Shown: positions 1-64,000 of the stretch, piece after piece
Layout: the number at the start of each line of letters is the position of its first letter
Numbering within the stretch: position 1 is the stretch's first letter
NCBI GenBank assembly: GCA_951406725.2
Contig: OX597825.1
Span: 46,686,001-46,750,000, forward strand
Direction of reading: 5' to 3'
Source: Octopus vulgaris
Lineage: Eukaryota
Length of the DNA stretch: 64,000 nucleotides
Position numbers and translations under genes: made by a program
The notes under the pieces: generated by a model
Told to the model about the DNA's origin: nothing
The model's input: the letters and a program-made list of their open reading frames with translations, nothing else
The model's database searches: none

Positions 1-2480
1 TTTTCTCCATTGCAACTGGGATTTTTCAAATCTTTTGTGTGCACTATGCATTTTTGAAAAATGATGGGAAGAAACCTTTTCTAAAAAATAAAATTTTGAA
101 ATCCATGATTTGTTAATGTTGCTTCCCCTCCCTCCTTGTGCCTTCATGACAGTCATCACCATTAAAAAATTTTTCCCCTCAAGTTATAGTAACTTATATA
201 CCGAAAAATGATGGAGGAAGCTTTTTTTTAAAGAAAAATATTCGAAATTCATGATTTTTTTTATTGTCTGTTCCCTCATTTCAGAATAACTGTCCTGCAT
301 AAGTTAATCATTAAACTTCTACTCACCTTGTCCTAAATCATACTTTAGGAACAGCATCTTGCATTTTCTTTTTTTAATTCTTAATTCCACTTCCCTCCTT
401 CATCATTCCCTTCATAATTAAAAAATATCAAACACCTCAAAGTGATGTGTAAAACAAAATATTTCTAAAATGATAATTTCTGTCATTTAAAATATAGAAA
501 GGAACATATTTTTAATTGAAGAAAAGTATAGGGGTGGGGATAAATGAGTAATTTCTGATTTCTTGTTATTTTTTCCTACCAATTTGAAACTGTTACATTG
601 CAAGTATTACATCATCATTTTGCGCTGATTCATAACCTTTGGGAGTAAAATTTTGTCAGCATAGTTGTTGAGAGTTTGAAATATAGTCAGGTGGCATAAT
701 CTTTTTCAAAATGTTTTCCTCAAATTTGACTTGATTGTAATTGAGGTTGTTATCTGGATATTTTTTGGTGCTTAATAATCAATACTTTTCCCTATTGGAT
801 TTTGAGTCAATTTTCCCCACACTAATATACAATTTGATAATTTTCAATTTTCAAAAAATGATGTTTAAATTGGGGCAAAATAAATAATGATTAATTTCAA
901 TAATTTCTTCTCTTTAACTGCATGGTGCATTAATAAATCAGGAAGAGAGCAACCCAAATCTATGAAGAATGTTTTATGCTGAGATTTAGATTTAGTCAAA
1001 TTTCATTAATTTTATATAATGTACCATTTTTTCATGACCTTCTTTCATTTGACCTAGATATTTAAAATCTTTTCACATTTCTGATCTTTCTGATGTGTAT
1101 GAGTCGTTTTTCAAATGTAATTCTGAAGAATTGAAGAAGCAAAATTTACCTTATCTTGTCTTACTCATTTTATCCTATCTAAATTTCTCTTTTATATGCT
1201 CAGAGAACAGAGATAATTTTCTGAAACAGTGCTCTGAATATGTTACTGTTTTTAATGCATTTAGAGGTCATTTGCTTAGCTGATATAGTTTTTGCAAGGT
1301 AGTGAACATTTGTAAGAATTTTTTTTGTTTTTTCTTAAATTCAAAAATGCAGTAAATATTACTCGCTGTGCCCTTCCACCAAGATGACCAAAAATATCTT
1401 TTCCCCTCTCTGTCATAGCAACAGTTTGTCACAGCACCTTGTCCAGAGTAAAATAATATAATTCTATTTGCTTTTGTTTTGTGTGGGAGAGGAAAAAATG
1501 GCATGTAAAATGAAATTTGACGGGAATGTAAGTAAGTGTTAATGTAGTCTTGTTGAGAAAAATGTTTTTACAATATGGCAAAAGTAAGAAAAATAAACAG
1601 ACAAAATATAACAAATATAAAAGTTTATTATGGAGAGGAGGGGTAAGAATTATTATTATTATTATTTTGTTTTAAATATAAATTACAAATGTTTCAGAAT
1701 GTGGAATAAAGCAAAATGATTTAAAAAAAAAGAAAAATATTCATTTCAGTGGTGCTTGCTATTTTTAAAGCATTTATGGGGAGAGGAGTGACACTGAAAA
1801 TATATGGAGCTGAAATTTTTTTTCCTCTAAAAATGCAGAGTAGAGGGGGTGCTGAAAAGTTCCTGGCTTTGAATAAAAGAAAATACAGGAGGATCAATTA
1901 ATCATGATTTTATTCAACATATTCCCCTCTCAGATTCACACACTTATTGCAGTTTTTCTAAGCCTTGTAAAAAACTCAGCAGGTTTTGGTCTCCAACCAG
2001 GCCTTAAAGCCAGGAATTTTTTAGCAGCCCCTCATACATGTACAGGTATAGAATTTTATAGCATGAAGGGGTGAAAATTCTTGCAGTGATGGCAGTTGCA
2101 AAGGTAGGAGGAAGGGATATGAGTCAAGCATTCAAAAATGATGGCTTTAATTTTTTTTTAAAGTCTTCCCCTTTCCCATTGTTTTGAAATGTGTGTCACA
2201 AGAAAGAATCAAGAAAAATCCCAACCAAAATGAAGAAATTCCAACTTATATGGAGCAGGGGAAGATGATAAAAAAAATCATGCATTTCAAATTTTTTTCC
2301 TTTTAGATAAAACCTCCCAAATATTGTTTTCCTGTTGTGAAGGCACAAGTGAGAGAAAATAGGAGGGTGAGGGTATTTAAAAATCATGGATTTTAGAAAA
2401 GGTTTACCTCCCCACTCTCATTATTTTGAAATGTGTGGTGCAAAAAAGATTTTGGAAAATCCATGTGAAAATAGAGAAAA
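1..2480. repeat. Degenerate long inverted repeats, probably an old DNA transposon relic cut by the window start
   Basis: 1-200 is a gapped, diverged reverse complement of about 2040-2480 (ttttctccattgcaactgggatttttcaaatc...cttgtgccttca vs tgaaggcacaag...gattttggaaaatccatgtgaaaatagagaaaa). No readable ORF between the arms. Confidence 0.45.
1843..2034. mobile_element. Non-autonomous mariner-type MITE
   Basis: TIRs gagggggtgctgaaaagttcctggcttt ... aaagccaggaattttttagcagcccctca, flanked by TA. Confidence 0.7.
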
Positions 2481-3146
2481 TCCAACTTTTGTGGGACAGC
2501 TATTTCAAAAGTTCACCAAGTCTTTTATAAAGATTAAGAACCTTGACTATCTAATCACACTGTTTTCATTTAAAGACATATTTGCATAAATTTTAAGCAT
2601 AAAAAGACAATAGTAACATAATTATGTAATAAAAGATACATTGCAAAACCTATAACATAATATATTTATTTGTGTAGCAGTGACAATATTTTATAAATAA
2701 ACTATTTTAAAATTATTATACTGAGCATGTAATTGATTAAAAATATAAACTAAATTTGAACAAACATAACAACAACAGTAACAATAACAACACTGACAAC
2801 AACTCAAACAACCATAACAATATGAATAGCAACAACAATAACTTGAAATATGTTGGCAATAACAACACCTATTAAGCTTTAATAGTTATTACCAAAATAA
2901 CAATTCTAAGGAGCATAGTAAATATAAATATAATAAATATAATATTGATCATAATATTAACCTTAATAGCAGAAACAACAACAATCTTAATACTACCATT
3001 AACGAGAACAATATTGAGGATAGTCTTATTACTTTGGTTAACAACCATCCTAATGATAGTAATAATTACTTTGATAATATGACTAGCGGTAGCATTAATA
3101 ATATTGATAATAAGAGCAATGACAATGCTAATAATAATGATGATAA

Positions 3147-3353
3147 TCCTTCCTACTATAGGCACGAGGTTTGGATTTTTGTGGGGAGTGGGGCAATTGA
3201 TCACATCGACTTGACTGGTACTTAATCTTTCAACCCTGAAAGGATAAAAGGCAAAGTTGACTTCAGTAGAATTTGAACTCAGAACATAGTGACAGATGAA
3301 ATACCGCTAAGCATTCTGTCCAACATGCTAATGATTCTGCCAGCTCACTGCCT
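3147..3353 (-). mobile_element. tRNA-derived SINE (same head and central box as 24600 and 29515)
   Basis: Minus strand reads ggcagtgagctggcagaatc (A-box region), gagttcaaattc (B box), then central box cttttatcctttcagggttgaaagattaagtaccag. Confidence 0.8.
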
Positions 3354-3386
3354 TAATAATAATAATAATAATAATAATAATAGTAA

Positions 3387-3418
<32 letters not shown>

Positions 3419-3420
3419 AT
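3354..3420. repeat. Compound (TAA)n(TAG)n microsatellite
   Basis: Read directly; it explains the poly-N/poly-S and poly-L ORFs here. Confidence 0.95.
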
Positions 3421-3639
3421 AGCCACAATACCTCGAGGATTAGCAACTGTAATAGACCTTCTGAGGCAAACCAACAGGATACTACTGAGCTTAGTCTTTC
3501 CCAGCAATCTAGAATATCTATGATCTCATTTATCAATCAATACATTATAGGTATAAATGATAATAATGAATACACTGGGAGTGGATCTGAGGGTACTACA
3601 CTAAGCCCTAGCATGCCCTCTAATAGTACAACATCCAAT

Positions 3640-3770
3640 CCACTTATAGGAAATTCCTTCATGCAAGATAGGTCTTGCTGCAGCTGCAAATCTAAGAATG
3701 AATGCTCTTTGCAAATGTATTGCAGAAGGTTTAACATGGTTTACAAATATATAAGTTAAAGTAGAAAAGT
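3640..3770 (+). pseudogene. Possible PLE fragment (Cys-rich linker before GIY-YIG)
   Basis: SCCSCKSKNECSLQMYCRRFNMVYK resembles the CxC-x5-C-x5-C...VY linker also seen in the PLE relic near 4600. Confidence 0.35.
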
Positions 3771-3844
3771 ATATAGATATGTATATGCACCCACATAGAT
3801 ATACACATACACATACATACACACACATATACACACATGCATAC

Positions 3845-3875
<31 letters not shown>

Positions 3876-3946
3876 AGCATAATCATGTTTAGCTACATAC
3901 ATATTGATGCATACAAATTAAAATATGTAAGTATATAATATGCATG

Positions 3947-3992
<46 letters not shown>

Positions 3993-4299
3993 AAAGCATA
4001 TATATATGCATATATATGCACATATATACATACACACACACATATATATACATAGATGTCCTTCAGATATCATTATTAAGTAATATTAAATAACATAATT
4101 AAATAATACTGTTAAATCAAAGAAGGTAATGTACTATTTAGATTAATAAAGGAATATTTAGTGAGATGTTAAATAATATTAAACAACTCTATTAATGATC
4201 ATATTATGTTATTTTAGATTAGTGGAAAGGAAATTCGTCATGTGTTTACATGAAAAAGAACTTTTTCATCCCTCATATTTACTAGGTTTCCTTTCATCT

Positions 4300-5860
4300 T
4301 CATTATTTTATATTTCAAGGCATAATCTACAGAATTTATTGTTAATTCTGTAAGAAAGTGAAAAAGATAGAATTTTCCATTTAATTGTGAAATCAATATT
4401 GTTTTATTTATTTATTTTTTTGAGGTGCCAAATTTTTTTGAGAGTCCAGTACTGTTCATTTTGCTTTGGTCTCTAAAGGTTGATTCGTGGTTTCAAATTT
4501 TTGATTTAACCCAGTTTTGTGTACATCCGATATAATGATATTTTAAGGAATTCTGTATTATAATTATTGCTTGGTATCCTACATTTTTCTTTTACAATCT
4601 CTGTCTATCTCACAAGTGTTTTGGTCTTTAAAATTACAATTTTTATGTATGGGTGATGTGTTATTTCCAGACTTTGTTGATTTATATGGGTTGTAGTTAT
4701 TAAGAGTATTTATGTTGCTAATTGTACTATTATGTTGTGGTTTATTAATATTTTTGTATGTTCTAGGTTCAGTTTGTGTTTTTTTTATTTTCATATAATT
4801 GATCTAGTTTCTTATTATTAAGTGAACATATTATCCTGAAAAGTTTGGGAGAAACTGAAAATCTGAATCTGATATGTTTATTATTAAATATTTTTGCATA
4901 TCTAATGTTTTTAAAGTTTTTATTAATAATCTTTTTAATAGATCTTATAAAGTTCATCTTTAAATGCTTAGCAAAGGGAATTATTATCCAAATGGTTTTA
5001 TCATGGTCTACCTTGGTTGAGCATTGATATGTATACAAAAGGTAATTTTTCCTCATACATAGTATTGGTTTCTTTTGGACTGTTGTTATCATTATTAATT
5101 TTATTATTATGGCTATTCATATCATTATTGTTAGTTGTCTTACTCTGGCTATTCATATTTTTATTTATTGTTATCTTTATGTTCCTATTCTTTAATTATA
5201 TTGTTACAGTTTATGCTATCAGTATTTTTAGGGTTATTTTCATTAGTGATAATTTTTATGATTTTTATTCTTATTATGAATTTTATTTATGCTGTAATAT
5301 ATGCTTATTTATGCTATAATATATGCTTAAGTTTAATTTTAATATTATCATGATTGGTTTGTTTAACACGATTGTTATATTTATGACTAGTATTGGGAAT
5401 TTTAATTGTTTGTTGATGAGTGTATACTGTTACATTATAGGTATTTAAGTCTCTAGTCTTAACATTATTATTTATGTAATTATATTTAATATGATTTTTA
5501 TTAGTGTTGTAGTTCTTATTGTACTTAATTTCACATATATCCTGCCTTCTTAAGTGCAATGTTGTAATAGTCATTATTAAATAATTTTTTGTTAGATGAT
5601 AGCAAATTTATTCTTCTCTCTATGTTAGTACTCAGGTTTTCTATAATATTGTGTGGATGGTTACTGTTTACATTTATGTATCTTATGTTGGTTTTAGGTT
5701 TATGATAAGATTGGTTAATTGAAGTATTAAGGTTGAAATTGATGTCAAGGAAGTTTACAGAGATGTTATCTTTTTCAATAGAAATTGAGAGGCCTTTGTT
5801 TTTAAAAAATGTATGTAGTCTTTTTCTGTAATTTCCAAATTTTCTATATGAAGTGCTCCT
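4300..5860 (-). mobile_element. Decayed Penelope-like element (RT thumb, linker, GIY-YIG)
   Basis: VNFLDINFNL..YHKP..YINVNSNHP (5531-5860); IWIIIPF..KIFN (4769-5092); CNFKDQNTCEIDRDC; YIGCT..NHESTF..TGLSKKIWHLK (about 4420-4540). Many stops. Confidence 0.75.
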
Positions 5861-6157
5861 TACTAAGAAAAGGGCATGTATATATATATATGTGTGTGTA
5901 TATATATGTATGTGCATATCTATGTGGGTGCATATACATATCTATATACTTTTTTACTTGAATGTATATATACATGGGTATATGTGTATATGATAATAAT
6001 TTTTTTTTGTGCTTATATACTTGTATGTACCCATCCATGTACATTTTTGCTTTTAAAAAATATATACATACACTAACTTTAATGTAATGTACTGTTCTTC
6101 CAATTGTTAAATGTGCATAACCCATGCTAGCATGGAAAGCGGATGCTAAATGATAAT

Positions 6158-6191
<34 letters not shown>

Positions 6192-7069
6192 TATATATCC
6201 ACATATCTAATTGCACATTGTGTTGCCGGATATTTTTACACATATGTACAGAAGTATTTTTGAGTATATAAAAATTATACATAAGTATCTTCTTGTGGCT
6301 TCCTCTATATGTACAAATATTCATTATTTAATAAAATTTTATAATTTATATGATATAATTTTAGCAACTAGGTTTTATAACTATTTTTATTTGTTAATTA
6401 AAAATGTTTATAATATGTTAAACAATTTTAAATATTAAAATTCTTTTATATTATTATAATGTATATAGGTTTTTTGCAATGTAATAATGTATATTTGTAC
6501 AAATATAAGCCTACATGACCATTATACATTCAGGCCTATATATATAAATATAATTTACGAACATATGTATACATTAGTCATAGTATTCCATATATAAGTG
6601 TATCTCTGTTATTGACATGTATGGGGTATATATACATTATCGTATGTATAGGTATCTGTTTGATTTTTTCATTTATATACATATATCTTTGTACTGGTAT
6701 TAACTCTGAAGTATAAAGTTATGTATGACATAATGTTTTGCATGTGCATTTCCATCTACATATGATGTTAATGTTTATAATTTTAATTCTTTCTTCGTTA
6801 CCATAACAAAAAGACCCCCATCCTTAAGTGTTATCTCCCCTACACTATTCTTAACTCTGAATTTTACCTTTTTCATAAATTATTCACAACTCTTTTCGAT
6901 ATATATAACTTTTCTATACCGCTTCATAGATCATTCATAGTTTTTAGCAGCAGATAAAGTAAGTAAATACTCCTACATCTTCATATTTTTATTTATTATT
7001 TTAAAAATAATTATATTTATTTTATTAACCGTCTTTTAGTATATACCTTCAACTCCTTCATCCAGTCGG

Positions 7070-7780
7070 ACCAATATTCAAGGTACCACTTACTGTCTGC
7101 AAACACCAAATACTCAGGTGACTGGATTGATGCCTGTGGCTAATGTTAGTGGCCTACTCAGCTTAGATGAACTTCGTGTCTCCATTGCCCTGAGAGTGGG
7201 TGCTGACGTATGCACAAGTTTGATCTGTCATTGTGGCAGGCTCCTCGACTCCACAAGTCTCTATGGCCTTTCTTGCCACCTGACTGCTGGTCGCTTCACG
7301 CGTCATATGGAGTTGAACCTGATACTCAAGAGGAACTTGGCCCAGGCAAATATCCCCTCCATCTTGGAACCATCTGGATTGTCCAGATGTGATGGGAAGA
7401 GACCTGATGGCCTCATCCTATGCCCCTGGTCACAGAGCAGATGCCTTGTCTGGGATGTCACAGTTAGCAACTCTTTTGCTTCTCACATCCTGGACGCTAC
7501 GGTCAGGGCAAGATCCGCAGCTTCTGCATCCAAGTGGAACAATATCCTGAAATACCATGATCTGTTGGCCAACTACATTTTCCATCCTGTGGTGGGGTCG
7601 GACCACTGACTGTGAGATTCCTGTCTTCAGTGGCAACTCGCTTTGCGGAGGTAACTGGTGAAGCTCGTGAGGGCACTTGGCTGTTCCAGCACATCAGCCT
7701 CGCAATGTTGTAAGCGTGCTGGCATGTCTCAATAGCCATTAGAGAGGTTTCCCAGCGTCCCCAAATTTTCAACCCAAGGT
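7070..7780 (+). mobile_element. 3' fragment of a CRE-clade (restriction-like endonuclease) non-LTR retrotransposon
   Basis: ORF 7118-7609 has IALRVG, CHCG..SC (zinc finger), RH..LN, EP..L..DGKRPDG..PW..LVWDVTV (PD-D endonuclease). GC-richer than the flanks. Confidence 0.7.
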
Positions 7781-8598
7781 AGTAAATTGTTTTGTTTTTT
7801 TTTCTTTTTAATTTTTTCAATCGTGTTCTCTAGTCTGATTTTGTAAAATGGTGAACACCGTGAAGGCAATAAAATATTTCTTTAACCTTATAAAATATCC
7901 TTCTACAAATTTAACTACATTTCGTAATATTACATTTATCTTTATAAATGAAACTTCTCCTATACTAAATAGGAAATATACATAGTTGATACCATACCCC
8001 CACAGTTTACACAGGTAGAGTAGAATAGTTAATGGGCTGTTGTGTAGATAGATATATGTTTGTGTGTGTGGCTGGGTGTATGAATATATGGCATTCATTC
8101 CATATAACTCGACAAAATCAAAACATTTGATGGTACTTGTCTATTGTCGTGGTCCCGGTTACGCGCGCGCGCCAGACGTAGGTACTCGATACTCGAGATC
8201 CTGCGAGGTGACTTGCGCATGCGCAGTGCAGAATTCGCGTATGCGCGTTACCCCCCCCCTAAAAAAAAAGGTGTTGGATTTCACTAAAAATATATATGTG
8301 TGTGTGTATATATAACATTTTCAATTTTACACAAAAAAATTACATAGTCGCTTTCCTCGCGGATTTACAGATAAATGAATTAATTACTATTTTACAGAAT
8401 AAAATTAATGAATTAATTATATAAATTAAATAATTCTTGAAAATTAATTAATATTAATAATATTTTTTTGAACAAAGTAAATAATTTATAAAACTTGGTT
8501 AATAATTTTTTTTACACAAACGCGAACGTATATAATTTGTGAAACTTTTTTTTTTTACAGACGTATATAATTTGGTAAACTTAATGAATTAATTTCTT

Positions 8599-9023
8599 AT
8601 CATCATCATCATCGTTTAACGTCCGTTCTCCATGCCAGCATGGGTTGGACGGTTCGACCGGGGATCTGGGAAGCCAGAAGGCTGCACCAGACTCCAGTCT
8701 TATCTGGCAATGTTTCTACAGCTGGATGCCCTTCCTAACGCCAACCACTCCGAGAGTGTAGTGGGTGCTTTTTACATGCCACCCGCACAGGTGCCAGGAG
8801 AGGCTGGCAACGGCCACGGTCGGATTGGTGCCAGTCGAGGCGGCTCTGGCATCGGCCACGATTCGGATAGTGCTTTTTACGTACCACCAGTCCAGGGGTC
8901 CTGGCATTTGCCGGGTGCCACACTTGCCCCAACATGTCTTCGCAAGCAAAGGGGGTTGGCGTGGGTGCCTGTCGTGGGATGAGGTTCGATATCAACTTCG
9001 CTTGCCTCAACAGGTCTTTGTGT
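8599..9023 (-). mobile_element. RTE-LINE 3'UTR copy inside the left TIR
   Basis: Matches the 3'UTR of the RTE at 43739-44280, with internal deletions; (CAT)n tail. Confidence 0.85.
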
Positions 9024-10029
9024 ATAAATGTATAAATTTTTCGCACTAAATTCTTTCCGTAGAATTTATCAAAAAACGCGCAAAATTATTCCGTAGAATT
9101 TATCAAATTAAAAAACGCAAAATTAATATATTTTTTGAAATTGCAAATTATTTAGAATATAAAACAAATGAAGTTAAATTTTAAAAATAAATGTCATATA
9201 CTTATACTCTGTAAGGTGCTGTGTTCACACTTCAATTTACTATTTTCTAGAAATGTTGCTTTTCTAATTGAAACAATTTTTCTCAATCTCCATTTAAAAG
9301 TCCATAATGCCTCTTGAGCCATATCAAAATGAACAACTTTGAATTACGCAGCGGTGGTGGTGGTGGTGTGAGGTTCTAATTTTTTTTTCTGATCTCTCTT
9401 TGCCCCCTCTTTATCTCGCGCCTAATTTTTGTTGTCGCGGGAAAAGATGAACGATTTAAAATAAATATATCTTAATTGTAGTGTGAGAAAGTATATATAT
9501 TCTGATGACAAAATATATTATCTTTCAAAAACATCCCAAATTTATAGACTATATCGTGTAGGTTTAAGAAATATATATATATATATATATATATAAGAGA
9601 ATGAAACATCTTTCATCTGTCTCCCCACCACACCTCCATCTAGGGGGGCAAAGAGAGATCAGAAAAAAAATTAGAACCTCACACCACCACCACCACCACC
9701 GCCGCGTAATTCAAAGTTGTTCATTTTGATATGGCTCAAGAGGCATTATGGACTTTTAAATGGAGATTGAGAAAAATTGTTTCAATTAGAAAAGCAACAT
9801 TTCTAGAAAATAGTAAATTGAAGTGTGAACACAGCACCTTACAGAGTATAAGTATATGACATTTATTTTTAAAATTTAACTTCATTTGTTTTATATTCTA
9901 AATAATTTGCAATTTCAAAAAATATATTAATTTTGCGTTTTTTAATTTGATAAATTCTACGGAATAATTTTGCGCGTTTTTTGATAAATTCTACGGAAAG
10001 AATTTAGTGCGAAAAATTTATACATTTAT

Positions 10030-10448
10030 ACACAAAGACCTGTTGAGGCAAGCGAAGTTGATATCGAACCTCATCCCACGACAGGCACCCACGTCAACCC
10101 CCTTTGCTTGCGAAGACATGTTGGGGCAAGTGTGGCACCCGGCAAATGCCAGGACCCCTGGACTGGTGGTACGTAAAAAGCACTATCCGAATCGTGGCCG
10201 ATGCCAGAGCCGCCTCGACTGGCACCAATCCGACCGTGGCCGTTGCCAGCCTCTCCTGGCACCTGTGCGGGTGGCATGTAAAAAGCACCCACTACACAGT
10301 GGTTGGCGTTAGGAAGGGCATCCAGCTGTAGAAACATTGCCAGATAAGACTGGAGTCTGGTGCAGCCTTCTGGCTTCCCAGATCCCCGGTCGAACCGTCC
10401 AACCCATGCTGGCATGGAGAACGGACGTTAAACGATGATGATGATGAT
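10030..10448 (+). mobile_element. Mirror copy of the same RTE 3'UTR insertion in the right TIR
   Basis: Same junctions and same internal deletions as 8599-9023. Confidence 0.85.
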
Positions 10449-11003
10449 AAGAAATTAATTCATTAAGTTTACCAAATTATATACGTCTGTAAAAAAAAAA
10501 AAGTTTCACAAATTATATACGTTCGCGTTTGTGTAAAAAAAATTATTAACCAAGTTTTATAAATTATTTACTTTGTTCAAAAAATATTATTAATATTAAT
10601 TAATTTTCAAGAATTATTTAATTTATATAATTAATTCATCAATTTTATTCTGTAAAATAGTAATTAATTCATTTATCTGTAAATCCGCGAGGAAAGCGAC
10701 TATGTAATTTTTTTGTGTAAAATTGAAAATGTTATATATACACACACACATATATATTTTTAGTGAAATCCAACACCTTTTTTTTTTAGGGGGGGGGGGG
10801 GGTAACGCGCATGCGCGAATTCTGCACTGCGCATGCGCAAGTCACCTCGTAGGATCTCGAGTATCGAGCACCTACGTCTGGCGTCGCGCGCGCGAATTCG
10901 CGTGTGAGAAACCGGGACCACGACAATAGACAAGTACCACATTTGACTTTGTGTATTTCCGTACCAAATGACAGTTGCCAAATTGGGAGGAGGAGAAGAA
11001 AGC

Positions 11004-11428
11004 GGCGATCTTTCGTCTCTAGTAGACCTTTCCGTCGATTTCCGTAAAAAAATTTTTTTTTTTACATATGGGTTTGCGGGAACTTTTGAAGTAATATACA
11101 TACATATACACATACACCGAGTAAAAAATTTCAGTTATCTCTTTCTTTCACACATTACTCTGTCTCTTCACACATACTAACAGAAGCACTTCACTTACAC
11201 AACATACTGTCTGTCTCCCACACCCCATCAAACACATACACACACACACACATGTACATCAATGCTTCCCATGCACGGTAACTTCAAAAGAATTTCCCTC
11301 GTCATACAATCGCTTTCTCTTAGTCTCTTTCGCTCTCATCACTTCAAAAGTTCCCGCAAGCCCATATGTAAAAAAAAAAATTTTTTACGGAAATCGACGG
11401 AAAGGTCTACTAGAGACGAAAGATTGCC
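11004..11428. mobile_element. MITE with about 85-bp TIRs and an 8-bp TSD (Merlin-like)
   Basis: TIR ggcgatctttcgtctctagtagacc... / ...ggtctactagagacgaaagattgcc; TSD aagaaagc at 10996-11003 and 11429-11436. Confidence 0.85.
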
Positions 11429-12123
11429 AAGAAAGCTAATGGATTGTGTGTGCGTGCTTGTTCTTGTCTGTGTCTGTTCTGTTTTTATGTATTTATGGGT
11501 TGTGGAATATAGATATAACGAAATTATGCCAGCAATATCTCAGTTTATATACCACGAACAATTTATAATATTTTTTCAAACTAATATCTAAGCCGTATTG
11601 ATTATTGATGGTTAATATAAATTTTAGTCCCCAATATTTAAAATTCCATACTCCCTTATTTGGTTAGTCTTTTCCCATTAAATACAACCCTACCTGTTTT
11701 TTTTTACTTCATATATGGGAGTTTAAAATGATCTCCTTTATACTAATCTATAGAGAGAATGTAACCCTTATTAATTTTTTGCATATATCAACATCCAACT
11801 GAGACCCTTTAGTCTTGTTTTAAATAGACATGACTCTCAGAACAATTACATATTACGAACACTATACCTATGTAATTCTAACGTTTTTTTAGCTTTTTTT
11901 TCCTTTCCTTAATTTTTGCTACTGATAAATACTTTTTGACAACCCAGATTCTTAAAATGAATTTATTGTTCTTCTGTATGAAATGATCGTATAGCTATAT
12001 GAATAAAAATAATTTCAATCCATATTAACATCTAATCTTCTCCATTTATGAAAAATATGATCGAATATAAGTATATGAAGTTAAATCATATACTTAATAT
12101 ACTTATATAATTCATATCTACAC

Positions 12124-13065
12124 TATGGCTAGAGGTAATGGTCCATATCAGCTTACCAGACCTCCATAAGATTGTTGAAGAGCTCATTTTACCAGACGAA
12201 ACCAGACTTAGAATTATTGTGGAAGGTAGACCTCCACTATGTTTTGCATGTGGAGTAAGGGGTCACATGAAAGCCAAGTGTCCCCAGAAACACGAACAGG
12301 AGGAGGCAGAGAAAGAGAGTCGGGAAGAAGAGATTGTAACGGCAGAGGAGGAAAAGGAGTTTACAGTGGTAGAAAGGAAGAGAAAAAACATTGAATATCC
12401 ACCTAAAAAGAAAAGAAAAGCGGGGGAAAATAAGAATGAAAAAGGAAAAAATAAGGTATCAACAGGAAAACGAACACAAAGACTAGAGCCTTCAACAAGC
12501 ATGGAGGAGGAAAAACAGAAAAGACTAGAAAGTGAGAAGGAGCAACAAATAGAGATGGAAACACTAGCAACATGGGCAGAGTGCGAAGTGATAGAGCTGA
12601 GAAAGCCACCGAAGGGGAAATACGAAAGAGTGATGGTGCAGTACGGAAAGAGCGTGGAAATAGAGAAAAGAATTTCCAAGATGAAAGGCGTAATAAGGAT
12701 TAAGCTGGCTAACAAGGTGGAGAACCTGAATATGAAAGCTGTGTTGCTGGAAGATGAGAGAGCAGGAAGATTGAGAGAAATATTTGGAGACATGATACAA
12801 ATAACAGCATTCTGATTTAGATATGACGAAATGCCATCAGTGATAGAATTTGAGGAGTTAATAGATTTTTTGGTGTGAACACGATACAAACTGGAAAATA
12901 ATTACTGATTTTGAATAACATTAAAATGCAACTTCCTACTTTGGGGGGTAGAAAAGCCATTTCATTTTCATTATTCTCATAATTCATAATTCCTTCATTA
13001 TATGTTTGTATGTACCCCACCTTTTGTGTTGTCTGTCCTTGTGGTGTCCCCTCTATGTTATGGCC
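12124..13065 (+). mobile_element. ORF1-only non-LTR element, copy A (5'-truncated; Tx1/L1-like ORF1 with CCHC knuckle)
   Basis: ORF 12138-12815 has VEGRPPLCFACGVRGHMKAKCP and a basic/acidic tail. A short 3'UTR follows directly, ending gtctgtccttgtggtgtcccctctatgtt. No EN/RT. Confidence 0.7.
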
Positions 13066-13243
13066 GTAGAAAGAGTGTCATGTAGAGCGAGCTGAAATTA
13101 TCGGTAGACTAGACGTTGAGTTCTGTTGAGTTGAGTCGTCGGATGTGAGAGTTCGGTAGTTGAGTAGAGGTATGTTATTGGTGAAGGTACGCCATCTGAA
13201 CATGCAATATAACAGTGGCGACGAGGTTTCGAATAGTACTGAA

Positions 13244-16200
13244 ATGGAAGAGTTACTGAAAGTAGTTGTCAAACAACAAGAGCAGCAACAGCAACAACTA
13301 CAGAAGTTAATAGAATTGTTACTGCAGTTGAGAAATACGACCGAATCATTTTCAGCAGACAGTGTTGCAAATTCCATCAAAGAATTTCACTACAAACTGA
13401 ATGAAGGAACTATCTGTACTGCATATTACAGACGATAAGAACATTTATTCTGAGAGAAATGCAAGGGATGGTCTAGTGAAAGGAAGGTAAAACTTCTTTT
13501 GCGAAAGCTTGCCTCTCCAGAACATGAAAGTTTTTGTAACTTTATTTTGCCGAGAAAACCCACGGAATTATGTTTTGATGAAACAATAACTATTTTGACT
13601 AATATTTTTAGTGAGAAAAGTTCACAGTTTAACATTTGGTGGGGATGTTTAAATTTAAAGAAAAACGAGTCCGACAATTTTGTAACATATGCCGGTAGGC
13701 TTGCGAAAGATTTAAGCTGGAAGAATTAATGCCAGATATGTTCAAGTGCCTAATATTCATTAAAGGGCTGGTGGCAATGGAAGATGTGGAAATTAGAAAA
13801 AAAATATTAACCTTGCAGAAAGTGGCTGAGGAATGCTGACAAATAATAAACTTTTGAGATGATACAAGAAAAATAGAAGACAATAATAAGAATGTACGAA
13901 TGTGTAAAGAAAGTATAGATAGAAGAAAACATATCAATTCAAAATGGTGGTATGGTTGCGGGGACCGACATTTGAGGAAAGATTGCCTCTTTAAAGATAA
14001 AACCTGTTTTAAGTGTGGTAAAATTGGGCATATACAGACGAAATGCTGGTCGAAGAAAGTTGTAAAACCAAAGAAATTCTGCTCAACAAAAATAAATTAT
14101 ACCATACAAAATCGAAAATTTGTGTTGGTAGAAATAAATGATTTTCAGACCAAAATGAAATTAGATACCGGCTCAGACGTATCGATAATAAATACAGCAA
14201 CATGGAATAAGATAGGCAGGCCGGTGTATAAAAAAACTACTAGGATAACTCACGGTGTGTCAGGGGAACAGGTTCAATTCTTGGGCAAAATTTCACCAGA
14301 AATAAAACTTAAAAACATGATGCGGAAAAGTAAACTAACGGTATCTATGACTACAATGAATCTGTTTGGGACAGATTTGATGGAAGAATTCGACCTGTGG
14401 GATTTACCACTGAATACACTATGCAATAAGGTGAATGTGTCACAGTCTGTGTCAGAGAAAGCATCGAAAAAATTGAAATTAAAATTGAAAAAGATGTACC
14501 CTATGTTTTCGAAAGAACTCGGTATGTGTAAAAAAATCAAAGTAAAGTTTGAGTTGAAAGAAAATGCAGTGCCGGTGTTCAAACTGAAAAGGGATGTACC
14601 TTTTGTGGCATTAAATCAAGTTGAGAAGGAATTACAAAGACTGGAAGACATAGAGGTAATTGAAAAAGTAGATTACTTTGAGTGGACGGCTCCTACTGTA
14701 ATTATAAAAAAGAAGAACAACGAAATAAGAATATGTGCGGACTTCTCAACTGGTCTTAATGATTGTTTAAAAAATTACAATTATCCGCTTCCAAACCCAG
14801 AAGAAATATTTGCTAAGTGTAATGGTGGGAAAATTTCTTCCAAGCTGGATTTGTCAGAGGCCCACCTCCAATTACTGGTAGATGAAGAATGTGCTAAAGT
14901 ATTAACAATCAATACTCATAAAGGTCTCTACCATTTCAAAAGACTGCCATTTGGGGTTAAGGTTGCACTAGCAATATTTCAGCAAGTGATGGATACAATG
15001 CTAGCAGATTGTGAGTTTGCGGTCCCATACTTGGATGACAAAAGGGAATCAAAAGGGAATCAAGGGAACAAAATATTGAACATATAGAAGAGGTTTTCAA
15101 ACAGATAAGCGATTACGGGTTTAAAGTAAGTGAGGATAAATGTGAATTTTTCTTGACAAAAATAAAGTACTTAGGACAGTTTATCGATGAAAACGGTTGA
15201 AAACCGCACCCTTCTAGGGTTCACACGATAAAAGAAATGCCTCCTCCCACTAACAAAACAACATTACAAGCATTTTTAGGTCTGATAAATTATTACCACT
15301 TATTACCTAAAATGTATGAGCTAAGAGCTCCGTTGAACAAGTTGTTAAAGAAGGACTCGAAATGGGACTGGACAAACGAATGTCAGAAAGCATTCGAGGA
15401 ATTAAAAAAGCGGTTAACATCAGTTATCATAAACTCATTTCGACCCAAACCTGAAAATAATTGTGGCATTGGATGCCAGTGAATATGGTATAAGAGCTAT
15501 GATATCGCATACATTTAATGATGGTAAAATCAAAGCTATTGCACATGCATATATGGTATGATTTGTTCGAGGTCCCAGAACCAAAAGCAGAATCAGAACC
15601 GACATGTAGGTCAAACAGGAAGAGAAAACCTACAGAAATGACGGAAATTAATGCTAAGAGAAAAAGATATGCCCCAGTTTCTCACCAAGGAAATAAAAGA
15701 GTTCTATTACCAGCGGAAAGAAACTACAGCCAGATTGAAAAAGAGGCGTTATCATTAATCTTCGCAGTAAAAAATTCCATAAATTCTTACATGGGAGGAA
15801 GTTTACACTGCAAACGGATCACCGACCATTACTGTCTATTTTCAGTTTGAAAAAGGGTATCCCACATGCTCAGCAAACTGCTTACAGTGCTGGTGGACTG
15901 CCCTGTTGAACTTCGATTTTCAGATGGAGTTTTTGCCATCATTAAAAATGGGACACGCAGACGGGTTGTCGAGGCTAATTCCAAAATATGAGGAACTTTT
16001 TGAACACATGATGATTGCATCGTTAAAACTTGAAATAGAACTGAAGAACATTTTGTGCAATGTAGTACATGATTTGCCGGTAACGCTGGAACTAATTAAA
16101 TTGGAATCAGGAAAAGATAGGTTCATAAACAAGATTGAAAAAATGTTGAGTAACACGAAAAATATAAATGAGCGGGACGCAGGTTCAAAGCACTACTCAG

Positions 16201-17260
16201 TATGTGATGAGGTATTATTATATGCACAATGAGTGGTAATACCTGAAGTGCTGCAATACAGAGTATTAAAAGTAGGGCATCCAGGGATTGTCCGGATGAA
16301 GAGCCTCATGAAGAGTTACATTTATTGGCTGAATATGGACAAGCAAATTGAGAGACTGGTAAAACAGTGTAGGGGATGCGCTATGGCAGCAAAGCCACCC
16401 CCACCCCCGTGCAGATTCATCCGTGGCCAAAAATGGATTCGGCATGGTCTAGACTGCATGTGGATTTCGCAGGACCAATAAATGACTCTCATTATATCAT
16501 TGTGGTGGATAGCTATTCCAAATGGCCAACCACAATTGACTTCTTGGAAGAATTATTCACTCGTTATGGGGTGCCAGATACGATTGTCAGATAATGGTAC
16601 ACAATTCATGGAGAAGGAGTTCGAAAGATTCTGTAAGTCGGTTCAAATGAACCATGTATTAACTCTGTCATCCCATCCAAGGTCAAATGCGTTAGCGGAA
16701 AGATTCGTCAACACATTCAAGAGAGATTTAAGAAAGACCAGATGGGAAACACTTGAAGATACAAAAATGACGAAGTTTTTGCAGGTGTATAGAATAACAC
16801 TGAATCCAAATGTAGAATAGAGTAGGTCACCTGCAGATTTGATGTTTTCTAGAAAAATTTGTTCTACTTTTGATAAATTGTTGCCGAGTAGGAAACAGAA
16901 AATAGAAAATTCGGGAAGAAAAACGAAATCTTTTAACACGGACGATGAAGTGTATTTTGAAATATATAGAAACGGAAAACAGGACTGGGAACAAGGGACT
17001 GTAACTGTACGTCTGGGTAACGTGATGTACATAGTAAAAGGATCAAAATATGATCCCAGAAGGCATATAAACCAATTAAAAAGCAGATATACCAAAACTC
17101 AAGAGAGGCGAGAGGAACCAATGGATATATGGTATGATTTGTTCGAGGTCCCAAAACCACAAGCAGAAGCAGAACTGACACGTAGGTCCAACCTACAAAA
17201 ATGATGGAAATTAACACTAAGAGAAAAAGATATGCCCCAGTTTCTCACCAAGGAAATAAA
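13244..17260 (+). pseudogene. Gypsy gag-pol (gag CCHC, protease, RT, RNase H, integrase), disrupted
   Basis: CFKCGKIGHIQTKC; LDTGSD protease; RICADFS, RLPFG, YLDD RT; NYSQIEKEAL RNase H; GHPGIVRMK, HVDFAGP, SDNGTQF integrase. Order PR-RT-RH-IN, with multiple stops and frameshifts. Confidence 0.9.
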
Positions 17261-17345
17261 TTTGGGTTTAGAAAAAAAAAAAACTCTCAAAAGGGGGAAG
17301 TGTTGTGTGGATACCCCCAGACGATAAGTAGGCTAGTCCAATACA

Positions 17346-17354
17346 TATATATAG
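17346..17354 (+). promoter_or_regulatory. Putative TATA box of the Gypsy LTR
   Basis: tatatatag 45 bp into the LTR. The other Gypsy LTR in the window has tataaatag at a similar position. Confidence 0.45.
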
Positions 17355-17380
17355 TGGATGTGATAGCTAGACAGGCGTAG

Positions 17381-19057
17381 CATAGAACCACCTTTCGTTG
17401 TATCTTGATTTCGCTCACATGTGAGTTGTTGCTTTGTTAATTTGAATTGTGGAATTGTTGAATTGTTGAAATTGTGATTGTTGAATTTGTAATTTTTTGA
17501 ATTCGTTGAAGATTTTATTTGGCTTCCCCATTTATGGGGGAAGCAGTAAATAATGAAACTATGAACACGCAGACCCAGACAGGCAGTTATGCTGCGGTGA
17601 CACGCAAAAGCCTGACCGCGAAGCTACTGCAAATACGGGAACTGGAAGTGAAAGATATTGATTACAAAAGGTTTGATAACCTGTTGAAGAAGGAAGGAGA
17701 ATGTTTGAGACTGACACCCCACAAAGAAATAACAGAGAAGTCGGAAAGGAAAATAATCACTAACTGAACGCTGAACATAAATACAAGAAAAGTAGAAATA
17801 GCAGGTGTTGAAGAAATAGAGGAGTGTTTGAAAGAAGTTAAGGAAGTGACGACTTTCTATAACAGAAGATGAAAATTTGGCACGGTGGAGGTATGCTTCG
17901 TTAATGAGAACAAAGCAAAGAAGTACTCCACCGTAGCTTTAAAATCAGTACAGTGGACACTCTTGCCTACTTACTGTGGCAGACACGCAGCCAGAGTGAG
18001 GATAGGGAGAGTGTTACCCGAAATTAACGGAGACTGGCTTGTGACAGCCATCCTCTACAATACAGAGGAGAAAGTAGAGATACTGAAAATATTCAAGACA
18101 GTGGAGGTCAACTGGTGGGGGTATGGCCTAGAAGTGATGGTACTTATCAGCCTGCCTGACCTCCACAAAATGATAGATGAGATAGTGCTACCTGATGAGA
18201 CCAGGCTGAGAGTCATAGTGGAGGGTAGCCCACCATTTTGCTTCCAATGTGGAGTAAGGGGGCACATGAAGGCAAAGTGTCCCCAGAAACATGAACGGTG
18301 GAGGAGGGGCATCAAATGGAAGTGAATGTAATATCGGAGAGGGAAATAAAGTTTACAGTGGTGCAGAAGGAAGGAAATAGTGAATCTCCACCGAAAAAGA
18401 AAAGGAAGGTGGAGGAAAGGAAAAAAGAAAAAAAAGAAGAAATGAAGAAGCAATGGAGGATTGAACTCAAGAGCCGGAACCTTCAATGAGTGGAGGGGAG
18501 GAAGGACAGAAGAGACAAGAAAACGAACAACAAACAGAAATGGAGACACCAGTTACTGGTGTAGAGAGTGAAGAAATACAGCCGAGAAAGCCACACAAAG
18601 AAAAACATGAACGATTATCAGCAGTGTATGAGAAAAGTGTGGAAATGGAAAAGCGTATAGCAAAAATGAAAGATATAATAAGAGTGAAATTAGTAGATAA
18701 TGAAGAGAACCATATTATGAAAGTAGTGCTACTTGAGAACGAAAGAGCGGCAAGACTAAAAGAGACATTTGGAAGTAGAGCGGAAATTACAAGAAAGCGG
18801 TTTCAATATGATGAATTGCCACAGTGGTAATGTATACAGACTTAATACCTTATGCAATATAAACATGATGCATACTGGACAAAATCATTGATTATAAAAA
18901 CAGTAAAATGGGATTTTCTACTTTGTGGGGTAGAAAGTCATTTCATTATTATAATTTCACCCTTCATAATTCATTCGTTAATCATTTTATGTACTCTACA
19001 TTTGTCTTTGTAATGTCCATTCTATAAAAAAGGCTATATGCCTATAATAAAGAGAAA
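17381..19057 (+). mobile_element. ORF1-only non-LTR element, copy B (apparently full length, disrupted)
   Basis: 5'UTR, then a reading frame from about 17519 (SYAAVT...FGTVEVCF...LLPTYCGR..RVRIG...VEGSPPFCFQCGVRGHMKAKCP) to about 18860, 3'UTR and aataaagagaaa end. About 1.7 kb, no RT. Confidence 0.75.
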
Positions 19058-20644
19058 GCATAGAGCAATTCAATTGTATAATGGAGAACTTGAATACCTT
19101 GAGCCAGAGCTATGCAGCGGTGGCCCTCGTTAACAGTGATGGACGTAAAGGTAGAAACAGACAGAATTAAAGAATGTGGAAAATTGTCAACGAATCAAGG
19201 AACAGCACTCTCTTTGGTACTGCCAAAGGAATTTTTGTAAAGTTTACAAAAAAGAACGGTCCTGTATAAGACTTTAAGATTATCCACAAGAAAAATTGAA
19301 ACCACAACGACTGATGTAGAAAAAGCACTCAAAGATATTAAATACCTGACGACTTTTGTAACAAGAAGTCAGAAGCTCGGAGTGGTAGAAGTCCTGTTCG
19401 CATCTGAGGAAGTAGCAGCAGAGCGTGCAGTAGACGCGATTAGGAATGACGAGTGGGCTTTCCTACCGAGTTACTGTGGGAAAAGAATGGCGAGAGTAAA
19501 GGTGGGTAAAATCTCACCCGAATACGACGAGACGTGGATTATGGCGGCAGTCTTGTTCCATGTGAAACAGAGTCTGAAAATATTAAAGGCAACAAGAACT
19601 CCAAAGTTGAACTTATGGGCTAGAAATGAAAATTCAAGCCACCCTGGAAGACCTGAATTCCATAATTGAAGAAATAGTACTGCCCGAAGGAAACAAGCTG
19701 AATGTGGTGGTAGAGGGCAAGCCTTTGTAATGTGTTTTGTGTAGCAAAAGAGGACACAAAAAAAGCGGACTGCCCTCAAAACAAGGAAAAAGAGAGGGAG
19801 GAGAGTTCGACGCAGAGAGAGGCAAACGTGGTGGAATGTGTAGAAGGAACTGAAACAGTGGATACAAAAGAGGAATTAGTGGAGGTGAAACCACGGAAAA
19901 GAAAATGTAGAAGGGGTTCTCCACCAGAGAAGCTCAAAAAGAAAAAAGAGGCGATGGGAAGTAACGGAGAAAAAATGGTGACAAGAAAAACAGAAGAGGA
20001 AAGTTTGAAAATTTCTCCTCCGGAGGTGAGATTGAAGAGAGGTGAAGTAAAAAGGAATGAAAGAGGAGGTGAAAATCAGATGAAGAAGAGATGGTATTAT
20101 GTAGAGTACCATAAGAATATACATACGGAAACAGAGATCCTGAAAATGAAGTCAGTAATATGGGTTAAATTACCTAAGGATGGTACTAAAGCAATAATAA
20201 TAGAACTGAATTGCTATGAAGAGTTGAAAAACAGGTGCGACATGGGAACGGTACAGTTTGAAGTTGAGTTTGAAAAGGTGGAACCAGTAATCGACCGGAG
20301 TGATGTGATACCGCTAATAAAGGGCTGTCCTTCAGATAGCCCTCTGTCAATGGATAGCGAGTAATAAGACTGTTTTTATTGGAAAGACAATGCATCAGGA
20401 ATCCGATGTGGACCGCGGGATAATACATGGATTGGTGACTTGCAATGGTATGTTACATGTTAGTTAATTGTTATTTAAATATCCGATAATAATTGATTGT
20501 AAACAAGATTAATGGTACTGTATGTGATGAGGGGCATATGCAACCATTCATAATTTCATTATTATATAATCATTTCATTCATATGCGTTCTATGTATTGT
20601 CCCTTCTGTGGTGTCCTGTCTGTCCTTGTTTGTCCCCCTCTATG
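19058..20644 (+). mobile_element. ORF1-only non-LTR element, copy C (divergent subfamily)
   Basis: ATG 19081 MENLNTLSQSYAAVA; LGVVEVLF..FLPSYCGKRMARVKVG; CVLCSKRGHKKADCP; ORF ends 20364; tail gtctgtccttgtttgtccccctctatgtt. Confidence 0.7.
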
Positions 20645-20759
20645 TTCAGTTCTGTTGAGTTGAGTCATTGGAAATCTGAGTTCAGTAGTTGAGTAGAGGT
20701 ACATCATTGACAAAGGTACGCCTTTTGAACGTGCTATATAACAATACACACACACACAT

Positions 20760-21145
20760 ATCTCTTTTACTCTTTTACTTGTTTCAGTCATTTGACTGCA
20801 GCCATGCTGGAGCACCACCTTTAGTCGAGCAAATCGACCCCGGGACTTATTGTTTGTAAGCCCAGTACTTATTCTATCGGTCTTTTTTGCCGAACCGCTA
20901 AGTGACAGGGACGTAAACACACCAGCATCGGTTGTCAAGCAATGCTAGGGGGACAAACACAGACACACAAACACACACACATACACACATATATATATAC
21001 ATATATATGACAGGCTTCTTTCAGTTTCCGTCTACCAAATCCACTCACAAGGCATTGGTCGGCCCGGGGCTATAGCAGAAGACACTTGCCCAAGATGCCA
21101 CGCAGTGGGACTGAACCCGGAACCATGTGGTTGGTTAGTAAGCTA
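20760..21145 (-). mobile_element. tRNA-derived SINE of a second family, with an internal CA/TA microsatellite
   Basis: Minus strand ggttccgggttcagtcccactgcgtggcatcttgggcaagtgtc...; a second copy lies at 46818-47212. Confidence 0.8.
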
Positions 21146-21164
21146 AAGAATGCCAACATCTCCA

Positions 21165-21615
21165 TAAAGAAGTAGCGATTTCTCAAAGTAGATGACACAT
21201 GAAAGTGGGAGACCCAGGAAGACATGAAATGAAGTACCTGAAGAATGACCTCAGGATGCTGAACCTTTCAGGTGAGATAACAAAGGACTGAAATGCCTGG
21301 AGCCTTGCTGTACTCAAGAAGACCCGTATTCTACAGCAGCAGTATGAAGACCAGTTCCTTTGGTAGTGAAAATCACTCATGGCAGTGTCACGTTAAAGCA
21401 CCTGTGCAGCACCATACAAAACCACCCGTGTGATGCCACATAATAGCACCCAGCACACTCTGTAAAGTGGATGGCATTTGGAAGGGCATCCAGCCATAGA
21501 AACCACTCCAAATCAGACTGGAGCCATAGAAGCCCTGCCAAATCAGACTGGAGTCTGGTGCAACTCCCCAGCTTGCTAACATGGAACTACGGACATCGAA
21601 TGATTGATGATGATG
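21165..21615 (+). mobile_element. RTE-LINE 3' end, decayed
   Basis: Similar to the end of the RTE ORF and 3'UTR (ggaagggcatccagccatagaaacc), with a (GAT)n tail. Confidence 0.65.
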
Positions 21616-21664
21616 AAGAAAAAGAAATAATGCGATTTCCTGCTTAGATTGACCAGTCAGATTC

Positions 21665-24170
21665 ATCATTGTCATCATCATGGAGCTGGTTAGCAGGGAG
21701 TTGTCAAGACTTCAACTGTCTGTTGTGGCATGGTTCCTACAGTTGGATGCCCTTCCTAATGCCAGCCATTTAACAGAGAGTGCTAAATGCTTTTTACATG
21801 CCACTGGCGTGGGTGCGTTTATGCAGCACCAGCACAAGTGCTATTTAAGTGGCACTGGTACCCGACAGAATTTTACTTAGCTTGATGCATCTTATCAAGT
21901 ACAGTAAATCACCACAATTCCTGATCCCTTATCTTGTCCTCAGTGAGGCCCAGTATCCAAAGATCCTTTCTTACCACTTAGTTCCACATCTTCCTTGGTC
22001 TACCCCTTCTATTAGTACCCTCCACAATTAGAGCATGGCACTTCTTTACGCAGCTGTCCTCACCCATATGCATCACATGACCAAACCAGCACAGCCTACT
22101 TTCTTGCATACAACGTCTGCTGCCTCTTATACCCAGTTTTCCTCTCAAATCATTTATACTCTGTCATTTATATATGCACACTGACATTATCTATCCAGTG
22201 GAACATGCTAGCTTTATTTCTTTCAAGCTTTTGCAAGTCCACTGTAGTCAAAGCCTATGTTTCACTGTCATGTAATATAGTTGCATGTACTCTGAGGGAG
22301 TTACCAGCAAATGTAGAAGCTCTCTGAACTTTGCCCAGCCTGTTCTTATCCTAGCAACCACACTTTCAGAACTTCTTCCACCTCTGCTAACTTAGTCTCC
22401 TAGGTAACAGAAGCTATCTACTACTTCTTATGATCCCCCCAAGCATGTAAGGGAGCCTATTGTCTGCACATTTTTAATGCACATTTACCACACACAAAGA
22501 CTATATTCTTCATCAACCTTCTTGTGATACCTCTACATCGCTTATATGTTCAAATCTTGCACTGGGTACAACATATGGAGCTTCTACCAACACCGTCTTA
22601 TATCTCCCAGAAGGGACTTGTGGTTTGTCTGCTCTCCTCCTTACTAGGATTTTGGTCTTGTTTCCACATCTGAAATTTCTTTTCTAGGTCAGGTAGTGAT
22701 TCAGCTATAAGAAACTGGTCATCAATGTAGAGGAGCTCTCAGGGACAGTTGGTCTTGAATTCCTCTGTTAAGGCTCGGAGGGCTAAGATAAACATGAGAG
22801 GACTGAGAACTGAGCCTTGTACATTGTACACTGATTTCATTGTTACACTCCTACCTGTATATTCTTTTGCTATATTCATTGCTATACTCATTGCCAACAT
22901 TCACCTTACTGGCAGCATCCATGTACATAGCTTGTACTGCTCTCACTAACCATTTATCTATCCCTAACTTCTGCATTGACCACCAGATAAGGGAGCATTG
23001 AACCCTGTCAAAGGCTTTCTCCATGTCAACAACAGCTAAGTACAGAAGTTTATTTTTGGCTTGTAGAACGACTGTGCAAAGGATAGGTGATGTGAATGGC
23101 TCCTTTAGTACACCGCACGATCGTTTACAATAAAATACGAAAAGTGATAAATGAGTCCAAGTGCCAGAAGGAAAAGAGAGACACAACCGGTAGAATGTTA
23201 AGAGAAGATTTTATTGATAGGTTAATATGTGTGTCTGTGTGTGTGTGTCATATATGCATAATAATAACAATAATAGACATGTCGTCATGTATACATAATG
23301 TGTATGTGTGTACATTAAATACAGAGTATTGAAAGAGTCTATAATAGGACGCTAGAAGAATGTTCAGACACAAGGATGATAAATACCAGTTCGTAGCAAA
23401 GGTACACAATAGCTGAATTGCTGTAACAAGAACTTATGGCAAAGAAGCAGAGCCGGTTGAGGCACATGTCGTGCAGGAAGCTGTGGTTACTATGCTGCAG
23501 CTGGTCACTTGATACAGGAAGTTCTCACAGGTTGTATTTGCTGTTAACCATGGTGAAGTGATTCACGAAGTGTTGAAATGAACCTGAGCAAATGTTGCTG
23601 GTCACTGTGTATGTAGAGAGATATTGTTGATGACGTTAAGATGAAGGTGACGGAGATGGAGATTGCTGTATGCTGTTGGACGAATGTTGAGTCTCCAATG
23701 TGGCTGCTGGTGTTGTCACTGGAACTGGCTGTATGCTCTGTGGTCAGTGGTTAGACCTTAGAAGGTCTAGAACCGAAAGACGAAATATGGTGTTGAAACT
23801 AGCATTTTATACCATGCTATTGGTTTACCAGATTGTTTGGAAGAGACTGTCTTGTCAGAAGGCTGTGATTGGTTGGGTAGCACATTGGTGCATAATAGAT
23901 TGCACCAATACCAACCAATCAGAGTAGTGGACACAACAGGGTTCAAAGGAGTGGCCGAAGGCTAGCTGTTATCTACTACATCCGTATTCATGTATACATA
24001 ACAGAGAGAGAGAATCCGCTACAGGCTAATTACTTCTCCTGCAGTTGCCTAACCAGGCATATAGCATCAATTGTGCTCCTACCCACTACAAATCTGGACT
24101 GCATCTCATCAACACTAACTCTCTTCCTAAATAATTGAGCTATGACCCTTTCTACTGTTTTTTCCTTTTA
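21665..24170 (-). mobile_element. Decayed RTE LINE split by a solo LTR
   Basis: LYLAVVDMEKAFDRV..LIWWSMQKLGIDKWLVRAV is homologous to the RTE ORF at 44314-46380; the sequence resumes at 24024. Confidence 0.8.
23062..24023. mobile_element. Solo LTR (962 bp), probably Gypsy
   Basis: TGTAG...CTACA termini; 4-bp TSD ggct (23058-23061 and 24024-24027); it cleanly interrupts RTE coding sequence. Confidence 0.8.
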
Positions 24171-24599
24171 TGTCAAGCCTTAAATAAATCCTTAGAAAAT
24201 ATCTTCTTAAGAATATGAGCTGTTCCAAGGAAGGTCGATTTTTGAGTAGATACGTCTGTTTTGACATCTAACCATTTCAGGTGTATGATAGGTTTTTATT
24301 AATTGAATCGAATGCTCTGACAGTTATAGATATTACTTTCACTTTTGTTGTTGGAAATTCTCACATTCCTGATATGTCTATTCTTAATTTAATATCTGCT
24401 TATGTTTTTGTCTGGAGGAAGTGCAACAGTTTTTTGATGGCATGCATAATGGTATCTGTTCAATAGTGTTCAGTTATAGAAATTTGGGTTTATTATAGAA
24501 TTTTTGTGTACCAAGTTTATTTAGAGCTTTTTCTGGTGCACTCTTGATCACTTGTTGGAACTGCTGCATTCATATTTTCTTATGAAGTAACTGTTATCT

Positions 24600-24830
24600 G
24601 TTTCTTTATTACCCACAGGGGGCTAAACATAGAGGGGACAAACAAGGACAGACAAATGGATTAAGTTGATTACATCAACCCCAGTGTGTAACTGGTACTT
24701 AATTTATCGACCCCGAAAGGATGAAAGGCAAAGTCGACCTCGGCGGAATTTGAACTCAGAACGTAACGGCAGACGAAATACAGCTACGCATTTTGCTCGG
24801 CGTGCTAACGGTTCTGCCAGTTCGCTGCCT
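24600..24830 (-). mobile_element. Full-length tRNA-derived SINE with a 19-bp TSD
   Basis: Head ggcagcgaactggcagaacc, B box gagttcaaattcc, central gcctttcatcctttcggggtcgataaattaagtaccag. TSD tatgaagtaactgttatct at 24581-24599 and 24833-24851. Confidence 0.9.
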
Positions 24831-24843
24831 TATATGAAGTAAC

Positions 24844-27370
24844 TGTTATCTCCAACGATAAGTCTACTATATTACTATTTGTCGGAAGTGAGCCACTTCC
24901 GGTTTGCATCTGGCATCGAGGTTGTTTTGTTTCCAGAAAAAGGGGTGAGGTCCCTTTTTGTGTCCATCTATATCTCAGAAAACCCACTGTCATCGCTGAA
25001 TGTTCTTCTCTGGTTATTTCATGTTACTGCGAACATGGTTTTGTACCATTGCTGCTTCCAGAATGATGAACTGACAAAGTTTTTGTAAGATAATTTTAAT
25101 ATATCTAGTTGTTTTCCTTACATTAACCTGAGACATATAATGAGGCATAGATAATTGTATATCCATAGGTGAAAGTGTTTCAGTGTATGTATCATTTTTT
25201 CCTCACTCGGTTCTTTTCACCCACGTGTGTATCAGTTATAATAAACATGTTAAATGTATTTTGCAATCAAACTTTGTCACAAGAAAGCTGTATATCAGGA
25301 AGTCAAATATCAGTAAAACCCTGTTCAAATAATTTTTATCTTAGTTTGTCTTATTTTGTAGTTTTCTTATTTTGTAGTCTACCATACACTTGCGATACAT
25401 TTGTATATACACGCAGTACACCTGCATGATGTTATGTACGAGAAGAAAATAAATGGCTCCAAAAAATGAAAACCAATGTTTGTCTTTGTTATCGCGGTGG
25501 TGATTGTGACCCCACTTGCCTAGATTTCTACATGAAGCAGCAACAGTAGAAAAAATTTTGCATAAGACTCCCAAGTCATTGAAAAGCAGTTGAAAAGTAA
25601 AGTTGGTGTAGCAATGACCAATCACCGGTTAAAAAGGTTAGTCGTCAAGTCATATCTAACTTTGTTACTATGTCACCCCCTGTAGTTACAAATGACATAC
25701 ATAAATTATGGAAATTGGAAAACGAGGGGATTAATGAAGTTGGTTGGTCACAAGATGATCATTCAGTGATTGAATTATGGGATACATTATAAATGAAACC
25801 AAACAGTTCCAGATATTTATAGAAAATAAAGTTAGTCTTATCAGAGAAGGGTCACAACCTGATCAGTGGCATTATGTATCAAGCAGAAACAATCCTGTGT
25901 ACATTGTTAGTCAAGATCTGGTGTTTAGCAGGTTAGATAGCAAGTTTGGTTCGTGGACCCACCTTCTTGAGGCAACACAAAACTAATGAATGGCAACCAT
26001 ACAAGAATATTGGGGAATTGTTATTGGGTGAGATGGAGATCAGAAAAAACCCAATTAGGATGTGCAATACTCTTCAGGTAGGTAGTATGAATCCTACAGA
26101 TGAGCAAAAATATGTGTTGAAGAAATCCAGCATGCATAGTTGCCTCTGATCATGAGAGCTCAGCAAATACATTATGAAGATGAATTAGATAGATTATTGA
26201 GAAAAAATGTATCAGCAAATCCAGTCCCTCAGGTCACTCCACCCGTTTCTGGATGATGCTAGTATTCTCAGGGTAGGTGGTAGATTGGTTGAGTCTACAG
26301 CTGAAATCAAGAATCTGGTTATAGTGTCAGGTAAACATGTCATTACTGAGTGTATTGCTGCTCATTTTCACAGAAAAGCTCATGTAGGGAGAGAATGAAC
26401 TTTATGACTTATCAGACAGCATTATTGGATTACAGGTGACAGATCTGTTGTCAAGAAAGTTATCTGTTCATGTGTTGTTTGTAGGAAGTTATTTGCCAAA
26501 CCAGCTTCTCAAATTATGGTAAATCTACCCAGGGAGAAAGTTGAATCAGATAAACCTCCATTTACATACATTGGTGTAGATGTCTTTGGACATTTCATGG
26601 TCAAAGTCAACCGTTCAGAAGTAGAGCATTATGGTTGTATGTTCACATATCTTGTGACTAGAGCAGTACATATTGAGATGTTACATAGTTTAGACACCAA
26701 ATCTTTCATCAATTGTTTTCGCACATTTATATCTAGAAGGGGTCACCCAGAGAAGGTTTACTCAGACAATGGTACAAACTTTGTTGGGGCTACAGCTAAG
26801 TTAAAAAGGGGTTTACAGGAGTTATCTTAAACCGATATCCAAGCTTATGCATTGAATTGAAACATAGATTGGCTTTTTAACCCACCAGCAGCTTCTCATA
26901 TGGTGGGGAGCTGATGTCAGGAGAAAACACTCCAAGGAATTTATGGTCTATGGCAGTAGTACAGGAGGTAGTGAAAGAAAGAGACGGACATGTTAGATCT
27001 GTTAAGTTGAAAACTAAGTCTAGTCAATTAGAGTGACTGATTACCAGAATTATTTTACTTGAGGGTGCTGGTGAGTATCTGAGTAAATAGTTGTACTGTT
27101 GCAGTGTGTCTGTTATCTGTAGAGTCAATATTTATATTTCTTTTGCATTGTTCAGAAAATACCCCATGGTTTATGGAGGTGGAGTGTTATCTCCAATGAT
27201 AAGTCTACTGTATTACTATTTAGTATTAGTTTTCACAACTTGTCGGAAGTGAGTCACTTCCAGTTTGTATCTGGGATTGAGATTGTTTTGTTTTCAGAAA
27301 AAGGGATGAGGTCCCTTCTTGTGTCCATCTATATCTCAGAAAATCCACTGTCATTGCTGAATGTTCTTCA
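24844..27370 (+). mobile_element. Internally deleted BEL/Pao LTR retrotransposon
   Basis: LTR starts tgttatctccaa at 24844 and 27185 (about 180 bp shared; 3' LTR truncated), with a purine tract before 27185. RNase H end QWHYVSSRNNP; integrase PFTYIGVDVFG..TRAVHIE..FISRRG..YSDNGTNFVGA. Confidence 0.85.
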
Positions 27371-29514
27371 TTGAAGAGTTGTGACATTTTTATAACCTAG
27401 TTAGAGTTCCTGTAGAATTATGTGTAAGTACACTTATGCTAATGCTTTCATTCTTTCCCAAATTATCCTACTTTGTTATGCTCCCTTCTCTTCAAGTTCA
27501 AAACAAGTAAGTCCTAGTTACATAATATTTCAGTAGTTCTTATTCAGTTTTTGCAAAGTAATGGTTTATTGACTTTTGCACTTCATCTACTTACACAATC
27601 AGAAATACTAAGAAGACTTTTCCCTCTAATCTTCCATTTCATCTATAAATGGCTTTAGATTAAGTGCTCCATGTGAGCTAGAGTTTTTCTCATTTTCTGT
27701 CTGATGCATCTATTTCTTCTTTACATCTAATTCACAATTCCAGAACAGTAATGCATGATGGCCACTCCCCATGTCATAATCACATTTATTAAATTGCTTG
27801 AATTTAGTTTGGACTTCAATACTAGCTGTATATATTTCAGATATATTATTTCCACTTGTTCTTTATTTCCTTATGCATAAACTCATAAAGTTTCAGTATG
27901 TCTAGATACTTCTAACCGTTGCAATCAAGTTTTAAAATCCCTTCTTCAGATAGGACTATTCCATTAAAATGTGGCAGGTTTGTGCCTCAAGCTGGACCTG
28001 GTTTCATTTTTTCACCAAGAATCTAGTAAACAGCAAAACGGTATTTTTCAAATTGAGTGATAATGTCATGAAAATTCTAAATAATGATACCCAACAATCA
28101 CTAGCGTAATTAGAGAGTGTGCTACCTGGAGTGGTCTTTCAGTTTGCCACCCCTGGTCCTCCACAAAACATACATATTACCTACAGCAGACCCAAAAGTG
28201 GTGCTACCCCTATAAAAGCACTGCCAGGAGCAGACTGCCCCCACTGTCCCTCCCCCTCTAACTACATGAGTGCCAAAAATTGGGCATCAAATTCTTTGAA
28301 TGACAACAGCAAAAACTTGACCAATGATTTCCTTTATAAACAAGTAGGAATTCTTGGAATCTGGTTAAAACAGATTTGGTGATTAAGTTGTGCAGTAGGT
28401 AGCAAGCTCATTCTTGTTAATCTGTCTGGAAGATAACATGCTATTGACAAGTAAAAGCTTTTAGAAGTTGATAGAGTTGTGAGCAATAAAGTATGACTAA
28501 ATAAAATTCTTTTTGTAGCTGATACTATCTCCAGAAGGCTGACAGAACTTCTATCATGTGAATAATTTTGGCTGATTCTGTTTTAACAAACCTGACTACC
28601 AGCAAAATATGAACACTACTCTAACTAACCACACAGAAAAATCCCTCCATGATTTTGCTAAACAAACCTTGTTTTTCTATTCTTTCTTCTTTTTGCGCAA
28701 CAGGACCGATATATGGTTTTTCTTCCTAAAGTAACAATAAATATATGATAAAGAACTGACTTCAACTCATTCTATCAACTCTGGCCCAAAAATGTTTACT
28801 CTTCCTTCTGTCCATGGCTAAAGTCATGCATTTTGATATACCAAATTCCATTCCTTTTTTTTATTTTCAGAACTGAATTTTTGTTGTTTTCAAATATCTT
28901 TAAGTCATTCATGATGAGAGAGGATACATTTCTCACCTACACCAGACATTCTAATTGACTCCATGATCCATGATTGGTGTATCATCATGTAATCCTTTTT
29001 GAAGTTGACCCACACCACACACAAGTTTGTCTGTCTTGGTATGAAATTCTTTATTGTTCTTTGCCAATTACAAGATGGTGTTTGGTGCATTTTGAGTATT
29101 TTCTGCACCACTTCTATTCAATAGGTAATAATTTGTTCTGTATCAAATGATTACTTGCGTTGCTCATAAAAAATACCCATTAGTAATTTCCATAACAGTT
29201 TGAGATAGGAGATTAGCCAATAGATCTTTTGTTTTTTCATCAACCAATCACCTTGGTGCACATTTGTTAAGATGATTTCAAGTTTCACTATTTCAGGTGT
29301 TTCACTGTAAATCTTTAAATCCCTACCATCATGGGGCTAATTTATTTATTAGTATCTTATGTTTATTTATATGTTTTCTGCTTCATTTAGTTCCATTTTA
29401 ACCATTTCAATTTATTCTGTGTTTTCAGTACATGTAATCCAGCATTCCTTACTTCCTGTTCAAAATTCTGTTGCTTACCACACCATATTTGGTGTTGATA
29501 TTTTAATTGTATAT

Positions 29515-29720
29515 CACTGGGCTAAATGCTTAGCAACATTTCATCTGTCTTTACGTTCTGAGTTCAAATTCTGCCATGGTTGATTTAGTGTTTCACCCTT
29601 CCAGGGTTGATAAAATAAGTACCAGCTTAACACTGGTGTAATCAATTGAACATTGATGTAATTGACTTATCCCTTTTACTGAAATTACTGGCCTTGTGCT
29701 AAAATTTGAAATTAATATTT
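29515..29720 (+). mobile_element. 5'-truncated SINE of the 24600 family with a different tail
   Basis: cgttctgagttcaaattctgcc...gttgataaaataagtaccag...ggccttgtgctaaaatttgaa. Confidence 0.7.
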
Positions 29721-29728
29721 CTATTGTA

Positions 29729-31007
29729 CAGGGTGTCTAAGATTTACCCATGTTTAAAACTCTTCCTAAGGAATATTGGTTCAGGTAATATTATCTACAT
29801 TTTATATAATGATTTGGATATGTCTTTTGTTCATGCGTCTATTGTTTTGTTCATCTATAACAGGTTTGTAAACAAACAAGGCATCAAAAGCAAAATGTGA
29901 CCAGATTATTACTTTGGAAATAGCTGAAATGAGCAACAAGGGCATAGCAAAATAATTGAATGTGTGCCATAAAATAGTTTTCAACACCTGGAAATGATAT
30001 ATAGAGTCTTCTACTACCTCTAGTAAGCTAATTCCTGTTAGGAAACAATCAATTCACACCAAGCAAACTTTTGTGGCTGTGAAGAAGTGAATGAACCAAA
30101 ATCCCTGCAGGAGTACAAGAAAAACTGTAAAAGTTCTTGATATTTCGAAATCGTCAATGCACAGGACTATTAAAGAGGATTTAAAGCTAACTGCATACAA
30201 GAAACAATCCTGGTAGTTAATTTCAGCAGGTTCCAAAAAGAAACAGCTTGACAGGTGTAAAACTAAGTTAGCTGAGATTAAGTACACTGCTATCAAAGTG
30301 TTGATCTGGTCCATTGAGAAGATCTTCACTGTGGAGGCAGTTACCAACAAGTAACTTTATGCACATAATACTGGAGATTTTTCTAAAGGTAGCAGGAGTC
30401 ATTTATGCCATCAGAAGCCAATTTCACTCATGGTGTGAGTTGCAGTTGCATCTGATGGGTCCAGGCCTCTCTTGATCTTCACCATTACTGGCATCAAGAT
30501 CAGCAGTGAAGTTTATGTGGAAATGTTGGATGAGAAAGTGTTGCCATAGGTCACAGAAACCTTTTATGACCATTGCATTTTCACTCAAGATGGGGCTCTG
30601 ACCTATATATCTAATTTGGCACAGCAGTGGTGCAAAAAACATTTCAGTAGTTTTTGAGACAAGATGATAAGGTTTCCATTAAGTCCAGACCCTAATCCCA
30701 TAGATATTGCTATCTGGTTCATCTTAAAGAGTAATGTTTCTGCTTGCCCCTATTCAAATGTGCCAGATCTGATAAAAGCCCTTTTGTCTTCATGGGTCAA
30801 ATCGGATTAAGAGGTGGTACAATTAAGAGGTGACCATTAGTTTACAGGCTATGATGATCAAGGCAAAAAGTGGTCATTTTGAAATGTAATTACTGCAATG
30901 GATTGACAATTTACATTAGAATGTTTTTGCTAAATTTCATTATCCCAACTTTAGCTTATTTTGAATAGTTAAGAAATATCAATGGGTAAATCTTTTTGGG
31001 ACACTTC
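29729..31007 (+). mobile_element. Tc1/mariner-superfamily DD37D (maT) transposon, decayed
   Basis: TIRs cagggtgtctaagatttaccca / tgggtaaatctttttgggacac. Transposase remnant IWSIEKIFTV...FTQDGA..SPDPNPID with 37 codons between the 2nd and 3rd D; in-frame stops. Confidence 0.85.
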
Positions 31008-31063
31008 AAACATTGTGTTAAAACTGTGTAATACAAAAAGTCTGTTATGCTTAAATTGAGTTG

Positions 31064-31066
<3 letters not shown>

Positions 31067-31098
<32 letters not shown>

Positions 31099-31192
31099 TC
31101 CCTCTCCCTCTCTCTCTCTCTCTCTCCCTCTCCCTCTCCCTCTCTCTCTCTCTCTCCCTCTCTCTTTCTCTCTCTCTCTCTCTCTCCTCTCT
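31067..31192. repeat. (CT)n/(CCCTCT)n microsatellite
   Basis: Read directly. Confidence 0.95.
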
Positions 31193-31764
31193 GATAGGTT
31201 GTGTTATTCTTTGCTCCGCAGTGAAAGATTGTTTTTGTGCTGAAAAGTTTGAAAATTTGCTGATTTGATCGTCGAGGCCACTTCTTTTATGCTGTTGCAG
31301 CAGAGTTCTGCTGTTATTTCCCTCTTGTTTCAAGGGGGAAGCGACGAAAAACATGAATTTGCCACCAATCTCCTCCGAGTCGGAGGAAAACATTGAAAAT
31401 TTGTTTGAAGGCATGAAGGCGAAAATGTGGGAGGAGGAAGGTAAAAGTAAAGAGACGTCTCACGTGCTTGTTACAAAAGCAGACAACAATTTTTTCAACA
31501 TAGCAGTTGTCATGACTAGTGATTGGTATATAAATAAACCAAGAATAGACAAAGGAATGAAGTAGTCAACTATATTTCACTGACAAATAATAACTGCAGT
31601 GACAAATAGCTCTACTAGGGGAACAAAATATGCTGGGATGTTAAAATACATGCCATGATCTATGCAGTACAAAGAAGTACATAGACATAATAATAATAAT
31701 AATAATAATAATAATTGTGTACAGTGCTCAGGTGCACTACAACTCATCTAAAGTGTATATATAA

Positions 31765-34529
31765 TCAGGTGAAGTTTCGGCGGATTTCGGAAAGAATGAG
31801 GGCCTTAAAAGATGCAGTGTCATGGCAGTCAACAACTGACGCAGGCAGTTTATTCCATGCTTCAGCAACTCTGAGCGTGAAAAAATGTTTCCGAAAGTCA
31901 TGGGAGCTGTATTGTTTTCTGACTTTGTAGGCATGTCCACGTGTGTTAGACACATGGAGATCAAAAAGGTGTTCAGTGTTGTTGTTGGTGAGGTGGTTGA
32001 TAACTTTGTGGGTGTTTACCAAGTCCGTCGCCAAACGCCGGAGCTTCAGTGAATCCATGCCCAGGGAAACAAGGCGCTCAGAATATGGTAGGTGTCTGAT
32101 GGAGGGTATGCGTTTGGTTGCACGTCTCTGGACAGATTCCAGGAGGTCAATGTTCTGTGCAAGATAGGGGTTCCAAACTGATGATGCGAATTCCAAGTGT
32201 GGTCGTACCATAGCTGTATACAGTTTTAAATAGATGGCTGGAGAGCGGCTAACAAAAGACCTGCTGAGTGATGCCAAGACACCCTCGGCCTTCCTGACAA
32301 TCTTAGAGATATGCTTTGACCAACGCAAATCACTGCTGACAGTGATGCCTAGGTCACGCTCGCAAGAGGATTTCTTGATATCAGTGTTGTGGAGGGAGTA
32401 TGTGAACGCAGGGTTTTTTCTCCCAAAATGCATGGTGGTACACTTGTCCACAGCCAGTTTCAGTTGCCAGTCTGTGATCCATTGCTGCATTGTGTCTAGG
32501 TCTGATTGCAGGAAAGAGTTGTAGACATCAGGATCTGTCCTCTTGATTTTAAGGTACAGCTTGATGTCGTCTGCATATTTCAATACTGTGGCATTCCTTA
32601 AATTGGCATCTATGTCGTTAATGTATGCCACAAACAAGAGGGGGCCAAGGACAGATCCCTGTGGTACACCCGATGACATCTCATATGGTGTAGAGTGCTG
32701 TCCTAGAACTGTGACTACCTCCTTTCGGCTGAGGATGAAGGATTTCAACCAGTTAAAAAGGTCATCCCCACACCCATTGCAGAGAGTTTCACCATAAGCC
32801 TTTTGTGTGGCACAGAGTTGAAAGCCTTAGCAAAGTCAAGGTAGACAACATCCACCCATGAGCCACTGTCAGTAATCTGAGTAATGTCCTCAAGGAACTC
32901 GACAAGCTGGTCACTGCAGCTGGAGTTAGGGACAAATCCATATTGTGATGGTCGGATGAGACTGTGAGAGCTCCAGAAGTTCCAGAGTGTTTCTCTGACA
33001 CACGATTCCATCAGTTTTGCAATACAGCTAGTGAGACTGACTGGGCGATAGTTGACAGGTGATGTGCGGTCGCCCTTTTTGAACAGAGGAATGACACTGG
33101 CAGTTTTCCACTGCTCCGGAGTAGCACCATTGTTGAGACAGTACTGGAAGAAAATAGAAAGCTGGTGTAAAAGGAAGTGCCTGCCACGTTTGAGAAGCAG
33201 GTATGTAACTCCATCGAGACCAGGGGAGGCATAGTTGCGCTTATTTTGAAGGTGACGTCGCAGCATTGCAGGTGTAAATTCCATAGTTGTTATGGAGTTT
33301 GCTGTTAGTGATGGTGAAGATGGTACATTTTGACTTTCAACAGTGAATATGTTTGCATAGCACTCGGCAATGAGTTCTGCGCATTCCTTGGGGTCGTCAG
33401 TGATCTGGTTTGTGTGAGGGTTGTGAAGAGGGCCCACTGGAGAGTGAGGTCTCTGCTTTGAGTGCACATATTTCCAGAAAACCTTGCTGTCAGGATTGGC
33501 TGCTATGCACTGTTCAAATTCAAGCACTGCTTTTTTTGTCACTTGCTTGAGATGGTTGGAGGATTTATTCCGCTTCTTCCTGTTGGTGTCTGATTTATGC
33601 AACCTGTATTCCCGTTCAGCAGTCCGACGTTCCCTCCTGGCAAGTTGGACCGCTGAAGTTTCCCAAATTGCCCTTTTGGGGCGGTTCTTCTTTTTTTGTT
33701 TACGTGGCACTGATGCTGCACATGCTGCCCATATTGAGTCCAGGATACTCTGGAGTATAGTATTCACATCTCCAGAGTTGTAGAATTCACGCCAGTTTGG
33801 GTGCTGTAGTTCAGTGTGGTACAGGTTCCAATCTGCTCTCTTCCAGTCGAAGGAAGCAGATTGGAGATGGTTCAGGTTTTTGTTGCCCGCAAGAGCCAGA
33901 TTGGCGATGATCATAGCATGATCAGAGTCACCTAGAGGTTCCTCCGTAGTGCAATTGATAACCGCTTCAGGAGTTGTGGTGAAGAGCAGGTCCAAGGTGT
34001 TGTCGCCTCTTGTTGGAGAGGTGACTACTTGTGACCAGTTTGAGTCCAGCACAAGCTCAACAAAATCGTTTGCACTCTGTGGCCAATGGAAGGTCTCCCA
34101 ATCGATCTCAGGATGATTGAAATCGCCTGCAATAAACACATAAGTGGCTGTTTTCCTGGCAGCAGCTCGGAGGACATTGCAAAGCTGTGTGTCCCGATGG
34201 TAACTTGGGGGACGATAAACAACGCCAAGCAGGAGTGTTGACATGGTCATACGCACGTCACAGAAAAAAACTTCTTCTTGTGATTCGTTCAAATCGGCAC
34301 AAGGAATTACCAAAAAATTTGAACGAACGTAGACCATCACACCACCACCACGGCGGTTAGTGCGGTCCTTACGGAAGAGGTTGTACCCCGTAATGTTGAA
34401 AACCCCATCACAGAGTAAGGAATGCGCCCATGTTTCCGTGACAGTGATGAAGTCAGGGTCAACACTTCTGACGTAGGCGTTGAACAAATGTATTTTGTTG
34501 CATAAACTGCGAGCATTTAAGGACAACAA
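31765..34529 (-). pseudogene. CR1 ORF2 (endonuclease-RT) with one frameshift near 32760
   Basis: LNARS, VTETW, GDFNHP, LDL, SDH (EN); NYRPVSLTS, YLDFAKAF, SGVPQGSVLGP, YADD (RT); RGHAYK..FFTLRV..WNKLP (CR1 C-terminus). Confidence 0.9.
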
Positions 34530-34585
34530 TTTGTACCCTGCTCGCAGTTTATGATGGTGTGTAGAGGATGGCAGGTTGTTCTGGC

Positions 34586-35772
34586 TTAGTTTCCCTGAGT
34601 TGCTGTAGTTTTTTTAGTTATTGTGGGTAGAGAGCACTCAGACCAGCTGGTATCTCTCTTCCACGTTTCAGCAGTCTTGACAAATCTCCAGATTTGTCCA
34701 TCTTCCCGAAGACTGAAGCTTTCCTGTAGAGCTGAGTTCCTATTCAGGGAAGCCACTACACGTAGCTTTGGGCGTACATCGGACGGTAAGCCTGGGCGTG
34801 TTCGGAAGGTGGTCCGATTTTCCCGCCCAGCTTTAACTGAGGCCAGATGGTAAGAGGTTGCCTCAGTGGGGTCCGTAAAAGACAACTTGATGAGCCTAGG
34901 TTTTGGGCCAGGTCGTCCAAGGCGGATAGCACCCGTTGGGGGAACGCAGCCTAGGTCTTTGGCTGAGTTGGCAGCAAAAGCCTGAAGATTAGCCATGTCT
35001 TCTGGCACCCCAATGGCAATGACTTCATGGGTGGCAGAATCCGCGGTCTTAAATGCGACAAGAGGTACAGGTACAGGGAGGTTCTTTAGCAGAGCATTCC
35101 GATAAGACCCCTCATTGTGGAGTCCAACCTGAATGGTTGCTTTTATTCCTGCTACTTCCCCTTTTAAAGCACAGATCGATTGTTGCAGTTCTGCAAGAAC
35201 CGCACTGGTCAATTGGTGTTGTTGTTGTTGCTGCTGTTGCTCTGGTTGTGGTTGATTTTGTTGTTGCTGTTGTTGTTGTTGATGTTGTTGCTGCTGCTCT
35301 GGTTGTGGTTGATTTTGTTGTTGCTGCTGCTCTAGTTGTTGCTGCTGCTGTTGTTGTTGCTGTTGTTGTTGCTGCTGCTCTGGTTGTGGTTGATTTTGTT
35401 GTTGCTGCTGTTGCTGTTCCGCCTCCTCCACGGGAGTGGCAGGGGGAGACACAATCGTCGGTTGTGGAGGCACGCAGGCCTGACACTGAAAAGTCCAAGA
35501 TTTAAGCTGAACCATCTTCCAGAGTCTATCCATCATAGCATTATGATGGCTCTTTTTTGGCCTGGGATCTTCTGAAAGTCCGTGGCACATTGGAGGCAGA
35601 CAGAGATGAGACATGTCCCACATTCGACCCAGCGATTACGGAACGTATTTTCGGGTTCCGTACAGATGTGGCAGGTGTGATTTTCTGGGCAGTGTTCTAT
35701 TTTAGAGCAGCGACCAGTCTTATCGCACGCCGCTATGGATTTCACCATGGCGATTCTGTTGGTTCTGGTCAT
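34586..35772 (-). pseudogene. CR1 ORF1 with PHD-like finger, polyQ and coiled coil; one frameshift near 35540
   Basis: CHIC..WVECGTC..VCLQC (35533-35772 frame) completed by WTFQCQAC in the next frame; polyQ/NQPQPE repeats; RLGRPGPKPRLIKL typical of CR1 ORF1. Confidence 0.75.
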
Positions 35773-37008
35773 CCGTAGAGACAGAAAATGTAAACAACAA
35801 TACGATAAAAGTAAAATATAAAATATTTGTTTTTGATTCGTTCTTTTTTGTGTATATTCCTTGTTCTTAAATATTGCGTGTGTATATACACATGTTTCGT
35901 TCTTTTTTGTGTATATTCCTTTTTTTCTTAAATATTGCGTGTGTATACATAAAAGTATTTGTGCGTATAGACACGGAGAAAGTTTGTAAACAGAAATGAA
36001 ATTTTTGATTTTTTTGCAGTGTAGTCCGTCACATTAAATAGTGTGATTTATTTTCACTCTACACGTATATACATGTGTGCTACAAGTATCTATGTATGTA
36101 TGTATGTCACTGCTTTATAAATTTTGGACGTACTTACTGTCGTTCAACGATTTCTTTTACCCTCAACTACACGTGGTGAATTCTTCCATTGTAGATCTGT
36201 GGTGGTCATCATATATCTTCACAAATTAAAGTTAAGGTATATAACACATACATCCTCTCATCTTTGCTATATGGGAGTGAGGCATGGGTTGTTTACCAGA
36301 GGCATGTAAGGCATTAACTGGAATTATGCTACATAGGTAGCATAATCTTATCTCATCTAGATAAGATAACTTTCTTTATTGATGACTCAACCAGTAGTTG
36401 GTACTATTCATGTGAATTAAGTAAATAAGAACAATGAGCATCAAATATACTACATTTTAATTTTCTTATGTTTACCACAAGTTTTCACACAGTTGTAAAA
36501 GTTTCAGTTACTGTTCAACTAAATAAGCTTACAAATAACATATTAAGTCAATGTTATGCTTTACTTTTAATATTTTGTCATTATTACAGTATTTATATAG
36601 ATTATTTACATTCCTAATACAAATATTTTATAGTCAGCTTTGCTTTTACCCTTCTGGGATTGATAATATATTCATCAAGAGCTGAGGTCAATTAATTAAC
36701 TGTTTCCCTCCTTGAATATGAGCTACATAAAAACCAATATTTTGTCATTCATATTTAGAATAATGTTGTGAAAAGAAAATATTTGGTTATGCATTTTTAA
36801 ACCTATAAATTTGGTAATTTACTTATCATCAAACACTCAATATTTTCATTATCTGAATTCTTTTCTAAGTTTTTTTGATAAGCATGCGCAATAAATATAA
36901 GAAGGTCAACAACAATCAATTCTATTTTTGATTTATATCTTGGCTACTACAGTTCGTAAAGCACATAAAATCATCCAAGATTTGTCACTGTTTCTCAGAT
37001 ACAGAAAC

Positions 37009-37154
37009 ATGAATATTCCAAGTAAAATAGGAATTGCTGTAGCTTTAATAGCAATTCATTGGTATTATTTTAATGTTTGTTGTTATAAAAATTTACCAAA
37101 GATCATGGGAGGATATGCTGATACTCAATTCAAGCTTGTAGAAGATACATTTAG
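37009..37154 (+). CDS. Beta-lactamase domain-containing serine hydrolase, coding exon 1
   Basis: ATG 37009: MNIPSKIGIAVALIAIHWYYF (hydrophobic leader)...GGYADTQFKLVEDTF; donor AG|gtaggt, phase 2. An acceptor tttctcag at 36998 suggests an upstream non-coding exon. Confidence 0.85.
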
Positions 37155-37694
37155 GTAGGTGACCAATAAATATAAAAGTCGTAAATCTCTCAGTTACTTG
37201 AAGGGAATTTTTGTTTGCCATAGTAATTGTTTATAATTCTTATCATGATAAATATGCTATCTTTTGCAAATGATTTATTTACCATGTATGGGTTAAATTT
37301 TAAATTTGTCAAAATTTCATGTTTTCTTTCTTCAGTTTGAGAACTGAGCAATCTTTTTTGGTTGAGTAAATCATCATATGTAATGTAGAATAAGATGTAT
37401 GTTTCTACCACAACTGATCCAATGAATCAAGCTGTAACTGTAGCCTGCAAAGATGTCTGGATGAAGTTCTTGTAGTAACAAAGAGGATGATCTAAGGGAA
37501 GACATACTAAAATCAAGGACTACAGAAAATTGCATTCTTGGTAACCCTCATTTCCTGGATCAGACATTTTCAACCATCAAAGTCGTAGCATGTTCAAATT
37601 GCTATTCTTTTTGCCCTGAAGTATTTGCTACACTAACGTTCTTCCTTCATTCTTTTACATGTTTCAGCCAAAAGGCTGCAACCATTATATTAAC

Positions 37695-38118
37695 TTTTGG
37701 GTACTTTTTGGTTATCTCACCCCTATTAAAAAAATTGCCATTAAAAGATTGAGTTTATTTGGCAACATGAGATTGGATTAAAAGAGTTAGATCCTTTTGA
37801 TTCAGTATTTCAACACATTGTTGACGTTTGGCCTCCTCAATAGGCATGGTATGATTTGTTATAAAAATGTTATCAGATTCAGTAAGATGTTTAATTTTTT
37901 CCTTTTCACGTTTATTAATCTTTGCAGTTTTGTATGATTTGTTATAAAAATATTATCAGATTCAATAAGATGTTTTATCTTTCCACTTTTCATGTTTATT
38001 AATTTTTTTCATTTGTTTTGTTTGTTTTATTGAGGGTTAAACTATTTTTTTAGTTGAGGGAGATGACCAAAAGTACCAATTTTCTTGTAAAATGGGGGAG
38101 ATAACCAAAGAGTACCAA
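37695..38118. mobile_element. Degenerate MITE with an internal tandem duplication of about 70 bp
   Basis: ggtactttttggttatctcacccc vs ggggagataaccaaagagtacc; 37849-37920 is repeated at 37933-38003. Confidence 0.5.
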
Positions 38119-38660
38119 CTATTGTTTCACTATCAAATATTTAAAATCACATTCCTAGAAATATTTTCACACAGTTGCCATCTTCTCACAACAGCAGACA
38201 TGAACTCTTTCTATGAGGAGAAACATGAATAACATTCTGTATTGAGAATATGGCAATCTAGACATATGCAATAGTATGAAAACAATCACTAAACATATCA
38301 AGAAAACACATTTAAAACACTATTGCTGTCTCTACTGATGAACAATTTACAACTACAGATTTCATTTTCTGTACTAGTGCTATCCCATAAGTTGGGTTTT
38401 ATATTAAGAGTTTCACCTCTGAGAAGTTATTGATAAATCAAAATTTCACACCATATCAGAAAACTGATATTAACCACAATCACTAATGACATTAGCAATA
38501 ACAATGCAGTGTTAACAATAACAGACTTTTGAAATGTGAATAAATAAATAAACAGGACCAAATATACACCACATATGCAAGTAAATTATAAACAATAAAC
38601 TAAAGTATAATTTATAAAAGACATTGTTAAAACTTGTGTGTATTTCCATACATGAAGTAA

Positions 38661-38938
38661 AGCTAACAGCTGAAATTTTATCTTATGCTCCGATTTGCAG
38701 TTATATATGTTCAAGCATGTACATATGCATATATATATATATATATATATATGCATATGTACATGCTTGAACATTGTTGAACTATGTCACCTGTTAATCT
38801 CATAAATAGGTTTGTGTAAACTTGTATGTGGACTGTGAAATCAATATGTATGTAGTGTGTGTGTGGGGATGGGGTGGGAGTAAATGAAGAAAATATAACT
38901 GCAAAGCGGAGCATAAGATAAAATTTCAGCTGTTAGCT
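38661..38938. mobile_element. MITE-like inverted repeat with a nested palindrome
   Basis: agctaacagctgaaattttatcttatgctccg / cggagcataagataaaatttcagctgttagct; inner palindrome atgttcaagcatgtacatatgc(at)n gcatatgtacatgcttgaacat at about 38707-38774. Confidence 0.65.
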
Positions 38939-39455
38939 AAGGGTGTATATATGAGACACAAGAAATTTATACCTGAGTTTTGTCAAAGTCATGAAGTGAT
39001 GCATTAAATATTCACTTATAGTAGAGTGGTTTAGTGGTTAGTTGTCATATGTATCAAACTATTACCCAGAACTAAATTCGTTTGGCCTGATAAGAAATGG
39101 GGACATTGTGATAGTGTAATAAAAAAAAAAATAAATGTGATAGTGGAAAAAGAAAACTTGAAGCACTGGTTTATATTCCTCCTCTCTTTGTTTATATTTT
39201 TCCTTTTCTTGAACTAGTGAATTTGTCATTCCAGATAATACTGTCCACTCTATATGTCTTCATCTGTTCCTCATATTGCCACTTCCTGTGATCATCTCCT
39301 CCTCTTTACCTTCCTCACTAATATATTAGAGAGGTGGGTGTTATTTGTGAAAACTTTATAAATTGCTCTAATGATATTTGATAGAACTAATGAGGTGAAA
39401 CTCAATTTTAAATATTTTACTAATAAAAATTTTAATTTTTATTTTCTGCTGTTAG

Positions 39456-39647
39456 ACAAAATATTGATGATGGAATTGAGACTGGAGCTGCTTTTGCTGT
39501 CTTCTACAAAGGGAAGCCAGTGGTTGACTTATGGGGTGGTTATGCAGACAGAACTGTCCAGATACCATGGAGGAATGATACACTAACTGTTATATTTTCT
39601 GCATCTAAAGGTGTTGCTGCTATATTGCTTGCAAAGTTTGTTGAAAA
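39456..39647 (+). CDS. Beta-lactamase domain protein, coding exon 2 (catalytic SxxK)
   Basis: Acceptor gttag; QNIDDGIETGAAFAVFYKGKPVVDLWGGYAD..PWRNDTLTVIFSASKGVAA..; donor AA|gtaaga; phases match (2/2). Confidence 0.95.
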
Positions 39648-40806
39648 GTAAGAAATTACTTTAATATCAACGTAGTTTACTTTATTTTCTAACTTTAATT
39701 TTACAATTTGCAGTGTTTTAGTAATGTTTATAAGAACATTTCTGGTAGTTTTCATTAAATATTATAGGAGGCACTGATATATTCCATCTTCATTAAAATT
39801 AGTAATGTTCTTATATATGCTGTTGCTACATTAGCTGACTTTATTTTTCATACTGAGGTCATAGTAAATGCATACCTAAGTTTTTTATGTTACACACAAA
39901 TAATTACTGAACTTTCTGAGACATATTCCTTTAACTCCTTACCTTCATGTACTAATAATCAACTACAATTAAATTTGGAAATTAATCACATTATGTTCAC
40001 CTAAAAATATTTATTCTCTGTTCTTGGAAAGTAGTAAAAAGTTATTGTAACTGTTAATTTCTCTCAATGAAGCATTACAATGGATCAAGTTGATGAATAA
40101 CTTCTTTGAGTTATGAAAAATTTTGTTAAATATATATTAAAAATATATCATGTTGCAGTTTGAAAATACAGTGTAATGAAACAAAACAATGAATATGTTT
40201 ATCCATTATGAATAGTGATCAAATTATAAATTCTAGGAATAATTTCTAAAATAAACAAAATTAGAATACCTAGACAGTTTAAAACACTCAAGGAAACTCA
40301 TTTTAAAGCTAACACTATCTGATTAAAACAGAATAAAAGAAAATTTTATAAAACATCAACTTTAAAACTAACATTTGATTTTAGTTAGAGATAAAATTGT
40401 ATCAATACACTAGTGATGTGCAACTTCTGTTTGTACCAAAACCAGTACTTTTCTAAGGAATCCTTATATGTCCAGTCAAATGTATTTTTAGTCCTAAAGG
40501 GAAGGACACTCTAGGGAAAGTCACCAGTAATGGTAGCAACTTAATTGCATGCTATTAAGAACTAGAGAGGGTGAGGTAGAATAGTCCTTCATTTATACAT
40601 ACACTTATATTTTGGGGGTTGTTGAAAGCTACAAGATTGTCATATCCCTATTGTAGAAAGTATATTGTATCAAAGTAGTGCAGGTTTCATGTGAAGTCTA
40701 AATTGCGTATGAGTATGCATGTTTAGAGGTGATACTAAATAGGTCATCAATGTACAAGATGAGTGTGGGTGACAGTCTTAAGGAAAATTCAAATTGATAG
40801 CTCAGT

Positions 40807-40840
<34 letters not shown>

Positions 40841-41099
40841 GAGAGAGAGAGAGAGAGAAAATTGTAGACCTAGCAGAGAACTGAATCCAATTCATAGACC
40901 AAGAGTTTAGTTGGGAAGTCAAATGTTTTATTAATGTTGAGTGTAATGATATTGTTTCCACTAAACTTTTCAAAAGAGTTATAGATAAGCGCCACTGGAA
41001 AGCAGGTTCTCAGTTGATCTAGCTTCATGGAAACCATACTGGTAGTCATTGAATAAAACATAAGGAAATATTGAAAACAAGGTTAGACTTGAAAGAAAT

Positions 41100-41910
41100 A
41101 AAGTCAGTATGCTTCGCTTGATGTGCAATGTTAGTGTGCATATTCAACAGAGTATAAGCATCTTGAGAGGAAAAATTAGGCATAAGAGGCATCAGATGTG
41201 GTGTGCAAGAGAGACAACTATGTTGGTATGGTCATGCAATGCATATGGACAAGGATAGCTGTGTAAAGAAGTGCCGATCTCTAACTGTGGAGGGAACCTG
41301 TGGTAGAGGTAAAGTAAACCCAGGAAGGCATGGGATGAAGTGGTGAAGCATGATCTTTGAACTTTGACCCTCACAGAAGCAATAACTAATGGCTCAAACC
41401 TTTGGTGATATGCTGTGCTTGAGAAGACCTGTTAAGCCAAGTGAAAGCATAGTCATGACTGATGTTGATGTCACGTAACTGGCACCCATGCTGGTGGCAT
41501 GTTAAGAGCACCGTTTGAGCATTGGGCCTCACAGAGGTAAAGTGGGTGAGTTCCTTTCACACATTGGACCTCACGGAGGCAAAGGGGCTGAGTTCCTTTC
41601 GAGTGTTGGGCCCCATGGAGGCAATGATCAAGACCTTTGGCATTATGTTGTGCTTGAGATGTAGAGCCATGAAACTGTGCAAAATTGCAGTCATGGCAGA
41701 TACCAGTGTTATGCAAATGGTACCCATGCTGGTGGTATGTAAAGCACCCATTACACCCTCAGAGTGGTTGGCATTAGGAAGGGTATCGAATTGTAGAAAA
41801 CCACACCAAATCAGACTGGAGTCTGGTTCAGCCTTTCAGCGTGCAAGCCTGGTCAACTGTCCAACCCTTGTCAGCATGGACAACAGACGTTAAATGATGA
41901 TGATGATGAA
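41100..41910 (+). mobile_element. RTE-LINE 3' fragment with internal repeats
   Basis: cccaggaaggcatgggatgaagtggtgaagcatgatct (PRKAWDEVVKHDL), 3'UTR and (GAT)n tail. Confidence 0.75.
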
Positions 41911-42214
41911 GGTGTTAGAGAAATTGATTGTTAACCATAGTTCCCTAAATGTGTATGTCTATCTACATATATGTGTGCATGTGTATATGTGTGTGTGTTT
42001 ACGTATTTTTCACTTGTTGGTGATGTCTTGTACATAATGTGTATCATATATATATATACATACATACTAACCAGAACGATTATATTATGCACACTACCCA
42101 GATCAATAGTCTTTTAAGCATTTTAGTGCTAAGGCTGTGACCATGCTGGGACACCACACACACACACAAATCTAGAAATGGAGTTAAACATAGGTGCTAT
42201 TCAAATTTTTATTC

Positions 42215-42930
42215 TTCCCACACATGTTTCGAAGAAAACCTTGGTATTATTCCTGAGGGAATAAAATGATGTAAAACAATGTAATCATCTGATCAGGGAA
42301 AAAAGAGAAACAAAACACATCAATAAACCATTTTAACCGAATGTGATTACCGCGTATATGATGAAGGGAACATTGGCCAGTTATTTCTTAAAAAACTGTT
42401 AATAGATTTAATGTCAAAGGCAATTTGGAGAAAGAAAAAGAGGAGAAAGAAAGAAAGAAATTAATGGAAGATTAAGAGTGGATAAATATAATGCGATAGA
42501 TGAGTGGAAATAAAGCTTAAAAGCATGTAAATAGATATATGTAGTGGAAATAAAATGTAAGAAGACAGATAAAAGTCAAATTTTATAGCTTGGTAGAAAT
42601 TACTTATAGGAACTAAAGGTATGTTTTTGTCAATGTTTGCAATAATAAACATGTTCTTTAAACATGTTTACAAGAGAATTCTCTGAGAACAAAATGAGAT
42701 ACTGTTCTTCGTTACAGAGCGGACAAAAAGATTTACCTTTATCATACAGAAAGGATCTAGATAGAATATTCCATTCCAAATCAAGTTGTTTATTATGTTC
42801 CTTAAGAGACCAAATTAATTTACTAAGCCCAGTATTGCTGCATTTATTGATATGTCTAAATGTAGAGTAATGGTTAGATATTGTTTTGGACAACTGAGAT
42901 GTTTTACCTATGTAAAAAAAAGACATCAGA
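42215..42930 (-). mobile_element. PLE 3' fragment (GIY-YIG plus pLTR)
   Basis: FYIGKT..NHYSTF..TGLSKLIWSLK..WNIL..CPLCNEE. An inverted copy of its 3' region lies at 43630-43738 and about 46390-46555. Confidence 0.75.
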
Positions 42931-43031
42931 ATGGGAAGTAATTTTACATTGATAAATAGAGTTTCTAGTCTTAGAACTACTGCTAAGGAAATGAATGTGA
43001 TTGAAATTTATATCAGAAATACTAATATCGT

Positions 43032-43234
43032 TATTATTTACATTATTTATTTTTGATGGATATTTGTCCTCATCTTGTTTGTTGTTAACACAACGTTTCA
43101 GCTGATATATCTTCCAGCCTTCATCAGATGTCTTGGGGAAATTTTGAACTTGGGCTCTCTTGGGCATATGGTGTAGTGGTTAAGAGTACGGGCTACTAAC
43201 CCCAAGATTCTGAGTTCAATTCTAGGCAGTGACC

Positions 43235-43268
<34 letters not shown>

Positions 43269-43455
43269 TAACATCAAAAAATACCATAGGAATGAGAACC
43301 CAGGTTCAAAATTTTCCCAAAACACCTGATGAAGGCTGGAGGGTATATCAGCTGAAACATTGTGTTAACAACAACAAGATGAAGAGAAATATCCGTCAAC
43401 TATAAATAATGTAAATAATGTACATAATTCCTGATCTTTTAAATATAGAACTGTA
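43032..43455 (+). mobile_element. tRNA-headed short element with a hammerhead-like 3' part and an upstream inverted copy
   Basis: A box tggtgtagtgg and B box gagttcaattc (43169-43222), (TAA)n, then aacac-CTGATGA-aggctg..cagct-GAAAC-att-gtgtt (43321-43366). 43032-43159 is the reverse complement of about 43293-43419. Confidence 0.7.
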
Positions 43456-43738
43456 TTGTTATTATTGTTCAAAGAATGGTTAATGTTAATATCAATGTTA
43501 TTAATTTCATTAAGTGGATTTGTATTTAACAACTTATTGTTATGTGATGAGATGATTTATGAAAGGTTTTTGGTGCTTGAAAACTATATTCTAATTCGGT
43601 GTGAACTGATAATTAATTGTTGATAATTTATCGTTTATTGTTACAAACATTGGCAAAAGCATACATTTAGTACCTATAAATAGTTTCTACCAACCTATAA
43701 AATTCAACTCTTATCTGTCTTCTTACATTTCATTTCCA

Positions 43739-46380
43739 TCATCATCATCATCATCATTTAATGTCTGATCTCCATACTAGCATGGGTTGGACGGTTCGAC
43801 CGGGGATCTGGGAAGCCAGAAGGCTGCACCAGGCTCCGGTCTTATCTGGCATTGTTTCTACAGCTGGATGCCCTTCCTAACGCCAACCACTCCGTGAGTG
43901 TAGTGGGTGCTTTTTACATGCCACCTGCACTGGTGCCAGGCGAGGCTGGCATTGGCCACGGTCGGATTGGTGCATTTTACGTGCCACCTGCACAGAAGCC
44001 AGTCGAGGCGGCACTGGCTTCGGCCACGATGCGGATGATGCTTTTTACGTGCCACCGACATGGAAGCCAGTCAAGGCAGCGCTGGCATCGGCCACGATTC
44101 GGATAGTGCTTTTTACATATCTCCAGTCCAGGGGTCCTGGCATCTGCCGGGTGCCAGTCATAGGATTGGTTCAATTTCGATTCCGATTTCACTTGCCCCA
44201 ACAGGTCTTCGCAAGCAAGACCTGTCGTCGGATGAGGTTCGATATTGACTTTGCTTGCCTCAACAGGTCTTTGTGTGTCCAAGGGAGGAAAGGCATGCAT
44301 AAGTGGGCTGGACTTACTTGTCCTGCCTGGTCTTTTCACGCACAGCATATTTCCAAAGGTCTCGGTCGCTGGTCATTTCTTCAGTGAGACCTAAAGTTCG
44401 AAGGTCGTGCTTCACCACCTCGTCCCAAGTTTTCCTGGGTCTACCTCTTCCACGGGTTCCCTCCACTGCTAGGGATTGGCACTTTTTCACACACCTATCT
44501 TCATCCATTCTCGCCACATGACCATACCAGCGCAATCGTCTCTCTTGCACACCACAACTGATGCTCTTTAGGTCCAACATTTCTCTTAGGGTACTAACGC
44601 TCTGTCGAGCATGCACACTGACATTACACATCCATCGGAGCATACTGGCTTCATTTCTCGTGAGCTTACGCATGTCCTCAGCAGTCACGGCCCATGTTTC
44701 ACTGCCATGTAGCATGGCTGTTCGTACACATGCATCATACAGTCTGCCTTTTACTCTGAGCGAGAGGCCTTTAGTCACCAGCAGAGGTAAGAGCTCCCTA
44801 AACTTTGCCCAGGCTATTCTTACTCTAGCAGTTACACTTTCAGCACACCCACCCCAACTACTGACTTGGTCACCAAGATAACGGAAGCTATCAACTACTT
44901 CTAGTTTTTCCCCCTGGAAAGTGACGGAAGTTGTTTTCTGCAGATTTTCAGAGGTTAATGCTCCCGAGCATCTGCCACATACAAAAACCATCTTCCTAGT
45001 TAGCCTTCCTTTGACATTGCTGCACCTCTTATGTGTCCATAGCTTACACTTGGTGCATCTTATAGAGTTTCTACCTACACCTTTTCTACAGATTGAGCAG
45101 AGCCATCTACCTGAAGGCGTTTGTGATTTGTCTACCTTCCTACTTATTACGACTTTGGTTTTAGCTAGATTGACTCTAAGGCCCTTCGATTCTAAACCTT
45201 GCTTCCACACCTGAAACTTCTCCTCCAGTTCTGATAGTGACTCAGCAATTAGAGCAAGGTCATCAGCATAGAGGAGCTCCCAGGGGCATCCTGTCTTGAA
45301 TTCTTCTGTTATTGCCTGGAGGACTATGATAAATAGGAGGGGGCTGAGGACTGAGCCTTGGTGGACCCCAACCTCTACCCATAATTCTTCACTGTACTCG
45401 TTGCCAACCCTCACCTTACTAGCAGCGTCCCTGTACATGGCTCGCACAGCTCTCACTAACCATTCATCTATCCCTAGTTTCCTCATTGACCACCAGATGA
45501 GGGATTGGGGGACCCTGTCGAAGGCTTTCTCCATGTCAACAAAAGCCAGGTACAGGAGCTTATCTTTGGCTAGGTATTTCTCCTGCAGCTGCCTTACCAG
45601 GAATATAGCATCAGTGGTACTTTTCCCTGGCACGAACCCAAACTGCATCTCATCTAAACTAACTCTCTCTCTAATTAGTTGGGCTATGATCCTCTCTGTA
45701 ACCTTCATCACCTGATCCAACAGCTTGATACCTCTGTAATTATTTGTATCTAGGGCGTCACCTTTACCTTTGTAGCAGTTGACTATTATGCTGCTACACC
45801 AGTCATTGGGTATGACTTCTTTGTGTATCACCTGATTAACTATACGGGTGACTAGGCTATAGCCGACACTACCAGATATTTTGAACATCTCTGCAGTGAT
45901 ACCTGATGGGCCTGGGGCTTTCCCTGTCTTCATGCTTCTAATTGCCTTAACTACCAAGGAACTATCAACTCTGATAGCTGGTCCCTCTGTTGGGTTGACA
46001 TTCGGCAGACTCTCTTTATCCCATTCATTTTCTTTATTCAGCAACCTTTCATAGTGGCGTCTCCAAACCTCTCTCTTTGCATCCTCATTTAGCGCAAGGG
46101 AACCATCTTCCATGCGAGCACACTTCTCTCCTACCACATCACAATTCTCTCTCACACACTGTCTTGCAACGCGAAACACCTCCAGTCTTTGGTCCTCACG
46201 GCGCAGAACATTGGCAAATTTTTTCTTATCTGCTTCCCCTCTGGCTAAATACACCTGTCTCCTAGCTTCCCTTTTAGCAGTCTGATACAATTCCCTGCTA
46301 CCACCATTCTTCCAGTGTTTCCAAGTCTGTCTCTTTTCTCTAATAGCCCTGTCTACAACACTGTTCCACCACCACGTAAC
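43739..46380 (-). mobile_element. 5'-truncated RTE-clade LINE with an open RT frame and a long repetitive 3'UTR
   Basis: (CAT)n tail at 43739; 3'UTR with tandem gtgctttttac(a/g)tgccacc units; uninterrupted ORF. Confidence 0.92.
44314..46380 (-). CDS. RTE ORF (RT with embedded PHD-like finger); the endonuclease is lost to 5' truncation
   Basis: NYRGIKLL, QFGFVPGKSTTDAIF, FVDMEKAFD, VGVHQGSVLSPLLF, LYADD, FRYLG, LRWYGHVARM, RGRGRPRKTW. No stops over about 690 codons. Confidence 0.85.
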   Translation of the reverse strand, partial: VTWWWNSVVDRAIREKRQTWKHWKNGGSRELYQTAKREARRQVYLARGEADKKKFANVLRREDQRLEVFRVARQCVRENCDVVGEKCARMEDGSLALNEDAKREVWRRHYERLLNKENEWDKESLPNVNPTEGPAIRVDSSLVVKAIRSMKTGKAPGPSGITAEMFKISGSVGYSLVTRIVNQVIHKEVIPNDWCSSIIVNCYKGKGDALDTNNYRGIKLLDQVMKVTERIIAQLIRERVSLDEMQFGFVPGKSTTDAIFLVRQLQEKYLAKDKLLYLAFVDMEKAFDRVPQSLIWWSMRKLGIDEWLVRAVRAMYRDAASKVRVGNEYSEELWVEVGVHQGSVLSPLLFIIVLQAITEEFKTGCPWELLYADDLALIAESLSELEEKFQVWKQGLESKGLRVNLAKTKVVISRKVDKSQTPSGRWLCSICRKGVGRNSIRCTKCKLWTHKRCSNVKGRLTRKMVFVCGRCSGALTSENLQKTTSVTFQGEKLEVVDSFRYLGDQVSSWGGCAESVTARVRIAWAKFRELLPLLVTKGLSLRVKGRLYDACVRTAMLHGSETWAVTAEDMRKLTRNEASMLRWMCNVSVHARQSVSTLREMLDLKSISCGVQERRLRWYGHVARMDEDRCVKKCQSLAVEGTRGRGRPRKTWDEVVKHDLRTLGLTEEMTSDRDLWKYAVREKTRQDK

Positions 46381-46762
46381 CTTGGTGGTAAGAACCATCA
46401 TATATACAATAATCACATTCGGTTAAAATGGTTTATTGATGTGTTTTGTTTCTCTTTTACCCCTGATAAGATGATTACATTGTTTTACATCATTTTATTC
46501 CTTCAGGAATAATACCAATGTTTTCTTCAAAACATTTGTCGGAAGTATAAAGATGTGAATAACTCCTGTGTTTAACTCCATTTCTTAATATCTATGTTAT
46601 TTAAAAACATTTCACTAAACCCTGGAATTTCTGCCTTTATAAGTAGGCTGTAACATCCTTGGCACTTATGTGAATTTTTGCTACACTGGTAACTATTTAT
46701 TTCTTTCTTCCGTGTTATTTCTACACAAAAAATACACATACATTTATATATACATATACACA

Positions 46763-46817
<55 letters not shown>

Positions 46818-46819
<2 letters not shown>

Positions 46820-47212
46820 TCCTTTATTCTGTTACTTGTTTCAGTCATTTGACTACAGCCATGCTAGAGCACTGTCTTCAGTCGAAAAATCAACCCCGGG
46901 ACTTATTCTTTGTAAGCCTAGTACTTATTGTATTCGTCTCCTTTGCCAAACCACTAGTTACAGTGATGTAAACACACCAACATCGGTTGTAAAGCGATGG
47001 TGGGTGGACAAATACAGGCACACAAATACACACATACACACATATATATATATACGACAGGTTTCTTTCAGTTTCCGTCTACCAAATCCACTCACAAGGT
47101 TTTGGTCAGCTCGAAGCTATAGTAGAAGACACCTGTCCAAGGTGCCATGTAGTGGGACTGAACAAGCAACCATGTGGTTGGAAAGCAAGGTTCTTACCAC
47201 ACAGCCACTCCT
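46818..47212 (-). mobile_element. SINE, same family as 20760-21145
   Basis: Colinear similarity (cttgtttcagtcatttgact...ccaaatccactcacaagg...gtgggactgaac). Confidence 0.8.
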
Positions 47213-47619
47213 ATACACACACAAGCCAAATTGATTACATTCTCACCAGACACCAAGATGCATGGGAACGAGATGAACCGGAAGGAATGGGCTGTGATGT
47301 CAATGGTCAAGGGGTCCCACTGGAACAGGAAAGGGGAGAGAGGAAGTGAGGGAAGCAAGATCAGAGTCATCCTTTTTTGACCTGGGGCAGTCGTGGTGAA
47401 TGGACAGGAATGGAGTGAGCTAGCGGGCATTGGTAGTAGCAGTTGCTAACATTAGGTGAGATGGGTGGGGCATGTGTTTGGGCTTAACACAATTGGGCAG
47501 CCAACAATGAGAGGTTGGTGAACCATATTTTATTCCTTGCATTACAGTTACCTCATACCACAAGCTGTTTCAGCTCTCGTATATAAATATATTTTTCCTT
47601 TGATGTTGTCCCCTTCCAT

Positions 47620-48410
47620 GAAATGGCAGTGAAGATAAGAATTGGTAGTGATACTGTCAGACCTTTCTATTGTGAAGGAAATGTAATCACCTGGATCTGG
47701 TGGTGGCCAGGCTACAAGGCATCAACAATGTAGCAGGTCTTATGGCCCTGTACCTGGACGGAAGTGTGTTGGCGTTGTACCTCATGATAGATGAGGAAGA
47801 CCAACCAAACATGGCAAAGATTGAGCAGCACTTGAGGGAAGCCTATATGGAGGGAATGTATGCCGTGTTTGCTCAGCTGGGAACAGTCAGGTGGACTGGA
47901 GAACAGTTTGACAAATATGCCACAGAAGTTCAGAGACTGGCCATGCTATCCAGTTCTACTGGAGAGGCTCTAGAGAAGGTGGCATGACTGTCCTTTGTAA
48001 ATGGCTTTCCCGGCGAGATATTGGTGCAACTGCAACAATAGCCATTTAGCGAGAAAATGGCAATGAGCAAGTTCATTGCTCAAGTCCATGTGTTGAGACA
48101 AAACACCAGGCAGAGGCAGTGGCAATGGCAGCTGTGGACGCCTATGAAGTAGTGCACTGACCAGTAAAGAATGAGGAGAAAAAAACTACCATAGAGCACA
48201 CATGGCAAGGGACTGCACAAAGACGAAGCCTGGTCCCGTTTGTTACTGGTGCAGGCAGACTTGGCATATCGCTCGAAACTGCAGCCAGAGAAAAGGCCAA
48301 AGGGAAGTTGCTGCCTCTCAAACTTCCTCTGCAAGCAAGTAGAAGGGGACGAGTAGTGTTCAGGTAGTTGACAGCAGCGAAGTTGGATGTAAAGGTAGCA
48401 GAAATGTGGA
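47620..48410 (+). pseudogene. LTR-retrotransposon gag fragment
   Basis: ALYLDGSVLALYL..IEQHLREAY..VRWTGEQFDKYATEVQRLA..FVNGFP resembles a Gypsy gag; disrupted. Confidence 0.55.
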
Positions 48411-48414
48411 GATA

Positions 48415-49790
48415 GCAGTGAGGTAACTGCAGGAGATATACTGGGCCAAAAATAAACCTCTGTTTCTGGCTTTTGTTGACATGGAGCAAACCATTGACAG
48501 GATTCCCTGCTCCCTTATCTGGTGGACAATGCAGCAGCTAGGGATAGATAAATAGTCAGTGAGAGCTGTGCGAGTCATGTACAAGGATGTCATTAGTAAA
48601 GTTAGTGTCACCAATGAGTATAGCAAGGAGTTTAGTGTACAAGGAGTCCACTAGGGGCTGGTTATTATCCCTCTCTTATTGATCATGGTCCTCTAAGCTA
48701 TAACTGAAGAATATTCAATTGGCTACCCCTGGGAGCTCCTCTATGCTGATAACCTTGTTCTTATTGCTGAATCACTACCAGAACTAGAGAAGAAATTTCA
48801 GGTATGGAAGCAAAGCCTTAGAGTTAATGTAGCAAAGACCAAAGTATTGATGAGTTGGAAAACAGACAAATCAAAAAATCCTTCAGGGAGCAACTCCCTT
48901 AGGTGTATCCAGTGCAAACTATGGACACATAAGAGATGCATTGGTATCACTGGACAACTAATGGAGAGGGTAATCTTTACCTGTGGCAGATGTACAAGTA
49001 CATTAAACATCAGGAATTAAAAAAAATAAACACCTTTGTATGGCAGGTGGGATCCCTAAAAGTAGTAGACAGTTTCTGTTACTTGGGTGACTAAGTTAGT
49101 AGTGGAGTGGTTGTACCAAAAGCATAGCTGCTAGTATAAGAATAGGCTGGGCGAAGTTCAGAGAACTACTGTTGGTAACAAAGGGCCTCTTCCTCAGAGT
49201 GAAAGGCAGGTTGTATGATGCTTGTGTACAGACATTTATGCTACATGGGCTGTGACTACTGAGGATATGTGAAGAATTGAAAGAAATGAAGCCAGTATGC
49301 TTTGCTGGATGGATGATGTCAGTGTGCACATATGACAGAAATAAGTGATTTGAGAGAAAAACTAGGTATATGTAATATTTGATGTAGTGTGCAAGAGAGA
49401 AGACTGCGCTGGTAAGGCCATATAATGCATATGAGTGAGAACAATTGCATAAAGAGGTACTGATCTCTAATTGTAGAAGGAACATGTGGAAGGGGTAGAC
49501 TCAGGAAGATGTGGGACAAACGACACACCAAGCTGAGCAAAAGCGTGGTTGCCCTTGTGTCCAGGCTCATTCCTTGCAACCATCTCCAGCAGAGCATCCC
49601 TAATCTTGTGGGCTCATAAGTGCTGTGTAATAGCACCCAATACACTCTGTAAAGTGGTTGGTATTAGGAAGGGCATCCAACCATAGAAACCATGCCAAAC
49701 AAGACATGAAACCTGAACAGCCCTTCAGCTGGTCAACTTGTCAAACTGTTCAATCCATGCTGGTATGGAAAACGGATGTTAAATGATGAT
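48415..49790 (+). mobile_element. Decayed RTE LINE, 3' half
   Basis: QLQEIYWAKNKPLFLAFVDMEQTIDR, PWELLYADN, RVKGRLYDACV, then 3'UTR ending gatgttaaatgatgat. Inverted relative to the RTE at 43739-46380. Confidence 0.8.
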
Positions 49791-49847
49791 AGTATATACA
49801 TATATATTTACATTCTTACCACTGTATATATATATATATATATATAG

Positions 49848-51333
49848 ATAAGAAAGTTTGTTTGGTAAAGCACGTGGGTGAATATATAAGAAAATAGTAA
49901 AGAGTGAAAAAACGACAGAAGGCTTAAATGTTAAAAAATATATATATTTGCGTCAAAATGTCTGGAGAATATTGGAAAAATTTTTTTCCCCTCCTTAAAA
50001 TGACATAATTTTATAATTTTTAAAGAAATACCGGTTTCGCAGTTAGCTCTTCAAATTTCTTGTGACTTAATGTTTATTTTTAATAACGTAATCCTTGTAT
50101 TTTTGCTACGGAGAGTTCTAAATAAGGGAAAGTAGTAAGTGATTTCTTCCGGTGTAAGGGAGATAATCGCTTAAAAAAATTTTTCCTTTAGTGTGAATTT
50201 CTCTGTATTATTGAGTTCGGATAGTTGAGTCTGGGTTTGTACTTTTCAATGAAGAATGTTTCCTTATTTAGTCTAATTTGTGATGATGATCCGAAAGCAC
50301 ATTGGTAAAATGGAAAGATTAAAAATTGTGGTTGTAGTTGCTTTGCGCATTTCTCAATGTGTTCACTAAAAGGTATCATTCTATATTCTGGGAATGCAAT
50401 CTGTTGTCGATGCAGTGTGCATCTACGTCTGAGTGATAGTCCCGTGGACCCCACGTAGTCTTGGTGGCAGCCCGAGCATTTAATGACATAAATTATGTTT
50501 TCAGAGGCACAAGTAAAGTTAGATTTGATCTTGAATTTCTGTCCCTCTTTAAAGAAGAATTCTGATCCTTCCAATAGGTTAGGACATGTTGCACAGTTCG
50601 ATCTACCACATTTTTTTACTTTTGCATCCGTAATTTTAGAAGACAATTTTGCCTTTGTGAGAATCTTTTTAAGTGATTTAGGCTGTTTGTAGCTTTTAAT
50701 GATTTGGTGTATGTTTAGAATTTCCTTTAATTTGGGGTTTTTATGAAGTATTGGTAAATTCTGGGTGATGATGGTGAAAGCTTCTTTGTTTCTGGGGTTG
50801 TATGTAGATATGTAAGGTAGTATTTTCGGGGAAGGTGTGTTGTTGTGTTGAACTTTTCTTAAAGTTTCTATGTTGATTTCTGTTGCACGTCTGATCCCAT
50901 CCTCTATGAGTTGAGTTGGGTAATGTCTGTCGATTAAGGTGTTTTTGAGTTCTTGCAGTCTGAAGTTCCTGGTGTTTTGTTCTGACACTATTGTGCATAT
51001 CCTTCTTGCAAGGTTGAAGGGGATGTTTGTTTTAGTGTGTCTTGGGTGGCATGAACTAAAAAGAAGGTATTGTTTGGCGTCTGTGGCTTTGTAGAAAATG
51101 TCTGTTTCTATTTTAAGGTTAATTTTTTTAATTAGTATATCCAAGAACGGGAGTTCCTTTTGGTTGTATTCCATTGTGAACTGTATATTTGGGTTTATGC
51201 TGTTCAATAGGTTTTTAAATTTTAAGAGTTTATCTGTGTTTTCATTCCAGAGAATAAAACAATCGTCCAAGAATCGTTTCCAGTTCTCTTTTATGTATTG
51301 AGAGAGGGGTTTCCAAAGATTGATAAGGATTCC
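49848..51333 (-). mobile_element. 5'-truncated Penelope-like element, left arm (ORF 50188-51270 open)
   Basis: WKRFLDDCF, LPFLDILI, YLLFSSCHP..IPF..ARR (RT); CGRSNCATC linker; IIYVIKCSGCHQDYVGST (GIY-YIG). Confidence 0.92.
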
Positions 51334-51352
51334 TGGTAAATGGTTATTTCCA

Positions 51353-52806
51353 TAGGAATCCTTATCAATCTTTGGAAACCCCCTCTCTCAATACATAAAA
51401 GAGAACTGGAAACGATTCTTGGACGATTGTTTTATTCTCTGGAATGAAAACACAGATAAACTCTTAAAATTTAAAAACCTATTGAACAGCATAAACCCAA
51501 ATATACAGTTCACAATGGAATACAACCAAAAGGAACTCCCGTTCTTGGATATACTAATTAAAAAAATTAACCTTAAAATAGAAACAGACATTTTCTACAA
51601 AGCCACATCCGCCAAACAATACCTTCTTTTTAGTTCATGCCACCCAAGACACACTAAAACAAACACCCCCTTCAACCTTGCAAGAAGGATATGCACAATA
51701 GTGTCAGAACAAAATACCAGGAACTTCAGACTGCAAGAACTCAAAAACACCCTAATTGACAGACATTACCCAACTCAACTCATAGAGGATGGGATCAGAC
51801 GTGCAACAGAAATCAACATAGAAACTTTAAGAAAAGTTCAACACAACAACACACCTTCCCCGAAAATACTACCTTACATATCTACATACAACCCCAGAAA
51901 CAAAGAAGCTTTCACCATCATCACCCAGAATTTACCAATACTTCATAAAAACCCCAAATTAAAGGAAATTCTAAACATACACCAAATCATTAAAAGCTAC
52001 AAACAGCCTAAATCACTTAAAAAGATTCTCACAAAGGCAAAATTGTCTTCTAAAATTACGGATGCAAAAGTAAAAAAATGTGGTAGATCGAACTGTGCAA
52101 CATGTCCTAACCTATTGGAAGGATCAGAATTCTTCTTTAAAGAGGGACAGAAATTCAAGATCAAATCTAACTTTACTTGTGCCTCTGAAAACATAATTTA
52201 TGTCATTAAATGCTCGGGCTGCCACCAAGACTACGTGGGGTCCACGGGACTATCACTCAGACATAGATGCACACTGCATTGACAACAGATTGCATTCCCA
52301 GAATATAGAATGATACCTTTTAGTGAACACATTGAGAAATGCGCAAAGCAACTACAACCACAATTTTTAATCTTTCTATTTTACCAATGTGCTTTCGGAT
52401 CATCATCACAAATTAGACTAAATAAGGAAACATTCTTCATTGAAAAGTACAAACCCAGACTCAACTATCCGAACTCAATAATACAGAGAAATTCACACTA
52501 AAGGAAAAATTTTTTTAAGCGATTATCTCCCTTACACCGGAAGAAATCACTCACTACTTTCCCTTATTTAGAACTCTCCGTAGCAAAAATACAAGGATTA
52601 CGTTATTAAAAATAAACATTAAGTCACAAGAAATTTGAAGAGCTAACTGCGAAACCGGTATTTCTTTAAAAATTATAAAATTATGTCATTTTAAGGAGGG
52701 GAAAAAAATTTTTCCAATATTCTCCAGACATTTTGACGCAAATATATATATTTTTTAACATTTAAGCCTTCTGTCGTTTTTTCACTCTTTACTATTTTCT
52801 TATATA
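51353..52806 (+). mobile_element. Inverted twin of the PLE, right arm (premature stop at 52280)
   Basis: Near-identical reverse complement of the left arm; about 19-bp spacer; (TA)n on both outer flanks. Confidence 0.92.
52628..52666 (+). ncRNA. Minimal hammerhead-like motif in the PLE 3' end (mirror copy at about 50023-50061, minus strand)
   Basis: aagaaat-TTGAAGA-gc taact gc-GAAA-ccgg-TA-tttctt. C3 is replaced by T and stem II is only 2 bp, so activity is doubtful. Confidence 0.45.
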
Positions 52807-52919
52807 TATATATATATATATATAATTTCAACAATTGAGGGTAAAATTAATTAATTATTAATCAATTTCACCAAGTGTTCAGTATGCAAAGGGACCATTC
52901 AAGGCGAATTCAAATTATT

Positions 52920-53318
52920 ACATTATATAAAAGGGCTTAGTAAAATAAATTACTTTGCCGCATACTGAACTCATTAGAAATAGCAGCTAAAAAACTTTTT
53001 TAAAACTATTTCTAATACTTAAAGAAAATCTCTCTCATATAGTGCTTGCTTGACTCAACTCACAAAAGTTTGGGGGTAAGGACATCAAAAAATCAAATGC
53101 AAAGGTTATTTGAGAACGTACGTTCTCAAATAACCTTTGCATTTGATTTTTTGATGTCCTTACCCCCAAACTTTTGTGAGTTGAGTCAAGCAAGCACTAT
53201 ATGAGAGAGATTTTCTTTAAGTATTAGAAATAGTTTTAAAAAAGTTTTTAGCTGCTATTTCTAATGAGTTCAGTATGCGGCAAAGTAATTTATTTTACTA
53301 AGCCCTTTTATATAATGT
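52920..53318. repeat. Spacer-less palindrome with about 200-bp arms
   Basis: Centre ...gagaacgt|acgttctc... at 53119/53120; the arms differ only by one homopolymer base as read. Confidence 0.9.
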
Positions 53319-54100
53319 TTATATATATATATATATACATACAAAAGTTATTAACCAACTTGTCATTTATTGAAAGAACTGAACAGCTGTATAGATGTAA
53401 ACACATTTTTTTCTTCCTTTCTTCCTTCTCTCTTTCCTTCACTTTTCCGTTGACACTACTTTCAGATACACAGGCACACACACAAAAAAAGAAAAACACA
53501 CACACACTCCCTCTCACTGGACAATGATGATGACAATGATAATAAATCCAGACAATTTTTTAAAAAAATAACTTTTATCAAAACAAGACCCCCCCCCCCC
53601 CCCCTTCCTTAGAGTAGGCCCCTGGTTTTGCCATTTTTAAAGGCCAAGAATCAACTCATCACTTTCTATTGAAAGAACTGACCAACTGTATAGATATAAA
53701 CATATTTTTTCTTCTTTCTCTCTTCCTTCTTTCTTTCCTTCTCTTTTCCATTGACACTCCATTCAGATACACACACACACACAGACTCTCTCTCTCTCTC
53801 ACTTTCTTCCCATTCCTCACCCTCTTTTACTATCCTATATCTCTTTCCATTCATACACACTGAATAATACTATAACAAGAGAGGAATTCCCTCAAAAAAT
53901 TCAAACCTGAAGAATCTACTAGAGTTGATGCAAATGTTAATATATGATTTATAAAAATATGTGACGTATTAATAAAAATTTGTAAATGTACAACCATCCA
54001 GGTTTCTGAGTACCTTATTTTTTTCTAATATATGTATATATATATGTGTGTATATATATATTTGTATATATATATGTATATATATGTATATATATTTCTA

Positions 54101-54143
<43 letters not shown>

Positions 54144-54188
54144 ATATATGTATATATACATGTATATATATGTATATATACATGTATA

Positions 54189-54235
<47 letters not shown>

Positions 54236-54237
<2 letters not shown>

Positions 54238-54950
54238 CAAAAGGAAAACAGGATGCAGAGGATTTTGCGGTACATATGTTTCTGGCTTTATTGAATAATT
54301 TATATCAATGCATAATTGATATAACATGTAGGTCAACAGCCTTCTTCAGCCATGTACAATTACCACACCAAAGACATATATTACTTTATAGCAGGTTTGA
54401 GAAAAAGTTTGGGAAAAAAACGAGTTTCATTGGGAAGGTAAATCCTTATAGTCGCATAGCGAGACACCAAAACAAAACGTCCATACCGTTTTTCACTCGA
54501 TAGAGAATGAGGGGTTTGGATGTTGAGAGAAAGAGGTAGAAGGGGGTGAATCTTTAATGAAGTTCGGATCATAAAGAGGAAAAAGTATATGATTATACAG
54601 GATAGTAGTAAGTGCAAAATGTAATAAAAGAGCAAAGATGTAAATAAATAAGTATATAGAGATACAAAGGATGTCATGTATATGGTCATAAATTCTAGAA
54701 ATGTATTGTGACAGTGTAGAAGGTACAAGACCTAAGGGGTAAAGAGTAAAATGAAAAGTAAAAAATAACAGGGAAATAAAAATAAAGATAAAGAAGTGAA
54801 AAAATAAAGATGAAAAATAAAAGGATAAAGGATAAAAAAATAAAAAAAGTGGACATAGAGATAAAGTGAGATAAGAATAAAGAGATACAGAAAAATACAT
54901 GGCGGTTAGAGATGATGGGTTAGGATTGATGTTTTGGTTAGTGTGGTAAT
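54236..54950 (-). mobile_element. Non-coding hammerhead-bearing element inserted in TA repeats (PLE pLTR / retrozyme-like)
   Basis: Flanked by TA-rich microsatellites on both sides; hammerhead motif near its 3' end; no credible ORF. Confidence 0.55.
54267..54354 (-). ncRNA. Type I hammerhead ribozyme motif with extended stem II
   Basis: Minus strand catgg-CTGAAGA-aggct..ttatatcaat tatgc attgatataa..agcca-GAAA-catatg-TA-ccgc. Canonical core, palindromic stem III (acatatgt), GUA triplet. Confidence 0.65.
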
Positions 54951-54999
54951 ATGTATATATGTGTATATGTATATATATGTATATATGTATGTATGAATA

Positions 55000-55238
<239 letters not shown>

Positions 55239-55286
55239 ATATATATATATATATTGAAAGGTTTGGAGAAGATGTACAGGTATTTT

Positions 55287-55484
55287 ATATTAGAAGAAAT
55301 GAGGTACTCAGAAATTCGGATGGTTTTATATTTACAGATATAAGTTCCATTTGAAAACCCCACTAGAATGGGAGAAAGTGCTAATACATGATCTAAGTTA
55401 TATGATGTATAAAAACGTGAAATATACAAATAAATATCTGTAAATATAAAACCATCTGAATTTCTGAGTACCTCATTTCTTCTA

Positions 55485-55488
<4 letters not shown>
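55287..55488. repeat. Short foldback element in TA repeats
   Basis: About 53-bp inverted arms tattagaagaaatgaggtactcagaaatt...; a related single arm lies at about 53980-54030. Confidence 0.7.
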
Positions 55489-55522
<34 letters not shown>

Positions 55523-55628
55523 ATGTGTGTGTGTGTGTGTGTATGTATATGTATATATGTGTGTGTGTGTATGTATATGTATGTATATGTGTGTGTATAT
55601 ATATATATATGTATATATATATATGCGC

Positions 55629-55673
<45 letters not shown>

Positions 55674-55674
<1 letters not shown>

Positions 55675-55835
55675 TTTATTAAAAAAGCAGCAAAGATATT
55701 TCAGAATCTGTTACTCAGAGTTTCACATTCCCGTTCATCCTGCAATATGCATTCTAAAGAAAACTGTCCACCAAACAGAAATGCGAAACTCTGAGTAACA
55801 GTTTTTGTGATATGTTTGCTGCTTTTTTAATAAAG
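55674..55835. repeat. Short foldback element with a degenerate hammerhead-like motif
   Basis: Arms ctttattaaaaaagcagcaaa..ctgttactcagagtttc / gaaactctgagtaacag..tttgctgcttttttaataaag. Confidence 0.65.
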
Positions 55836-56244
55836 CATATTCATCTCCCTCCAGTATTCAAGTACTATTTTTTCCATCTTGTTTTGTATTTATGTGCTTA
55901 CTCTGGTACGCATGCACACACACACACAAACACACACATAAAATAATGAAATACAAGGGGTTTTCATTGCCTCTCCCTTTTACTTTAACCTATATATATA
56001 TATAAATCAATGTGAGTTTAGAGAAATATATTATCTGGGTGGATACTGTGGTGACTCTCAGTTATGTTCCAGGTTATGGCTAACCACATCAATTAGTTTT
56101 TAATGTCAGTGACTACTATGAGTTGTCAGTCATAAAATATGCTCTATGAAATTGTAAAATAAAAGGAAATAAATTTTGAGGATGAACAAGTCTCCATATT
56201 CTCTATTGTTATAATTATTGCTTATATATATATATATAAATCAG

Positions 56245-56344
56245 AGGTTACCTGGATTACAAACAACGAGTTAGTCACTACTGGCCAGAATTTGCTCAGA
56301 ATAATAAGGAAGCAATTACTGTGGAAATGTTGGTGAATCACCAG
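56245..56344 (+). CDS. Beta-lactamase domain protein, coding exon 3
   Basis: Acceptor aatcag; GYLDYKQRVSHYWPEFAQNNKEAITVEMLVNHQ; donor gtaaat; phases 2/0 are consistent. Confidence 0.93.
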
Positions 56345-57077
56345 GTAAATATATTACTTCTATTCTTTTCTTTATAAAAATTTCCTATTATTGGATTAAA
56401 ATTTTTTCAATATTTTCCTGGGTGAAATTTGCAGTTCAAATGATGTAACCCTAGTATGAAAGCAATAATTTATAATGAAGTGAATAATTAAACATGAACT
56501 CTATATTTTAGAATAACAAATGTAGGAATTTTTTTAGTTATATTATGTAGTGAAATTGTGTCAGAGACCAAATTGCAGGTGTACACAAATATTTTTGATG
56601 CTTCAAGAAATAAATGTAATGTGAATTTTACAGTTTGGGGAATTTTTAGATCACTAAAATAGTTTTTCTATGATGTAATTGTTTATGACTATGGAATTTT
56701 GAAAAAATTTCAAATGTGGTAGTAAAGCATGTATTAAAATCATTAATGTAAAGTTTAGATGTTTAAAATATTCACTACATTTAAATTTTCTATGAACATT
56801 TAAAATGCATATTTAGTTATGCTACAATTATTAAACTTGGGAACAATACATGAAATTACAAAACATGAGTATGTGAGGATTTCTAGTAATTATAGAAGAA
56901 TGTTAAGAAAGATAAAAAGGAAGTTTATATAGAGCAGGAGAGGCATGAAATCATGAAAAATGATTGATTTCAATGACTGGGATCTAAGTATGCTGAAATC
57001 ACCGGTGAGAAAACAGACATTAAGATTAGATGAAGATTTTCAAACCTTTTCTCAGTTAAATCATAAATTATAAGTTT

Positions 57078-60000
57078 TGTAACATAGTTACTTGTTGCTA
57101 ATTATTGTTGTATCGCCACTATTTATGACGATACTTGTTTACACTATAAGCTTGTAAGAACAATAAAATATATAACAAAGCAAGATTACAACAACGTCCA
57201 ACAAACTCTCCACAAGCTATATATGCACCTACAAATGATATTCTGACAAACTACCAAAACGACACCTTACGACTACCTGTTATTAACGCCTATTCTTCCT
57301 CTCACTCTGGCTGTTACTATTTATAGCCGTTTGGACAAGTCTATTCTCAAAGGGGGTGTCATGACTCTTGCCATATCTCTCGTTTTGAGATTTTGGCTTC
57401 TGTAGGAAACAAAATTAATTATTTTTTTTTTTTTCCTTCTTTCCAACACCTCCCTTTTTGAAATTTTGCTTCTCTAATGAGTTCAGTACCTTTTATTCTT
57501 ATGAATTATTTCTAAATGTTTGTCTGTTTATGTTTTCTGTCACTGCTCCTTCTAGGCTCAATCTCTTTTGGTGCTGGCACATCGAGCATGTCGTCAAACA
57601 CTTCCATTGGAATTTCTTTCCTTTCTTCTGTATGTCTGATTTTTAATTGATTTAGGTGTGGTTTATGCTCCCATCATCAACCTTTTATTAAATACATCAT
57701 GTTTCCACTTCTTTTAGTCACTACAATGTCCTCCCAACTCTCTTTACCATTCTTGTATACTTTGAAATTGACTTCATCTCTGACATCAAAATGTTTAGTT
57801 GAATTTTTTGTATTTTCTTTGTACGTTTTTCCTTTGGCAACGATTTGTTGAAGATTGATTTAATCTTTCGAGTAACATTAGGTCTGCAGGTGACTTGCCT
57901 GAATTAGTATTCTGTACACCCTTAAGAATTTAGCACTTCATCATTTCCTAACTCGTTCCTTGCTTTTTTTAGCACTCTCTTGAAAGTATTGTTCTGCTTG
58001 CTCATTTGATCTCGGGTGGTAGGGCAGGGTAAACATGTGCTTCATTGCATGTATTTTGCAGAATTTTATGAACTTGTACCCTGTAAATTGTGTCCCATTG
58101 TCCGATACTATGGTGTCCAGAACAACGTATCAAGCAAAAAGTTCGTGCAGGAACTTTATTGTAGCCATTGGGGTAGGTTGACTGCACCTACATACTTCAA
58201 GCCACTTGGTAAAGCTGTCGACAATGATTAAGTAGTACATACCAGTCACTGGTCCATTTTTATCTATTATTTATCTTAAAGGTGGTGCTCCAGCATGGCC
58301 ACAGTCAAAATGACTGAAACAAGTAAAGAGTATGTATCCTGGAACATGGACTATCTATCTCAGGGCACAATTGGTATTTCACCTATGGTGCCTTGGCTGC
58401 TAGCACAAACCTCTACATGATTTTACCAAATTTTCAATCTCTCAGTCCATTGTCAGCCAATACCCGTAACTCATCATCAAAGCTTTCATTCTTCACATCC
58501 CCAGGTGTCCACATTGAAATTCATGTAATATCCATTTCTGTAGTGCAGTTGGTACTAACACTCTTTGTGCGTACATTAATACATGGTCACAGAGTGAAAA
58601 ATGATTCACATTCGTGTTTCTTTTTTGTTTATTTTTCAAGGTTTCCTTCATTTTTATGATGTATTTGTCTTCCGCTGATTTACTTTTTATATCCTATACA
58701 GTCACTGGCAACTCCTGAATGACATTACACATAACGTTTTAAATCTCATGTTTGATATGCTGATTATGAGATTACCTTTCAATCTCTTTTTCTGATTGTA
58801 ATGCGGTGATCATCCTATCTTCCAGTGGTTCTGCATTCTTCAGAATTAGTCTAGATAAACAATCCACATGACCAATTTTCTTAGAACGAATGTACTCCTT
58901 CTTAAAATTATAACTTAACAATATTGTACCCCAGCATTGTAATCTCTTTGCTGTACGGGTAGGAATTCCTTTCTTTGACCCAAAAATTGATAGTAACGGT
59001 TGGTGGTCCATCTGAAGCCAAAAACTTCTACCATGGAGAAATCTGAAATTTCTTCATGGCAAAAATAATCACTAGAGCTTCTTTCTCTATCTGACTGTAG
59101 TTTTTTTTTCTGCTGCACTTAGAGCACGTGAGGCATGAACCACCATCTTCATATTACCATCTTTATATTTGTGTAGTAAAATTGCTCCTATACCATATTC
59201 AGAAGCTACAACAGGAGCAAAATGAGTCAGCGACAAATCCAAAATTAATATTTTTTAATATCCAGAAATGCCTTTTGACAATTATTTGAACAATTCCATT
59301 TGGTGTCTTTCTTTAGCAAATTATTAAGTGGAGCTCTCAATTCATACATGCTTTGTATGTAATTTTCATAATAGTTCGCTAGGCCAAGAAAAACATGTAA
59401 TGTCAAATATGTTAGTTGGGGGAGGCATCTTTTTAATTGCGTCTGCTCTTGACGGGTCACGTCATCATCCATTTTTATCTATAATTTGTACTAAATATCT
59501 AATTTTAGGCAAAAAGAATTCATATTTCTCCTGAATGAGTGTGAAAATGTAATCTCTAATTTTTTGAAAAACACACTTCACATGTTCGATATGCTGATCA
59601 CGAGATTCCCTTATTTGAACAATTCCATTTGGTGTCTTTCTTTAGCAAATTATTAAGTGGAGCTCTCAATTCATACATGCTTTGGATGTAATTTTCATAA
59701 TAGTTTGCTAGGCCAAGAAAAGCATGTAATGTCAAATATGTTAGTTGGGGGAGGCATTGGTATACACCCTGATTTTGTTATTTTTTTAATGCACACAGTT
59801 GGTGCTGCCCACTTAGAATAATCTACTTTTGAATATTTCATAATTTCTTCAGTCTGTCTAATTCTTCCTATGTCTGCTTCATCACAGCAAATGGTACCTT
59901 TCTACCAGGTTTGGATACAGTTACAACATTTTCCTTTATTTGAAAACAGGCCTCAGTCTTAGAGATATAATTTATCTGACAGCAGTTCAGGAAACAAGTT

Positions 60001-61700
60001 TTAAAATTTTTGCTTCAATTCAACTGCTGAATTATTTTCACTGGTGGGACAGCTATTTATATTTTTACACAACAGACTTATGGGGAGGTCCCATAAGTCA
60101 AACAATTTCAACTAGTTCATACTGAACAGATTGGATGCATTTTTTACCACAAAAACTTTTGTTCAACAGGTTTTTCTCCCAAAATGTGATATCACTCCAT
60201 ATTTCACCTACGAAGTGCAGTCTGTCATCTGTCATGCCTTGTGGCAATTTTTGATGTTTTACTTAATATTGGTTTCCCAATTCTTATCCACATGTCAGTA
60301 TTAATAATCGAGATGTCGCTACCAGTATCTAGTTGTAACTTAATATTCACTTTGTTTACATTTACATGTACAAATTTCCTCTTTTTGGTGTCGCTACTAC
60401 TTATTGTTGAGAAAACTTTAGAATTTTTTTATGTTCGACCTTACTAACTTTGCTTTGAAATGTGAGCTCTTGTGTCCTACTTTTTGGCAGCTGTAACATT
60501 TTTGCGTTTTGAAAGGATAATCCTTCCTGAAATGTAGGGCTCCACATCTGTAGCATGGGTTTGGTCTTAACATTTTTTTGTTTATACCTTCTCGGTTAGC
60601 ATGCTTGTACTAGTGAGAACACCTTCTCTTCAATTTTCTTTACTCCTAATGTAAACTTACCATTCTTTGACACTCCTTGGCAACTGCCTACAGGGTTAAA
60701 CTTTGGTCTGCTTGTTCAAGTTTTATGAGAATTCTTGCATATATCTCTGCATCTTTGTTTGCCGTAAGCCCTTGTACAAAAGTGAGGCACTTAAATATAT
60801 CAGGAGTTAGTTCCTTCACTTTAGATCTTTCGCACATGTACGGTCCTGGCATATGTGACAAAGTCTTCATCCTCTCTCTTTTAACTAGATTCCAACACTC
60901 CCATCAAGTGTTAAATAAGGAACTCTTACCGCTGAATATTTTTGATAGTGGTTTGACTGTTTTCTGGAAACAAATTTCACTTGTTTTTTTTCGGTAGTAT
61001 GAAATTACAATATTTTTCATGTTTAGCTGGTGCTGATTTATGTATTAATAGTCTTACTTTTCCATTGTTTGTCTATGACTTGCAATCTTCTCTGAAGATG
61101 TCTTTGTACCTTCTAAAGTATGTTGCAAATGTTATACCCTCCTCTGGGATTCTGTTATAGAGTTCGATATGTAGTCTGGCGAAAACAAACTTATAATGTT
61201 TCTGGATTTCTTAAGATACAGCTTCATTAACTGTTGCAGTTGTTGGTGTAACAGTATTATAGAAGCTAATAGGTCTTCCATCATTAACAAATTTGTATCA
61301 CAAAAATTTATTAACTGACCTGCGTGAGCTTCGAATCCTTGTTGCCAATATTGTTTCATACTTACTTGTCACCAATTATTGTTGTATTGCCACTATTTAT
61401 GACAATACTTGTTTACACTATAACCGTGTAGTAACATCATCATCATCATCATCATCATCATTTAGCGTCCGCTTTCCATATATGAAAAATATAACGAAGC
61501 AGGATTACAACAGTACAACAATCCAACAAACTCTCCATGAACAATACACGAACCAACAAACGATATTCTGACAAATTACCAAAATAACACTTTACGACTT
61601 CCTGTGATTAATGCCTACTCTCCTGCTCACTGACACCGCCACTGTTTATAGTCTTTTGGTCAAGTCTATTCTTACAGGGGGTGTCGTGACTCTTGCCACG
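57078..61700 (-). mobile_element. Decayed Ty3/Gypsy element with both LTRs (57078-57375 and 61352-61700)
   Basis: The LTR pair aligns; PBS tggcaacaagg; remnants of gag (PDIFKCLTFVQGL), protease (LDTGSD), RNase H (DHQPLLSIFGSKKGIP) and integrase. A tiny RTE tail is inserted in the right LTR (about 61435-61480). Confidence 0.85.
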
Positions 61701-62706
61701 ACTATTTGAAATACAAAATTTAGATAGAGAGAAGTTTACTTTCAGAAATGTTTTCCGATATTAAAAGAAAGTTGTTTCAACAGCTTAAGTTGGCTACAAG
61801 GTTTCATATTCTTCACATGGTGGTAGCATGTTTACATATTTGTATCTGAACTTTTAAGCTAGGTTTCATTTTCTTTGCAAATTACCTCTGTTTGCTTATC
61901 TTACTTGAAATTTTAAGCAAGAAGAGAAAGGAAAAACAGACAATTTGACTAATAGATTGCTAAAAGCTAGTTTGGAGTAAAAGTTTCAGATTGATTGACC
62001 ATCTACTGATTTTTAAGTAATTAAAAATCTCCCCAAAAACATTGAAGTTTGTATAGATCTAGTAGAAATTAGCACAGACTTTCAAGGAAACTGTACCACA
62101 AATTGAGTACCAAAGATGGCACATTTTGATATCTTATGTTTTCAAAGACATTTCTTTTGTGTGTGTTGGAAAACATTTTAGATATATAGTAATCCTATCG
62201 TGGTTCATTATTTAAGCTTACGTCAATTCTTCCATGGTGTTGTTTTGCATTTATGATAAAATAAATATATACAAATTATAAAAATAACAGTACTATTTGT
62301 ACTTTATGGATTTTCACCTACCACAGGGGATTTGGGAATGTAACACCTATGATAGTCAAGGGATTACTGTATATTTATATTAGGGAAGTGAGGTTTAGTT
62401 TGTTAGTTAGTTCCATGTGCTAACAGGAAGTATACTTGCTATTTGTGTCTTTTGTTTTATAACTAATGGTGGACATATATTAATCAATGTGTGTCAGCTT
62501 GTAGACACAGACTTCACAGACATTGTTATATGAACATTAGCTTTATGTTATTTATTTCTGTACAATTGATTGCCATTGTTTTCATTTTATAAAGTTGAAT
62601 GGAAACAGGCTTCCACTTTGATATCCAAACCAGTTGTTTAGATTTCATGGAAATTTCTTTTTGTAGAAGAATTCATTTTGTTCTAATTAATTCTTACTTT
62701 TTACAG

Positions 62707-62812
62707 GCTGGTCTGAATGCTTTTGATAAGCCATTGGAATTAAGTTTGATTTCTTCTGATTATGAACGTTTTATTTCCATCCTAGCTGCCCAAAAACCTA
62801 ATTGGATTCCTG
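62707..62812 (+). CDS. Beta-lactamase domain protein, coding exon 4
   Basis: Acceptor tttttacag; AGLNAFDKPLELSLISSDYERFISILAAQKPNWIP; donor G|gtaagt; phases 0/1. Confidence 0.95.
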
Positions 62813-63501
62813 GTAAGTATACTTAATTTAAGGAAAACATACAGTTACATGGTTTTTATACTGAAAAATTAATATAAATTATTGAAACTTTAAACTAATA
62901 AGTAGCGTTCTTAATCAGAATGAACCCAACAAATTCTTATTAATTCCTCTCCACTTCTCATCAATGAACGTATTGCTTAAATATATTTTCTAACAATACA
63001 TTCATTTATGCATTTCTATTCAAAGATTAAAAGTTGATATGACAAAAGTTACTTTTTAATAAGCATAATAAACAAATTGAATGTGTGACTAAATTTAATT
63101 ATATTTTGAAATAAAATGAATTCTGAAATAACTTTTAGAACATCAGAAGTTATCAATCATTTCGAGTCTTTCATGTTGAACTTTCTTACACTCTTAAATA
63201 TTGATGGTGTCTATATATTTCATATTATAGGTATGTTGTTTGATGTACCTAAGCTAAGCTTTTATTAGAAAATGACAGAGGGAAACAAAAAGTTCCTTTG
63301 GGGGGAAAATATGTGCATAATGAATGTAGATATATACTAGTTAAATGGCGCAGACATCAAAGATATAATTCTTTCACTGGGTCTAGTCACTACTAGTTTC
63401 TTTTAATTTCATTAAACACCATCAGGAATACAGAGTTCATATCAGAAATAAGTATGATTATTTTATGTAAATATATTTTTCTTTGTTTTTGTATTTTGTA
63501 G

Positions 63502-63624
63502 GTACACAATCAGGTTATCATGCCTTTACTTTTGGCCTTTATGTTGATGTACTTTTAACAAAAGTAGATCCCCTGAAACGTTCAATAGAACAAATCTATC
63601 AAGAAGAAATAATGATGCCTTTTG
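63502..63624 (+). CDS. Beta-lactamase domain protein, coding exon 5 (gene continues past the window)
   Basis: Acceptor ttttgtag; GTQSGYHAFTFGLYVDVLLTKVDPLKRSIEQIYQEEIMMPF; donor G|gtaagt; phases 1/1. Confidence 0.95.
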
Positions 63625-64000
63625 GTAAGTATAATTACCGACAAATATGGCCATAACAGTAAAAAAAGAGCAAATTACCAGCCATTTATGGATTTTTTCT
63701 AAAGCCATTTCATTTACACTGCTGTTTGATTGAGAATGTTAAGAATGTAACCATCACATTTCTCCCAGCTATGAATTTATGATATTGTGCTTTAATATTT
63801 AAAAAATTCTTAGTAGTTACTGTATGGCATGACTTTCAGGTATGAAGGTGAGAGCTTAGAGTCTACAATGAAATGTAGACTGTACTGTTCAATTGTGATG
63901 ATTGTTTTTGCACTCTCCAGGAGTGCATAAACAGTCAGCACAATTGAACTTACAGTACCCTGGGAGGACAGATTCGAAATTTTTGACCAGCAAAAGAAAA

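What the first reader, a model, noticed from the sequence alone, without database searches (positions are those of the whole stretch)
12124..20743. RT-less ORF1-only retroelements repeatedly inserted at one site just downstream of a Gypsy LTR TATA box
Seen: the 3' LTR begins at 17301, breaks at ...acaggcgtag (17380, about 30 bp after tatatatag), and resumes only at about 20644. Two head-to-tail units of about 1.6 kb (B, C) fill the gap. A third unit (A) ends at ...ggccgtag|aaagagtg in the 5' LTR, which looks like the same position. Each unit encodes only an ORF1-like protein (SYAAV, RRM-like region, CCHC knuckle) plus a short 3'UTR. A and B differ mostly at third codon positions and C is far more divergent, so these look like three independent insertions rather than an LTR-copied passenger. 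Known parallels: HAL1 (ORF1-only L1 derivatives), gag-only HeT-A arrays, and Xenopus Tx1L, which targets another transposon. Inference: a site-specific hyperparasite that lands near the LTR transcription start, may borrow the LTR promoter, uses RT in trans and may disable the host element.
Basis: partly seen in the sequence, partly recalled or inferred. Interest (0 to 1): 0.85.

Follow-up and report, generated by a model that had tools for sequence, protein, structure and literature searches.

The report
Half-LINEs landing just behind TATA boxes
These are reverse-transcriptase-less retroelements that, like their complete relatives, often sit about 30 bases behind TATA-like sequences in many unrelated repeats, so they likely aim at promoter start sites in general rather than at this one LTR.

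Summary
Units A, B and C are independent copies of a large ORF1-only (tandem RRM + CCHC) family with AATAAA tails, 11-21 bp target duplications and tandem arrays; 24 of 30 best LTR matches are empty. ORF1 is under purifying selection. Complete L1-group LINEs with the same tail, and in one case the same target, exist in the genome. At most 3 of the 30 closest ORF1 relatives are tied to this LTR. The rest sit in other LTRs, Penelope-like repeats, SINE heads and unique DNA. The shared feature is position: a TATA-like box 22-40 bp upstream in 12 of 16 unrelated target clusters (null 3.6; window chosen post hoc). In 16 5'-truncated copies TAAA/TATA starts at exactly -28 in 7 (scan-corrected p 0.0003); this LTR's site has the same spacing. 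The pre-registered looser test on truncated copies failed (3 of 9), and SINEs did not show it (1 of 6). Verdict: HAL1-like derivatives of Tx1/L1-type LINEs with likely TATA/start-site-anchored insertion; TBP tethering is inferred, untested.

The parts
12124..13072 (+). Unit A: 3' half of an ORF1-only element (end of RRM region, CCHC knuckle, C-terminal part, 3' UTR, tail partly deleted)
13073..13214 (+). Downstream part of the 5' Gypsy LTR, beginning with the right copy of the target duplication; PBS follows at 13215
13215..17300 (+). Decayed Gypsy internal region (knuckle, protease, RT; integrase-like frames by eye) and polypurine tract
17301..17373 (+). Head of the 3' LTR
17346..17353 (+). 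TATA-like box (TATAAATA in most family copies); its TAAA lies 28-29 bp before the duplication start in 22 of 23 LTR copies scored
17374..17386 (+). Decayed left copy of the target site duplication
17387..19054 (+). Unit B: full-length, decayed ORF1-only element (SYAAV, RRM region, CCHC; AATAAA at 19046-19051)
19056..19065 (+). Remnant of the target duplication between B and C
   Evidence: compared with L067
19066..20643 (+). Unit C: divergent ORF1-only element, decayed, tail deleted; closest relative L020 (78%) lies in the same LTR family
20644..20743 (+). Remaining tail of the 3' LTR (82% to 13115-13214)

Best explanation
A, B and C are ORF1-only retroelements that likely borrow the endonuclease and reverse transcriptase of complete L1/Tx1-type LINEs, and this machinery likely cuts about 30 bases behind TATA-like boxes, at the predicted transcription start. 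Shown: ORF1-only structure, tails, target duplications, arrays, selection on ORF1, complete LINEs with the same tail, and the positional bias. Inferred: target-primed reverse transcription by ORF2p in trans; the first nick falls at the start of the duplication, about 30 bp from the start of TATAAA, the usual TATA-to-start distance (general knowledge); the insertion regenerates the site, so later copies stack head to tail; a full-length copy would be transcribed from the captured promoter and its AATAAA would cut the host transcript short. Of the two ways to get the spacing I favour tethering to bound TBP/TFIID (about 0.45) over direct reading of the A/T tract by ORF2p (about 0.25).
For: Structure: 85 ORF1 blocks have the tail within 1.3 kb and no ORF2, among 183 blocks examined (31 have ORF2, 1 is intermediate, 66 had no callable tail). 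Fold: pLDDT 82.7, best PDB matches are tandem RRM proteins, E about 2e-4, TM low. dN/dS of the core 0.04-0.34 in 35 of 36 pairs of 9 ORF1-only copies, the last pair saturated. ORF1-only copies form a 28-row clade (100/100, branch 1.02) and a second 5-row clade apart from 17 autonomous ORF1s. Partners: intact 1125-1148 aa EN-RT-zf-RVT ORF2, nearest solved relative human L1 ORF2p (E 4e-66), same AATAAAGAAAT tail; L131 uses the same target as ORF1-only arrays L092/L110. Position: TATAWAWR >=7/8 at -40..-22 in 35 of 43 junctions and 12 of 16 target clusters (null 3.6, p 2e-4; other windows 1-6 of 16). Near-identical copies L101/L102 (dS 0.03) and L131/L132/L133 have unrelated duplications but each a TATA at that distance. 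Pooled 5'-truncated copies: TAAA/TATA at exactly -28 in 7 of 16, within -30..-26 in 8 of 16 (null 1.6; scan-corrected p 0.0003 and 0.005). Two other Gypsy-type LTRs (L070, L184) are hit at the like position.
Against: The -40..-22 window was chosen after seeing the data. The pre-registered test on truncated copies was not met: 3 of 9 (p 0.22). Validation on 20 new ORF1-only loci kept 9, gave 5 of 9 (p 0.02), and all 9 were one target class already seen. A third mined set gave 3 of 11 (p 0.04). SINEs gave 1 of 3 and 1 of 6, not significant. Half of the truncated copies and 4 of 16 clusters have no such box. Several families keep to one repeat (5 copies of the L146 family, L139-L141, L144/L210), as sequence-specific Tx1 families do. 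The genome is A/T-rich and samples are small best-hit lists. The L131 family carries a TATA inside its own 5' UTR, so promoter borrowing is not universal. No start site was mapped.
Confidence: 0.66

Rival explanations
1. Ordinary Tx1-style sequence specificity: each autonomous family's endonuclease recognises one repeat, targets near promoters were favoured by selection, and ORF1-only copies inherit the target of whichever partner moves them.
For: Some families keep to one repeat; B- and C-type relatives L063, L067, L020 lie at this LTR site; Tx1 families that prefer Mariner or LTR elements are published (PMC4494074, section 15).
Against: One autonomous family (L131, L132, L133) has three unrelated duplications; truncated copies in unrelated unique flanks still show TAAA/TATA at -28 in 7 of 16, which selection for promoters cannot explain in dead-on-arrival copies.
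Confidence: 0.2
2. No positional rule: weak preference for open or A/T-rich DNA, with the TATA signal coming from a few amplified target repeats and post hoc windows.
For: Failed pre-registered test, null SINE tests, small samples.
Against: Single-base peak at -28 survives correction for scanning all 217 positions; clusters were collapsed conservatively; decoy duplications were rare (0 of 173, 2 of 180).
Confidence: 0.1
3. The ORF1 units are passengers or a fixed part of the Gypsy LTR, or simple deletion products of complete LINEs.
For: B and L063 are 83% alike, close to the divergence between LTR copies, so co-amplification of some filled LTRs is not excluded.
Against: 24 of 30 LTRs are empty; the two LTRs of the window hold different units (69% identity, saturated dS); ORF1-only copies form long-branched clades under purifying selection.
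Confidence: 0.04

Closest known systems
HAL1 (half-L1) of mammals
   Same: Non-autonomous L1 derivative encoding only ORF1p, arisen more than once (PMC5753468, passage); here at least two ORF1-only clades.
   Different: ORF1 here is tandem RRM + CCHC rather than the mammalian L1 type (recalled); many young intact copies, tandem arrays and positional targeting, none mentioned in the passages read.
Tx1 clade elements that target other transposons (Tx1L in Tx1D, Tx1-Mar, Tx1-8_Crp and Tx1-4_AMi in LTR elements) and the SINEU families they mobilise
   Same: L1-group LINE inserting into other transposons including LTR elements, duplication-separated tandem copies, proposed read-through transcription from the target (PMC4494074, passages and section 15).
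   Different: Those are described as one target sequence per family; here one family uses unrelated sequences that share only a distance from a TATA-like box.
Dictyostelium TRE5-A and yeast Ty3
   Same: Position-specific, not sequence-specific, insertion set by TBP-containing TFIIIB; TRE5-A ORF1p interacts with TBP, Brf1 and Bdp1 (PMC5911963, passages).
   Different: They target Pol III genes (TRE5 44-54 bp upstream of tRNA genes, opposite orientation; Ty3 uses an integrase). Here the sites are TATA-type, downstream and in the same orientation, in an animal; no protein contact has been shown.
HeT-A
   Same: ORF1/gag-only, head-to-tail arrays, RT in trans.
   Different: Telomere-specific with a long 3' UTR and no target duplication (recalled); these units are interspersed, short-tailed and duplication-bounded.

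Membership tests
HAL1-like ORF1-only LINE derivative | Full copies encode ORF1 and no ORF2 | tested here: met
   intact 455-477 aa ORF, then AATAAA tail within about 330 nt
HAL1-like ORF1-only LINE derivative | ORF1 homologous to ORF1 of autonomous L1-group LINEs | tested here: met
   aligns over RRM-RRM-CCHC at 22-29% identity with VEGRxPxCxxCxxxGHxxxxC conserved
HAL1-like ORF1-only LINE derivative | Retrotransposition hallmarks (A-rich tail, target duplication) | tested here: met
   11-21 bp in 39 of 43 kept junctions, 4 at the 26 bp cap
HAL1-like ORF1-only LINE derivative | ORF1 under purifying selection | tested here: met
HAL1-like ORF1-only LINE derivative | Mobilised in trans by ORF2p | not testable with these tools
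   indirect only: shared tail and shared target
Mammalian HAL1 lineage itself | Descent from mammalian L1 ORF1 | tested here: not met
   fold search gave tandem RRM proteins, L1 ORF1p not among the rows shown; CCHC knuckle present
L1 group LINE (partner) | APE endonuclease + RT + C-terminal zinc-binding domain, nearest to L1 ORF2p | tested here: met
Tx1 clade (partner) | RT tree placement with named Tx1 elements | not testable with these tools
   no named Tx1 reference was returned; label rests on recalled architecture and on L1-Tx1 families listed in PMC13282606
Tx1 clade (partner) | One target sequence per family | tested here: inconclusive
   true for L146, L139-141, L144/L210 families; false for L131 family
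TRE5/Ty3-like position-specific elements | Fixed distance to a promoter element regardless of site sequence | tested here: inconclusive
   met; pre-registered test not met
TRE5/Ty3-like position-specific elements | Contact with TBP/TFIIIB | not tested
   host TBP was not available as an unjoined sequence
Fixed part of the Gypsy LTR | Present in every LTR copy | tested here: not met
   24 of 30 empty

The most novel reading that the evidence does not exclude
An animal LINE superfamily, complete and ORF1-only members alike, is tethered to TBP or the pre-initiation complex and inserts with base precision at the start site of TATA promoters, capturing other transposons' promoters, silencing them, and building arrays there: a Pol II counterpart of TRE5/Ty3 targeting.
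Probability: 0.4. Interest if true: 0.88.

Novelty: new variant of a known kind. Interest (0 to 1): 0.74.

Why it matters
Target choice in Tx1-type LINEs is credited to endonuclease sequence specificity (PMC4494074, passage). A rule set by distance from a TATA box would be a different logic, could explain why such elements appear to target many unrelated transposons, and is directly testable because intact partners and intact ORF1-only copies coexist. The family also offers a large, selected, apparently young ORF1-only system for asking why ORF1p is kept in cis, and a route by which one transposon class disarms LTR and Penelope-like elements. No description was found in paper searches; Repbase reports and most subscription papers are not covered, so the families may already be named there.

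Tried and rejected
Protein search with a young ORF1 found nothing at E<=0.001; metagenome scan found no relative. Single-sequence fold failed (pLDDT 35.7). Rfam found no hammerhead or other family in target flanks, so 'Penelope-like' rests on a recalled core motif in 16 of 49 flanks and a below-cut-off GIY-YIG hit. Sequencing runs: no RNA holder listed; only contigs could be laid, which cannot show a start or strand. SINE tests too small. One-clade test of ORF1-only rows did not finish; broken window units were not in the tree. The Atlas pointed to CCHC and ZCCHC3-type RNA-binding clusters (0.90-0.93; a lead only); a recalled link between ZCCHC3 and Tx1 was not found. The HAL1 paper PMC2923044 is not held. 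Earlier scan findings: none. Rows dropped before counts: one search dropped 11 of 54 (4 low score, 6 low complexity incl. real-looking L174, 1 short flank); one search kept 9 of 20; one search kept 9 of 40 (14 ran past the fetched edge, 10 no duplication, 6 no tail, 1 low complexity); one search kept 13 of 194 tails (85 used before, 94 no duplication, 2 low complexity).
Full report
Observation. The window lies in a 2.8 Gb genome (G000); I take it for a cephalopod from recalled SINE families, which no call establishes. 13215-17300 is a decayed Gypsy internal region between two interrupted LTRs. Searching the genome with the LTR tail and head shows a roughly 220 bp LTR; 24 of the 30 best tail matches are empty and 6 filled. 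Filled copies join an AATAAAG-A-rich tail to the same LTR position, and left junctions (L004, L050, L063) end after about 15 further LTR bases, so the site is duplicated. The window shows decayed copies of that duplication at 17374-17386, 19056-19065 and about 13073-13087. A and B are 69% alike with differences 9/2/30 by codon position, C is far more distant: three independent insertions.

The family. Unit B's protein gives 12,007 candidates, 150 scored. Young copies have an intact 455-477 aa ORF, a short 3' UTR and the tail, singly or in 1.8 kb tandem arrays that mix subfamilies. A model from a 24-row alignment (pLDDT 82.7) matches tandem RRM proteins, followed by a CCHC knuckle. Core dN/dS is 0.04-0.34, so ORF1p is likely needed in cis. 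In a tree of 50 intact ORF1s, 28 ORF1-only rows form one clade on a long branch and 5 form another: old lineages, not fresh deletions.

The partner. A zf-RVT search returned 150 scored matches, many in 1125-1148 aa open frames. Fetched copies have CCHC ORF1 plus EN-RT-zf ORF2, nearest to human L1 ORF2p, and end in the same GGGTAATAAAGAAAT-type tail; L131 lies in the same target as ORF1-only arrays L092 and L110. Mobilisation in trans is inferred from this. Tx1 membership could not be tested against named references.

The target. Only the window, L063 and (by its duplication) L067 among B's 30 closest matches are tied to this LTR. Others lie in two more Gypsy-type LTRs (L070, L184), LTR-like repeats with CCAAT boxes (L109, L154), Penelope-like repeats, SINE heads, the 5' ends of other ORF1-only units and unique DNA. 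Of 54 first-in-array or single junctions 43 passed fixed filters; TATAWAWR (>=7/8) starts 22-40 bp before the duplication in 35 of 43 and in 12 of 16 flank clusters, against 3.6 expected (p 2e-4). This window was chosen after looking. Pre-registered checks were mixed: 5 of 9 in new ORF1-only loci, all of one known target class (p 0.02); 3 of 9 in 5'-truncated complete-type copies (p 0.22). Anchoring on the element's 3' end then showed that imperfect boxes had been missed: TAAA/TATA starts at exactly -28 in 6 of 10 truncated copies. A further mined set under the sharper rule gave 3 of 11 (p 0.04), SINEs 1 of 3 and 1 of 6. Pooled, 7 of 16 truncated copies have it at -28 and 8 of 16 within -30..-26, p 0.0003 and 0.005 after correcting for all positions scanned. 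In this Gypsy LTR the distance is 28-29 bp in 22 of 23 copies scored. Truncated copies are dead on arrival, so their bias reflects insertion, not later selection. It is a preference covering about half of the events, not a strict rule.

Mechanism. Shown: structure, duplications, arrays, selection, partners, positional bias. Inferred: ORF2p nicks the template strand at the duplication start, about 30 bp behind the first T of TATAAA, where transcription would start; reverse transcription is primed there; the duplication restores the site so that later copies stack; full-length copies gain the promoter and their AATAAA would truncate host transcripts. TBP tethering is favoured because CATAAA, TTTAAA and TATATA variants are all used, because ORF1-only copies also occur a few bases into SINE heads where TBP-containing TFIIIB would sit (L066, L069, L077; not tested), and because TRE5-A and Ty3 give a precedent (PMC5911963, passages). 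Direct reading of an A/T tract by ORF2p fits the same data. Against general promoter dependence, the L131 family has a TATA within its own 5' UTR.

Comparison and novelty. ORF1-only derivatives (HAL1; PMC5753468, passages), Tx1 insertion into LTR elements with tandem copies and read-through transcription (PMC4494074, passages and section 15) and TBP-positioned insertion at Pol III genes are all known. A repeat annotation of an octopus lists active L1-Tx1 families without targets or ORF1 (PMC13282606, passages; supplements not read and may bear on naming). I found no report of a LINE group positioned by TATA boxes in searches; Repbase is not covered. PMC9004415 (passages) added nothing. Verdict: new variant of a known kind, interest 0.74.

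Noticed in passing
window 8131-10939: Nested inverted repeats forming a palindrome of about 2.8 kb, with 613 bp and 204 bp arms 100% complementary; fold-back element, recent inversion duplication or assembly artefact.
   Followed up: no
window 11004-11428: MITE-like element with 96-97% complementary terminal arms.
   Followed up: no
window 15545-15697 and 17121-17260: A 150 bp piece from the Gypsy 3' end is duplicated (90-94%) into the pol region.
   Followed up: no
window about 24600-24850, minus strand: SINE with the same GGGTAATAAAGAAA tail as the LINEs and a 19 bp duplication; no TAAA at -28. Suggests these LINEs also move this SINE family.
   Followed up: partly
L096 and L171: Duplication of about 30 bp that includes the TATA box itself, so the downstream unit keeps its own copy of the box.
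   Followed up: no
L066, L069, L077, L035: ORF1-only units and a SINE inserted 6-15 bases into SINE heads, a likely Pol III start region without a TATA.
   Followed up: partly
L103, L146, L155, L156, L211-L229: The commonest target class is a Penelope-like terminal repeat; a hammerhead-like core follows the duplication in 16 of 49 junctions, not confirmed by Rfam.
   Followed up: partly
L131, L133, L150: One complete family carries CCTATATAAAG inside its 5' UTR, possibly a captured promoter.
   Followed up: no
L134-L136 (G000:C2:73.04-73.07 Mb): Tandem arrays of near-identical complete 5.4 kb LINEs at one repeat target, suggesting recent activity.
   Followed up: partly
L102 and L133: Independent insertions behind the same TATATAAACGGCAG / CATATAAAACGGCAG motif, recalled as a Helitron-like 5' end.
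   Followed up: no
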